Source: Octopus vulgaris (lineage: Eukaryota). From it: a stretch of DNA of 64,000 nucleotides. Both the position numbers and the translations under genes were made by a program. The notes under the pieces are model-generated. The model was not told the DNA's origin and searched no databases. It saw only the letters and a list, made by a program, of their open reading frames with translations. Position 1 is the first letter of the stretch. Each line of letters starts with the position of its first letter. Location: positions 1,798,001-1,862,000 of the forward strand of contig OX597828.1 in the NCBI GenBank assembly GCA_951406725.2, read 5' to 3'. Of the stretch, positions 1 through 64,000 are shown piece by piece.

Positions 1-1140
<1,140 letters not shown>

Positions 1141-1547
1141 TACTATCGTTCATCCTTTTAACCTTTTGTATATGTGCATGTGTCTGTGTGTTTGTGTATG
1201 CATATGCATATATGCATTCACACTTATACATATATATAAGAATTCACTTTTATGCAAATGAGTCTCATCAGGGTAATATCTGTCTAAAAGATAGTCAACA
1301 ATGTCATGCAAGGACTGCTAAATCATAAAATTAGACTGATTTAAAATATACCTATGTTTACAAGCGTTAGCGTAAATAATTTAAAACTAAAATGAATATG
1401 ATATAAACAAAGCAAAACTTTGTGCATAAATGTGTATGTATTTTTCTATATATATATGTGTGTGTGTGTATGTATGTGTATATATGTGTATATATGTATG
1501 TGTAGGTATTTGCGTATGTATCTATATACATTCTCTATGTAGATGTG

Positions 1548-1578
<31 letters not shown>

Positions 1579-1581
1579 ATA

Positions 1582-1749
1582 GGCGTAGGAGTTGATGTGT
1601 GGTAAGTATCTTGCTTAGAAACCACATGGTTCCAGGTTCAGTCTCATTCCGTGGTGCCTTGGACAAGTGACTTCTAGTATAGCCTCGGGCCGACCAAAGC
1701 CTTGTGAGAGGATTTAGTAGACGGAAACTGAAAGAAGCCCGTCGTATAT

Positions 1750-1807
<58 letters not shown>

Positions 1808-1995
1808 GTGTATGTGTTTGCCTCCCCAACATCGCTTGACAACCGATGCCGGTGTGTTTATGTCCCCGTTTTCTAGCGGTTCGGTAAAAGAGACCGATAG
1901 ACTAGGCTCAGAAAGAATAAGTCCTGGGGTCGATTTGTTCGACTAAAGGTGGTGCTCCAGCATGGCCGCAGTTAAATGACTGAAGCGAATAGAAT
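1582..1995 (+). mobile_element. Full-length tRNA-derived SINE (family A) with internal (TA)n
   Basis: Pol III A/B-box-like head (ggttcagtc), colinear with 60241-60690 including the internal microsatellite and the ggcggtgctccagcatggccgcagt tail. Confidence 0.9.
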
Positions 1996-2209
1996 TTTAA
2001 GACAAAATTAAATGTTTGTGTATGTGCATGTATATATGTATATCTATGTAGGTATGTATATGTATATATGATGTATGTGTATGTATATCTGGACATGTGT
2101 ATATATATATATATATGTAAAGATGTGAGTATGTATATATTTATATATGTGTGTGTGTGCATGCATGTAATTATGTATATATGTGTGCATGTGTGTATGT
2201 ATGTATATG

Positions 2210-2264
<55 letters not shown>

Positions 2265-2279
2265 GTGCTCATGTTTCTA

Positions 2280-2327
<48 letters not shown>

Positions 2328-2399
2328 GTATGTATATATATATGTGTGTGTATATATATTTAAATAAATGGATAAATAAATCAATGAATGTATGAACAA

Positions 2400-3830
2400 A
2401 AATATATTTCCTTGTGATATTTACCCAAACCTTATAATGTGACAACATTCTTTAGCGTAATTGTAGTTGAGGTCAAATGATTTGTAAGCTTTTTATTGAA
2501 ACTCAATGGTTTGTAGCTTTACATTAGTTTATTAATGAGGATATTTATAATATTTCAGTGGATTAATAACTAAATCTAGTATTAAGTACCATAATACATT
2601 TGTCTTATGTGTAATTTATATCACTACATTCGTAGTTAAATTTAAGACACGTTTTTATTATGCTATCATCTTTATATAAAATGATTATAAGTACATAAAT
2701 TAAATTTAATAATGATAATATATAAATAATTTTATAAAAGGCCCTATCGTGATTAAAATCATTTCTATTGTAAGTACGTATTTCCGGTTATTTTTCCGTA
2801 AGCAATGAATGTATTAGTATAAACACTGATCTTCAGTGGTATTTTCCTCTAATAAACTAAGTTAATTTGTGTCTTTTTCTTTGTTATTTACTGAGAATAA
2901 TGTTCAGATTAGTACGCACAAATAGATTAGAATAATTCTTAAATATAATAATATATCTTCTGGAATAATTATGCATATATGAATATTTCTTGTAGACCCT
3001 ATAATATTTGGTATATATCATCATCTTATGTTCTTTCGAACTTATATGCACATAAAAATTATAGAATAATAAAACTATTGGCTTACTCTAATACATTTCC
3101 TTCCGTAAAACTAAGTAAAATTCTGATACGTTATTTATTTTTTTATCATTATCATCTTTATGTAAGAAATAGTATAGTTTATAATAATCGTAACTTTATT
3201 CATTTGTTTAACATCGGCGTATTTAGTAGAAACTTTTGAATTAATGAATCGTCGATTAAATTTTTTTTTTCCATTTTAACGAATTTAGTGTCTGAATCAA
3301 ATATATCCTTTATTTTTTCGTTATAGTATATGGAAATTTTAATTCTTAACATATATTAATTTTATTATATAATAAAAATGGGCAGTGATTATTTTAGATT
3401 AAAATATCTTTAGATTAATATTATTAAAGGTGCATAAGAACAGTTTACGACCGTTATAATTGTTTTGATTTCGTCTATTTGAATTTTGGTTTTGTTTATA
3501 TTATATTTCTTATATTTTAAAATAATAAACGCTCACGCTTGTAAACGTAGGTATATTTTAAATCTGTCTATTTTATGATTTAGCAGTCTTTGCATGAAAT
3601 TTTTGTCTATTTTTTAGACAAATATTACCCCGACGAGACTCATATACATAAATGTGAATTTTTATAAATTCACTAGTGAATATGAATCGAAACAAATTGT
3701 AGGGTATATATTTGTTTAACTAATTGTTATATTATATCTTTTTATATTATACTGATAATACATTTTTAATATGTCAATTGTATTTCTCTATTTTCTGTAA
3801 TATATATATTGAAAGTATACCATTTTAAGT
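2400..3830 (+). mobile_element. Highly decayed AT-rich Penelope-like remnant ending in an HHR
   Basis: Extremely AT-rich block, weak GIY-YIG C-terminal traces near 3460-3560, terminal HHR motif at 3616-3717. Confidence 0.4.
3616..3717 (+). ncRNA. Type I hammerhead ribozyme motif (CCGACGA core, long helix II)
   Basis: CCGACGA at 3630; helix II GACTCATAT/ATATGAATC with inner GTGAATTT/AAATTCAC hairpin; GAAA; near-palindromic CAAATTG; GUA site; imperfect helix I. Confidence 0.65.
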
Positions 3831-3964
3831 TCAGATTTTTTCTCTACTATATTGTGGTATTTAACTGAAGAACCAGTGTAAATTGGATGCTTTCCATAGC
3901 TTAGAAAGAAACTGTTTTTTTCCTTGGATTGATTAATAATTATATGCATATATATTTCTCTGTC

Positions 3965-5150
3965 ATGTTGAAAACAGCGTTCGAAGGTGTTAAAAAAGGC
4001 GTAGTTCGAGTACAGAACTGGTGGTGGCTTGTTCAACCAACAGCGCTTCAAAGCAAAACCTAAGACTTTGGTGCAAGCAATTCGAGATCTACTCTTCGCA
4101 GACAAAGGTGCGCTTGTAGTATACACTCTCAAGGATATGCAATGGATTCTGAACAACTTCTCATGTGCATCGAAGGCTTTTGGTCTGACTATCAGCATCA
4201 AGAAAATTCAGCTTGTCCATCAGCCCATTCGTAACCATCTTCTCGCTTTTGCCCCTACTGTATATGTTGATGGGAAAACGTTAAAAACTTTTCCCTCCTT
4301 CACTTATCTTGGTTCCATTGTGTCCAATGATGGATAAAGAAATTGAGTCCAGAATCGGGAAGGCTAGCTCCACTTTCGTTAAAATTTATCATTGGCTTTG
4401 GAACATCCATAACGTATCATTGAAGGGGAAAGTCAAATGTATATAGATCAGTAGTCTTGACAACATTGCTTTTTGGTGCTGAATCGTGTATTCTGTAGCG
4501 AAAGCTCATCAACCAGCTTGACGCTTTTCATATGCGATGCTGCGTACTATTTTCAACATAAAACCGAGTGACAATATTGATAACAGTGAGGTACTAACAA
4601 AATGCAACATATCAGGTACTGAAGCCCTCCTCATAAAATACAGCTTAAATGGACAGGCCATCTCTCACATATGGCTGATACCAGAAATCCGAAGCAATTT
4701 CTCTTTCGCCAAATTTTAACAAGATCAGTTGGAAGGCCACTCTTGCGCTTCAAAGACAAATTAAAAGATAATCTGAAGCGATGCAACATTCCCTTTTCTT
4801 CCTGGGAAAACAAAGCATCAGAATACAGGACATGGCACCAGTCCTGCTTCTCCTCAGTTCAATGATTTGAGCACAGTCAGCTCCAGCATCGGGACCAACT
4901 TCGTTAAAATATGAAGGCGCATTGGCAAACGCTGCTCCTATAAATGGAAACCTTACCTGTCATTTTGGTTTTTCGGCACGAAGCAAAGCAGGCTTTGCCG
5001 TCCATTTGAGAAAACACGTAGTAAATGATCTACAAGCATTCAAGTAAATTGAGTCCTCAGCTTGTTCGATTTGTCAAAAGGTTTGCAAGGCACCAGCAGG
5101 CCTCAAGGGACACATTTGTGTCCTTAGAACATGATTAACGCTTTATTTTA
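3965..5150 (+). mobile_element. 5'-truncated, disrupted RTE (BovB-like) LINE: RT C-terminal half and tail
   Basis: ORF 4029-4337 has IRDLLFAD, FGLTISIKK and FTYLGS; ORF 4671-4865 has RSVGRPLLRFKDKLK. Multiple stops and frameshifts. Confidence 0.9.
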
Positions 5151-5186
5151 CTGAACCCTTATTTCTCGGTCACGATAAGAGAATCC

Positions 5187-5271
<85 letters not shown>

Positions 5272-5954
5272 CGTGTGTGTGTGTGTGTACGTGTGTGTGT
5301 GTGTGTGTGTATAATATTACTATATTACTACGGGTATATATATAATATTTATGATGAATGTCGTCTGAAGTAGCATGTTTTAATATTAGGAAAAAATGGA
5401 TAGAAGTAAATGCTTTCAGAATGAAGTACTTTTGTAACATTTCTTTAACATTATATAATTAAAGAATTTTTAATATGTATTTCTGCGAGAGATCAAACAA
5501 GAGAACAACAAAAATAGCAGGTATATCAGATTAAAGCAGAAAATCAATAACGTATCATACTTTATATGGATATCTCGAATCGTATATGTATATGAATACT
5601 AGTTTTTCAATGTTTTGATTGAAGCGAATTTGTCTTAATACCACCGTTACCTATGAATGATCAAATACACCGCACTAATACAGAATTATAATTTAGAATA
5701 TCAGAGTTAAAACATTAAGTATAAGATGCTGTCATTTATGGGTGAGTCAGGTAGTATTTAAAAACAAAAACTTGAATCTAAATGAAAGAAATAAGAAGAG
5801 ATTCTTTTTTTAGTAAAAGGACTACCAAACCATGAACAATACGTACACATACATACACACGCACATTTATGTACATGTATATATAGGTATAAATATGTAT
5901 GTGTATGTATATATACATATATATGTGTATATATATGTATGTGTATATATATAC

Positions 5955-6014
<60 letters not shown>

Positions 6015-6017
<3 letters not shown>

Positions 6018-6076
6018 TATGCGATGCTTGCGTAATATATACGCAAGCATCGTACATAAATATGTACGATGCTTGC

Positions 6077-6133
<57 letters not shown>

Positions 6134-6177
6134 TATGCGATGCTTGCGTACATAAAATATGCGATGCTTGCGTACAT
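6015..6177. repeat. Direct and inverted copies of a CGATGCTTGCGTA motif embedded in (TA)n
   Basis: Motif forward at ~6022, 6067, 6138 and 6162 and inverted at ~6040, forming overlapping hairpins. Confidence 0.85.
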
Positions 6178-6199
6178 CTTCAACATAAAACCGGGTGAC

Positions 6200-6816
6200 A
6201 AATTAAATGCAAATATAAATTACATTTCTTATCTAATAAGTTTAGCTAATTTTTGCGTATATATAAAATCCTATTTTATATTACTAATTTGTAGTAGATA
6301 TAATTTATTGTAGTATTAGTGTATAAATTAGCATGATATTAAATGTTGTATATTACATTATTTGGATACGTTTAAACTTGGATGTATCTTAAATAAATAA
6401 ATATATAAATTTATGAATATCTATTAATTATATTAATATAAATTAATTTAACTAAATTATATATATTTTAAGTATTTTAGTATTGATTATTTGGATTTTA
6501 AAATTTTCCTGTAAATAGTGAATTATAGTTTTACATTTTATTCTCTTATTCTAGAAGCTTAAACATCTTTCGTCATCTTCATTAATATAATACATACTTC
6601 TATGTATTTATTCTATTTATTTCACGAGTTAAATTTCTTATAAACTCTAAGTCCCACGTTTTTACGTTTAAAATTCAGTTAAGATATTTTCTAAGATAAG
6701 TCATGAATTTCTTTTTAAAACAATATTGTTGAATTTTGTTTCATTTTTATTGTAAAAATATTGATTTCCATATTATTATTTGTTAAATTTTAGTTACGAT
6801 ACGTAAATTTATTTAC

Positions 6817-6893
<77 letters not shown>

Positions 6894-7900
6894 GTTGTTG
6901 TTGTTGTTATTATCTTATGAACTATAATCTTAACGTATTACAAATAATTTACATTATGAAATAGTTTTGTAAGACAAAAGTAAATATTTTTAATAATAAT
7001 AGAAACTTTAGTTAATTCTATAAATGAGTGAAATATTAATTCTATGCATAAATTGAATTAATTATGTAATAAGTTTAACTAATTTGTGTGTATATATTTG
7101 AACCAATTTTCTATTTTTAATTCTTGTAGTTATTATTATGTATATAAGTTAGAATGAAGTTTTTAAGTATATATTACATAATTAGAATAAGATTATACTT
7201 AGATGTTTATTAAATAAATGCATAAATAAATAATTTAATGGATATAGATTAAATTATGGTAATTTAGCTTCACTTAATCTATATTATGTATTTTAAACAT
7301 TTTGTTTTAATTACTTGTACTTTAATTTTTCAGTAATGATATACTATAGTTTGTTATTTTCTTCTATAAGCTAAAATATATTTTCATAGATAAAATAAAT
7401 ATATCTATCTCTTAATTCTATTTTTATTTACACTACGTTTTTAACGAAATAAATTTATTAAGTCCTACGTATTAAGTTTAAAGATTTAGTTAACAGAATA
7501 TATTCAATAAGTCATGTTTTTATTTTAAGATATATTGTTGAATTTTGTTCGATTTTTATTGTAAAATACGTATTTTTATATATATTTATCTTTTCTTATA
7601 AGATAATATACGTACATTTATTTAATTATTCTATTGTTTTTATCTTAGACCTAATGAGTGACTATATTTAAATTGAATTGATTTTATTGTTATCAACTTG
7701 AAAATATAGCCACGAAACACGTGTAGTCTATTTTCTAATAATGTACAATGTACTATTTATTTATTATTTAGTACTTTATTTAGTTCTAGGTAAATGTTTT
7801 ATCGTATCTTTAATTTTTTTCTATATGGTATGATTTAAGTATATCATTGTTGAATTGCTTCGTGGTGGTTCTTCTATAATTTATATACATGTATTATATA
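6200..7900. mobile_element. Decayed AT-rich element with internal duplication (~6590-6810 vs ~7400-7625) and terminal HHR; probable PLE remnant
   Basis: Both copies share ataagtcatg...atattgttgaattttgtt..atttttattgtaaaa; (TTA)n at ~6818-6895; HHR at 7646-7730. Confidence 0.45.
7646..7730 (+). ncRNA. Type I hammerhead ribozyme motif, G5A core (probably inactive)
   Basis: TAGAC-CTAATGA-GTGACTATATTT...AAATATAGCCAC-GAAA-CACGTG-TA-GTCTA: perfect 5-bp helix I and palindromic helix III. Confidence 0.8.
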
Positions 7901-8324
7901 TACATATATATATATTTTATAAATAGTTTACATTTTATAAATGTGTGTGTGTTTGTATAATTATACATGTTAATTGCTTGTACCAGTTGGCAGGGATATA
8001 TGTCTTTATTATGTAAATTGGTCTAGCCTGTCCTTACTGTTAAACTTAGAGGGATTTAAGCAATGTGTTAGTGTATAGCTAATGAGTTGGAAGTGGTACT
8101 GATGAACGAGAATTAATTACTGAAATATGCATATGCACTTATTACCTATTTTTTCTATCTTCGATCGCTTTGTTTACATAGTCGTATTCGTATAAGATAC
8201 GTCGTAACTTTTAGTGCTGGATCTGTATTCAATGCAAAATCTATACACACACATATACACACGCACACACACATACACATACGCGCGCGCACATATATAT
8301 ATATATATATCGTGTAATGTATTA

Positions 8325-8433
8325 ATGTGAAGTTAAATATATGTCCGGCCATAGAGTGACTAATGGTTTCGCATCCATTAAGCGCTTAATGGCCGAGGGC
8401 ATATAACTTCTCTTCGAAATGGAGGTAGAAAAC
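8325..8433 (-). mobile_element. Short PLE-type repeat with HHR 3' half; paralogue of 51982-52125
   Basis: Shares tgaagttaa..tatatg.ccgg.catagag and tttcgcatccat with the 51982 copy; minus strand reads GGATGC GAAA CCATTAG TC ACTC. Confidence 0.65.
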
Positions 8434-9175
8434 TGTTACGGTCAGTTAATTTGTAAACCAGAGAATATATACTGTTTGAGCCTTAAACAGGACGAATTAT
8501 CTCCCTCAGACTGGTCCTGTTGGCAGATCATATGGACCTAAAGGGCGATAAGTTCCGGACTGGAAGTACGAGGAATCTCAGACTGCAGCAGGTAGCGCTT
8601 GAAATGAGAGCAGGGATATAGATTTCGTGTCTTGAGTTGAAGAGAGATTTCGGGTCCATCGAAACTTTAAACATATTTGCCCGCTCTGTTATGCAAAGCT
8701 TTCATTTATATAGGATCTCGGTTGCTCTATGAACCGCCATTTTATTTCGCATGGAGTTTCTTCATCCTTAATGCGCCACACGTGACTGACCAAGGACGTA
8801 GCGTAACGTCTCTCCGGAACCCTAAGAGAGACCTGTTGGTGTACAGGTACCGCTTAAAAGCAGTTCCGGCTGAACCGATATATCTCCGAATTGTTGCCAC
8901 TGCTGTTGCCGGAGCTGTCATTGGTGCTGTTATTACCGAGCGTGGGTCTGGCGATATCACTATAGTTGTCGCTGCAGTAGTAATTTCCAGTCGTAGTGTT
9001 GGTGGTGTTGCCGCTGTTGCCGATTGTGTTGTATTTGCCGTCGGTGTTGCTGGAGTTGGTGTGATCGTCTTCGGCCGTTGTGTTGGTGCTGTGCCGCGGT
9101 CGTTGCTGTCGGTGCTGATATTTCTGTCACTTAATGCGTTGCCGCTGCTGCTGCCTCCAGCATTGCCGTATTGAA
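8434..9175 (-). mobile_element. Probable LTR-retrotransposon 3' remnant: LTR 8434-8808, polypurine tract, Thr/Ala/Pro-rich ORF tail
   Basis: LTR bounded by TGTTACG...CGTAAC; minus-strand purine tract GGAGAGA adjoins it; the low-complexity minus-strand ORF resembles post-integrase tails. Confidence 0.45.
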
Positions 9176-9688
9176 AGATTGGAAAGTTCAGAGCCCTGGC
9201 TGAAATATCATCGAGAAAATGTGCGCAGAACTAAGAGAAGAGTTCGTCAGAAGAATCCACGCAGTCTTGAAGGGTTTGGGGGAGCTCAGTCACAAAGAAC
9301 AACATCTTATACTTGTGAAGATGGTGAAGGATTTGTACGCAACTCTTGTTAGGCACATTGAAGCAATTATCCAAGCTAAGGGAAGCCACACGAAATATCA
9401 ACAAGGTACAGTAACTTCTTGAAATGAACATAATGTAATAAATTTTCATCATATACATTTTTCTGTTTTAAAACACTGTATCTTGATTGGTTCATGTGAG
9501 GTGGCCGAAAACTTTTGCACGACCAATTTTGGTGGTCGTCTCACATCTTCCCTTCTCATTCAGAACCCCTACCACAAAATATAATGAGTAGATATGGAAA
9601 TGACTCCAACAAGGCCAATGTTTCATCTGGTAATTAGCAGAAATTTACAATAGTTTAATCTGGCCGAAGACTTTTGCACGGTACTGTA
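9176..9688 (+). mobile_element. Tc1-like transposon 3' fragment with IR/DR-type terminal repeat
   Basis: Transposase end (QSP.NIIE, IIQAKGSHTKY); TIR with two tggccgaa.acttttgcacg direct repeats ending actgTA; same TIR family as 30788-31035. Confidence 0.8.
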
Positions 9689-9692
9689 TGTA

Positions 9693-10979
9693 CGAGGGGC
9701 GTTCAATAAGTAATGCCCCTGGCCCACTTCCCATAGGAGTAGAGCAACGAAACTTGGAACAGTTATTAGTCTTTTTCTACATAGGAACCACCGAGTTACG
9801 CATTTCTTCCATCGTTTGATGCAGCTCTGAAGACCGTTTTTGTAGAAGACCCCAGCTTGGTCCTCCAACCACGACGTAACTTCAGAAATCAAGGCTGCAT
9901 CATCTGGGAAACGCTTTCCTTTCAAAAATAACTTCATGGCTGGGAAGAGGTGAAAATCAGAGGGTGCAAGGTCAGGAGAGTAGGGGGATGGGGGATGAGT
10001 TCATAGCCGCACGCCTGTGCTTCTGATCTGGCGACATGCGAGTTGTGGATCGGAGCGTTGTCCTGCAGGAGGAGGATGCCTTTGCTGATCTTGCCCCGCC
10101 TCTTGATTTTGATAGCTTCTCTTAATTTCCTCAAAAGTGAAGCATAATAGACTCCTGTAATTGTGGCACCCTTTGCCAGGAAATCTGTCTTCACTACTCC
10201 GTCTTGGTCCCAGAAGATTGTAAGCATGACCTTGCCAGCGGAGGGCTGCACCCTTGCCTTCTTTGGAGGAGGTGAGTCACGGTGCTTCCACTGCATTGAC
10301 TGGGCTTTGGTCTCTGGATCATAGTGATGGACCCAGGTTTTATCCTATGCAATCAGTCTTTTGAAAAATGTTGACTCATCTTCTTGGCACATCTCCAAAT
10401 TCATCCTCGAGCAATCGACGCTTTCTTGCTTCTGGAAAGGCGTGAGCAGCCTGGAAATCCATCTGGCAGACACCTTTTGCATATGCAAATGGTCATGAAT
10501 GATAGTTTCCACAGACCCGGTACTAATCTTGACCTGATGAGCTATTTGGCGAATAGTTATGCGTCGATCTTCCAAAATGGCAGCCTCAACTTGACAGACA
10601 GATGCATCATCAATGGCAGAAGGGGGCGACCAGGTCTGGGAGCTGTTTCCATAGAGTTCTGACCATGTTTGAATTCAAAATGCCAGCGTTTTACAAGGTC
10701 ATATGATGGGGCATCATCACCATAAGTTACTTTCATTTCATCAAAAATCTCCCGTGGTGTGCGACCTTTCAAATACAAAATCCGGATCACTGCTCGACAC
10801 TCAACATACTCCATTTCACACTTGACTCAGTTCAAACACCTGTAAATCGGAAACCACAATTAGTTCAGAGCTGTAATTTGCTACTTAATCTATAGAGATA
10901 TAAATAATTGCACATGCAATTTCAGCTAGATCAAACAACTGCAAGTGGGTCAGGGGCATTACTTATTGAACGCCCCTCG
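9693..10979 (-). mobile_element. Full-length mariner (irritans-like), transposase pseudogene
   Basis: Perfect TIRs cgaggggcgttcaataagtaatgcccctg with TA duplication; ORF pieces RAVIRILYLKG, YGDDAPSY, SAGKVMLTIFWD, LLQDNAPIH split by frameshifts. Confidence 0.95.
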
Positions 10980-10992
10980 TATTTATACATTT

Positions 10993-11262
10993 GAAGGCGC
11001 CTGACCCAGTTTGTTAGGGTATTGCACTCACGATGGCAATATCGTGGTTTAGGTTCCCAGACTGGGCATTGTGTCGTGTTCTTTAGCAAAGCACTACCTT
11101 TCACGTTGCTCTGCGATCATTTTGTCATCTGACATGCGGTACACCTATACAGGTAATGTCGAGTTGGTGGAGAGAATGAACTTACGTGAACACAAAAATT
11201 TGATCACTATAAACAAATAATCTGTGTGGTTGTTCGGCCAGACATTACCGAACCCTCTTTCG
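10993..11262 (+). mobile_element. tRNA-derived SINE (family B-like), diverged
   Basis: gaaggcgc head and gtgttcttt.agcaaagcact..tttcacgttgctc central block shared with the 54420 copy. Confidence 0.7.
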
Positions 11263-11264
11263 TC

Positions 11265-11315
<51 letters not shown>

Positions 11316-11599
11316 TTCTTTATTACATAATTTACATTCTTCCTCTGAAGAAGGAGCTGGTTTCTAACAAAGATACAAACCTTCATCTTTAGAATGTAGA
11401 TGAGGAAAACAGTGTCACATTTTAAACCTGTGAAAGTCTTGCTTAGTTTTACTGTTTTGATTACAGATTGCATTTGTTGTCATTTTCTAAAAATCCAATC
11501 ATATTCAGACTGACAATTAGGCATTTACTTACAAAATCAAATGCCCCAGTTATTATTGGTAAATGTAAGTCCGGATACATTTATTATTATTTATACTTG

Positions 11600-12328
11600 G
11601 TTTAGATGTAAGTATCCAAGTAAAACGGTTTAGAAATAGAGTCCAAGTAAAATACGATTAGTACTTAGCTTGCAGGTGCTGTAGTGTTGATTTCGTCGGA
11701 GGGTGTGTTGTTAGTTTCAGCCACAATTGTGATAGCGTAAACCCACGTGGTATAAGGTATATTTTAAAAATCCGGTCTGAATAACGCCGCGTTGGTTGGT
11801 AAAAGGTGTTTCTCTTATTTGTAATAGGAGAAATAAACCAGTTACTGTTTTAGGCTAGAGGAGTCGGCATAAATATAACCCCACCAAACTTGCTTGGTGA
11901 GGAGGGTGTTTACTGGACACCCTGCGGGATGAAAATCAAAATCCGTCAAAGGGCGGAGGAACTCTTGAGAGTCAACGGCCATCCTATAAATGTCTTAAGG
12001 CTGTATCATGCGCGGGGACATAGAAATAATCGGACTGAATACCCGATCGCGCGGTTAAACCATTGGGAGTGAAGGACTCCTAGCCTTTGTTAGGGCATCC
12101 TTCTAGGAGAAGGTAACTCAGGTAACTGGGATAATTCCGATATAAAACCTGCGGCTCAGTGGTTACCGATGATGTTGACTTGTTCTTCTTTTCGGATTAT
12201 GGCTGCTGTTGCTTAGTGAGTGGGATTGACTCAGTGCACAGCCTTTCCTTACTTTAAAAAAATCTTCTTGCACATTGATTAAATTTCGTGCAATGGCCAT
12301 ACTCGATAACGAGGGGGCAGCCACCATG
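11600..12328 (+). mobile_element. Non-coding, relatively GC-rich interspersed element, possibly a non-autonomous RTE derivative
   Basis: No credible ORF; contains tagggcatccttctaggagaaggtaactc (~12090-12119), resembling the motif of RTE 5' UTRs; ends at (TATG)n. Confidence 0.45.
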
Positions 12329-12659
12329 TATGTATGTGTGTGTGTATGTACGTATGTATGTATGTTTGTATGTGTGTATGTATGTGTATATGTATGTATG
12401 TATGCATGCATGCAGGTATGTATCATGTATCTTGGGGATGCTTATGTAAAATAAAAATAGGTATATTTGGATACGTGCCTATTATTGTCAAAAAGCAAAC
12501 GGATACGTTGGAATAGGTAGCCTGATTGATGATGTTCTTTACCAAAATGCTCTGATCCTATGTCTGCACCGTCAGAAAATTGGTCCTTGTGACACTGACT
12601 GTATATTGCATTTCTTAAAGTGGAAAGCGGGCAGAATCGATAGCCCGCAGGAGAAAAAG

Positions 12660-12830
12660 CTCAGCGGCATTTCGTCCATCTTTACGTTTAAAGTTCAAAT
12701 TCCAACGAGGTCTCCGTTACCTTTCATCCTCCGGAGTCAATAAAATAAGTACCAGTCGAACAGTGGGGACGACCTAATTGAGTAGCCCCCTACAAACACA
12801 TTTTAGGCCTTGTGCCTATAGTAGGAAGAA
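12660..12830 (+). mobile_element. SINE fragment (family C, Nin/Deu-domain-like)
   Basis: agttcaaattcc...ctttcatcct..ggagtcaataaaataagtaccagt; reverse complement of 29580-29770 and 43610-43817. Confidence 0.7.
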
Positions 12831-13289
12831 ATATTACATGAGAGTAACACTATATTGTAATACATATCAATCGCTGATTAACTCGGATTTCATGTGAAGA
12901 ACATATATCTTTTTCAATTATATGAACTATTTAATCTAATTTAATCTCAATTTGATATTACGTAATTTACTCTGAGTAGTAAAAGTCGTAGTTGTATCGT
13001 TGTTAACATAATATGCTATTTAGCCTGTAAATGATCGCTGATAAATAACCAACTCCAACTTTACTTCTGAAGAATTAATAATATGTACATAAGAGCCTAT
13101 ATAAACATCAAAGGTTTTTGAGTTGCAACCCCTCATTTTACGAACATCTCTAATTATTCATTTAAGTAAATGACTAATAAAGAACTACTGAAATATAAGC
13201 TATATCTTTAAAAAAACTTTATGCAGAAACTTATAATTCCCAAATATTCAAGAATTAATATGCATTAATCGGAAATAAAAAGAACATCT

Positions 13290-14750
13290 CGGTACATCAT
13301 CCCTGCCTCGAGGAACTGGATACATTCCAGGCCAGTGCCTGCAATCAAGTTGTCGATGTAGGTGTTTCACTTTTCTTACATCACCATGAAGTGGGTTCCA
13401 CAAGACTAATTTGGATGCTTCCAGTTCTTTAACTTATCTTCTCACTCACTTTCGGCGGGCCTCAATAAAGGCATTCATTTGTCATATGTTTTTGTCATTT
13501 CACATTTAGGGCCATTCGAAGCAGCCTTGTGTAGCATCCACCGGGCCCGTTTCATAATTTCTTTGTCAGTGTCCATGTTTCACTGCCATATAATACACTG
13601 ATTCGCCAATTACAAGGAAAAGCTTGATTTTGATTTGCCTGAGCAATATGGAGTTCTAGAGCTTTTTAGTTTGTGACAGGCTGTTTATGCTTGCACCTCC
13701 CTGATTTTGCGCTTCCGAAATGCTCCCCCAACCACCTAAGTACTTGAAGTCTTCAGTAACATTCAGTTTGGAACCGTTCAATGTAAACAGTTCAGCATCA
13801 CTTGATTGGTTGAAAGACTTGTATTCAGTTTTCTTGATATTTGTATGCTGGTCAATTGTAGCAGCTGTTGTGCTTGATTCTAGATATCAGTGCTATATCA
13901 TCTGCGAAATCCAAGTCTGTGATGGCTACTGCTGATACTCTCCGCGAGCTTTGCTGGTCTATGATGAAACTAAGGTTTTCGTCATTGTTGTGTCTACCAC
14001 GTGTCTACAAGTCATTGATGTTTACATACCAGCTCCAGGAATGCGTTTAATATGTACATTGGTATATCCAATAACTTAACACCGCTATATGTGGTGGCTA
14101 TATAAACAGTGTGTTCAGAGGCGAGAATGGATTAGATGGTGAGAATACTGATAAAAGGGCAAACCCCCCGAAATATGGCATGTACTCTCATTACCCATTT
14201 TTGTCTTCGATCTCATTGTTTTTTTTACATCTGATGTCTCAATATGAAGCGTTGTAGCAGAAAATCAGTGATGGCTATAATTTCTATAGAATATCAGTAG
14301 AAATAACCTTAACAAAATTGTTGTCTCTATCCTGCTGCATTGCATAATCCAAGACAATTGTAAACAGGTATGGTGCAGGCGTATGTTCTTGTGGAACCCC
14401 AGCTAGTATTTGAAAGAATTCCATTTCTCCGTCAGTTGGCAGCACACGAGCTCTGCTCTTCTCGTAGATCTTTACAATAGCAAGAATGGGTTCTTCTGGA
14501 ATTCCATATGCTTGAAGGATCTTCAACGTTTTGTAACGAGAGATGCTGTCACACGCTTCACTGAAGTCCACAAAGGTTATATTGGCAGGTAGCTGTCTTG
14601 ATTTAACTTCTATGATACGTCTCAGAGCTAAGATATGAGATGCTTTGGATCTCCCTGGTCTAAATTCGTTTCGATTCGATCTCAGATGGCTATCAAACAC
14701 CGGATGAAGGTCTAACTGAATGCAAAATGTCAGTGATAAAATTCCCACCC
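13290..14750 (-). mobile_element. Decayed RTE-clade LINE RT fragment, interrupted at ~13960-14300
   Basis: ORF 14284-14757 has FRPGRS, HILALRRIIE, FVDFSEACDSI and APYLFTIVLDY; ITDLDFADDIAL near 13890-13925; FKYLG near 13735. Confidence 0.88.
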
Positions 14751-15495
14751 GACTCAACAGCGATTAGTCTAACGAACTAAGAGACAAAGCTACCTAATAG
14801 TATAAGGAAAATGATAACACAACATGTATATTAGATACAAAATCTATAACAGAAAATATACGAACACGAAATACATAACACTACATCTTAAATTAACACT
14901 AGATATATACTATTAAATAGTAAAATAAAAATCCTTGTTAACCAACTACAAGGATATACGCTCAAGAACAAGTTACTAATGACCAATATAATTGGAAAAT
15001 CGATTGTAAACGTAAAAAGCTGCAAACTTAATGAGTGTAACTGTTAGGCTATACAAGTGCAACATTTGCTTATCGGTTCACAATGTATTTACAAACATGG
15101 ACCAATTGCAATGTACCACACAAAACTAGATAGAAAACTAGGTGGTGAACAACACACCTATAATAATACACGCATAAGTAGACGGTTGGCGATGAAAACA
15201 ATACACATAGCATAGCACAGCAAACTTGCAGACGAGATGTCATATACTACAAACAAATATGTCTGATTGCTAACGTTTAAATCTACTGATTCAGTTTTTG
15301 GTGATTTTACTGATTAACTCGGGCTACTGTAAAAAAGCAGCAGCATACGTCCCCAGCATTGTATCATGAAGATGAAAACTGGAAACGTTCTGAATGGATC
15401 TCTTCAAAACAAATACAAGGATCTTATTAAAAAAATATGAATAAAACTTTCACTGGAACAGTTGCATATTCAATGAAATACTCCCAATATACATA

Positions 15496-15855
15496 GGTGC
15501 AGGCGTGGATGTGTGGTAAGAAGTTTCTTCTCAACCACATGGTTTCAGGTTCAGTCCTGCTGCGGTGCGCCATGGGTATGTGTCGCCAACCAAGGCCTCG
15601 TGACTGGATTTGGTAGGAGCAAACTTGTGCGTATGTACAAGACCACTGTCTTTCACCACTGCTTGACAAACGGTGTTGGTGTGTTTACATTTTCATCCCC
15701 GTAACATAGGGGTCGGCAAAAGAGACCGATAGAATAAGTACCACGCTTAAAAAGAAATGTCTTAGGGTGGATGTTTTTCGATTAAAACCATTCAAGCGGT
15801 GCCCCAGCGTGGCCGCAGTCTAATGACTGCAACAAGTAAAAGTTAAAAGATAAAA
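15496..15855 (+). mobile_element. tRNA-derived SINE (family A), internally deleted
   Basis: Head gtgtggtaagaagttt..caaccacatggtttcaggttcagtcc and tail ccagcgtggccgcagtctaatgactg. Confidence 0.85.
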
Positions 15856-16799
15856 GATACATATATAAACAATTTCCGTTTCGGTCTCGGGAGTCAACGC
15901 GCTTTTTGCTGGAAAGCAGCAGCAGCTGGATTTTTGCACAGACATTTTCCTTTCCTGGAGAAACGGACGTCACGACACCTGTAACACCGAAATATAACTG
16001 ATTCTTCTTAGAAGGTGGCAGAGACAGAAGGGAGAGGAGAGAAGGAAGGAGATAGAGTGAGTGAGAGAGAATGGGAAAGAATGAGAGAACAGTTAATAGT
16101 CTACTAATAATCTATTCCACAACTTGTTTGTTGATTTTATTTATCGATGCGGAGCGACAAAAGGTAAATGATTTAAGTGAGTCAGGTACTTAAACGGTAA
16201 AGCACCGGGTTAAATAAAGGGAATCGCGTATATCACGAAAGTATAGGAACAAATGCTACATACCGACGTAGAGATAGATTATTATTCCAGTTGTATGTAC
16301 AATTAACCGCACCCGACTGAGTATATTATGAGTCCAAAGACTGTATTCAGGAACACACATTGCACCACTAAGAAAAATATGTAAATATTAACAAATGGAT
16401 TTTATATTCAACTCTGTTTTGTGCGACTCTGGTTAGTTAAATTCAGCTTGACCAACCTCTATACGCATCAAAGAATGTACTATTTGCTGCTATTATATAA
16501 AAGAGCAGAAAATATTGGATTGTGAAGGACGAGTTCTGCATTCAGAGTTGACGACGCGTAATGACGCACAAACGCATGCAAACTAAGATCAGATGATGTC
16601 ATTCAGAGCCTAATCTGTTTTTACACATATTATCTGTGAGAAAGATTTTCTCCCGAGAATATTTGTGCAGTGAAAGGTCTTCCCACCTACGTCCGAGTGT
16701 ACACGAACGTATTAGATATGATTGTACATGATTACATATACACATATACATACATCGCAAGCGAATTTTTAAACGAGCCTGGATAAATCATAACTTTGC

Positions 16800-17232
16800 T
16801 TCTAACCAACAAATATTTAGGAAAATATTACCGTTAAGAAAGCCCCACCCTCTTAAGAAGATCTTGAATCGTTCTGGCATTTCGGCCTTATTGCATTGTG
16901 GTTAAATGCAGTAAAAGGAGAATACTGTACCAACACTAACTGTAGAACATATGCAATTGACCCGGTAATTTACACCATACCTGTAGACAAACTGAATAAT
17001 GGGAAAGCACGTTATAGTTGGATACTGGTAAAAAACGTAATAGTTGGATACTGGTACAAAATGCTGACATTTTACAGAAAACCACTTATTTATATTCAAA
17101 TGCACTATGGAAAGTCAGATTGACATACCAGATTGGCTTACTATAGTTCGGATGAATCTAGTAGCCAAGAAAGAAAATACTGAATTGGTAGAAAATAAGG
17201 GCCCATTAATTGCCCAAAAGATTACATATATA
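16800..17232 (+). mobile_element. Old R4/Dong-like LINE RT fragment, truncated by the Tc1 insertion
   Basis: IPDWLTIVRMNLVAKKENTELVENKGP parallels MPEWLTKGKTILIPKSNETAKPENYRP in the 27162 ORF. Confidence 0.6.
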
Positions 17233-17234
17233 TA

Positions 17235-18850
17235 CAGTTGCGGCCAAAATGTTCAGAACGGCATTGTTTTCGTCAGAAAAGTAGGTACAATTTTTTTTAT
17301 CAAAGTTGTTTTATATTCTATAATTTTCACAGACAATAAATACGATATTATTTGTTATTGTCTGGTGTAATTTGAGAGGATAATACAAAAGTTATGGATG
17401 ATTTAGTGATTTACTGCAAAACCCATGCCGGCCAAAATGATCAGAACGGTTGAAAAAATAACAAAATAATCAAAAATGACAGAGAATACTGGAATTATTT
17501 AATATTTAGCGTGAAGCCCTTTAGCTTCAATCACACTTTGACATCTTCGACTGCATGAGGAAACTAAATTTTCAATTTCTTGCTGGGTGATCTTATTCAA
17601 TTTTCTTCCTGATGGGCATTCCATAATTGCTCGGTTGTTTTAGGATTTCTGGCTTTCGAACGTTCTCCTAGAATATTCCACACATTTGCAATAGGATTGA
17701 GATCTAGGCTTTGAGCAGGCCAATCCATAACAATAACCTTTTCAGCCCTGAGGAATTTCATGACCACTTTAGCCTTGTGACATGGAGCATTGTCCTGCAT
17801 GAATATGGGTGGTCGCTTAGTTGAATTTCTCAGCACAGGCAAGACATGATCTTTTACAAGTTGTTTATAAACTCCTGCATTTTACTTTCCATGTAAAGGG
17901 CCCACACCATCTCCAGATATCATCCCCCAAACCATGACACTTCCTCCACCGAATTTAACACTAGTCTTAAGGCATTTAGTCGACAATTTTTCACCTTCTT
18001 TTCGACGAACGTACCTTTTCCCATCTGAGCCAAATAACATAAACTTAGATTCATCACGGAAATGTACCGTTTGCCATTTTTCTTGAGACCACAACACATG
18101 TTCGGTTGCAAAGGTAAGACGACACTTTTTATTCTTGGAGCTGATCAGTGGCTTCACTGCAGGTGCTCTTGGTTGTAGGTCTTGTTCAACTAAACAACGA
18201 GACACAGTTTTTCGAGATAAAGTTTTCTTCAATACAATGCTCATTTTCCGAGAAACAGCAGCAGCAGTTTTAACTTTGTCCTTTTTAACCAACTTTACCA
18301 TAGCACGATCTTCTCTCTTGGTCGTTTTTCTTGGCCTACCTGTAAACTTTGTTGCTTCACGCGAACCACAATCATCGTAGACCTTAAGAATACCATGACC
18401 AACACTTTTTGACTTGTTAACAATCTTTGCAATAGACCCAATACTTAAATTATCCTTCTTTCGAAGCTTAATAATCTGCTGACGAATTGATAACGGAGTA
18501 AGTGGCATTATATAAACAAAGTACACTGCAAATATTCTTACTAATGTTTAGTAAACGAACTGTCAAGTAAACAAATTCAAAACATTAGAGTTCGCCGGTT
18601 CGATATACTAAAACACGGAGTAACAGCAACCGTTCTGATCATTTTGGCCGCCATGGGTTTTGCAGTAAATCACTAAATCATCCATGACTTTTGTATTATC
18701 CTCTCAAATTACACCAAAATCTCAGACAATAACAAATAATATCGTATTTATTGTCTGTGAAAAATATAGAATATAAAACAAATTTGATAAAAAATTGTAC
18801 CTACTTTTCTGACGAAAACAATGCCGTTCTGAACATTTTGGCCGCAACTG
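17235..18850 (-). mobile_element. Full-length Tc1-like transposon with ~215-bp IR/DR TIRs; disrupted transposase
   Basis: TIR cagttgcggccaaaatgttcagaacgg... at both ends with TA flanks; ORFs 18526-17882 (GRPRKTT, FRDESKF, GGGSVMVWG) and 17842-17597 (FMQDNAPCH, SLDLNPIANVW, catalytic E replaced by A); frameshift. Confidence 0.96.
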
Positions 18851-18859
18851 TATATATAA

Positions 18860-18925
<66 letters not shown>

Positions 18926-19599
18926 GTATAAAATATATAAAGAAAAATACATCAATACACACACACACACACACATATATATGGCGTGCACATGTATCCA
19001 TACATGTGTAAATATTTAACCACTCATACGAACGCGCACACACATATGCATAAAATATACGTACACATAATGTGTTGATGCACCTCAAGCAAGATTAGTC
19101 TGTCTATAACGTCTTTGTTATAGCAGTGCGAGAACTGTTATTAAATAAATGCTGATATATCCTAATGTACGCATAACATCAGAATATTATTACAGACAAT
19201 ATGAGCTTTTCTGTTGAATTAGGTTTTACTGTTTAACTGTATAGACAAATACTGAGATAGAGATTTAGAGAAAAATCTAGACGAGCAGAAAGATATATAG
19301 ACGGCTAGATAAGCAGATAGGTGGTCCGATGAACTGATGGACGTATAGACATCTAGATGGAAATATGGAAAGACGGATTGTTTGATAGATGCGTAGAGGA
19401 GTAAAGGAGCAAAGTAGATGTTAAAATAACGTTATTATCATAAAAGTTTAAGAGTGACAACAGAACATTTACTGATGAGATGCCGCGATACTGTGAGTAC
19501 AGCGAAATTGTAAAGAGTAGCTTGATTGGGAGTTCGAGTTTCACCTATCAGCTATTAGATTGAAATAAGGTTAGATAAATGGGTAAATATGAAATTAAG

Positions 19600-20400
19600 T
19601 TAAATTAACAAACAAATAGCTGTAGGTTGAATTTTATTCTTGGATAATAAAAAGACTTGCGATTATCGGAGCGGTTACTGTGTCTTTGTTTTCCGCTAAG
19701 GCCTGTGTGCTTCTTGTAAAACTTTGTAGGAACACAGCACTTGACGATACATAAATGGCTTTCGAGAAATGGGTAAATTCTATATATCTTGCCGCACATG
19801 TACAGCTAATTTTGTATGCAACATTGTTTTCAAGCACATCAGCAAAGGATGTTGGATGTATTACGCTATCGCCTGAATGAATATCGTCAAAAATAGCTTG
19901 GCTCTGATGGGGTAGTGCTGTGTGACATGTATTGTCTTAAGGTGTGTTCTTGCTTTCTGATTTTAACAGGATGACCTGGTTTCTCAATGCAGAAGCTTTA
20001 TTAAAAAGATGATGCAAGAATGTGAAAGACTGTGAGAGAGAAAATGAGTAAGAGGAGCAAAAGTAATTAAAGAGTGAAAACAATGGTGACAGAAAGTAAC
20101 GGAGATAAAAGACGAATAAAAACAAACGTTGTCGAGATTTCACTACGGGTATCATCAGAGAAAAAAGGAAGCAGAAAGCGAAATGTGAGCGAGAAAGGAG
20201 TGGAAGAAACTCGAAAACAAAAAGAAAAACAGAAAAATTACTCTACCACGTCGACCGGCTTTGCTAAAGGAAACAGTTGAAAATCGGTTAAGAAAATAAA
20301 AGTAAAAAGTAAGCTTTTGACTGGATGCAAGTCTTAAGATAAAATCGAATAAATAAAAATGGTTGGTTGGTTGTATATAAGACAAAAAATACTTGATTGG
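19600..20400 (-). mobile_element. Penelope-like fragment: GIY-YIG endonuclease remnant plus degenerate HHR region
   Basis: ORF 19837-19634 NNVAYKISCTCAARYIE matches VY.F.C.C...YIG; minus strand CTGATGA..GAAA near 20158-20135. Confidence 0.65.
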
Positions 20401-20964
20401 GTATATCTATCAAAAACGAATAAGATCGTATGAATAAATAAATCAATATGTAAAGAATAATAAATAAATATATCGATGCTATTCAGTCACATTATTCGGG
20501 TATCCTAGGCTATTAATTTTTTTTTTATTCACGCACAAATACTGCAAAATCAAAGGTTGAGAAAATGAGTTAGTAGAACACAAAACGAAAAAAAGAAAAG
20601 AAAAAAAGAAAAATACAGAAAGTAAATATTTCTGTAACGGATCTGTTGTGTGAAAATTCATGAGTAACACTTACAATTACTAAGAGTGTCGTTTTTGCAT
20701 TCAAGATGTTTTACTTCTTCAGGGATATTAAAATATTTTCACTTCAGAAAAGATATAACTGAACTTTTAATGTTATCACATTTATAAGGTGCGAAAGCAA
20801 TGATACATTAGGTTATATTAAAAGTAGTGTTTCAATGTTCAGATTTTATTTGAGAATAAAATACCCGGTCTCAAACTTTGAACATTTGGCTTAATAAATA
20901 TATATTGTGACTCTCTACTTAATTGATGAATTCTTACTATTTTCCTGCAAACACACACTACACT

Positions 20965-20995
<31 letters not shown>

Positions 20996-21472
20996 AACAC
21001 ACACACACATACACACACACACATACACACACATAGCTAAGCATACATATAAACATATATACATTTCTTTCTTTTACTTTTTTATGTCTGTAGTATCAGA
21101 CATTCTCCCAAGGTGCCACGCAGTGGGACTGAACCGAAGCCATATCGTTGGGAAGCAATCCGCACCTGCGCATATGTAAACTTGTTTTTTTTTTTTTTAA
21201 TATTTATTAGAGTTCTTCTTGGAAGACCGGAACTGGTTTCTATCAAAGAAATAGAAGCCCTATCAGTGAAATTTGTGTAGCAACAAGGATAATTGTTACA
21301 TAATGAATTTTTCGCTAGTTTTGTATGTTTTTAGCCATTCGTATACAGATTGTATCCATAAAATGCATATTAGCCATTTTCTTACTTTTCTTGAAAATCC
21401 GAGCTTTTCTTGGTTGACTTTCCTCCACGTAGACATTTACCATGATACCCACTTGCATCAATTGATATAAAT

Positions 21473-21800
21473 GTGAAATTTCGATTCCCAGACCGGGCGT
21501 TGAGGGTGTTTATTGAGCAAAAACACCTAAAGCTCCATGAGGCTCCGGCAGGGGATGGTGGCGAACCCTGCTGTACTCTTTCACCAAAACTTTCTTTAAC
21601 TCTTTTTTCCTGTTTCTGTTGTACCTGTATTTCAAAGGGTCAGCCTTAACACAATTTCTGTCACGCTGAATCTCACCGAGAACTACGTTATGGGTACACG
21701 AGTCTGTGGAGTGCTCAGCCACTTGCACGTTAATTTCACGAGCAGGCTGTTCCGTTGACCGGATCAGCTGGGATCATCGCCATCGTAACCGACGGAGTGC
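21473..21800 (+). mobile_element. tRNA-derived SINE (family D), 5'-trimmed
   Basis: ttcgattcccagaccgggc B-box region and tttattgagc.aaaacacct block; inverted paralogue at 31453-31625. Confidence 0.8.
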
Positions 21801-22192
21801 TACGACTATGTATGTGTTCATCACTAGTTGCTGAGAATTGCTTCCGGCAATTGTTATTTAATTCACTAACTAGGTCCCTTGAGTCTTTGCGAATCGGTTG
21901 CGATACATTCAACTTCCAGTTACCCGATTCCTGCTTATAAGTTCTATTCAAGTCATCCATGCAGATCACAGAGTTATGGTCTGTATAGCCAACTAGCTTG
22001 AAATGTTGTCATCCTACACCATACCTACTCGTTGGTCTAACAAAAACTCTATCTATATGCTACCTGGGGCACATCCGAGAAATCCAGTCAGTACCTGTGG
22101 AAGAAGGTGAATACTTCAGAGCAGGTTTTCCTAGCCTTTTCGCTCCATTCTTCTATACTTTGATCCCACACCATCCCAACGTGCGTGTGAAA

Positions 22193-23900
22193 TGTTACTT
22201 TAATCCCTTGCCAGTACTAGAAATGATGACGTCCTCGGAAAAACTCCGAAGAAATCGAGCCACCTGGCGAGGCGTATAGGGTCGTTAGTCTGAAGTTACT
22301 GCTTTAGCTGCCGTAAGCGTCTAAGACCGATTTACACAGTTTGGATCCAGAAAAATTGCTCATATCGCGATATCTAAGGATATCTGGAATAGCGGGGACA
22401 TCAGATGACGGAGTCATTACAAGGATTGCTTACATCAGTGTGGGGGTTTTCATAAAAAGATGTGGGGAAAACAGAGAGAGAAGGTATAGATGGGATAAAA
22501 AGTATACATCGTATAAAAGATATTTAGAATATAAGCAGAAAAGCACAAATTTCATTTACAGTTCAAAATTTAATTGTGCTTAACGGATGTTTCATTAGCA
22601 ATAAAGATAATTGTTTATATAATTATGCAATTAACAGTCCCCTTGGTATTAGTGAGCCTCCGACTAAGTCCATTCAAGGAAACCCCACAGATCTAGTATC
22701 ACCTTGACCACTAAGGGCACAAGACTTCGCCAGCTGTTATTTTCCAATGTATAGGCACATGCTTGGAGTAATTCCGTTCAACCTTATAATAGCTATGATT
22801 ACCTTTTCTTTATTAGCGCAATAGCTCGCAGAGATACATAAGTATGAATCTTTTACTAGGGATTATAAAAAAAACCCGGAGTGTGAAAGAAAAATTTACA
22901 AATACGAAAGAGGAGGGGAGAGAGAAGTTACACAGTTAATGGAAACATTAAGATTTCAAAAGTAGAAAACTCTGCACGGGAATAAATATAACAAGTTTTT
23001 TTTTCTGTGCATTCTCGGACTATTCTTAGCACGACGGGTACAACAGATAGTTTTTTCCTTGTATTATTAATCTTATTCATTTTGTCTCAGCGCCTTTTAA
23101 TGAGCGGAGTTCCAGTATGACTCTGTGACCTTCGGAGTGGTCATTACGACTTGCAAACCCATTTTGACCCCCTTGATCACATGTCATTTTTCTTTAGTTC
23201 TACTTTGACCATTCACTCGTACTCTGTTGCAAAAGTGACGACTAGCCATGAATCTACATTGCGTTGTCTCGATACATGATGTACTCTTTTATTTCTTTTC
23301 ACCTTGTACTGGGGTACAAATGTATACTCTGTAGCATGTCTGACAATTTCAGCCTGTGTTTTGACTGAGTCTTCAGTTTTGAAGGTACAGCATGTAGTGC
23401 TATAGCTTTTGGCTTCTTCAGTCGAGTGGATATTTACGAGATGTACTGAAAAGCTTTTTGTATTACTTGTAAAGGTAGATTTAGTTCACTTCCGTCGTTT
23501 GGGAAGTGAAGGTGTATGGCTTCCCTCTTTACTTTCCCCTAGATTAGCTTCTACTGGACAGAAATGCTGCCCGGAATTACAAAATTGTCTTGTAGTTTTG
23601 ATAAGTGTAAATATTCTGGTTCTTCAGTTTGCTTTAAAAGAAACTTCACCTTGACACAACTTGTGTTTGATTCTATGTATGAGTCGCCACTGTTGCTATT
23701 ATGATCGCTATCTTTGAAACTACCGGTTTGAGTGTTTGGGACAATTTTATCTAAAATGTTCATTTTTCTCCTTTTTGTAGTTACAGCCATTTGTTTTACT
23801 TTGTGCTTTTCTATGTTGTTTTCGGCTCTAGAGTTCAGTCCTGTAACGCAAGTAGCCATTTTGGATGGGAAAATGTAATGTGAGTAAATATAATTTTAAA
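22193..23900 (-). mobile_element. Possible LTR-element remnant: 444-bp LTR (22193-22636) and a disabled ORF (23859 to ~23220)
   Basis: LTR bounded by TGTTA...TAACA with a minus-strand AAGGGGA tract next to it; the ORF starts in aaaATGG context and continues through a frameshift and stops; no recognisable domain. Confidence 0.35.
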
Positions 23901-24099
23901 AATGTGTGCAAGAATCCCTTACATATGTACCACCAGACATTCAGCGCAAAATTTCCTTGGGGAATTATAATTCATTTTAAGTACTCAAAAGAAAATTCCT
24001 CTTGGTAATGTTTAATTGCATTGTGCCTCGGAAAAGAACACACAGCGAGTCGAATATGTTAACAACAGTAACAATAATAATAACAATGATGATGATAAA

Positions 24100-26215
24100 A
24101 AAGAATCTTCTACCAAAAACTGAAGACACAAAAAATCCAAAGAACCATCGACTAATAGCATTCTCAACACCACCTTCAAGAGGCTCACATCCATACTAAC
24201 TGAAAGAATATACGCTTTCCTTTAACAGAATTCGATCCTTCCACAAGATCAAAAAGGTTGTAAAAGAAATTCTTATGGGTGAAAAGATCAATTACTCATA
24301 AATAAAATTATTGTAGAAAATTGCCAGAGTAAAAATAACCTGGAGTATGGAATGGATAGACTACAGGAAAGCGTTTGGTAGTGTCCCATATAATTGGTTA
24401 CTCAAGGCCCTTGAGATATATAAGATCTCTCCTGTCGTCTCCAGATTCTTACAAGGTAGCATGGCCAAGAGGGACACACGTCTCCTTCTAAACCATAGTA
24501 ATGGGATGAGCCAATCCAGCAACATCAACATCAAACGAAGTGACTCTCTTTCCCCATTATTAATTTGTATGGCAGTGATCCCACTCTCAAACGAACTGAA
24601 TACCACCAGGTATAGGTGAAAAGTTTATAATACTAGAATAAACCATTTGTTTTATATGGACGATCTGAAGCTGTTTGCTAGAAATAATGAAGAGTTAGTA
24701 GGGCCGCTAACAACTGTTAAAGAGTTCAGCAGTGACATCGGGATAGATTTTGGTCTCGATAAGTGTGCTTAAGCAACTTTTGTAAGAGGCAAACTCAGAC
24801 AAACCTCTTCCATTAAATTAGATACCGACGCTACCATTAAGGGATAAACGAAGGAGACGGTATACAACATGCTACTATGAAGGATAGAATAACAAAGTGG
24901 TACCACAGGAGAATAAGACTTATACTAAAAACTGAACTCACCTCTAAAAATCGCATTGAGCCATTAACACCCTGGTACTTCCAGTAGTACAATACAGTTT
25001 TAACATCATTAACTGGAATCTTACAGAACTCCAAAGCCTGGACAGGAAGACAAGAAAACCACTAACATCTAAGAAAATGCACCACCCAAAAGCAGACGTT
25101 GATCGTCTGTGTCTACCTAGACGTAATGGGAGAAGAGGAATGATACAATTAGAACTGTGTTTTAAGACCTCCACAATAACAAGGAACAAGTAATTACCTA
25201 GTACAGAGGACTGGGTGCTACGGCTTGTGTACAAACACGAAAGCAGAAAAAAGCACATTCTATCGTTAAAGAAGCTTGCAAATTCGCAAGGGAACTTGGC
25301 ACTAACTCTGAATTAGATAAATAAAACCTGAAACCACTGCCACCAGCTAAGGAAAACGGATCGAGCAGACTGCAAAAAAGAACGTCCAGAAACAAATTGG
25401 GGAGGGGCGGTGTATACAAAAGCCTCTGCATGGACATTATATATACTTCGAAGTCGAAATGTCTGATGTAGACCAAGCAACAACCCATCAGTAGGTGAGA
25501 AGTTCAGGACAGAAAGCAGAGATTGAAGGTTTCATATTGGCGGCACATGATCAAAGCTTGCTCACCAAAAACTATCAGACTAACATTCTTAAAAACATCT
25601 GCGACACATTTGACGAAACAAGAGACCATCTCGCCTCGGGATGACCTTTGCTGACACCAAACGAATACGAAAATCGTCACGATATGGTAGGACAGTATTT
25701 ACATTGGAAAATATGTAAACACTACAAAATCAGCACTCCTGCTTACTGGTATGAACATCATCCTGATCCAGTCGTTGAAGGTAAAAATGTCACTAACGGT
25801 CCAGGCTAATCGACCAGATATAGTCATTGAGGACAGGGAAGAAAATACTTGTAGAGTAACAGATGTAAGTGTTCCCACTGATAAAAATATATCTGTAAAG
25901 GAATTTGACAAATTAAGTAAATATAAGGACCTGGGAATTAAAATACAAAAGATGCCGCATCTTAAAGCGAGAACTGTTCCTGTTATTGTGAGTGTCCTAG
26001 GTATGATAAAAGAAGGATATCAGACACATCTAGATAACATTCCAGGAGAACCATGTCTCAGAGAAATCTAAAAGAATGTACTGACTAGTACTGCCTACAT
26101 CCTTAGAAAAACCCTATCCGTGTAAATGACTGTGTAGTATTACATGAAGATATGTCGCTACTACCCCTGCAATTTGCCCTCCCCAACCTTTCAGTCATAC
26201 TGTAAGTAAGTAAGT
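24100..26215 (+). mobile_element. Old 5'-truncated R4/Dong-clade LINE (RT, CCHC, RLE), pseudogenised
   Basis: WIDYRKAFGSVP, SLSPLL, YMDDLK (~24654), [31 protein letters not shown]; ends in (TAA)n. Confidence 0.93.
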
Positions 26216-26234
26216 AATAATAATAATAATGATG

Positions 26235-26309
<75 letters not shown>
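26215..26309. repeat. (TAA)n microsatellite, first segment of a split array (others 26850-26964, 29456-29530)
   Basis: Directly visible. Confidence 0.97.
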
Positions 26310-26310
<1 letters not shown>

Positions 26311-26849
26311 CAGGCAGTGGCTCACGTGGCTTCTGAACTTAACTGATTGGAAGTGTTATCATGTACATTGTTTTGTCTTGGTATAAAATATGGGCTACAG
26401 TAAATATTCTGCTCAATACCACAGATTTGCTTGTCAGTTGTTTGACCTTAACCAGTTGAGAATGTCCCTTGGTGGCTGACGATATATGCATCTCTGATCA
26501 CGAGCAGAAATAGTGGGGGAGCATCATAGCCATGTGTTGAGAGGAACTCTTTGGGGTTTGAATAATTCACCTCTGGAAACATGGGTGTTTCGTTCAACAC
26601 CCTTAAACAACCCTTATTCAGGGATCTTTTGAGCGGGATGGGTTACTCGACCAGAAGAAAATTCTAACTGGGCCCCACCTGCAAGGTCAAGTGCGGTTTA
26701 TCTTGATATGAGATCACCATGTCGCGCACATATGGTTGTGATGCATGTGCCTGGTGTACCCTTATCAGACGGGTAGTCATGATGAGTATACTGGACTTTG
26801 TATATTTTACCCCTGTGTCATTTTGATGGTATGCAATGCTCTCTCACGC
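26310..26849 (+). mobile_element. ~540-bp non-coding element inserted in (TAA)n; probable non-autonomous retroelement
   Basis: Complex sequence with sharp edges between two pure (TAA)n tracts; no credible ORF; no TIRs seen. Confidence 0.65.
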
Positions 26850-26853
26850 AATG

Positions 26854-26964
<111 letters not shown>

Positions 26965-29452
26965 GAAATCACTTGGCAAAAATAAAATAGAAATCACTGC
27001 AGCACCAACGGCGGAAGAAGTGGAAGAATTCTGGAGAGAAATATGGTCGGCGCACATCTGAGCAACTTTGGACCCCCATAACAACTGAAGAGGTCACCCA
27101 GGCACTGCAAAGACTAAGCAACTGGGAGGCACCTGGGCATGACAAGATCCCCAATTTCTGGTTGAAATATCTAACAGGAATGCACAAAAAGCTGGCTGAA
27201 AACTTTAACTACATACTAGCAGAGCCAGAGACAATGCCTGAATGGCTCACGAAGGGGAAAACCATCTTAATTCCCAAATCAAATGAGACAGCAAAACCAG
27301 AAAACTACAGACCAATAACATGTCTCCCTACAATGTACAAGGCATTTACTGCAGTGATATCGCAAAGGTTGAACAAGCACCTGGACGAAAACAACCTGTT
27401 TCAAGAAGAGCTGAATGGATGCCGCAAAGGCTCATATGGCTGTAAAGATCAACTAATGATTAATAAAGCCATAACTGAAGACAGCCACAGAAAGAAGAAA
27501 GGCCTCAGTATGGCCAGGGTCGACTACAAAAAGGCGTTTGATAACATCCCCCACACATGGATCCTCGAAACACTAGCCATTAACAAAGTAGCATCAACAA
27601 TTATAAAATTCATAGGGCACTCTATGAATAAATGGCAAACAGTGCTACAGCTCCAAACAAAAGAGGGACTCATGAAAACCAAAGCCATCCCCATTAGAAG
27701 AGGAATATTCCAGGGAGACACGCTCTCTCCACTCCTTTTCTACTTGGCACTGTCACCCTATCTGATATGCTAAATAGAACTGGATGCGGATATAAATGTT
27801 ACGGCAAAACGATCAGCAACCTTTTATATATGGATGACCTAAAACTATACGCTGCAAATGACAAACAGCTGGAAACACTATTAAAGACAGTTCATGGATT
27901 TACCAAAGAAATAGATATGAAATTTGGATTAGAAAAATGCGCCAAAGTAACCATGAAAAGAGGAAAACTAGTTAGGAGTAGCAACATCACACTAGATAAA
28001 ACCAATGAAATAAAAGAATTAGACCAAAGCCAAACTTACAAATACTTAGGAATCCATGAACTAGATAAGACACAACACACACAAATGAAAGAGAAAATAA
28101 AAAAAGAATATTATAGACGAGCTAGATCAATACTAAAAACAGAGCTCAATGCTAAAAACAAGATAATAGGTATCAACACTTTAGCTGTCCCAGTTATAAG
28201 TTACAGCTACAATATCCTTAACTGGACACGAAATGAACTGACCAAGATAGATAGGAAAACAAGAAAATTAATGACAGGATCTAGGATGCATCACCCAAAA
28301 TCTGACATAGAAAGACTATATATACAACGTATAGAAGGTGGTAGAGGCCTTATACAGCTGGAAAACTACTATAAAATAACCACCATAGGACTGCAAAAAT
28401 ATCTACTTCAGAAGGAAGCAAAACTGATACAAATAGCGGCAAAACACGAGCAAAACAAAAAACTGTTCTCAGTTTTTAAGGAAGCTGACAAATACAAACA
28501 AGAAATCATACCACCTAATGAATATGAAGAAGAAGAAGAAGAAGATAAAGAAACAACAAAAGCTATAAAACAAATGAAATCCAAACTAAAAATAGAACAC
28601 CAACGAACCATGATAAAACGATGGCAAGAAAAGCCCCTTCATGGTAAATACTGGACTAAACTAAACGCAAAAGAAATAGACAAAGAAAAATCCCAGCACT
28701 GGTTGAGAAGCTCAGGACTCAAAGCAGAGACAGAGGGATTTTTAATTGCAGCACAAGACCAAATCATCCCCACCGGAAATTACCAAAAACATGTAATGAA
28801 AAGAAATATAACAAGTAACGGCAGAATATGTGGAGATGGACAAGAAACAATAAATCATATTATCTCTGGCTGCCCTGTCCTGGCTAAGGACAGAGTTGAC
28901 AGAGTTGAAACCTACATACACTGGAAGCTATGCCAACATTATGGAATAACAACAGAAAAAAGATGGTATAGGCACACACCAGAAAAGGTCACAGAGAACG
29001 AGAAAGTAACCCGATACACACAGATAGAGAAATTAAGGCCAAGAGACCAGATATAGTTGTCAGAGATCATGAAGAAAAAAATGCTTTCTAATTAATGTAT
29101 CAATACCGGCAGATGACAACGTGTCTCTAAAAGAAATGGAGAAACTTTCAAAATACAAAGACCTGGAAATAGAGGTAACCAGAATGTGGAATCTAAAAAC
29201 AAACAATTCCTATCATAGTAGGTGCATTAGGCATGATAAAAAAATATTCAGACAAATACATAACAAAAACACCAGGACTTACAAACACATATAACATACA
29301 GAAAATTGCACTACTAGGCACTGCACACATCCTACGCAGAACACTTTCCATACAATAACCATCAGAGCATCACAACAAATCACAGCACATACCTAAGGCA
29401 CACAGAGCTGCGCTCGGTAGTGAAGTGAAAGCACGCTATAAAAATAAAACTA

Positions 29453-29455
<3 letters not shown>
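26965..29455 (+). mobile_element. Young 5'-truncated R4/Dong-clade LINE (RT, CCHC, RLE)
   Basis: ORFs 27162-27773 (NYRPITCL, DYKKAFD, GIFQGDTLSP) and 27767-29056 (YMDDLK, YKYLG, GGRGL, RICG..ETINHIISGC); RPDIV/KYKDL RLE in shifted frames; (TAA)n on both sides. Confidence 0.96.
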
Positions 29456-29530
<75 letters not shown>

Positions 29531-29579
29531 GTATTCTTCTTCTTATTATTGTTTCAATTTTTTGTCACAAGGGCAGCTT

Positions 29580-29770
29580 GGAGGAGGTGGGGGTGAGTCG
29601 ATTACATTGATCCTAATGTTTGACATGTACTTATTTTATCGACCTCGCGGTCTCAGTGTTCAGCTGTTACTTATTTCATCGACCCGAAAAGACGGAAGGC
29701 AAAGTCGGCCTCGGCGGAATTTGAACTCAAAATGTAACGATGGGCGAAATTGACATCCATACTTGTTGCG
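29580..29770 (-). mobile_element. SINE fragment (family C, Nin/Deu-domain-like)
   Basis: tacttattt.atcgaccc..aaggcaaagtcggcctcggcggaatttgaactca. Confidence 0.75.
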
Positions 29771-29781
29771 CGTATATATAA

Positions 29782-29843
<62 letters not shown>

Positions 29844-29861
29844 AGAGAGAGAGAGAGAGAG

Positions 29862-30787
29862 AGTAGAAATTTACAGAAAAACAAAAGACGAAGACAGGTG
29901 TATGAACAACAAGCAGGTGTATTAGTTTGACGCTCGGGAAAGTGAGAATGTCTTTTACGTTTCGAGCCTACGCTCTTCAGCAACAATGAATAAGAAAAAA
30001 TAAACAGAGAAAAAACAAAAAAACTTGTGTATTTAGAGATCAAGCTTGGCGACTGGTTGGAAAAAAGTTTTGACAGGAAAGGTAGAAGGGGAGGGAAATT
30101 ATAAAGTAATGGATGATCCTAAAATGAAGGTGCTCGTGTGTGTGTATGTGAGAATGTGTGTGCGTGTGTGTGTAGATAAGGGCTAGTGACTTTGACGTGA
30201 GTGGATGTGTGCGTGTATAAGTGTGTGCGTATGTGGATGATTGTGTGTGGCTGTGCAGACGATGGTGTATGGTGTGGGTGCTGGAAAGTGGTCAGTGCTA
30301 GTGTTTGTGGAGTGGTGTGGGGTGGTATGATGTGGTGGTTTGGGGGCGTTGTGTGTGGTGTGTTGGGATGTGTGGGGGGTATGATTGGGGTGTGGTGATG
30401 TAGGGGTAGGTAGAAGTGGTCAGTGCTCGTGTGTGTGGAGTGGTGTGGGTGGTATGATGTGGTGTGGTGTGTGGGGATATGGAGGTAGGTGTGTGGGATG
30501 TGGAGTGGGTATGTGGGGGTAGGGATGTTATGGGTGCGGGTGGTGTGTGGATGGAGGAGTATCAAGTAGGTGGTTGGAGTGAAGAGAGGAAGTAGGTGTC
30601 AGATGAAGAGAGAAGAGAGGAAAAGTCAGATGATGAGAGGAGGCGAGTTGAACCCATTTGTATCTTGAACCCATACTGTGGCTGGTATAGCCGAAAACGG
30701 GAAAAGACTCAATGAAAATGACGTCATGTGTCAACGTAGGAGGTTGATCTGAGGCTTTTGCAGAAGACATGTTGAAGTTGTCCTTTA
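29862..30787 (-). mobile_element. Penelope-like 3' end: endonuclease tail, CAC-rich UTR, minimal HHR-like motif (29950-29985)
   Basis: Minus strand GAGC GTAG GCTC GAAA CG TA; terminal block acaaaagacgaagacaggt...tattagtttgacgct shared with 53440-53570 and partly 290-350. Confidence 0.6.
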
Positions 30788-31035
30788 CTGTATCTTGATT
30801 GGTTTATGTACGGTGGCCAAAAAATTTGCACGGCCATTTTTGGTGATCATTTCGCATCTTCCTCTCTCATTTAGAGCCCCAATTACAAAATATAATGATT
30901 TGATATGGAAATGGCTTGGACAGGCTCAACATTTCATTTGGAAAATACACAAGGCGAAACACCCACTTGTAACTTGGTAATAAGTAGAAATTTGCAATAG
31001 TTTAAAGTGGCCGAAGACCTTTGCATGGTACTGTA
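30788..31035 (+). mobile_element. Solo Tc1-type terminal repeat
   Basis: Colinear with 9476-9688, ends tactgTA. Confidence 0.8.
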
Positions 31036-31041
31036 AAAGAA

Positions 31042-31096
<55 letters not shown>

Positions 31097-31117
31097 ATAT
31101 CAAGGGAGGAAATTATA

Positions 31118-31181
<64 letters not shown>

Positions 31182-31205
31182 GAGATAGCAGGCATCATAC
31201 TCCCT

Positions 31206-31313
31206 TCCATATCGGCTAAGTCTGATGAGCGTAAAGTTATATAATCGGATTGTTACGAAATACTCCATTGTATTCTTTACGCGAAACGGATCGGTAAGTT
31301 CAGCCGTAATGGA
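31206..31313 (+). ncRNA. Type I hammerhead ribozyme motif, intact core
   Basis: CGGCT..CTGATGA-GCGTAAAG...CTTTACGC-GAAA-CGGATCGG-TA..AGCCG: perfect 8-bp helix II and a GUA site. Confidence 0.82.
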
Positions 31314-31452
31314 TATTTGATACTATCGTGTCTTTGTATTTCCCGTCCGTTAAGTTTTCGTCTAATTTCCGGTTTGCACTGCTTTTGTCTAACTTTTTCT
31401 CTTTGATACATCCATGTAGCGCAACGCACACCCTATTTGTTTACTTTATTAT

Positions 31453-31625
31453 ACAAAATAAACAGGAAGAGAGAGTGAGAGAAAGTTGTGACGAAAGAGT
31501 ACAACAGGGGTCGCCACCACCCCCTGCTGGAGGCTCGTGGAGCTGTAGGTGTTTTCGCTCAATAAACACACACAATGCCCGGTCTGGGAATCGAAACTGC
31601 CCTAAACACTGGGCTATTGCGCTCC
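31453..31625 (-). mobile_element. tRNA-derived SINE (family D), 5' part
   Basis: Reverse complement of 21473-21600. Confidence 0.8.
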
Positions 31626-31967
31626 CACTTCATTCTTTATAGCCAGTTGTAATAACATTTCGTTGTTTAAATGTTTATAATTCATTTGTATTGAGCAAAA
31701 GTAAATTTTCTCATATGCATGTATCTTAAAGATTGTTCTTATCTAGAATTTATTATATTACCCTTAGATGCAAAGATTTGGTGAAGTTCTATACACAGGT
31801 CCTGTTTTGCCGTACTGATTAATTCCCAATTGACAGTATAGTCTTCGTTTCTGTCTTTAATAGACCAAATTAATTTACTTAGACGTTTTTGAATTTTTTT
31901 TGCCTTTAAATGAAATCAAGTGATTAGCTAGTCTCTTTTTGAAAATTAGTGCAGTCGCACTGATGTA

Positions 31968-33211
31968 ATGAGTTGTCCGGAAAGTTCGTGCCGATTTTTA
32001 AAGGAAAGAAAACGGTCAATAAATACTTGCCATTACATTTTTAATCAACCAAATATGAACCATTTTGCTGGACAATGCGTCTCCATTCTTCCTTTAACTT
32101 GAAAATATCCACTTCCCAGAATTGAGGTGGTTTCATGGTAAAGAATTCATCAAGGTATCTTTTTTACGTCATCCAAGGAATTGAAGTTTTTACCATTAAG
32201 ACTATTCTGCAGAGACCTGAATAAGTGGAAATCCGAAGGAGCAATATCTGGTGAATATGGAGGGTGGGCAACACATCCCAGCCGAGCTGCAGCAATTTTT
32301 GTCTGGTTCCCAAAGAAACGTGCTGTCTTGCATTATCATGTTGGAAAACAACATCTTTCCTGTTGGCTAATTCTGGACGTTTCTCTTGAATTGCTACTTT
32401 TAACTCGTCCAGTTGTGTGCAGTATTACTCAGAATTAATTGTCTGGTTACTTGGGAGAAGCTCATAGTACAGAATTCCTTTCCAATCCCACCAGACACAA
32501 AACAAGACTTTTTAGGGTGAAGACTCCAGGATTGCTTTCTCTGAACATTTCGGTAGATAATCCATTTCTCATCACCTGTCACAATTTGCTTTAAAAAAGG
32601 CGCGTTTTCATTCCGTTTACAAAGCGAATCACAGATGGAAATGCGATCCAAAAGGTTCTACTCACTCAACTCATGTGGTACCCAAACATCGTAGCGATTT
32701 GTGCACCCAAGCTTTACCAGGTGCTCATGATCGACGGATTTTGATAGGTTGAGGCTTTCTGCCTATTCTCGGCTTGTGCAATGTGGGTTATTCTCAATTA
32801 ATGACTTGATTTGGTCATCATCTGTAGTGGATGGTCTGCCTGATCGCTCTTTATCAATAAGGCTACAATCTCCAGTTCGGAACCTTGCGAACCACTTCCG
32901 TACATTTCTTTCGGATAAAGAAACATTACCGTAAACTGCGCATATTTCTTTGGTTGCTTGTGAGGCATTTTTCCCTTTACGGAAAAAGAAAAGCATCAAG
33001 TGCCGAAAATGAACTTTCTTATTTTCCACTTTAAATGGTTACAGAATTAACACAGGTTATAGGAACATAAATCTTCTTCTACGAAGAGATACCTTAAACT
33101 GTGCTCTAAATGGAGGTGTAGCCAAATCTTATTTTATGGACTCAACCATATTCTAAAATAAGTCGAAAGGTAAGCTACTATAAATCTGCACGAACTTTCC
33201 GGACAACCCAA
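31968..33211 (-). mobile_element. Full-length mariner (mellifera-like), transposase pseudogene
   Basis: TIRs gttgtccggaaagttcgtgc with TA flanks; ENKKVHFRHLMLFFFRKGKNASQA, IVTGDEKW and a YSPDIAPSD region; stops and frameshifts. Confidence 0.95.
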
Positions 33212-33713
33212 TAAAAGTATTCTCTTCCCTCAGACGTAACTTTATATCTATATATTACACTTTTAGTTTTACATTTATTATTCACATACCAAGAGACCTG
33301 TTTAGAACAATTACAAAGATAATCTTTTTTTATTTCTCACAGATTTAGTATTAATTTGATCATTTATGGTAAAATCAAATTCATTTCTACAAGTTCTTTA
33401 CCACTATTTACTCTTCCATAATATTGCTATATTTGTTCTATTTTTAGCTGAATTTTCATTCGATTCTACGATACTAATTATATTAAATTGGGTTGTTTCC
33501 CTTTCCACGACTTTTTAATTCTTATCGTTTTCTTCTATTTGATTATCTTTTTTATTCCTTTTGACATTGGTTTTCTGAATATTTACTTTGCTGCTCTGAT
33601 TAGAATAGCTTACTTTTACGTTGTGTGTTGTCATTAATTGTGCAATATTTTTGCTATTAGAATAAGCCATATGGATCGTATGTTTATTAAAATTCTACAC
33701 GTACGATTTATAG

Positions 33714-33786
<73 letters not shown>

Positions 33787-33869
33787 TGTGTGTGTGTGTG
33801 TGTGTATGTGCTGCAGGTATGTATGCACGTGTGTATATTTGTGTGCATATGTGTATGTATGCCGAGAGC

Positions 33870-34520
33870 ATTTAGAGCGTATCTCCATTGACAGAATTAA
33901 CTCTCAATTCTACATTGAATCTTTGCTCTACATGTATGCGCATATTTCTGCACGTTTCAACGACGGATACACACTAATCTTCTAGAGTTAATTTCTGTGG
34001 AATGATAATATGTCTTCCTGAGGTCGATTTCGGCTGTGCTCCTAAAGTTGACAAATATGAACCTTTTCCTAAGTTTTAGAGACATTCTTTGCTTTCCTCT
34101 ACAACTGAAAAGAGTTTGTTTCCAAAAATGTTTTCATTCTTTCTTATCGTGTTCTTACAATTCTAAAATGTTTAAAACCATCTTAACCTATCTAAACATG
34201 GCAATTTGTCCGTCATTGTCGATGCTTATTGCACATGCCGCACGATAAAAAAATGGATTATAGTCATCACAAAATAACCCGAGATGACAACTATCAGATT
34301 TGAGGTGTACAGGAAAACTAAGTACAAATTATATATGATGAAAATAAGAGTGTTTATATCCGGCAAAACCTGATAAAACCGTGTGATCAAAGTAACTCTC
34401 AACGTCTTACTTCACCTGATTTTAATCGCCTGGACTGCTGCATAAAATGTATGGTCAGTGTGGGGAGCCCCGGTAAAACTTCATTGGCTGCTACAAACAT
34501 GTGATGGTAACACATGAGTT
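33870..34520 (+). mobile_element. Possible decayed Tc1/mariner-superfamily (maT-like) fragment
   Basis: Only an SPDFNRLD-like trace near 34410-34437. Confidence 0.3.
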
Positions 34521-34559
34521 GATATGTATAAGGAAAATAGGACAAGTGCTAAAATAATT

Positions 34560-35120
34560 TTATCATGAAGAACATTTTAGTACCAGTTTCAGTCTTTGCG
34601 ACTTTTTCAACTTAGAGTAAAGCATGGATAACAATTAAATTGCGGAAAAATTAAATGAAATATTTTAAATATTTCCATAGTTTTCCCAACGGAATTTTCG
34701 CTCCAACAATCCACTAAACAACCTCGCACAACAAACCCGTACCACACGTAATAATTACCAACGACGGCCCCCTAAAGCACCACATCCGAACATGGGATAT
34801 AGGGACACACTTTTTAATACCCTTCCAATAATCCGCACCATAAATCATAAGAACAGGGCACTCCACAACAACAGGGAACAACTACATATCTGCTACCGTC
34901 CCAATCACCTCAATCATTTTTTAGACTCAGTACGCAAGCACAGGGATACGAGATAGCACCGGACAGGAGAAAACAAAAGTGATAGAAATCTAACTCACAA
35001 AGAACTAACACCAAACCAAATCAACGTCGTTGAAACGTTGAAACACCCCTCAACACCTCAACTATAACGAAATGAAAGACGCTGCAGAATTCTGTAGAAA
35101 ATTACGATTCGCCGACCTGT
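34560..35120 (+). mobile_element. Penelope-like 5' fragment (pre-RT region)
   Basis: Frameshifted NLTHKELTPNQINV...NEMKDAAEFCRKLRF matches the PLE VINLS..LT..Q...F.RKLR motif; degenerate minus-strand HHR-like motif at 34575-34612. Confidence 0.6.
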
Positions 35121-35324
35121 CTGTTAATAGATTGTGCTCTTTGAGCAGAAAATGTTTTGTTCGCAGTTAAGAGATGTCTTGACTCTTGTTTCTAAAAATG
35201 CTGGTGCTGACTTGCACCCTTAGTGACCTTTAGTGACCTTAGTGACCTTTAGTGACGTGTTATACTTTTGCCTTTTGGTTCTAAATTGCAGCTAGATATT
35301 TTAATAATTTATACATATACATAA

Positions 35325-35360
<36 letters not shown>

Positions 35361-35405
35361 AAGTAAAAGAGTAAAAAAGTATATATATATATATTATATA
35401 TATAT

Positions 35406-35469
<64 letters not shown>

Positions 35470-35519
35470 TATATATATATATTTCATTATATAATTATAT
35501 ATATATGTATATATTTATA

Positions 35520-35722
35520 CGTGTGTCTGTATCTATGTTTGTCCTCCCACCATCGCTTGAGTTGGTGTTTTTATGCCCCGTAAGCTAGCGGTTCGGCAAA
35601 AGAGAACGATAGAATAAGTTTGAAAGAATAAATTCTGTGGTCGATTTCTTAAACTAAAGGCGGTGCTCCAGCATCGTCGCAGTCAAATGACTGAAAGAAG
35701 TAAAAGAATAAAAGTATAAAAA
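35520..35722 (+). mobile_element. SINE family A, 3' half
   Basis: agcggttcggcaaaagaga..gatagaataag..ctaaaggcggtgctccagcat. Confidence 0.85.
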
Positions 35723-35748
35723 GGAATACATACATACACACACAAACA

Positions 35749-35789
<41 letters not shown>

Positions 35790-36188
35790 TTATATATATA
35801 TGCACCCCAGATTAGAGGTGCTAGGGGTTAGTTGCGATGGAACCACGTTGATTCTGAGTCTTGCATCTAATGGGAATCTGCATTCCCTTTCGTTCTTTTA
35901 ATAGTAAACATTATACTTGCCTTAACATTATTTACATACACACATAACTGCACAGGTATCACTGTACATATATTTATACATACATAAACAATATGCATTT
36001 ATATATTCATATGTATATGTGTGTATATATATATAAATGTTTGTATATACTGTATGTACATATATATATGTTTATACATATATATATGCACACTCATTTA
36101 TAAATTTAGATATATTTACACATGTATATACTAGCACAAGTATATGCATTTACATACGAATATTCATATGCATAAACAAATATGTACA

Positions 36189-36240
<52 letters not shown>

Positions 36241-36281
36241 TATACATACATACATACATACATACATACATACATACATAC

Positions 36282-37400
36282 CCAGATTGCAAATTCATGT
36301 TTATACCTGTGATCATTGGGGCACTGAAATATGTAACACACCGCCTAAATGCAAATACAAATAAAATTAGGCTTCTCAAAACCAGAAGAGAGAAAGCTGA
36401 TTCGAAGTCTACGGATCCAAACTATTACTGCAACTGTAAAGATCTGTAAAACTTTCCAGAAGTTTAGCATTTAAATATATATGAGCATATGAGATATACA
36501 ACTATATGCATGAGAATACATACATACAAAAATACCCTGTTGATGTTGTTGAAATTCCACTAAAGCAGCCTTGGATCTGGGTTACAAACCGGCTCTTTCT
36601 CTGTTGGCAAGAAATCTTGAAATAGAACTAAATAATGACATACATTACCGGATCACTAATTCTCACTTCATCATAAACAGTTGTCCGAAAATGTTATCGC
36701 TTTATCATCTACCGATGAGACATGATGTTGTAGCTAAGACACTGTATAATGAGATCCACGGAAAGATAGCCCCGAGACCAAATAGATAAAACACTTAGTA
36801 TGGTAGAGGCCCAAACCATTCATAACAAAAAAGAGTTCTGGCGGAATGCCCATGTGGAAACCGTAGTAAAATGAAAAAATAATAGATCAGACATAGTGAT
36901 TTGAGAATGGGAAAATAATCTACGTACAATAGTGGAAGTCAGTTGCCCAGTTGATGCCAACATAAAGCTAAAGATCAGCGAAGCAGAAAATACCTACGCT
37001 GAACAATTGAAAAATTTACAGTTATTCTACTCTGATTACAAGTTCAGATTTATACTGACAACAATTGAAGCACTGTGATATGTAACAAACTGCCATGGCA
37101 CCAATCTTGGGTCATTAGGGTTCTCAAATCGAGAAAGAGCAAACTTAATTAGAAGATTATAGTAAAAGCCGTCAATGGAACTGTCACAATATGTAAAACT
37201 TTCTAAAAGTCTAGTGTTTAGGTATATATGCACATATCTAGACATGCGACTATATTCATATCTAAAACAAAGCATAGAAATCTGTACATGCACTGACTCC
37301 TAATATTGCACAAATAACTTAAAATTTCAATGCAGGAACCTTAGATCTAGGTTTGAAACCGGCTCATTTTCCGTTGGCATGAAATCTATAAATTAAACTA
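36282..37400 (+). mobile_element. Two tandem 3' fragments of an RLE-type (R4-like) LINE
   Basis: INSCPK..RHDVVAK, NRSDIV, IVEVSCPVDANI, DYKFRFI; the terminal region and 3' UTR (gatct.ggtt..aaaccggctc..gttggca) occur at ~36290-36635 and ~37035-37400. Confidence 0.8.
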
Positions 37401-37413
37401 AATAACACACATG

Positions 37414-37483
<70 letters not shown>

Positions 37484-37689
37484 AACAAACATATATAGAG
37501 AGATGTATACAAATACATATATATGCACACATGTACATACACATACATACTCTCTCTCTCTCTAACACACACAGACACGCAAACACAAGCACAACAGCGC
37601 ACGCACAAAAAGATTCTGTTAAATTCTCGAGGAATTACCCAATGAACGTTATGTTATATGACAAAAGCTTAATTCGTAACTGTTTTATT

Positions 37690-38282
37690 TACTTGCTGAA
37701 TAATCTATGCTTATCACTTGGGAAGGAAATTGGGTGTCTCCCCTGAGACGAATGGCTCACATATTTGCATATCAATGACTTGTATCTGGATTGCAGAGGA
37801 TAACCATGAGAGGCTCCTTTCTAACTCTGGACCAGAGAGCAAATTCCGCCTGTCTCGCTCTAATGAGAAGTACTGAACACCATTCATACCACTATGGAAT
37901 GAGTATCTGGGTTGTTTGGTCCACGTTTTTTTCTCCCCTACTTAATACATGCAGATACCAGACCAAAAGTAGCAGATACATTACAGCTCTGAACACTTCA
38001 GCAGCTATTTTGCTCTACTATTCGCTGCTGAAGATGCCTTCTTTGTTCTTTCTCTCAAAGCCTCTGCAGTGACCACGATGAAGCAAGCATTCTGTGCTTC
38101 TCTATATTTCCTCAATCGCTACTTTGTTAACCTTCTCAAGTCCGATGCCAGCCATGTGAAATATCTTGTACCTACGTACATGCCAACAACCTTTCACCCC
38201 TGCACCAATCAACGTCCATAGCTATTAGCACATACGCGCACACACACACATACATACACACACACACACACACAGACAGACA

Positions 38283-38331
<49 letters not shown>

Positions 38332-38890
38332 GCACACACACGCACATATACAAACATGCAATTTTTCGTTTTTCTGTTAAGTGTTGAGTTGTTGGCGTCA
38401 TTTAAGTTTGGGAGAGAATGTCTTCTGGTGTATGTCGCACCTCTGAGCTCAATCTCTTGAGGGGACAATAAATAAACAACAAGTACCAGAGATATACTGA
38501 GTTCTAACTTCAAATTAGACCTATCACTTGCATTCCTCGGAGTAAGAAGAGAAGACTTTCGAACCTGAGTAACAGGACTTTGGGACAGCGATACTCCCTT
38601 TCAGTGTCAGACGGACAATCAATATGTATGAATACGGAGCATGCGCTGATGCAGAATAAAAACTAATGGAACTGAGCCATTTCCAGCAGTTCTGTCTTTA
38701 ATCGACTGTAAAGAAGAACGGCTGACATGAGATTAGGCTCAATATCTAACAACTTTGTCCAAGAACTCAACTGTTGTGCTTATTTTACCTAACCTCCACC
38801 TCGAAAGCATGAAGAAAGAAGTTCACAAGAGTAACTTAAAACTAAACATATAGTGATGTGCTCAAATATTGTCTGGTGTACTATCTCATA
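37690..38890 (-). mobile_element. Decayed RLE-LINE RT fragments split by microsatellites
   Basis: Minus-strand IELRG..YQ.D.LSP-like and related traces; heavily mutated. Confidence 0.4.
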
Positions 38891-38965
38891 CAGCATGTAT
38901 GTATGTATGTATGTATGTATGTATGTATGTATGCATGCATGTATGTATGTATGCATGTATGTATG

Positions 38966-39028
<63 letters not shown>

Positions 39029-39376
39029 ATGTATGTATGTATGTATGTATGTATGTATGTATGTATGTATGTATGTATGTATGTATCTTCTATTTTCCAT
39101 ATTATTATAAATATTCCACTGAGGAAGGATCCGGTTTCCAACAAAGATAGAAGGCTCCATCTTTGGGATGTAGTTAACACAGACAAATTCACATTTGGAA
39201 CTTGAGAAAAGTCTTGCATATTTTTACTGTTCCACTCACAGATTGGACTTGTAATGTATGCATGTATGTATGTATGTATGTATGTATGTATGTATGTATG
39301 TATGTATGTATGGATGGATGGATGTTTGTATGTTTGTTTGTCTGCATGTATATGCGTGTATTTATATATGTATGTA

Positions 39377-40569
39377 CAGGGTGGGGCACAGAGGACGGAT
39401 GTTTTTGAAAAATTCACAAAATCATCAATTTTAGCCGCAAACAAATTTTATTGGCATCAATGTGTTCGTACTGAATAAGTTATTTGTGAAAATCAAGTGT
39501 GAGAAGCAACATCCACCATATGGTGTCCATTTTCATTGATGCATTTCTGAAGGCGTTCTTGGAAGTTGGCCTCAACTCTCTCCAGCATTGCTCTGTCGAT
39601 CTGGGGTATTTCCATGCGAATAGCTTCCTTCAAATCGTCCAGTGTACGCGCATATACACGTGCCCTGAAACTTCCCCACAAGAAATAATCACACATGGAT
39701 AAATCAGGGGACCGAGGGAGCCAAGGAATGTCAGCAAACCTGGAAGCGAAGCGGGCACTGAAGAGAGGGCGAAGAACGTCCATCGATGCTCTGACACACG
39801 TCGAATGGGCATACGTTTGCGTCGTAATTCAGGCACAAAGAAGTTGTTTATCATCTTAATGTAACGCTCAGAGTTCACAGTAACAGTATTTCCATTACTG
39901 TCTTCAAAAATGTAAGGAGCAATGACGGCAGTTTTTCTAACAGCACACCAGGCCGTCACTTTTGGGCTGTACAGTGGTCTTTCGTCCAATAACCCAATAT
40001 CGACAGTTCTGTTGATTCACTATGCCATTCAGATGAAAATGAGCTTCATCACTCATAAACAAGATGAGTTTGTCATTTGCCTCAAAAATTGCTGCCAACT
40101 GACGTGCGAAGTTAAGCCGCTATGTATAGTCCCGTGGTTTCATCTGTCGCTCAATGACCGATTTGTACGGGTGGAAATGCAGGTCTTCATGCAAAATACG
40201 CCTTACTGATCGCTTACCCATACCAAATTCAGTGGAATGCCCCCGTGCAGAGCGATTCGGACTCAAAGTTTGTCTGACGTGTTCCACATTTTCCGGGGTC
40301 CGTCCAGTTCGTGGTGCCCCCATCAATCTCCTATTCATTAGTGCACCTCGTGTACAAAGTGTATTCACCCAACGTAAGAATGTTGAAGTGGCGCCGAAAC
40401 TCACGCTGAACTGTTGTGACAGGTTCGTTATTCTTCACATAACTATCGTAGGCAAATACCGATGGTCTACCGTCCACAGCGCCATGGCTTGATCTGAATG
40501 GAAATAAAAATCCAAGGCACCACGGACACTGACGATTTCAAAAACGTCCGTCCTCTCTGCCCCACCCTG
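39377..40569 (-). mobile_element. Tc1/mariner of rosa/DD41D type, internally deleted pseudogene
   Basis: TIRs cagggtggggca.agaggacgga.gtttttgaaa with TA flanks in (TATG)n; RTPENV, LHFHPYK, SDEAHFHL, TVNSERY, WLPRSPDLSMCDYFLWG. Confidence 0.92.
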
Positions 40570-41054
40570 TATGTATGTATGTATGTATGTATGTATGTAT
40601 GTATGTATGTATGTATGTATGTATGTATGTATGTATGTGCGTGTGAGCATGTGTGTGTGTGTGCGCGTGAGTGCGCATATATGTATGCATTACACGGAAG
40701 AGAAAGACAAGAGTCTTGAAGCTGTTTCCGTATTACCTAATGCTATGGTGACTTGAACGGATAACGTAACCGATGTCAACTAAATGGTTTACTTGGAGCT
40801 GTACCTATTCTACTATTGGCGCTCTAAAGATGTGGGCAAGATTGTATGTGTGCACGCACACACACACACAGACTCACACACACATTTACATATATATTTA
40901 CATATATACGATAGTAGTGAACAGTGAAGATTAGTACTCAACTCTTCATTCGGTGGGAAAATGATAAACAACGCATTAACACAAACACACACAAATACAT
41001 ACGATTACATTTATACGCATACATGTGTGTGTATGTATACATTGATGCATATAT

Positions 41055-41116
<62 letters not shown>

Positions 41117-41375
41117 TTACAAATATGTAAAATTATGATAGTATACATATTTATGTATATGTATGTATATATGTATATATGCTTGTGTGTGTATGTATGC
41201 ATATATATGTGTTGTATGTGTATACATATATATATATATATATATACACGTACATTTACGCATACACTAAAATATACAAACTTGCATTAACATACATATA
41301 AACACACACACACACATCGTTTGTAAAAAACATAAATCCGAAAGAAAAATCACGCTCTAAGATGTAGAGCAATAC

Positions 41376-41469
<94 letters not shown>

Positions 41470-41490
41470 CTCTATACATACACACTCACA

Positions 41491-41537
41491 AAAACTGTCC
41501 GACGAACGGGAATGTGAAACTCAGAGTAACAGGTTTT
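41491..41537 (+). ncRNA. Compact type I hammerhead motif (CCGACGA core) heading a ~150-bp PLE-type unit that ends in (TA)n at ~41637
   Basis: AAAACTGT-CCGACGA-AC GGGAAT GT-GAAA-CTCAGAG-TA-ACAGGTTTT. Confidence 0.7.
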
Positions 41538-41924
41538 GTTGAATTTTCTGCTGCTTTAAATAAAGCATATTACTCTACCACTGGTATTTGAGTACTCTTT
41601 TTTCCACCTTGTTTCACATTTATGTGTTTACTCCGGTATATATAGATATAGATAGCTAGATAGATAGATAGACAGATAGATAGATAGATATACCGATATA
41701 TAGATATACACATACATACTTGTGCAGATCCACACCCATCCACATAGACACAGTGTATAGACTTCGAGTGAATGACGGCTCATATCAGCTCAACGAATTA
41801 TTCTACAGACGGCGTGAAGCTGAAAGCAAACCCAGATATGCTTTGTACCGCACGTGAAAGGAAGTAGCAAATAATTGTACAGCAATTTTTCCGACGCTCT
41901 CCTGCACGCACGCACGTACGTACG

Positions 41925-42625
<701 letters not shown>

Positions 42626-43609
42626 TCTTTAAATTCTTTAAATTGTTACAGCTTTAAAGCTGCGGTCATGCTAGGACACGTACACACACTCACACACACA
42701 CACACTCACACACACACTCACACACATACACAAATATACTTACTTACATATACATATAAATGTGTCCGTGGATGTTCCAACACAAAGAAACGCATAAACA
42801 CTTAGATAGACAACAATGAAAGACCTACACACGCACAGAAATTCACATATAAAAGAAAATGTACACACACACTCACTCAGGCACACATATATACATGAAA
42901 CGTATGTGGGCCTAACTATTTAACATCTGTATTATTTTGAGTATGCTGTTGTCTAATATATTGGCTACGAGCTGAAAATGTTTATTCAGCAAAATTTAGT
43001 AAAATTTCAAGTATCACATTTCGTATACCTAAACAGCGACGTGGGTACATTCACTAACACGCATACATATACGTGGTTATATAAAAACAACACAGTGCCT
43101 TCTCAGCTCTCATAAAGCACATCTATACATACAGTTATGGTACAATTTTGTATCACTTTACGTTAAATTTGTTGACAAATTATGCATATTTGTATATAAA
43201 TGTATATACATGGACATACATAAGTTATCCACATACATAACTTTGTACAGACCTACAAATACGCGTTTATTTACATGCACGCCTGTTTGTAAATATCTCA
43301 TCACCACTGTGAGGCGCCGAGCAATATCAACTCACGAAATGATAGGCACAAGTCATCAAAAATAATTATTGGGGTTAAGCTTCGAGATTGTAAGCTTCAT
43401 GTTCTGAAGAGATCTAATATCCTGAAATGAAGTGAAATTAGGGATATACACATCTCACTGGGAACTTAGCCTTTAAAATTTAAACTATTTATTATGAATA
43501 TTAATAAAAAAATTAAGATATGTATTAAGTAGCAGGTAAACTTAAAGAGTAGCAGGTTGCATAATAATAATACTAATACAAACAACAACAACAACAACAA
43601 TGATAATGG

Positions 43610-44050
43610 TTTCCCGTTTTGGCACAGAGCTAGTCGAGGGACGAAGGAAGTCGGTTACATCGACCTTACTGCTTGACTGGTACTTATTTTATCGACCTCA
43701 AAGGCATGAAAGGCTAAGTCGACCTCGGTGAAATTTGAACTCAGAACGTAAAGACGGACGAAATGCTATTAACCCTTTTGCCCGGTGTGATAACGGTTAG
43801 GACAGCTCGCCGCCTTAACAACAATAACAACAACATAGAAAGAAGTAAAATTGATGGCAGAATTAGTAGAGCATTGGACAAACTGCTGGACATTATCAAG
43901 TTATGTCCCTTTACTTTGTGAGTTCAAATCCCGCTGGAGTAGATTTCAGTATTCATCATTTCTGGTCGATAGAATATAATGCTAATTAAATAATACTTCA
44001 TGATTTAATCGACAAGAGTACCTAGTCCTCGAGTTAGTCGCCTTGTTAGA
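43610..44050. mobile_element. Two SINE family C copies in opposite orientation (43610-43817 minus, 43853-44050 plus)
   Basis: ctggtacttattttatcgacc..aatttgaactcagaacgtaaag and the diverged inverse gagttcaaatccc..ggtcgatagaata. Confidence 0.7.
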
Positions 44051-45057
44051 AAGTATTTATGTTTTTAAGTGTTTAAATTTCTCTATGAGACATTTAGAAA
44101 TTTAATATTTCTGAAATTTGTCAGCATCTGTACAAACATATTTTGTGTAAGTGATGCGTGTATACACAAAGTAAGAACTATTTGTGGGAAGCACACATAC
44201 ACATTGATTCTATCGGCCCAAGTTTAAATATTTAAACATCTGAAAAAAGCTCTCACGTGTATAGGGTAGAGAGTGTTTTACGGGGAAGTTCGGATTGACA
44301 AGGGTGTCAACACTTCACTCTTATACTTGCTGATAAATTACACTTTCAGTAGTCTTTTTTCTTTCCTTTTCACAGAAAACTTCATTTATACATTTGGGTT
44401 TATAAAGTAAAGTCTACAACAAAAGCAACAACAAACTAACTAAAACTACAATAAAAGTGGATCGACAATAGTTAAAATATTGCTTCCCTTTTGTTCACAT
44501 TCAGAGGCCCTGGGAAATAGGCAGTTTTGTTATGTTATTTCAATGGGTATTAGTGGCGAAAGTAAAATGCAACTGTTTTGCATTCGACTCACCAAAAACT
44601 TGCATCTTGTTTAATGATGCTCGTCGCAACAGAATATTTATTGATTTCTCACTTAAACAGAGGGAGATATTTACAATATAAATGAAGTGAGTTAACTTCA
44701 AACAGGAATCGAAACCCCACTTCAGATTCATCATCCCGCGGTTTGCATTCTCAGTTGGAGCTATTTTCCAAATACTACTTAGTGTGGTTTGAATTACTTC
44801 TTTCCGCTTTCGTAATTATCTCTATTTAAAATTGAGATGAACATCTTATTTACATTTTTATGCTACTGAAAAACTAAAACCGTTAAAAATCCATGCCTCT
44901 TTCTATAAAAATGTCCCATTCATGCATATGCAAGGAACCTATTTATAGCCCTTTTCGGATCGGATTATATATGGTAACGGAAAAGAAGTATACATACATA
45001 GCAAATAAATAACTATATAAAGAATAAAGGAATCGTAAATAAATGTCTTATACTTAC

Positions 45058-45481
45058 TTCCAGGTGCTTTAAATATCAAATCCGCTTTAGTCTCCGTTGG
45101 TAGTTGTAGTAATAAGAATAATAATAAAAGACATGTATATATCAACCAGAAGGCCGAGTATCCAGTACATCTTTGTTGAAAATAATGAATTGTAGTAGAT
45201 TTGATGGCATCGTGCTTATAATGATTGTAATGACGAAGAGAGGTGGAACACCTATTTATGTTGTGATAACTATCAGTATCATTACAACAGTTATTTTTAC
45301 CATCTGTGTTGCTTTTATAATTCTTGCCATTGTTGATAATTTTCTTACTCCAGCAGCTAATAAATGATGTCGTGTTGGACGACTGCATTGGCTCATTTGA
45401 GAGAGGAGCTGATTTAGTTTTTACAGCAGTTATTGTGATTGCTGTAGTTTTAATCTTATGTAGAGCTGTGTCCTTCCTCAT
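45058..45481 (-). CDS. Probable first coding exon of a host gene for a secreted or membrane protein (unidentified)
   Basis: Non-repetitive 141-codon frame from ATG 45481 (A at -3); hydrophobic WLIYTCLLLLFLLLQL then PTETKA-DLIFKAPG; perfect donor A|GTAAGT at 45058/45057 (phase 1); TE-poor surroundings. Confidence 0.65.
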
Positions 45482-46143
45482 TCTTAAACTGGGATAAAAT
45501 CTTGTTTTATCCTCTGGCAGCACTGATAGTAGCAGTGACAGCAACAACAGAAGCAGTAGCGACAGTAGACGATTCGGTGTTTCTCCCTACTTTTTTATTT
45601 TTTTATTTTTTTATTTTATGACGGGATAAGCATGTGGCTGGCTCGTTTGTAGTTGGCTAGCCTATAAACTTCCGAACCTCTACGATATACACTATTATCA
45701 TACTCCCAGTGAAGTCCTTTAGTATAATCGATCGCTTCGACTGTTTTCTTTCTTCTACATTCTAACATCAATATTTCATGAAACCTCGATGCATAGCATA
45801 TGAAAAGATATTGTAGACATGCATAAAGACACATGAACCGGTGAATAGATGATAATATTCGTTGTAAATAAATAAGAAGGGACGTTAAACGAAGAGATAA
45901 GGTAGAATTGAAAAAACAAAACGCAGAGAAGTATGTGAGAGAAAGAGAGAGAAATAGAGAGAGGAGGGAAGAGAAAAGCAGGAATAAGCATGAGAAGGAA
46001 ACAAAGTGAACGATTGAAGAAGGGAGGAATGAGAATGCAAGTAACAAGATTGATGACGCTGCTTGCATTTAGAGGTGATGTCTGTGCATCAATGGTACCT
46101 GTATATTAGCATGTATAATACAATAAGTGTGCAGTTATGTATA

Positions 46144-46199
<56 letters not shown>

Positions 46200-46437
46200 T
46201 GTGGTTTTCTTTTTTTTTTAAGTTTGTTTTTTCATCTGAAAATCTCTGAAAAAAAGACACGCACACAGATTCATTGTTTTATGAACGCATATTCTTGACT
46301 CTGAGGAATCGTTGTCGTCATGACGAGGTTAGCCAAGCTTTTCTACTTTGGTCACTCGCTTTTACTTTAATCTCTTACACTCAGGTATTGTGTTCTGTGC
46401 TAAGTTTGAAAAATTTAGTGTCTTAATATAAACACTT

Positions 46438-46620
<183 letters not shown>

Positions 46621-47629
46621 ACTACAACTACTTTAGGGATTTTGTGAGCCTTGAAGCTCTTTACTAGTTTAGAGGCTATTGTGGAGATGGGGTGAAAATT
46701 AATCCAAGAGTGACTAGTTAATGTGCTGCCTGTTAGTGATGAAACGATATTAACTAAAAGATTTAAGAGAGATATGTGGCAAGGAGGTGAACAATTACAT
46801 TTATGTCTGTATATTAAATATACAGACGTAAACACCACTACATATGAAATTCAGTCGTAACAACAATTACACTGGTTTATATACTTATTAGCGCAGAATT
46901 ATACTGTTATATAAATCCAGTTGTGTATACACACACAAAGAATAATTCATACACCTTATACACACACAGAGAAACGATCGTACACACAAAGTCCATACAG
47001 TGACACACATACGCATAGGATATAAAGAAAAAAATAAAGATGAAACTTAACAGGAGTTTCTTTCCTAGCCCATTCCTTTTCCGGCCTTCGTTTTAGACGT
47101 ATTTCTACTATCTGTCCGCTCTCATCATTCTTAATCCCTTCTCTCAAATGTACATACTTATAATTACTCATCGTAATTGACAGAAATTCTCTCAACTCTT
47201 CCCTCTATCTGTAGCATGTACACATTGCGGAAAGCGAGAGGGAAATATTGCACATAGTTATTTCATGATAATATACTCAATTATCTCTATGTGTGGCTTC
47301 TCTTCTTTTTCAATCCCCCTTCTTCACTGCCTATTTATATGCATCACAAGCACGTATACACACACACACGCACACATAATGTACATAAGCACACACATAC
47401 ATACTTATATCCATGAACACATACATACATATATACATATATATAGTCGTCTAAGAGTTCATAAGTCAGGGAAAAGATTCACTCGTATATCTATCAATGT
47501 AGTGGGTATATTATCGAAATGCACAATATTATATATCCATCGCAGCTGGAAACTGATGAATATATATATGGAAATCGAAACCGATTGGTAATATCAGCCG
47601 TGAGGGATGTATAATACGGTACATTTCGG

Positions 47630-47744
<115 letters not shown>

Positions 47745-48284
47745 TTATATGTATATATATCTATATATCTATGGAGAACGAGAGAAAGAGAGAGAGAGAG
47801 ATTGACAGATAGATAGGTAAATAGATAGACACATATATAAACTAATGCGAGCGCATCTGCACATAAACACACGTACACACACACTTGCGAGCGCGCGTGC
47901 ATACTGCATACAAACACACATTCGCATTCATATACGTTTAATAAAGATAGATTTAGATAAATATAGATTTCGGCCTGTATTGGTTCAGATCACGCCTCAA
48001 TTAATATAGCACCACCTCATAGTTATGTCATATTTGGGGAAAGAATAGCCAACTTGAACAGGCAGGATAAATGTGCATGTGTAAACCTGTGTGTACATGT
48101 ATGTTTATATTTGACAGATGACTATAAAATATTATGTGTATATGTGCGTGCGTACGTGTGTGTGAGTGTCTGTTCGTGTGTGTGTGTGCGTGTGTAGGCG
48201 TGCATGTACGTCTGTGTGTGTACGTAAATATAAACATATATACATGTATATATATTTGTATATCAATGCATACATATGTACATA

Positions 48285-48365
48285 TATGTACGTATATATA
48301 AAAGCATTGGTATGTACGTATATATAAAAGCATTGGTATGTACGTATATATAAAAGCATTGGTAT
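48285..48365. repeat. ~26-bp minisatellite, 3 copies (atgtacgtatatataaaagcattggt)
   Basis: Directly visible. Confidence 0.9.
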
Positions 48366-48405
48366 GCAAATATGTATATGCATACATATATGTTTATGTT
48401 TGGAT

Positions 48406-48447
<42 letters not shown>

Positions 48448-48451
<4 letters not shown>

Positions 48452-49664
48452 CTTGGCAACTAAGTTCCCACCGTTTTTTTTTAAAGTTTTGGAATCTATT
48501 TTTTCCGAGAATTCTATTTTTGAATCATTTTGGAATCTCTTTTTTTTTTTTTTTTTTGCTCTAGTTAATTTTAGTTTATTTTCAGATCATTAAAATGGAA
48601 TGTCAAGTTAAGAAACGAGCACTTTCGACACCTCGTTCTTTTCGCTTTTAATCAAGGTTCTAAGGCCACAAAAGCTGCTCGCGACATTTGTGCTGTGTAT
48701 GGGGAGGGTGCCATAGCTGAAAGAACCGCTCGTGATTGGTATGCCAAGTTCAAAAGTGGAAATTTTGACCTCAAATCCACACCTCGTTCTAGCCGTCAAG
48801 TTGAGTTCAATGAAGAGCAATTAAACCAACATTTGCACGAAAATTCTCGTCAAACGACAAGGGAACTGGCAGAGAAAATGGAATGCTCCGACACTGCTAT
48901 AGAGAAACATCTTCACTCGATGGGAAAGGTTCAGAAGTATGGAGCATAGGTGCCGCATGCTTTAAGTGACAACAGCAAAAATCAACGAGTCACAATCTCC
49001 GCTGGTTTGCTTGCTCGTCACCGCTCAACTCATGGACAGAAGCAACGATTTCTTTACCGAATCATTACTTGCGACGATAAATGATGCCTGTTCATCAATA
49101 TGAAGCAGCGTAAGGAAACAAGCGACACCGCGCGTGAAACAAGATCTTCATCCTCGTAAAGCGATGTTGTGCGTATGGTGGGACTGGAACCAAACGGTCA
49201 ACGCGGAACTCTATGTTCAACAGATGAAATGATTCAACACGGCTATTCAAAAGAAAAGACCAAATCGTCAGCATGAAGTTCTTCTACTACGCGATAACGC
49301 AGCCCTCATATCTCCAAAATGACCAAGGAAGCCATTCAAATGCATGGCTGGGAATTGCTGCCACATCCGCCGTACTCTCCTGATTTGGCACCAACGGATT
49401 TCCACCTCTTTCGATCTCTTTCCAATGATATGCGCAGAGTTTCGTTCAATACTGATGCAGAATTGAGAGCTTGGTTGGATCAATTTTTCGAGTCGAAATT
49501 GGGTGATTTCTACCAACGAGGGATTGGAAATCCTATTGAACGTTGGGAAGAAGTTGTAAACAACAAGGGTGAATACATTATTGATTAATTAGTTGTTATT
49601 TTTTATTAAACCTTTTGAAAAAATTAAGTTTAAAAAAACGGCGGGAACTTAGTTGCCAACCCAA
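48448..49664 (+). mobile_element. Full-length mariner (mellifera-like, distinct from 31968), transposase pseudogene 48595-49588
   Basis: TIRs ttgg.ttggcaactaagttccc.ccgttttttt with TA flanks; ICAVYGEGA, LLRDNAA, LPHPPYSPDLAPTDFHLF, GEYIID; stops and deletions. Confidence 0.95.
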
Positions 49665-50519
49665 TACAATATGAAACAGAGAATCGAAGTTAATGGAGAT
49701 CTGAGATACCAGGTGTTGCGCTGGGAAACGTCTTTCAGTTACGACCACTTGAATAAGGAAAAGAAGAAGAAAGAGAAGGAGGAGGAGAAGAAGGAAGAGG
49801 AAGGGGAGGAGGTTAGATGAAATGAGAGTCATACTAAACAATAATGTTAGAGTGTCAGAAAAATGTTAATAGTGGGGTGGCCGTCAATTACCTGATTAGC
49901 TGGAAATGAGATAACACTAGTGTGCATGCATTTGTACTTTTCCACGAGTGTACTTTATTATTGAGCGAATGGTACGTCCACTGATAGACTGCATAGGAAA
50001 TGGTTCGTTCTTTTTCTTAGTTGTTGCGTTCTCGTCAGTATTGCCTTTGTCCTTGGCTTACTGATGCCCCTGATACAAAATGGCTCGGCAAACTTTGCAA
50101 ATAGGTCTGCAAGTATCAGAAAAGAACCCTTATTTTTGGAAGAAACGTTGAGCTATTAAAAGGGCTCTTATAAAGCTTGAACCGAAAACTGCTGAAAGGG
50201 AAAAAAGAGAAAGGAGGTTCTCGGCATGACAGAGATTAAGTGTCAGAAGGCCTTTGACAATGTTCTTAAGACGTCCACCATAGAAACATTTACTCTGAAT
50301 AAGATTATTAACACGATACATCCGTTAATTATAAGCAAATGGTAAACAATCATTCAGATATACACAAAAGAATGATTATAAAATATTTCCCATCTCTATT
50401 AGAAAAAAAATTGATTCGAAGATTCCAATCTCCTTTCCTTCTTTCATGTGTGATGTTAACACCTTTAACGAATTTGTTAAACTAGACTCTATTCGGATGC
50501 AAATCTTGTGGGAGAATAC

Positions 50520-50960
50520 TCAAGTTGTACGCTGTAGGTGATAAGCTGTATAAACAGTACAAAGTTTTGCCAGAAGAATTCATATGAGATTCAGATTAGA
50601 AAAATGCTCCAAAGCTGTCGTGAAGAGAGGATAATTAATAACAAACGCTAATGAAATACTAGATAAAGAGACGGAGGTAAGAGGATTAGATTAAACACTG
50701 ACTGACAAATACTTGAGAACTTAACAGAATACACAAATGAAAGAAAAGATCAGAAATGAATATTTCAGACGCATTAGATTAATACTTAGAAGAAACTTAA
50801 ATGCCAAGAAAGAAATAAAAATAAGGTAATAAGCTAATAGGAGTCAATACTCTATCTGTACCAGTAATAAGTTATATTTATAATATCTTCTGCTGTACGC
50901 TAAGAAAACTAGCGAGAATAGTCAGAGTTAATGACTATATTTAGAATTCGGCACCCAGGA
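50520..50960 (+). mobile_element. Old R4/Dong RT fragment
   Basis: Colinear by eye with ~27880-28300 (gattagaaaaatgc.ccaaag, acacaaatgaaaga, cttaaatgccaag, ccagtaataagtta). Confidence 0.75.
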
Positions 50961-50963
50961 TGT

Positions 50964-51021
<58 letters not shown>

Positions 51022-51981
51022 CACACTCACACACACGCATACATATCCTTGTGTGTGTGTGTGTATGTGTGTACCGCAAACATAGGATTATAGGGAGACG
51101 TCCGAAACTATATAGTCAATGTGGATATAAAAAAATATATTGAAAACAAGAAAAGAAAGGAAAATATATCAGCAAAATAGGATCCGAATACGAAATGGTT
51201 TTCTGCGTTCAAGAAACGCAAATAAATAGAAAAAAAAGGTTGAATTAAAAGAATCTAAAAAAAGTGGGGAGAAAAGCAATTTAAAAGCAAACCATCATTC
51301 TCGGATGGGCACGGGAGAGAACCCACAAAATTTCATTTGACAAAACATTAAATTATGCAGAGGAAACTAAAATCATTTCAATTGATTAAGTATTATTTTC
51401 ATCTCCTAATACAAAATAGGGTTACCTACTATTAACTATGTAAACTAAAAGCACTGCTCAACAGTCATAACTTATCCAATAATGTGTTTAAATCAGATAA
51501 AACTCTTCAGTGCACTCCAAACATGAAATATTTGCCAGGAGCTGAAACTTTCCTTTGACTCTGGTGAGAGTTGTTTGCTGCTTGTTCTTCAGACAAGAAG
51601 AATGTGGTGCACTTCTTACATCTCTACCTCAATTTATGGTTCTGTTGATGGTTAAAATCTAAACGACATAGTTATTGGATAACACTATCTCTTAAAGTGA
51701 TGTCAAATGGTTTTAAGTTTTGAAAATGTATCTACTTTTAAGTCTACGAGTAAGTGATAACTGCGATATAGTGAAAACTTTAGCTCGACTGCTGAGTGCC
51801 TCTTGAGGATTTTATAGCATTCAGATTCTAAAAAAATTCTGTTTGTACAATCGGTTTTAAGATGGAGTCTAACAAGAATAACGATGATCCCTGCGATGTT
51901 ACTAGGGGCGTCATTATTCTTTTTATGAAATGCCCACCACAGACATGCACACACGCGCATACACACATACACATATATTTA

Positions 51982-52125
51982 CATGAAGTTAATTATATGG
52001 CCGGTCATAGAGTTTCGCATCCATAAAGTGCTTAACTTTGTAGATGACTCGTCAGACTCAAGCGGCCGTGGACAAATAAACTCTCTTCAAACGGAAGATA
52101 GAACACCGCCGTAAGGGGGCGTATA
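51982..52125 (-). mobile_element. Short PLE-type repeat with HHR 5' half; paralogue of 8325-8433
   Basis: Minus strand GAGT-CTGACGA-GTCATC...GATGC-GAAA, followed by a deletion of helix III. Confidence 0.65.
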
Positions 52126-53439
52126 ATTAACTTCTTTTTCGGATATATGATCCACTGATGATATATATGTGTGTGTTTGTGTATATGTGTGTGAATATAC
52201 ATGTACATACACAAACACTCACACGCACATAATATTTTCCTATTTTATAGAATTCAGTGATTAAACTGCGACCATGCTGGCGCATCACTTTCAAGAATTT
52301 TAGTCGAGCCCAGTCGTTATATAAGTCTGTTTTTTTCGTTATCGATCTGTGCATATCGAATGGCTGAGTTGTCATTTGACATAAAACGAAAGATATTGTT
52401 CCTTATACTCGATCTTTTCACCTATCTCTTAGGAGCAGCATTCATCGCTTTCTTTAAGTTTCAAAAACATAAGAGAGCGAGAGAGAGGTCCGGGAGAATA
52501 CTCATATAGTGAATACATACATGTTGTTACAATACAAGTTCAACTCGAACGTACTTTTCTAAATACTTGTATTGACAAATGTAAACCTGTCATTTTTATG
52601 TATTTCTTCATGGACAGGAAACGTGAACGATCTGACTCTGTGGCAAGAGGGAAGGGCATATAGTTTCAAATATAATCAAATTTCCACTCAGATAATTCTC
52701 CTTTTTCAATCCGCAGAGAAATAAGTAACGATCGTTTACATATGTCAGACTCATTTACATAGCTTCTGTTAATCGTATATCGTTTCAATTGAAATGTATC
52801 TTTCTCATATATTTTAGCTGCTGAAAGCACAATTTTATACTTATTTCTATCGTAGTTATACAGACTTAATGGAAATGCGTTCATTAGATAGACCGAAAAG
52901 CAGTTGTAACAATATTTGAAACTAAATGAAAACAAGTTAATGTCCAGTGGCCCACTTCATATTTACTTCTAACAGAATATTTATTGTGGAACCTCAACAA
53001 AAACCAAAATTTAAATTGGATTGCAATAACTAATTTCTTGTAACGTTTTTAATTATTGTATTTAGTAAGAAAATTTTTTACGATGTTGAAGTTAAACATT
53101 AAAAAATATTTGTAGTGTTCATAAAGTTCAATTAACGCTTTCATACGCTCGTAGTAATCATCAGATTTCAAAATGTATTTAACTGCCTGTTGAGTTCTTG
53201 AGTTCTTGTAGTAAAATGACTGGCTTTTTTTTCTTTTTATGCCTCTAAGAAGATTCCAACAAGCTGAATTTTTGGAGTACAGTTTTGACCAATCCGCATG
53301 CACCTTAAACGTTACGGTTTGCCGGGCGAACCGTTATTACTGGCATAGATCCCGCCTTTATTTTAATCAGTTAACTTTTGGATAGTTAAATCTTATTAAT
53401 TTGGTTTTTCCTTCTCTCTATTTTTAAAACTATATATAT

Positions 53440-53570
53440 ATAGTTCACATTTACAGAACACAAAAGATGAAGACAGGTTAGATAATAACAAGTAGGTGTA
53501 TTAGTTTGACGCTTGAGGAGAGTGGAAAATTCTTCGACGTTTCGAACCGACGCACTTAGACAGAAAGGAA
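53440..53570 (-). mobile_element. PLE-type terminal unit, paralogue of 29862-29990
   Basis: Same terminal block; degenerate minimal HHR ending GAAA CG TC. Confidence 0.7.
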
Positions 53571-53855
53571 TAAAAGGAAAAAATGGAGAGTGAACTAAAA
53601 ACAAACAGAAAAAAAAACAGAGAGAGAGAAAAAGTGTGTAGGGGTTAACGGTTCATCATGATGAAAGATATATATTTCGTAACTCGAGACATAAAAGCAA
53701 TAATTTTTCCTGAAGAAATATAACAATATACAGATTATTGCATATTTTAAATTTATAATTATTGATGATTCTTAAATATTGTTCTATCGAAACTATATAA
53801 GTATGTTGAATATCTTCTTGGGGGAATATTTTTGGATTGTTTTGTTGGTTGACGC

Positions 53856-54057
53856 GGTTTTATATTTACAGATATTTATTAGTATGCTACATGTTTTTAT
53901 ACATTATATATCATATAACAGCGCTTTCGTCCATTTTAGTGGTCTTCTAGTGGGGTTCAATTTGAAGACTGCACTAGAATGGACGAAAGCGCTATTATAT
54001 GATATGTGATGTATAAAAACATGTAACATACTAATAAATATCTGTAAATATAAAACC
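53856..54057. repeat. ~92-bp-arm inverted repeat with HHR 3'-half motifs in both arms
   Basis: ggttttatatttacagatatttattagtatg... pairs with ...catactaataaatatctgtaaatataaaacc; both arms carry ATGGAC GAAA GCGC T. Confidence 0.9.
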
Positions 54058-54143
54058 ATCCAGATTTCTGAGTACCTCATTTCTTCTAATATATAATACC
54101 TCTACATCATCTCCAAACCTTCTAATATATATATATATGCATG

Positions 54144-54225
<82 letters not shown>

Positions 54226-54419
54226 GTAATATAATAAGAGTAAATAATAGTTTTAAAAAAAAACCACCAATTATTTACGGGTAGATTTCGGCATGTAAAT
54301 ATAACCATTAGCCGTAGGAACTTTTATAAAAAAAACTTTGACTGCTATTTCTAATTTTTCGTTATGTGGCTAAGCAACCTTTTGCCTGCCTCCTTTTATT
54401 TATATATATATACATATGT

Positions 54420-54785
54420 GAAGGCGCATGGCTCAGTGGATAGAGCGTCGAGCTTACAATCGTGAGGTTGTAAGTTCGATTCCTGGACCGGGCTGCGTAT
54501 TGTGTTCTTGAGAAGACACTTTATTTCACGTTGCTCCAGTTCACTCGGCCATAGAAACGAGCTGCAACATCATTGGTTCCAAGCTGTATCGGCCTTTGCC
54601 TTTCCATTGGATAACATCGGTGGCGTGGAGAGGGGAGGGTGGTATGCATGGGCCACTGCTGGTCTTTCATAAAACAACCCTACGTTGTGCGTTCGCAGGT
54701 GAAGCGACTTTCCGCGCCCAGACTTATACCCCGGATGGGAACCTCTCAGGTGCACCCATGGCCATTCGTGACCGACGGAGTCGAG
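54420..54785 (+). mobile_element. tRNA-derived SINE (family B)
   Basis: A box tggctcagtgg, B box gttcgattcc, V-domain-like gtgttcttgagaagacactt. Confidence 0.88.
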
Positions 54786-54940
54786 TTATGTCATATGTAT
54801 GTATATATATACATACATACATACATACATACATACATACACACATACATACATACATACATACATACATACATACATACATACATACATACATACGTAC
54901 ATACATACATACATACATATATGTATATGTATATATATAT

Positions 54941-55100
54941 GGGCGCAGGCGTGCTTGTGTGGTGAGAAACTTGTTTCCCAACTACATGGTACCAAGGTTG
55001 CTCAAAGTGCCACGCAGTGGTACCTTGGGCAACTATAATCTCAGGCTAACCAAAGCTTTGTGAATGGATTAGTAGACAGAAACTAAAGGAAGCCCGTCCT
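54941..55100 (+). mobile_element. SINE family A, 5' part
   Basis: ggcgcaggcgtg..gtgtggtgag..ccttgggcaa..gaagcccgtc. Confidence 0.8.
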
Positions 55101-56714
55101 ATATGTGTGCGTGTGCGTGTGTACGTACGTGTGTGTGTGTTTGTGTGTATGTGCGTGTATATATACACACACAGACATAGATATTCAATCGAATTATCAC
55201 TGCTATCTCATTTAATGTTCAGCTGATTTCGTTGCATGAGTCTAGATAAATACATTAAAAAAAACCCCCATTATAATGCATCGTCTGTTGAATCCCTATG
55301 AAGGGAGATATCGTCTTTAGCAATGTCCTAAAGGTACATTCTCTCATGGGACATTGTATAACCGACAATTTTGATAATTGTCAGGGGATATTTCAGCAAT
55401 ATAATATACCTTACCAACCAATTTCGCTTTTCCTATAAATCATTATCTTGTACAGTTAAAACGATATAAATAATCATCGCACTTTTGTACGTTTTGTTTA
55501 AAATGTTGGAGCTGCCTAACGACACTCTTTCCTACTTATAAAGTATGTGGGTCAGTTGCAAAAGTATTTCAACCACTATCAGTATCCTAAATCATCTAAA
55601 GATAACAAAAAAGAAAAAAAGTAAAAAAATAGAAAAAAAAATTAAACACAATAGAACAAAACGAAACATTAAATATCATAATCATAGGGAAGTATTCTTG
55701 GTATATGATATCTCAAATTGACTGCAGTTAATTAAGTGTTTTTAAAAACATCTGGATAAAAAGTTCAAGAATGCATGATCATTATTGGTTACATAATGGT
55801 AACAACTTCCTGCTCTTCCTTTAAAATGTATGAAAAATTCAATTAACGTTTTTGACAGCTGCAATGAAAGGAAGATGTGCCATTTGATGAGAGTTATACA
55901 AAACTCCATGGCGGAATGAATGTATGAAAACGAACGATGACATCAAGAAGATATTCATATAGATTTGCATACTTAAACAGGCACGTTATTTGAATGTACA
56001 GATTTGTTCATAATTTTGCCGCTTGGTATTAAATTATCATAATGATGGGATTTAGTTTCAGCATCATCGGTAGTAGTGTCTCTTTAACAATAATCTCACC
56101 TAATAAATTCAATATGTTATACTTGTTTGGCAAGGTACGTATGAGCAATGTTATATTCATTTTTGTTTATATTTTTATAGTAAAAGCTATTAAGTGTCAA
56201 AAATGTTTGTCAAACTTGTTTGACCTGATCCCTAGCACAATTCCGCTATATCGGAACCATGCCACATGTTAAGAATAATGATAATGAATTAAATGGATGA
56301 AAATACAAAACAGACAGATAACAACAAAGAGGAATTTAATCTTAAAGTGACCAAAAAACCACAGACTTAAAGTTTAAATTGAATCAACTCAGAAAGCTTT
56401 ACTATTCTAACCCCCCCCCCAAAAAAAAAACGGGTATTAAACTGAGGTACTTAAAACTGAAGGTTGCTAAAGAAATAAACATATAGGAAGAGAAAATAGA
56501 AAATCGGAGAGAAAAGAAAATATAGAAAAACACTGACACCTATAAAAGATCACCAGCAACGAACGTGCAACGAAATGTGTAACAAACCCTTTTTCATACT
56601 TCGTGATATCCTGAACTATTAATCAGAAAATTAATAAAATAATTTTGGTGTGTTCTGAAAGATGGACATGACTATTTTAATTCAAAATTGTCATACAAGC
56701 ACATACACACACAC

Positions 56715-57990
<1,276 letters not shown>

Positions 57991-58079
57991 TGTATTACCT
58001 TACCTCCTGTTGGAGGAAAATCGCCAACAGTCCACGTGAGGTTACACACACACACACATTCCCCTGCACACATACGCAG

Positions 58080-58139
<60 letters not shown>

Positions 58140-59370
58140 CGAGAGAGAGAGAGAGAGAGAGAGAGTGAGAGTGAGTGAGAGAGAGAGAGGATATAAAGAA
58201 AATCAGGAGGTATGAGATGAATTTATTTCACCAGTTGATATCGGTAAGTTCATAATTGCTTCGCAGCCAACATCATGGGAAAATAATTTATTTTAATGTA
58301 TAATAAATTATTTTACATGTCTTCACTAATGCATATGCTATAAATTACCTATGCCGTTGTACATTTTACAAGCTAATATAACTATAGGAGCTAATACAAC
58401 AATAGAACTAGCTCTTCGGATCCACAAAATATCATGGTAACATCCATTCTTCAACTCCTATATATACACACATAAAAGCTATCTTCGAAATATTGTTTGG
58501 AAGACAATAATTAATAAAAACTGACTCTCTGTCTGTCTGTTTGTCTGTCTGTCTGCCTCTCTCTATTATACACTCCTAATGAAATGATCGTTTCAGATTT
58601 GATTTACTGAATTTCAACTACATACGACTTACATTACACCCCTATGTACTAGTTTACTACGTGGTCTACTAAAGGAGCTTTGTGTGAGCACCATTGAATT
58701 AAATAAATCCATATACTGTGCATTATAGATATATATAAGTTAGAGGATACATTAACCTCTTAAATGGATGATTACATCCAAGAAAACACTGGTTGTATAC
58801 CGTATGTCTTTGGGAAACAAAATTTCTCTAAATAAATAGGTATATATTAAGTATATAATCCATATTAAATTTAAGAGGAGAAAACGGATAATCATTTCTT
58901 CCCACAGCTATTTACATTTATACTTACTGGATAAATTACAAATTTATGCAGAAATTTGCATTTATAAGTTTTGAGCAAAATAAAATAAGAAGTAAAATAA
59001 AAAAAATAATAAAGTAAAAATGAAATAAGGAAATAAAATAGAATGAAAATAAAATAATGTAGAATAGAATATATACATATATAGATACATATGTACATAT
59101 GGACGTACATATATAAAATGTACATAAATATATACACACATATACATACATACACACTCATATATATAAAGAAGCTACATATGAACTTTTTATATTAATC
59201 CATGTCCATTGGTTGGAGTAATTTAAATTTGTGTACATACGGTTAAACGTTTCAGGAAAATATCTAATCATTGCGGTTTGTCAGTATATGCATATGTGCA
59301 GAATTATAAGGCAATAAAATCTTCACTGCTATAAGTAAATATATATATAATTAAATATATATATATATAT

Positions 59371-60033
59371 ATACAAGATAAGAAAATGGAGAAATACATC
59401 TAAATCAAATATCAATTACACGATAATACTCAATCACATACTTTATTAAACCACCACATAAGAGACTGTAGGGTTACATATAAAAAGCAGAACAAATCAG
59501 TGTACATACAGTAGTGTACATAAAAAAGTGTACATAAAAAAGTGTACATAAAAGAGTAATGATGTATAATAAGTAGAATATATATAAAAGAGAATATAAA
59601 TATAAGTAAATATAAATATAAGTATAGATTACAAGTATAGACTGATTTATATTACATAATCTCCGAAGAGGCCTTATGATATTTTTGTAAATGTCTCATT
59701 TATATCTATATATTGACATAGCATAAAAGGCTAATATTGGTAAAATGAGACATACTTATCTACATGGCCGAAACAGCTGTAAGATGTAATCTATACTTAT
59801 ATTTATATTTACTTATATTTATATTCTCTTTTATATATATTCTACTTATTATACATCATTACTCTTTTATGTACACTTTTTTATGTACACTACTGTATGT
59901 ACACTGATTTGTTCTGCTTTTTATATGTAACCCTACAGTCTCTTATGTGGTGGTTTAATAAAGTATGTGATTGAGTATTATCGTGTAATTGATATTTGAT
60001 TTAGATGTATTTCTCCATTTTCTTATCTTGTAT
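59371..60033. repeat. Near-perfect long inverted repeat: arms 59371-59633 and 59785-60033, 151-bp spacer
   Basis: Arms appear identical except one extra 14-bp gtgtacataaaaaa unit in the left arm. Confidence 0.96.
59651..59790 (+). ncRNA. Type I hammerhead ribozyme motif (CCGAAGA core) filling the foldback spacer
   Basis: ATTAC..ATCT-CCGAAGA-GGCC...(ATGTCTCATTT/AAATGAGACAT)...GGCC-GAAA-CAGCTG-TA-AGAT GTAAT; predicted cut after 59781. Confidence 0.82.
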
Positions 60034-60202
60034 TAGTAATTTGTGGTAAATCATTTTACCTTTGCCCATATGATACAGTAAATGAATTGATTGCATCGCA
60101 ATCATTAACATTTATGTATTAACTTTGTTGGGTACTTCACTAGCAGTATATTGGATATATGTTATCCCATGGAGAGTTGCATTTACAACCCCTATCTCAA
60201 TT

Positions 60203-60240
<38 letters not shown>

Positions 60241-60241
<1 letters not shown>

Positions 60242-60405
60242 GCGCAGGAGTGGCTGTGTGGTAAGTAGCTTGCCTACCAACCACATCGTTCCGGGTTCAG
60301 TCTCACTGCGTGGCATCTTGGGCAACTGTCTTCTACTATAGCCTCGGGCCGACCAAAGCCTTGTGAGTGGATTTGGTAGACGGAAACTGAAAGAAGCCCG
60401 TCGTA

Positions 60406-60467
<62 letters not shown>

Positions 60468-60690
60468 CGTGTATGTTTGTGTGTCTGTGTTTGTCACTCG
60501 CATTGCTTGACAACCGATGCTGGTGTGTTTATGTCCCCGTCACTTAGCGGTTCGGCAAAAGAGACCGATAGAGTAAGTACTGGGCTTACAAAGAATAAGT
60601 CCCGGGGTCGAGTTGCTCGACTAAAGGCGGTGCTCCAGCATGGCCGCAGTCAACTGACTGAAACAAGTAAAAGAGTAAAAGAGAAAGAGA
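60241..60690 (+). mobile_element. Full-length tRNA-derived SINE (family A) with internal (TA)n
   Basis: tggctgtgtgg A box, ggttcagtc B box, cttgggcaa core, gatagagtaagtac..ggggtcga block, (GTAAAAGA) tail. Confidence 0.93.
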
Positions 60691-60894
60691 ATAGTCAGTA
60701 ATAATAAAGAGCAAAATTAATTAATTAATTAGTAATTAATAATTTTACCAAGCAGTGTTCAGTATGTAAGAGGACCATTTACGGCAAATTTAAACATTAC
60801 TTTATATAATTAGGGTTCAGCAAAAAAATTTCCTTTACCACATACATACATACATACATACATACATACATACATACATACATACATACATGAT

Positions 60895-60988
<94 letters not shown>

Positions 60989-61043
60989 GTATATGGATAT
61001 GTATATGTATAAAAATATATATATATAATAACATTCACATAAA

Positions 61044-63297
61044 GCATAGGTATGTATTTCCCATATAACGAGCACGATGAATATAACTTTATTGTTTACA
61101 TTAGCGATAGATAGCGATCGGGTGCATTATGTCATCATAATTATATGTCATCATAATTATAAAAAAGTTACGGAATATTCTCAATACATAAGAATTTAGT
61201 TCATTTCTATTAATAAATTAATAAGTATTATTAATCATTGTTTATATCAACATAATATAATAGGCTGAATTTCAGTCTATTAACTGGCAAGCATGAACCT
61301 TTCCATAAATTATATACGAATTTAAGCTACATTTATTTCCTAAATAATCATCTAGGATCAATTAAAAATAATTTAGGGAAAAAGAATATCGTATTTATCA
61401 ACCAATGAAAACATATTTTATGAAACATGCAGATTATTACAACTTGGCCTTTGCCAAAGCTGGATATAGAGATAAGATACTGTACAATCGACCACATGAT
61501 AAAAATGTATATGATAGAAGTAATTATAATACAGGAATAAAAACTGAGAAGATTGGTAATTCAATTAAAGATAAATCTACAAGTAATGACAAACGGAGAT
61601 TTAATAAATTAGCTAGTAATAAACTAGAATGTGGTAATGATAATAAGCTTGAAATAAATAAACATCAACCTCTAAATGTAAAACAAATACTAAAGTACCT
61701 TATAAATCTAAGATAAATAATAAGCAACTTTTAGATAATTATGATTATTCTTGTAGTGACATACATAGATAATAAATCTGATAATAATAAATCGGTAATT
61801 TCCTTGAATACTCATACCCTTGATAATCCTGGTAATATTTGTAATACAAAAAAATAAACCACATACCCCTTCTATAAACTTGGCTAAACCAAAGATTATC
61901 TAAATACAAATTATCTAAAAACAACCCTCAGAAATCTAATACGATTTGGCTCATCGCCCCATATGCAATACAAATTAAAAAGAATTTAATGAAACCTATA
62001 TTCAGGTCTCTTTATAATCATTTTAATAAAGATAATGAATACAGTGAAATTATTAATCATAAATATTTCAGAGTTGGTCATAGTTTAACTCGCAATCTGT
62101 TCATGATTATATCAACTATTAATGACAAAAAATTAGATGATTTCTACAGTCATAGAATCATTTATTACAATAATTCATCACAACACAAAAAAAATCTTCC
62201 CAACCTAAATAATAATGCTAACAGCCATACATACGTTAATGATAGAAAGGAAATAACCCATATTAACTCCTCTCTTAACAATACTTTGAATAAATTTATA
62301 CATAAAGATGTAAATGAACCCTGTGACTATAAAGTTAAAATTAATTGTAAATTTAAAGATGTATGTAAGAAAGATAACTTAGTCTACCAATGTATCGTTG
62401 AATCTCAAGGAAAGAAATTCTATTTTATAGGGTCAAGAGAAAATAAAATTAAGATTAGGGTTGCTAACCATTTACAAAGCTTTAAAAATAGACATAAAAT
62501 GAACTCTACTGGATTAAGTAAGTTCATATGGGAAATTTTAAAGGATAGCTTTGGATGTAATCTTAGAGAGAAAATTCTTAGTTTTGCTCATTCATATAAA
62601 TTCTCAAACAAACAATGTGAGTTATGCACCGAAGAAGCATATAAAATCCTTACATCTACGAAGCATTTACTTAACCAAAGAAAAGAAAAAATCATCTTGT
62701 GTTCACATAGCGAAATACGTTTTCTCTAAGTATAATTAAACTATATACGTATTATAAGGTAATATTAAACTATATAATATTCATATAACATCATCCAATA
62801 TTTAGGAGGCATTTTACCTATTGATACAATAGTTTGAAATCAAGATTATTTTACCTATTGATATAATAGATTGAAATCAATATGTACCCATTTATTAGAA
62901 GAATTTCCTTAATCCATTTGACCATAAACTCTGCTAATATAATTCGCTTTTTCTATCTTTATATCTAACTGAATATGTTCGATTATATCTCTTATAATAC
63001 ATACTATATTCAGTTTTATTACCTTACATAAAAAAATTTTAAATTCTAATTAATAATAATTATTAATAAATTTATAGAGATTAACTTAATCATTATGAAT
63101 CGAATATGTTTCGTAACTATTTCTATAACTGTGCGTCATCATAATTGGTGTTGATAGAAAATTTACAGAATATTCTCAATGCATAATCAACACCAATTAT
63201 GATGACGTAATGCACAAATCTTTATCTATTGCTAATGTAAACAAATAATGTATATTCACTGTGATTGTTATATGAGAAATACATACCTATGTGCTAT
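61044..63297 (+). mobile_element. 5'-truncated Penelope-like element (Neptune-like) with inverted terminal pseudo-LTR segment
   Basis: RT-thumb remnants (TGKHEPFHK..NNH, DYYNLAFAKAGY) and a GIY-YIG ORF; 61044-61142 is a diverged reverse complement of ~63196-63292. Confidence 0.88.
61989..62729 (+). pseudogene. PLE GIY-YIG endonuclease domain
   Basis: CKFKDVCKKDNLVYQCIV...FIGS...RVANHLQSF...STGLSKFIW...CELCTEEA..I...LLNQRKE...CSH. Confidence 0.88.
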
Positions 63298-63519
63298 CAT
63301 TACACACGCACACACATACACAAAACACACACATGCACACACACACAGACCAGCGCGCACGCATATACCCCCCCACATATCTCCTTCTCTTGCACTCTCC
63401 TGTCTTTGAAAGAACTTTTTCTTCACACATTCCCTTCCGGTCATTCAATATGTGACCGCGTGTGTATCGTTGGCGATTTTTTCCTCCGTCTTCCCTTCCT
63501 TGGATCTTTCCTTTTCCTG

Positions 63520-63556
63520 AGTTTCTGACGAAGAGCTCTGCTCGAAACGTTAAATC
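63520..63556 (+). ncRNA. Minimal type I hammerhead motif in a PLE-type unit (~63370-63658) ending in (TA)n
   Basis: TTT-CTGACGA-A-GAGC TCT GCTC-GAAA-CG-TT-AAA; extra A after A9; ACGT palindrome suits a dimeric helix III. Confidence 0.78.
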
Positions 63557-63653
63557 CTCCTTCTTTCTTTCCTTTCCTGAGCGTCCAATAAGACTATACT
63601 TGTTCCACGTCCTCGCGTTGTTGTGCTTTCTCTTAGTGTTTTCATGTTTGGAT

Positions 63654-63702
<49 letters not shown>

Positions 63703-63736
63703 GAGACGAACTGTCGAGATGTTGTTAATCCCTTTA

Positions 63737-63840
63737 TATCATGAAGTCCTCTACATACATTTCGACGAGTGCACTCCAATATGTCTGGCAGGATAAATAA
63801 TGGTCAGTAGTGCACCACTCTCTTCAGGAGGTTTATGATA
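63737..63840 (-). ncRNA. Type I hammerhead ribozyme motif, intact core
   Basis: TATCAT..CCTC-CTGAAGA-GA..GTGCACT...AGTGCAC..TC-GAAA-TGTATG-TA-GAGG..ATGATA. Confidence 0.82.
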
Positions 63841-64000
63841 ACAAGCTCTTAAAAAAATTGTTAACCGAAAAAGAAAGTCCTACAAAATGTAACGCATATA
63901 TATTTATATGGACACAGGCGTCCACACTCAGACATGTGACGTGTAAATATAAACATTATATTCATACGAAAATACAAACGTATACAAACACATACATTCA

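Follow-up and report, generated by a model that had tools for sequence, protein, structure and literature searches.

A palindromic locus of Octopus vulgaris read as a head-to-head Penelope-like insertion from two fixed start sites

We analysed a palindrome located in a window of 64,000 nucleotides of Octopus vulgaris DNA (contig OX597828.1, positions 1,798,001 to 1,862,000, forward strand). The palindrome is probably a 5'-truncated, head-to-head insertion of a Penelope-like element (PLE) into a TA run, primed on both target strands, in which the two arms started at two fixed sites of the pLTR and were joined by microhomology; the stop of one arm near a predicted ribozyme cut would then be a coincidence or a minority event. 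Positions within the element are designated rel; rel 1 is window position 59638, and the predicted cut follows rel 144 (59781). The features of the locus are as follows.

59340-59371, no strand assigned: left target TA microsatellite, interrupted, whose final bases are common to the arm end (from the sequence).
59371-59633, minus strand: inverted arm, a pLTR copy that begins at the short start site (rel 396) and stops at rel 148, 3 nt before the predicted cut, with one additional 14-nt unit (from arm mapping).
59634-59641, no strand assigned: junction, comprising AGTA (non-family), AGTATAGA (a re-copy of rel 153-160, close to where the arm ends) and TAGA (shared with the first bases of the direct arm as a 4-nt microhomology).
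59638-60206, plus strand: direct arm (rel 1-569), the element's 3' end with its 5' part truncated, reaching from the long start site at rel 569 through the uncut hammerhead to rel 1; 97-99% identity to 39 other scored places.
59652-59790, plus strand: type I hammerhead-like motif with a U4C core, a stem II of ~100 nt, a palindromic ACAGCTGT stem III and a predicted GUA cut after 59781.
60034-60206, plus strand: 173-nt tail spanning the interval from one fixed start site to the other, confined to the direct arm.
60205-60238, no strand assigned: right target TA microsatellite, 17 units.

The inverted repeat is made of two blocks without mismatches, an outer block of 142 nt (59371-59512 paired with 60033-59892) and an inner block of 107 nt (59527-59633 paired with 59891-59785), totalling 249 nt plus the additional 14-nt unit of the left arm; a spacer of 151 nt separates the arms. 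These 249 identical nucleotides, together with the lack of any genomic match to a control pattern (see below), exclude a chance origin. The initial annotation had reported arms matching except for one 14-bp unit, a right arm beginning 4 nt past the predicted GUA cut (59785 against 59781), a duplicated aagtataga at the junction, and a unit devoid of ORFs and bounded by (TA)n. All of this was borne out in the assembled sequence: aagtataga is found at 59620-59628 and again at 59633-59641, TA runs are present on both sides, and no ORF of at least 150 aa overlaps the palindrome unit among the window ORFs. It had overlooked that the ribozyme core is of the U4C type and that 60034-60206, the tail of the right arm, is element sequence too.

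The window arms show no difference over 249 sites; in 53 other pairs, 172 of 8047 sites (2.1%) differ between the arms, and the probability of finding zero differences at this typical divergence is ~0.005. This low value, together with contigs of 3 sequencing runs that gave no match across 59591-59632 and with 0 placed raw reads, is what could be put forward for an artefact of assembly or polishing, either of the palindrome or of its perfect identity. Such an origin is very improbable, however, since the arms differ by the 14-nt unit, the copy obeys the start-site rule described below, the structure recurs at 147 loci and 6 of the 53 other pairs also show zero differences, although over shorter overlaps. 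The window copy carries 4 private substitutions, all outside the duplicated part; the probability of this placement is 0.02 if they arose after insertion and 0.10 if they were inherited from the source. These observations are best explained by a young insertion whose source was slightly diverged, and gene conversion or polishing may have contributed to the identity of the arms. The very recent event proposed earlier is thus plausible from arm identity, but the position of the private substitutions leaves it unproven.

The family was searched in a genome of 2.8 Gb in 227 contigs. The spacer and arm together returned 1533 candidates, the best 40 of which were scored (97-100% identity), and the junction of the window copy was unique among these 40. 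A 24-mer of the pLTR had at least 979 exact matches genome-wide, against 0 for the backwards control pattern. In 29 of the 29 other copies first fetched, family sequence extended upstream past the break of the window copy, into a full RT-EN element, which contradicts the previous description of the element as non-autonomous. A non-autonomous retrozyme or foldback element, a fixed non-coding unit present in tandem monomers or in numerous identical palindromes, was likewise rejected, since the junction is unique among the scored copies and the family continues into a coding element.

One full-length copy (L033) contains an inverted pLTR piece from rel 396 to 171, a direct pLTR (134-569), and RT and EN frames; its 3' part consists of ~2.4 kb of 3' sequence and then the hammerhead-bearing pLTR. 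The complete unit measures ~5.1 kb (rel -4528 to 569). Its protein, spread over two overlapping frames, contains the motifs FDI, GSPDS, YRDD and VVY..YIG, as well as the Hydra-type motifs RWK, DKT, a CxCX5C linker and CxxC (CSLCTNE). GxKF/Y and CX2-5CxxC are absent from it, as in the Hydra clade, and no H-x(3-6)-H pair is present in the EN frame (CCHH absent); the CxH (CLH) that with CxxC surrounds the conserved E and N was read in another copy, L035, and not in the L033 frame. The atlas neighbours of the L033 RT were RT-like clusters (0.94-0.96); a Pfam search of both frames returned 0 families and a PDB sequence search with the L033 protein gave nothing below E 0.1. An assignment to Neptune was dropped after the protein motif check had given Hydra-clade marks. 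Judged from these motifs, this young family is a Hydra-clade EN+ PLE with an RT and GIY-YIG parent; the window copy is a 5'-truncated head-to-head insertion of this coding family. The proposal of a PLE insertion carrying an inverted pLTR segment and a hammerhead was upheld.

The features shared with the Hydra clade (PMC8557442) are RWK, DKT, the CxCX5C linker, CxxC before a conserved E, CxH (in L035), a C-terminal GIY-YIG, TA targets and a hammerhead. The clade is given there as "generally <3 kb", a typical and non-defining length, against a unit of ~5.1 kb here with a 3' region of ~2.4 kb; the U4C core and the stem II of ~100 nt also set the hammerhead of this family apart from those of the clade. 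Hydra-1_Obim, from Octopus bimaculoides, is among the Hydra members in the supplement of PMC8557442.

Outer ends were recorded in a census of 400 arms at 290 loci, drawn from three pattern-based samples and including arms split by later insertions. The census includes L041 and L042, both with ends near the cut; it counts L038-L040 and L043-L050, which had been chosen by junction likeness, and L003-L030, chosen as full-length matches, only where a pattern sample also drew them. We used 83 of the 85 first-listed loci, and one listed locus and four unlisted matches of the later samples were left out. Pattern counts of the 14-nt units gave ambiguous lengths and were excluded from the results. The outer end lay at or near rel 396 for 253 of the 400 arms and at or near rel 569 for 132, the remaining 15 being elsewhere. 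An inverted partner was present at 147 of the 290 loci. Both ends lay at a fixed site in 123 pairs, and in 122 of these each of the two sites, which are 173 nt apart, was used by one arm; in 33 of 156 pair records an end lay at neither. The window copy obeys this rule, with one arm starting from each site. A TA run adjoined 206 of 251 fixed-site outer ends. In the window copy both ends are within TA runs, which would hide any TSD. Each start site has TTGTA as its final bases, of which 2-3 could pair with a TA target. Neither a count of the one-of-each rule nor a mapping of inversion breakpoints against the hammerhead cut was found in the published texts searched, mostly open-access main texts.

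A separate observation concerns locus L114 (G000:C1:198.20 Mb), where five motif matches are clustered. It holds the sole 396/396 pair and a 569/569 pair of the first mapping, with a common inner end at rel 172, and looks like a later local rearrangement.

The junctions between arms were then classified: 57 of 113 showed a microhomology overlap, 15 were blunt and 41 contained inserts. A locally templated piece was found in 13 of the 18 inserts of at least 6 nt, some rows being mapping artefacts, and similar inserts also occur at junctions elsewhere along the element. The aagtataga duplication of the window reads as the product of such events, a local re-copy of rel 153-160 combined with a 4-nt microhomology with rel 1-4. 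Across 433 diagnostic sites, partner arms were discordant at 35, where a random pairing of arms would give 133. This suggests that both arms are usually copied from one source element, while the 35 discordant sites may reflect pairs that used two templates. Two loci with unrelated flanks, L082 (974-1081) and L402 (1424-1531), have an identical two-armed structure and an identical junction with 5-nt microhomology, representing either a recurrent join or the re-copying of a whole two-armed unit.

Among the 226 paired arms, inner ends were spread between rel -413 and rel 360; 6 fell at rel 143-148, the position of the predicted cut (2.7 expected, p 0.06). In total, 173 of 197 arms (88%) passed the cut, and both arms did so in 8 of 88 pairs (5.25 expected). 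The ribozyme-defined template ends proposed in the initial annotation consequently fail as a rule, and the suggested comparison of inversion breakpoints with the cut site yielded scattered positions, largely the outcome named there as refuting; what remains is a small excess of ends just 3' of the cut, which may reflect a minor effect. In the first sample, 11 ends fell within rel 143-156 against 2.7 expected. Following this excess, the windows for the second and third samples were fixed in advance. The test failed in the second sample (rel 143-156, 8/113 against 5.6 expected, p 0.21) and also in the primary window of the third (rel 143-180, 5/31, p 0.69), whose secondary window (rel 143-156) gave p 0.046. 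The two independent samples together gave 13 ends against 7.4 expected in rel 143-156 (one-sided p 0.044), a value which becomes ~0.09 if L402 and L082, with their common junction, are counted once. When all samples were pooled, this interval contained 24 ends against 10.1 expected, an excess of ~14 among 197 arms, whereas the adjacent rel 129-142 was depleted (4 ends against 10.2 expected). Ends at the cut itself were not enriched (rel 143-148, 7 against 4.4 expected, p 0.16).

These data bear on a variant of the same insertion, in which the inverted arm stopped on a template RNA cut by the ribozyme, with a 5' end at rel 145, and lost a few bases by trimming at joining, as a minority (~7%) of arms would. 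Besides the pooled excess, the drop just 5' of the cut and the paired arms at rel 143-148, this variant can account for the best 38-nt window for the excess, which starts at rel 146, and for the persistence of the excess after TA-run and AT-content covariates were included. CUGA, GAAA and a covarying stem II are moreover kept in sister families, and L038 runs off repeatedly at rel 145. We nevertheless consider it unlikely for the window copy. Both tests fixed in advance failed, 10 of the 24 ends in rel 143-156 lie at a single TATA spot (rel 155), and the significance is weakened by counting L082 and L402 once. In addition, of the 20 own-subfamily arms extending as far as rel 156, none stopped within 143-156 (refinement shifts L157 to 146), the core is of the U4C type in 98 of 112 motifs, and the right arm of the window was itself copied from uncut RNA. 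By background alone, arms past rel 293 end at rel 145-148 at a rate of ~0.8%, and several such ends are therefore expected among ~1000 arms. Uncut RNA is the usual template; a further ~7% of ends may come from cutting, from stalling at stem I or from a transcription start, and the stop of the window arm near the cut is likely a coincidence or a minority event.

At the hand-picked locus L038 (2229-2400), the inner end of either arm is rel 145, immediately past the predicted cut, and the terminal 19 nt are copied twice more, in tandem, between the arms. The sequence AGAT-GTA-ATCT at rel 145-155 can be drawn as a small hairpin (-0.4 kcal/mol as DNA), and its AGAT/ATCT stem could offer an alternative account of these ends. 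Two subfamilies (L068, L080, L085, L086, L118, L120; rel -42 to 21) lack 64 nt immediately 5' of the hammerhead core, a deletion present in 34 of 37 arms scored. Their use as a dead-ribozyme control was rejected, a 7-bp stem I being still possible by eye; they showed the same weak excess.

The inverted arm might otherwise have arisen by fold-back and self-priming of one cDNA or of an antisense template, as PMC3846280 proposes for self-priming and as the AGAT-GTA-ATCT hairpin would permit, or from an RT stalled at the foot of the folded hammerhead, the foot of stem I coinciding with the weak excess of ends. Fold-back predicts a centred palindrome, whereas in the window copy, as in most pairs, the two inner ends differ, and the arms of 25 of 88 pairs had no overlap. 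In 122 of 123 pairs, moreover, the inverted arm reaches the other fixed site and abuts a TA run there, for which fold-back gives no reason. We consider this origin quite improbable, and two-strand priming fits the pairs without overlap better.

The motif of the window comprises, on the plus strand, CCGAAGA (59663-59669), a stem II with GGCC at 59670-59673 and 59766-59769 around a long hairpin, and GAAACAGCTGTA (59770-59781). The hammerhead reported in the spacer is hence present as a motif, with GAAA and GUA, but its core departs from CUGAnGA (U4C), and Rfam at gathering score gave 0 matches over the entire window. Of 112 family cores tabulated, 98 were of the U4C type, 5 were CUGA and 9 were other; CUGA is retained, with GAAA and the covarying inner stem II, in the sister families, which are ~80% identical. 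In the inner stem II hairpin, 92% of cells were paired and 3 of 10 pairs had changed on both sides, in an alignment of 5 rows from ~3 lineages with one stem I pair out of register. The hammerhead fold looks inherited and real, on these few lineages. Stem III was predicted to be stable as a dimer (-11.1 kcal/mol). When the whole unit was folded (-417 kcal/mol), the left arm paired from 59785 on; this occupied the 3' strand of stem I and abolished the hammerhead fold. The self-cleaving loop cap imagined earlier is doubtful because of the U4C core, the dimer-type stem III and the capture of part of stem I by the fold-back arm; a read-through transcript is predicted to form a long hairpin in which cleavage of the loop would be unlikely. 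Palindromic stems III needing a partner copy are likewise found in the minimal or dimeric type I hammerheads of metazoan PLEs (PMC4209133), and PLE motifs of this kind cut poorly in vitro (PMC4209133), from which low activity is expected. U4C is known as a natural viroid variant, tolerated there, with lower in vitro activity (PMC3088659); here it is fixed across a family of ~1000 copies.

For the preferred reading, two-strand priming from fixed sites, the following course can be proposed. The endonuclease would cut both target strands within the TA run, and each target 3' end would prime reverse transcription on pLTR RNA, with rel 396 as the start for one and rel 569 for the other, presumably through a dimeric enzyme. 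The two cDNAs would stop at scattered points and be joined head to head via 1-5 nt of microhomology or short templated inserts. With the PLE of the anole (PMC11167929), both strands were cleaved and extended in vitro, two internal start sites were used and unprocessed RNA served as template. No difference in start site between the strands was however seen in that system, which speaks against the model, and the one-of-each rule is absent from the main text of PMC11167929. Also against the model, PMC3846280 explains head-to-head palindromes by self-priming on an antisense template. A stronger version, in which a dimeric enzyme obligately starts two cDNAs 173 nt apart on one RNA, one site per strand, while the U4C hammerhead still cuts a small share of the RNA in vivo, both being recorded at this locus, is conceivable but rather doubtful.

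Much of this architecture is already known: the inverted pLTR, the one-sided tail and microhomology joins have been described (PMC3846280, PMC8557442). EN+ PLE units such as Pen2a_Av (PMC3846280, PMC8557442) have, as here, an inverted head-to-head 5' copy, a tail at one end, microhomology at the 5' junction and AT-rich targets. Their tails measure 30-40 nt against 173 nt here, and our locus differs from them in having no discernible TSD in the TA run and in the counted one-of-each rule (122/123). Poseidon of Anolis (PAc, PMC11167929) shares AT-rich targets and two internal start sites that define a tail, and its insertion needs no RNA cleavage, which matches the read-through of the cut here; it belongs to a different clade, and in the present family the start sites are 173 nt apart and located upstream of the ORF. 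New here are the greater tail length, the fixation of the U4C core and the counts of ends and pairs. Similar scars number in the hundreds, and this locus is one of them. The family is of use for two questions, how PLEs build their inverted ends and what role their hammerheads play. The near-strict rule of one short and one long arm (122/123) bears on the first. For the second, 88% of arms from uncut RNA and a ~7% excess of ends near the cut set a ceiling on ribozyme involvement, in agreement with unprocessed RNA as the main template in vitro (PMC11167929).

Other sequences related to mobile elements were noted in the window. An older, second PLE endonuclease frame fragment lies at 61878-62729 on the plus strand, with 37% identity over 278 aa to the L033 EN frame, and probably belongs to another Hydra-type family. 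A short hammerhead-like motif at 63526-63552 (plus strand), with a canonical CTGACGA core, a GAGC/GCTC stem II, GAAA and GTTA, precedes by ~100 nt a TA run at 63658 and is likely the end of another PLE family. We take the frame at 26991-29056 (plus strand) to resemble a LINE reverse transcriptase, that at 17882-18547 (minus strand) a Tc1-type transposase and that at 14284-14763 (minus strand) another RT fragment. Directly 3' of the right TA run, a GC-richer repeat occupies 60239-60665, interrupted by a TA run at 60404-60464; it is presumably SINE-like, and ARAGORN found no tRNA in it. Pieces of this repeat also adjoin several other copies of the family.
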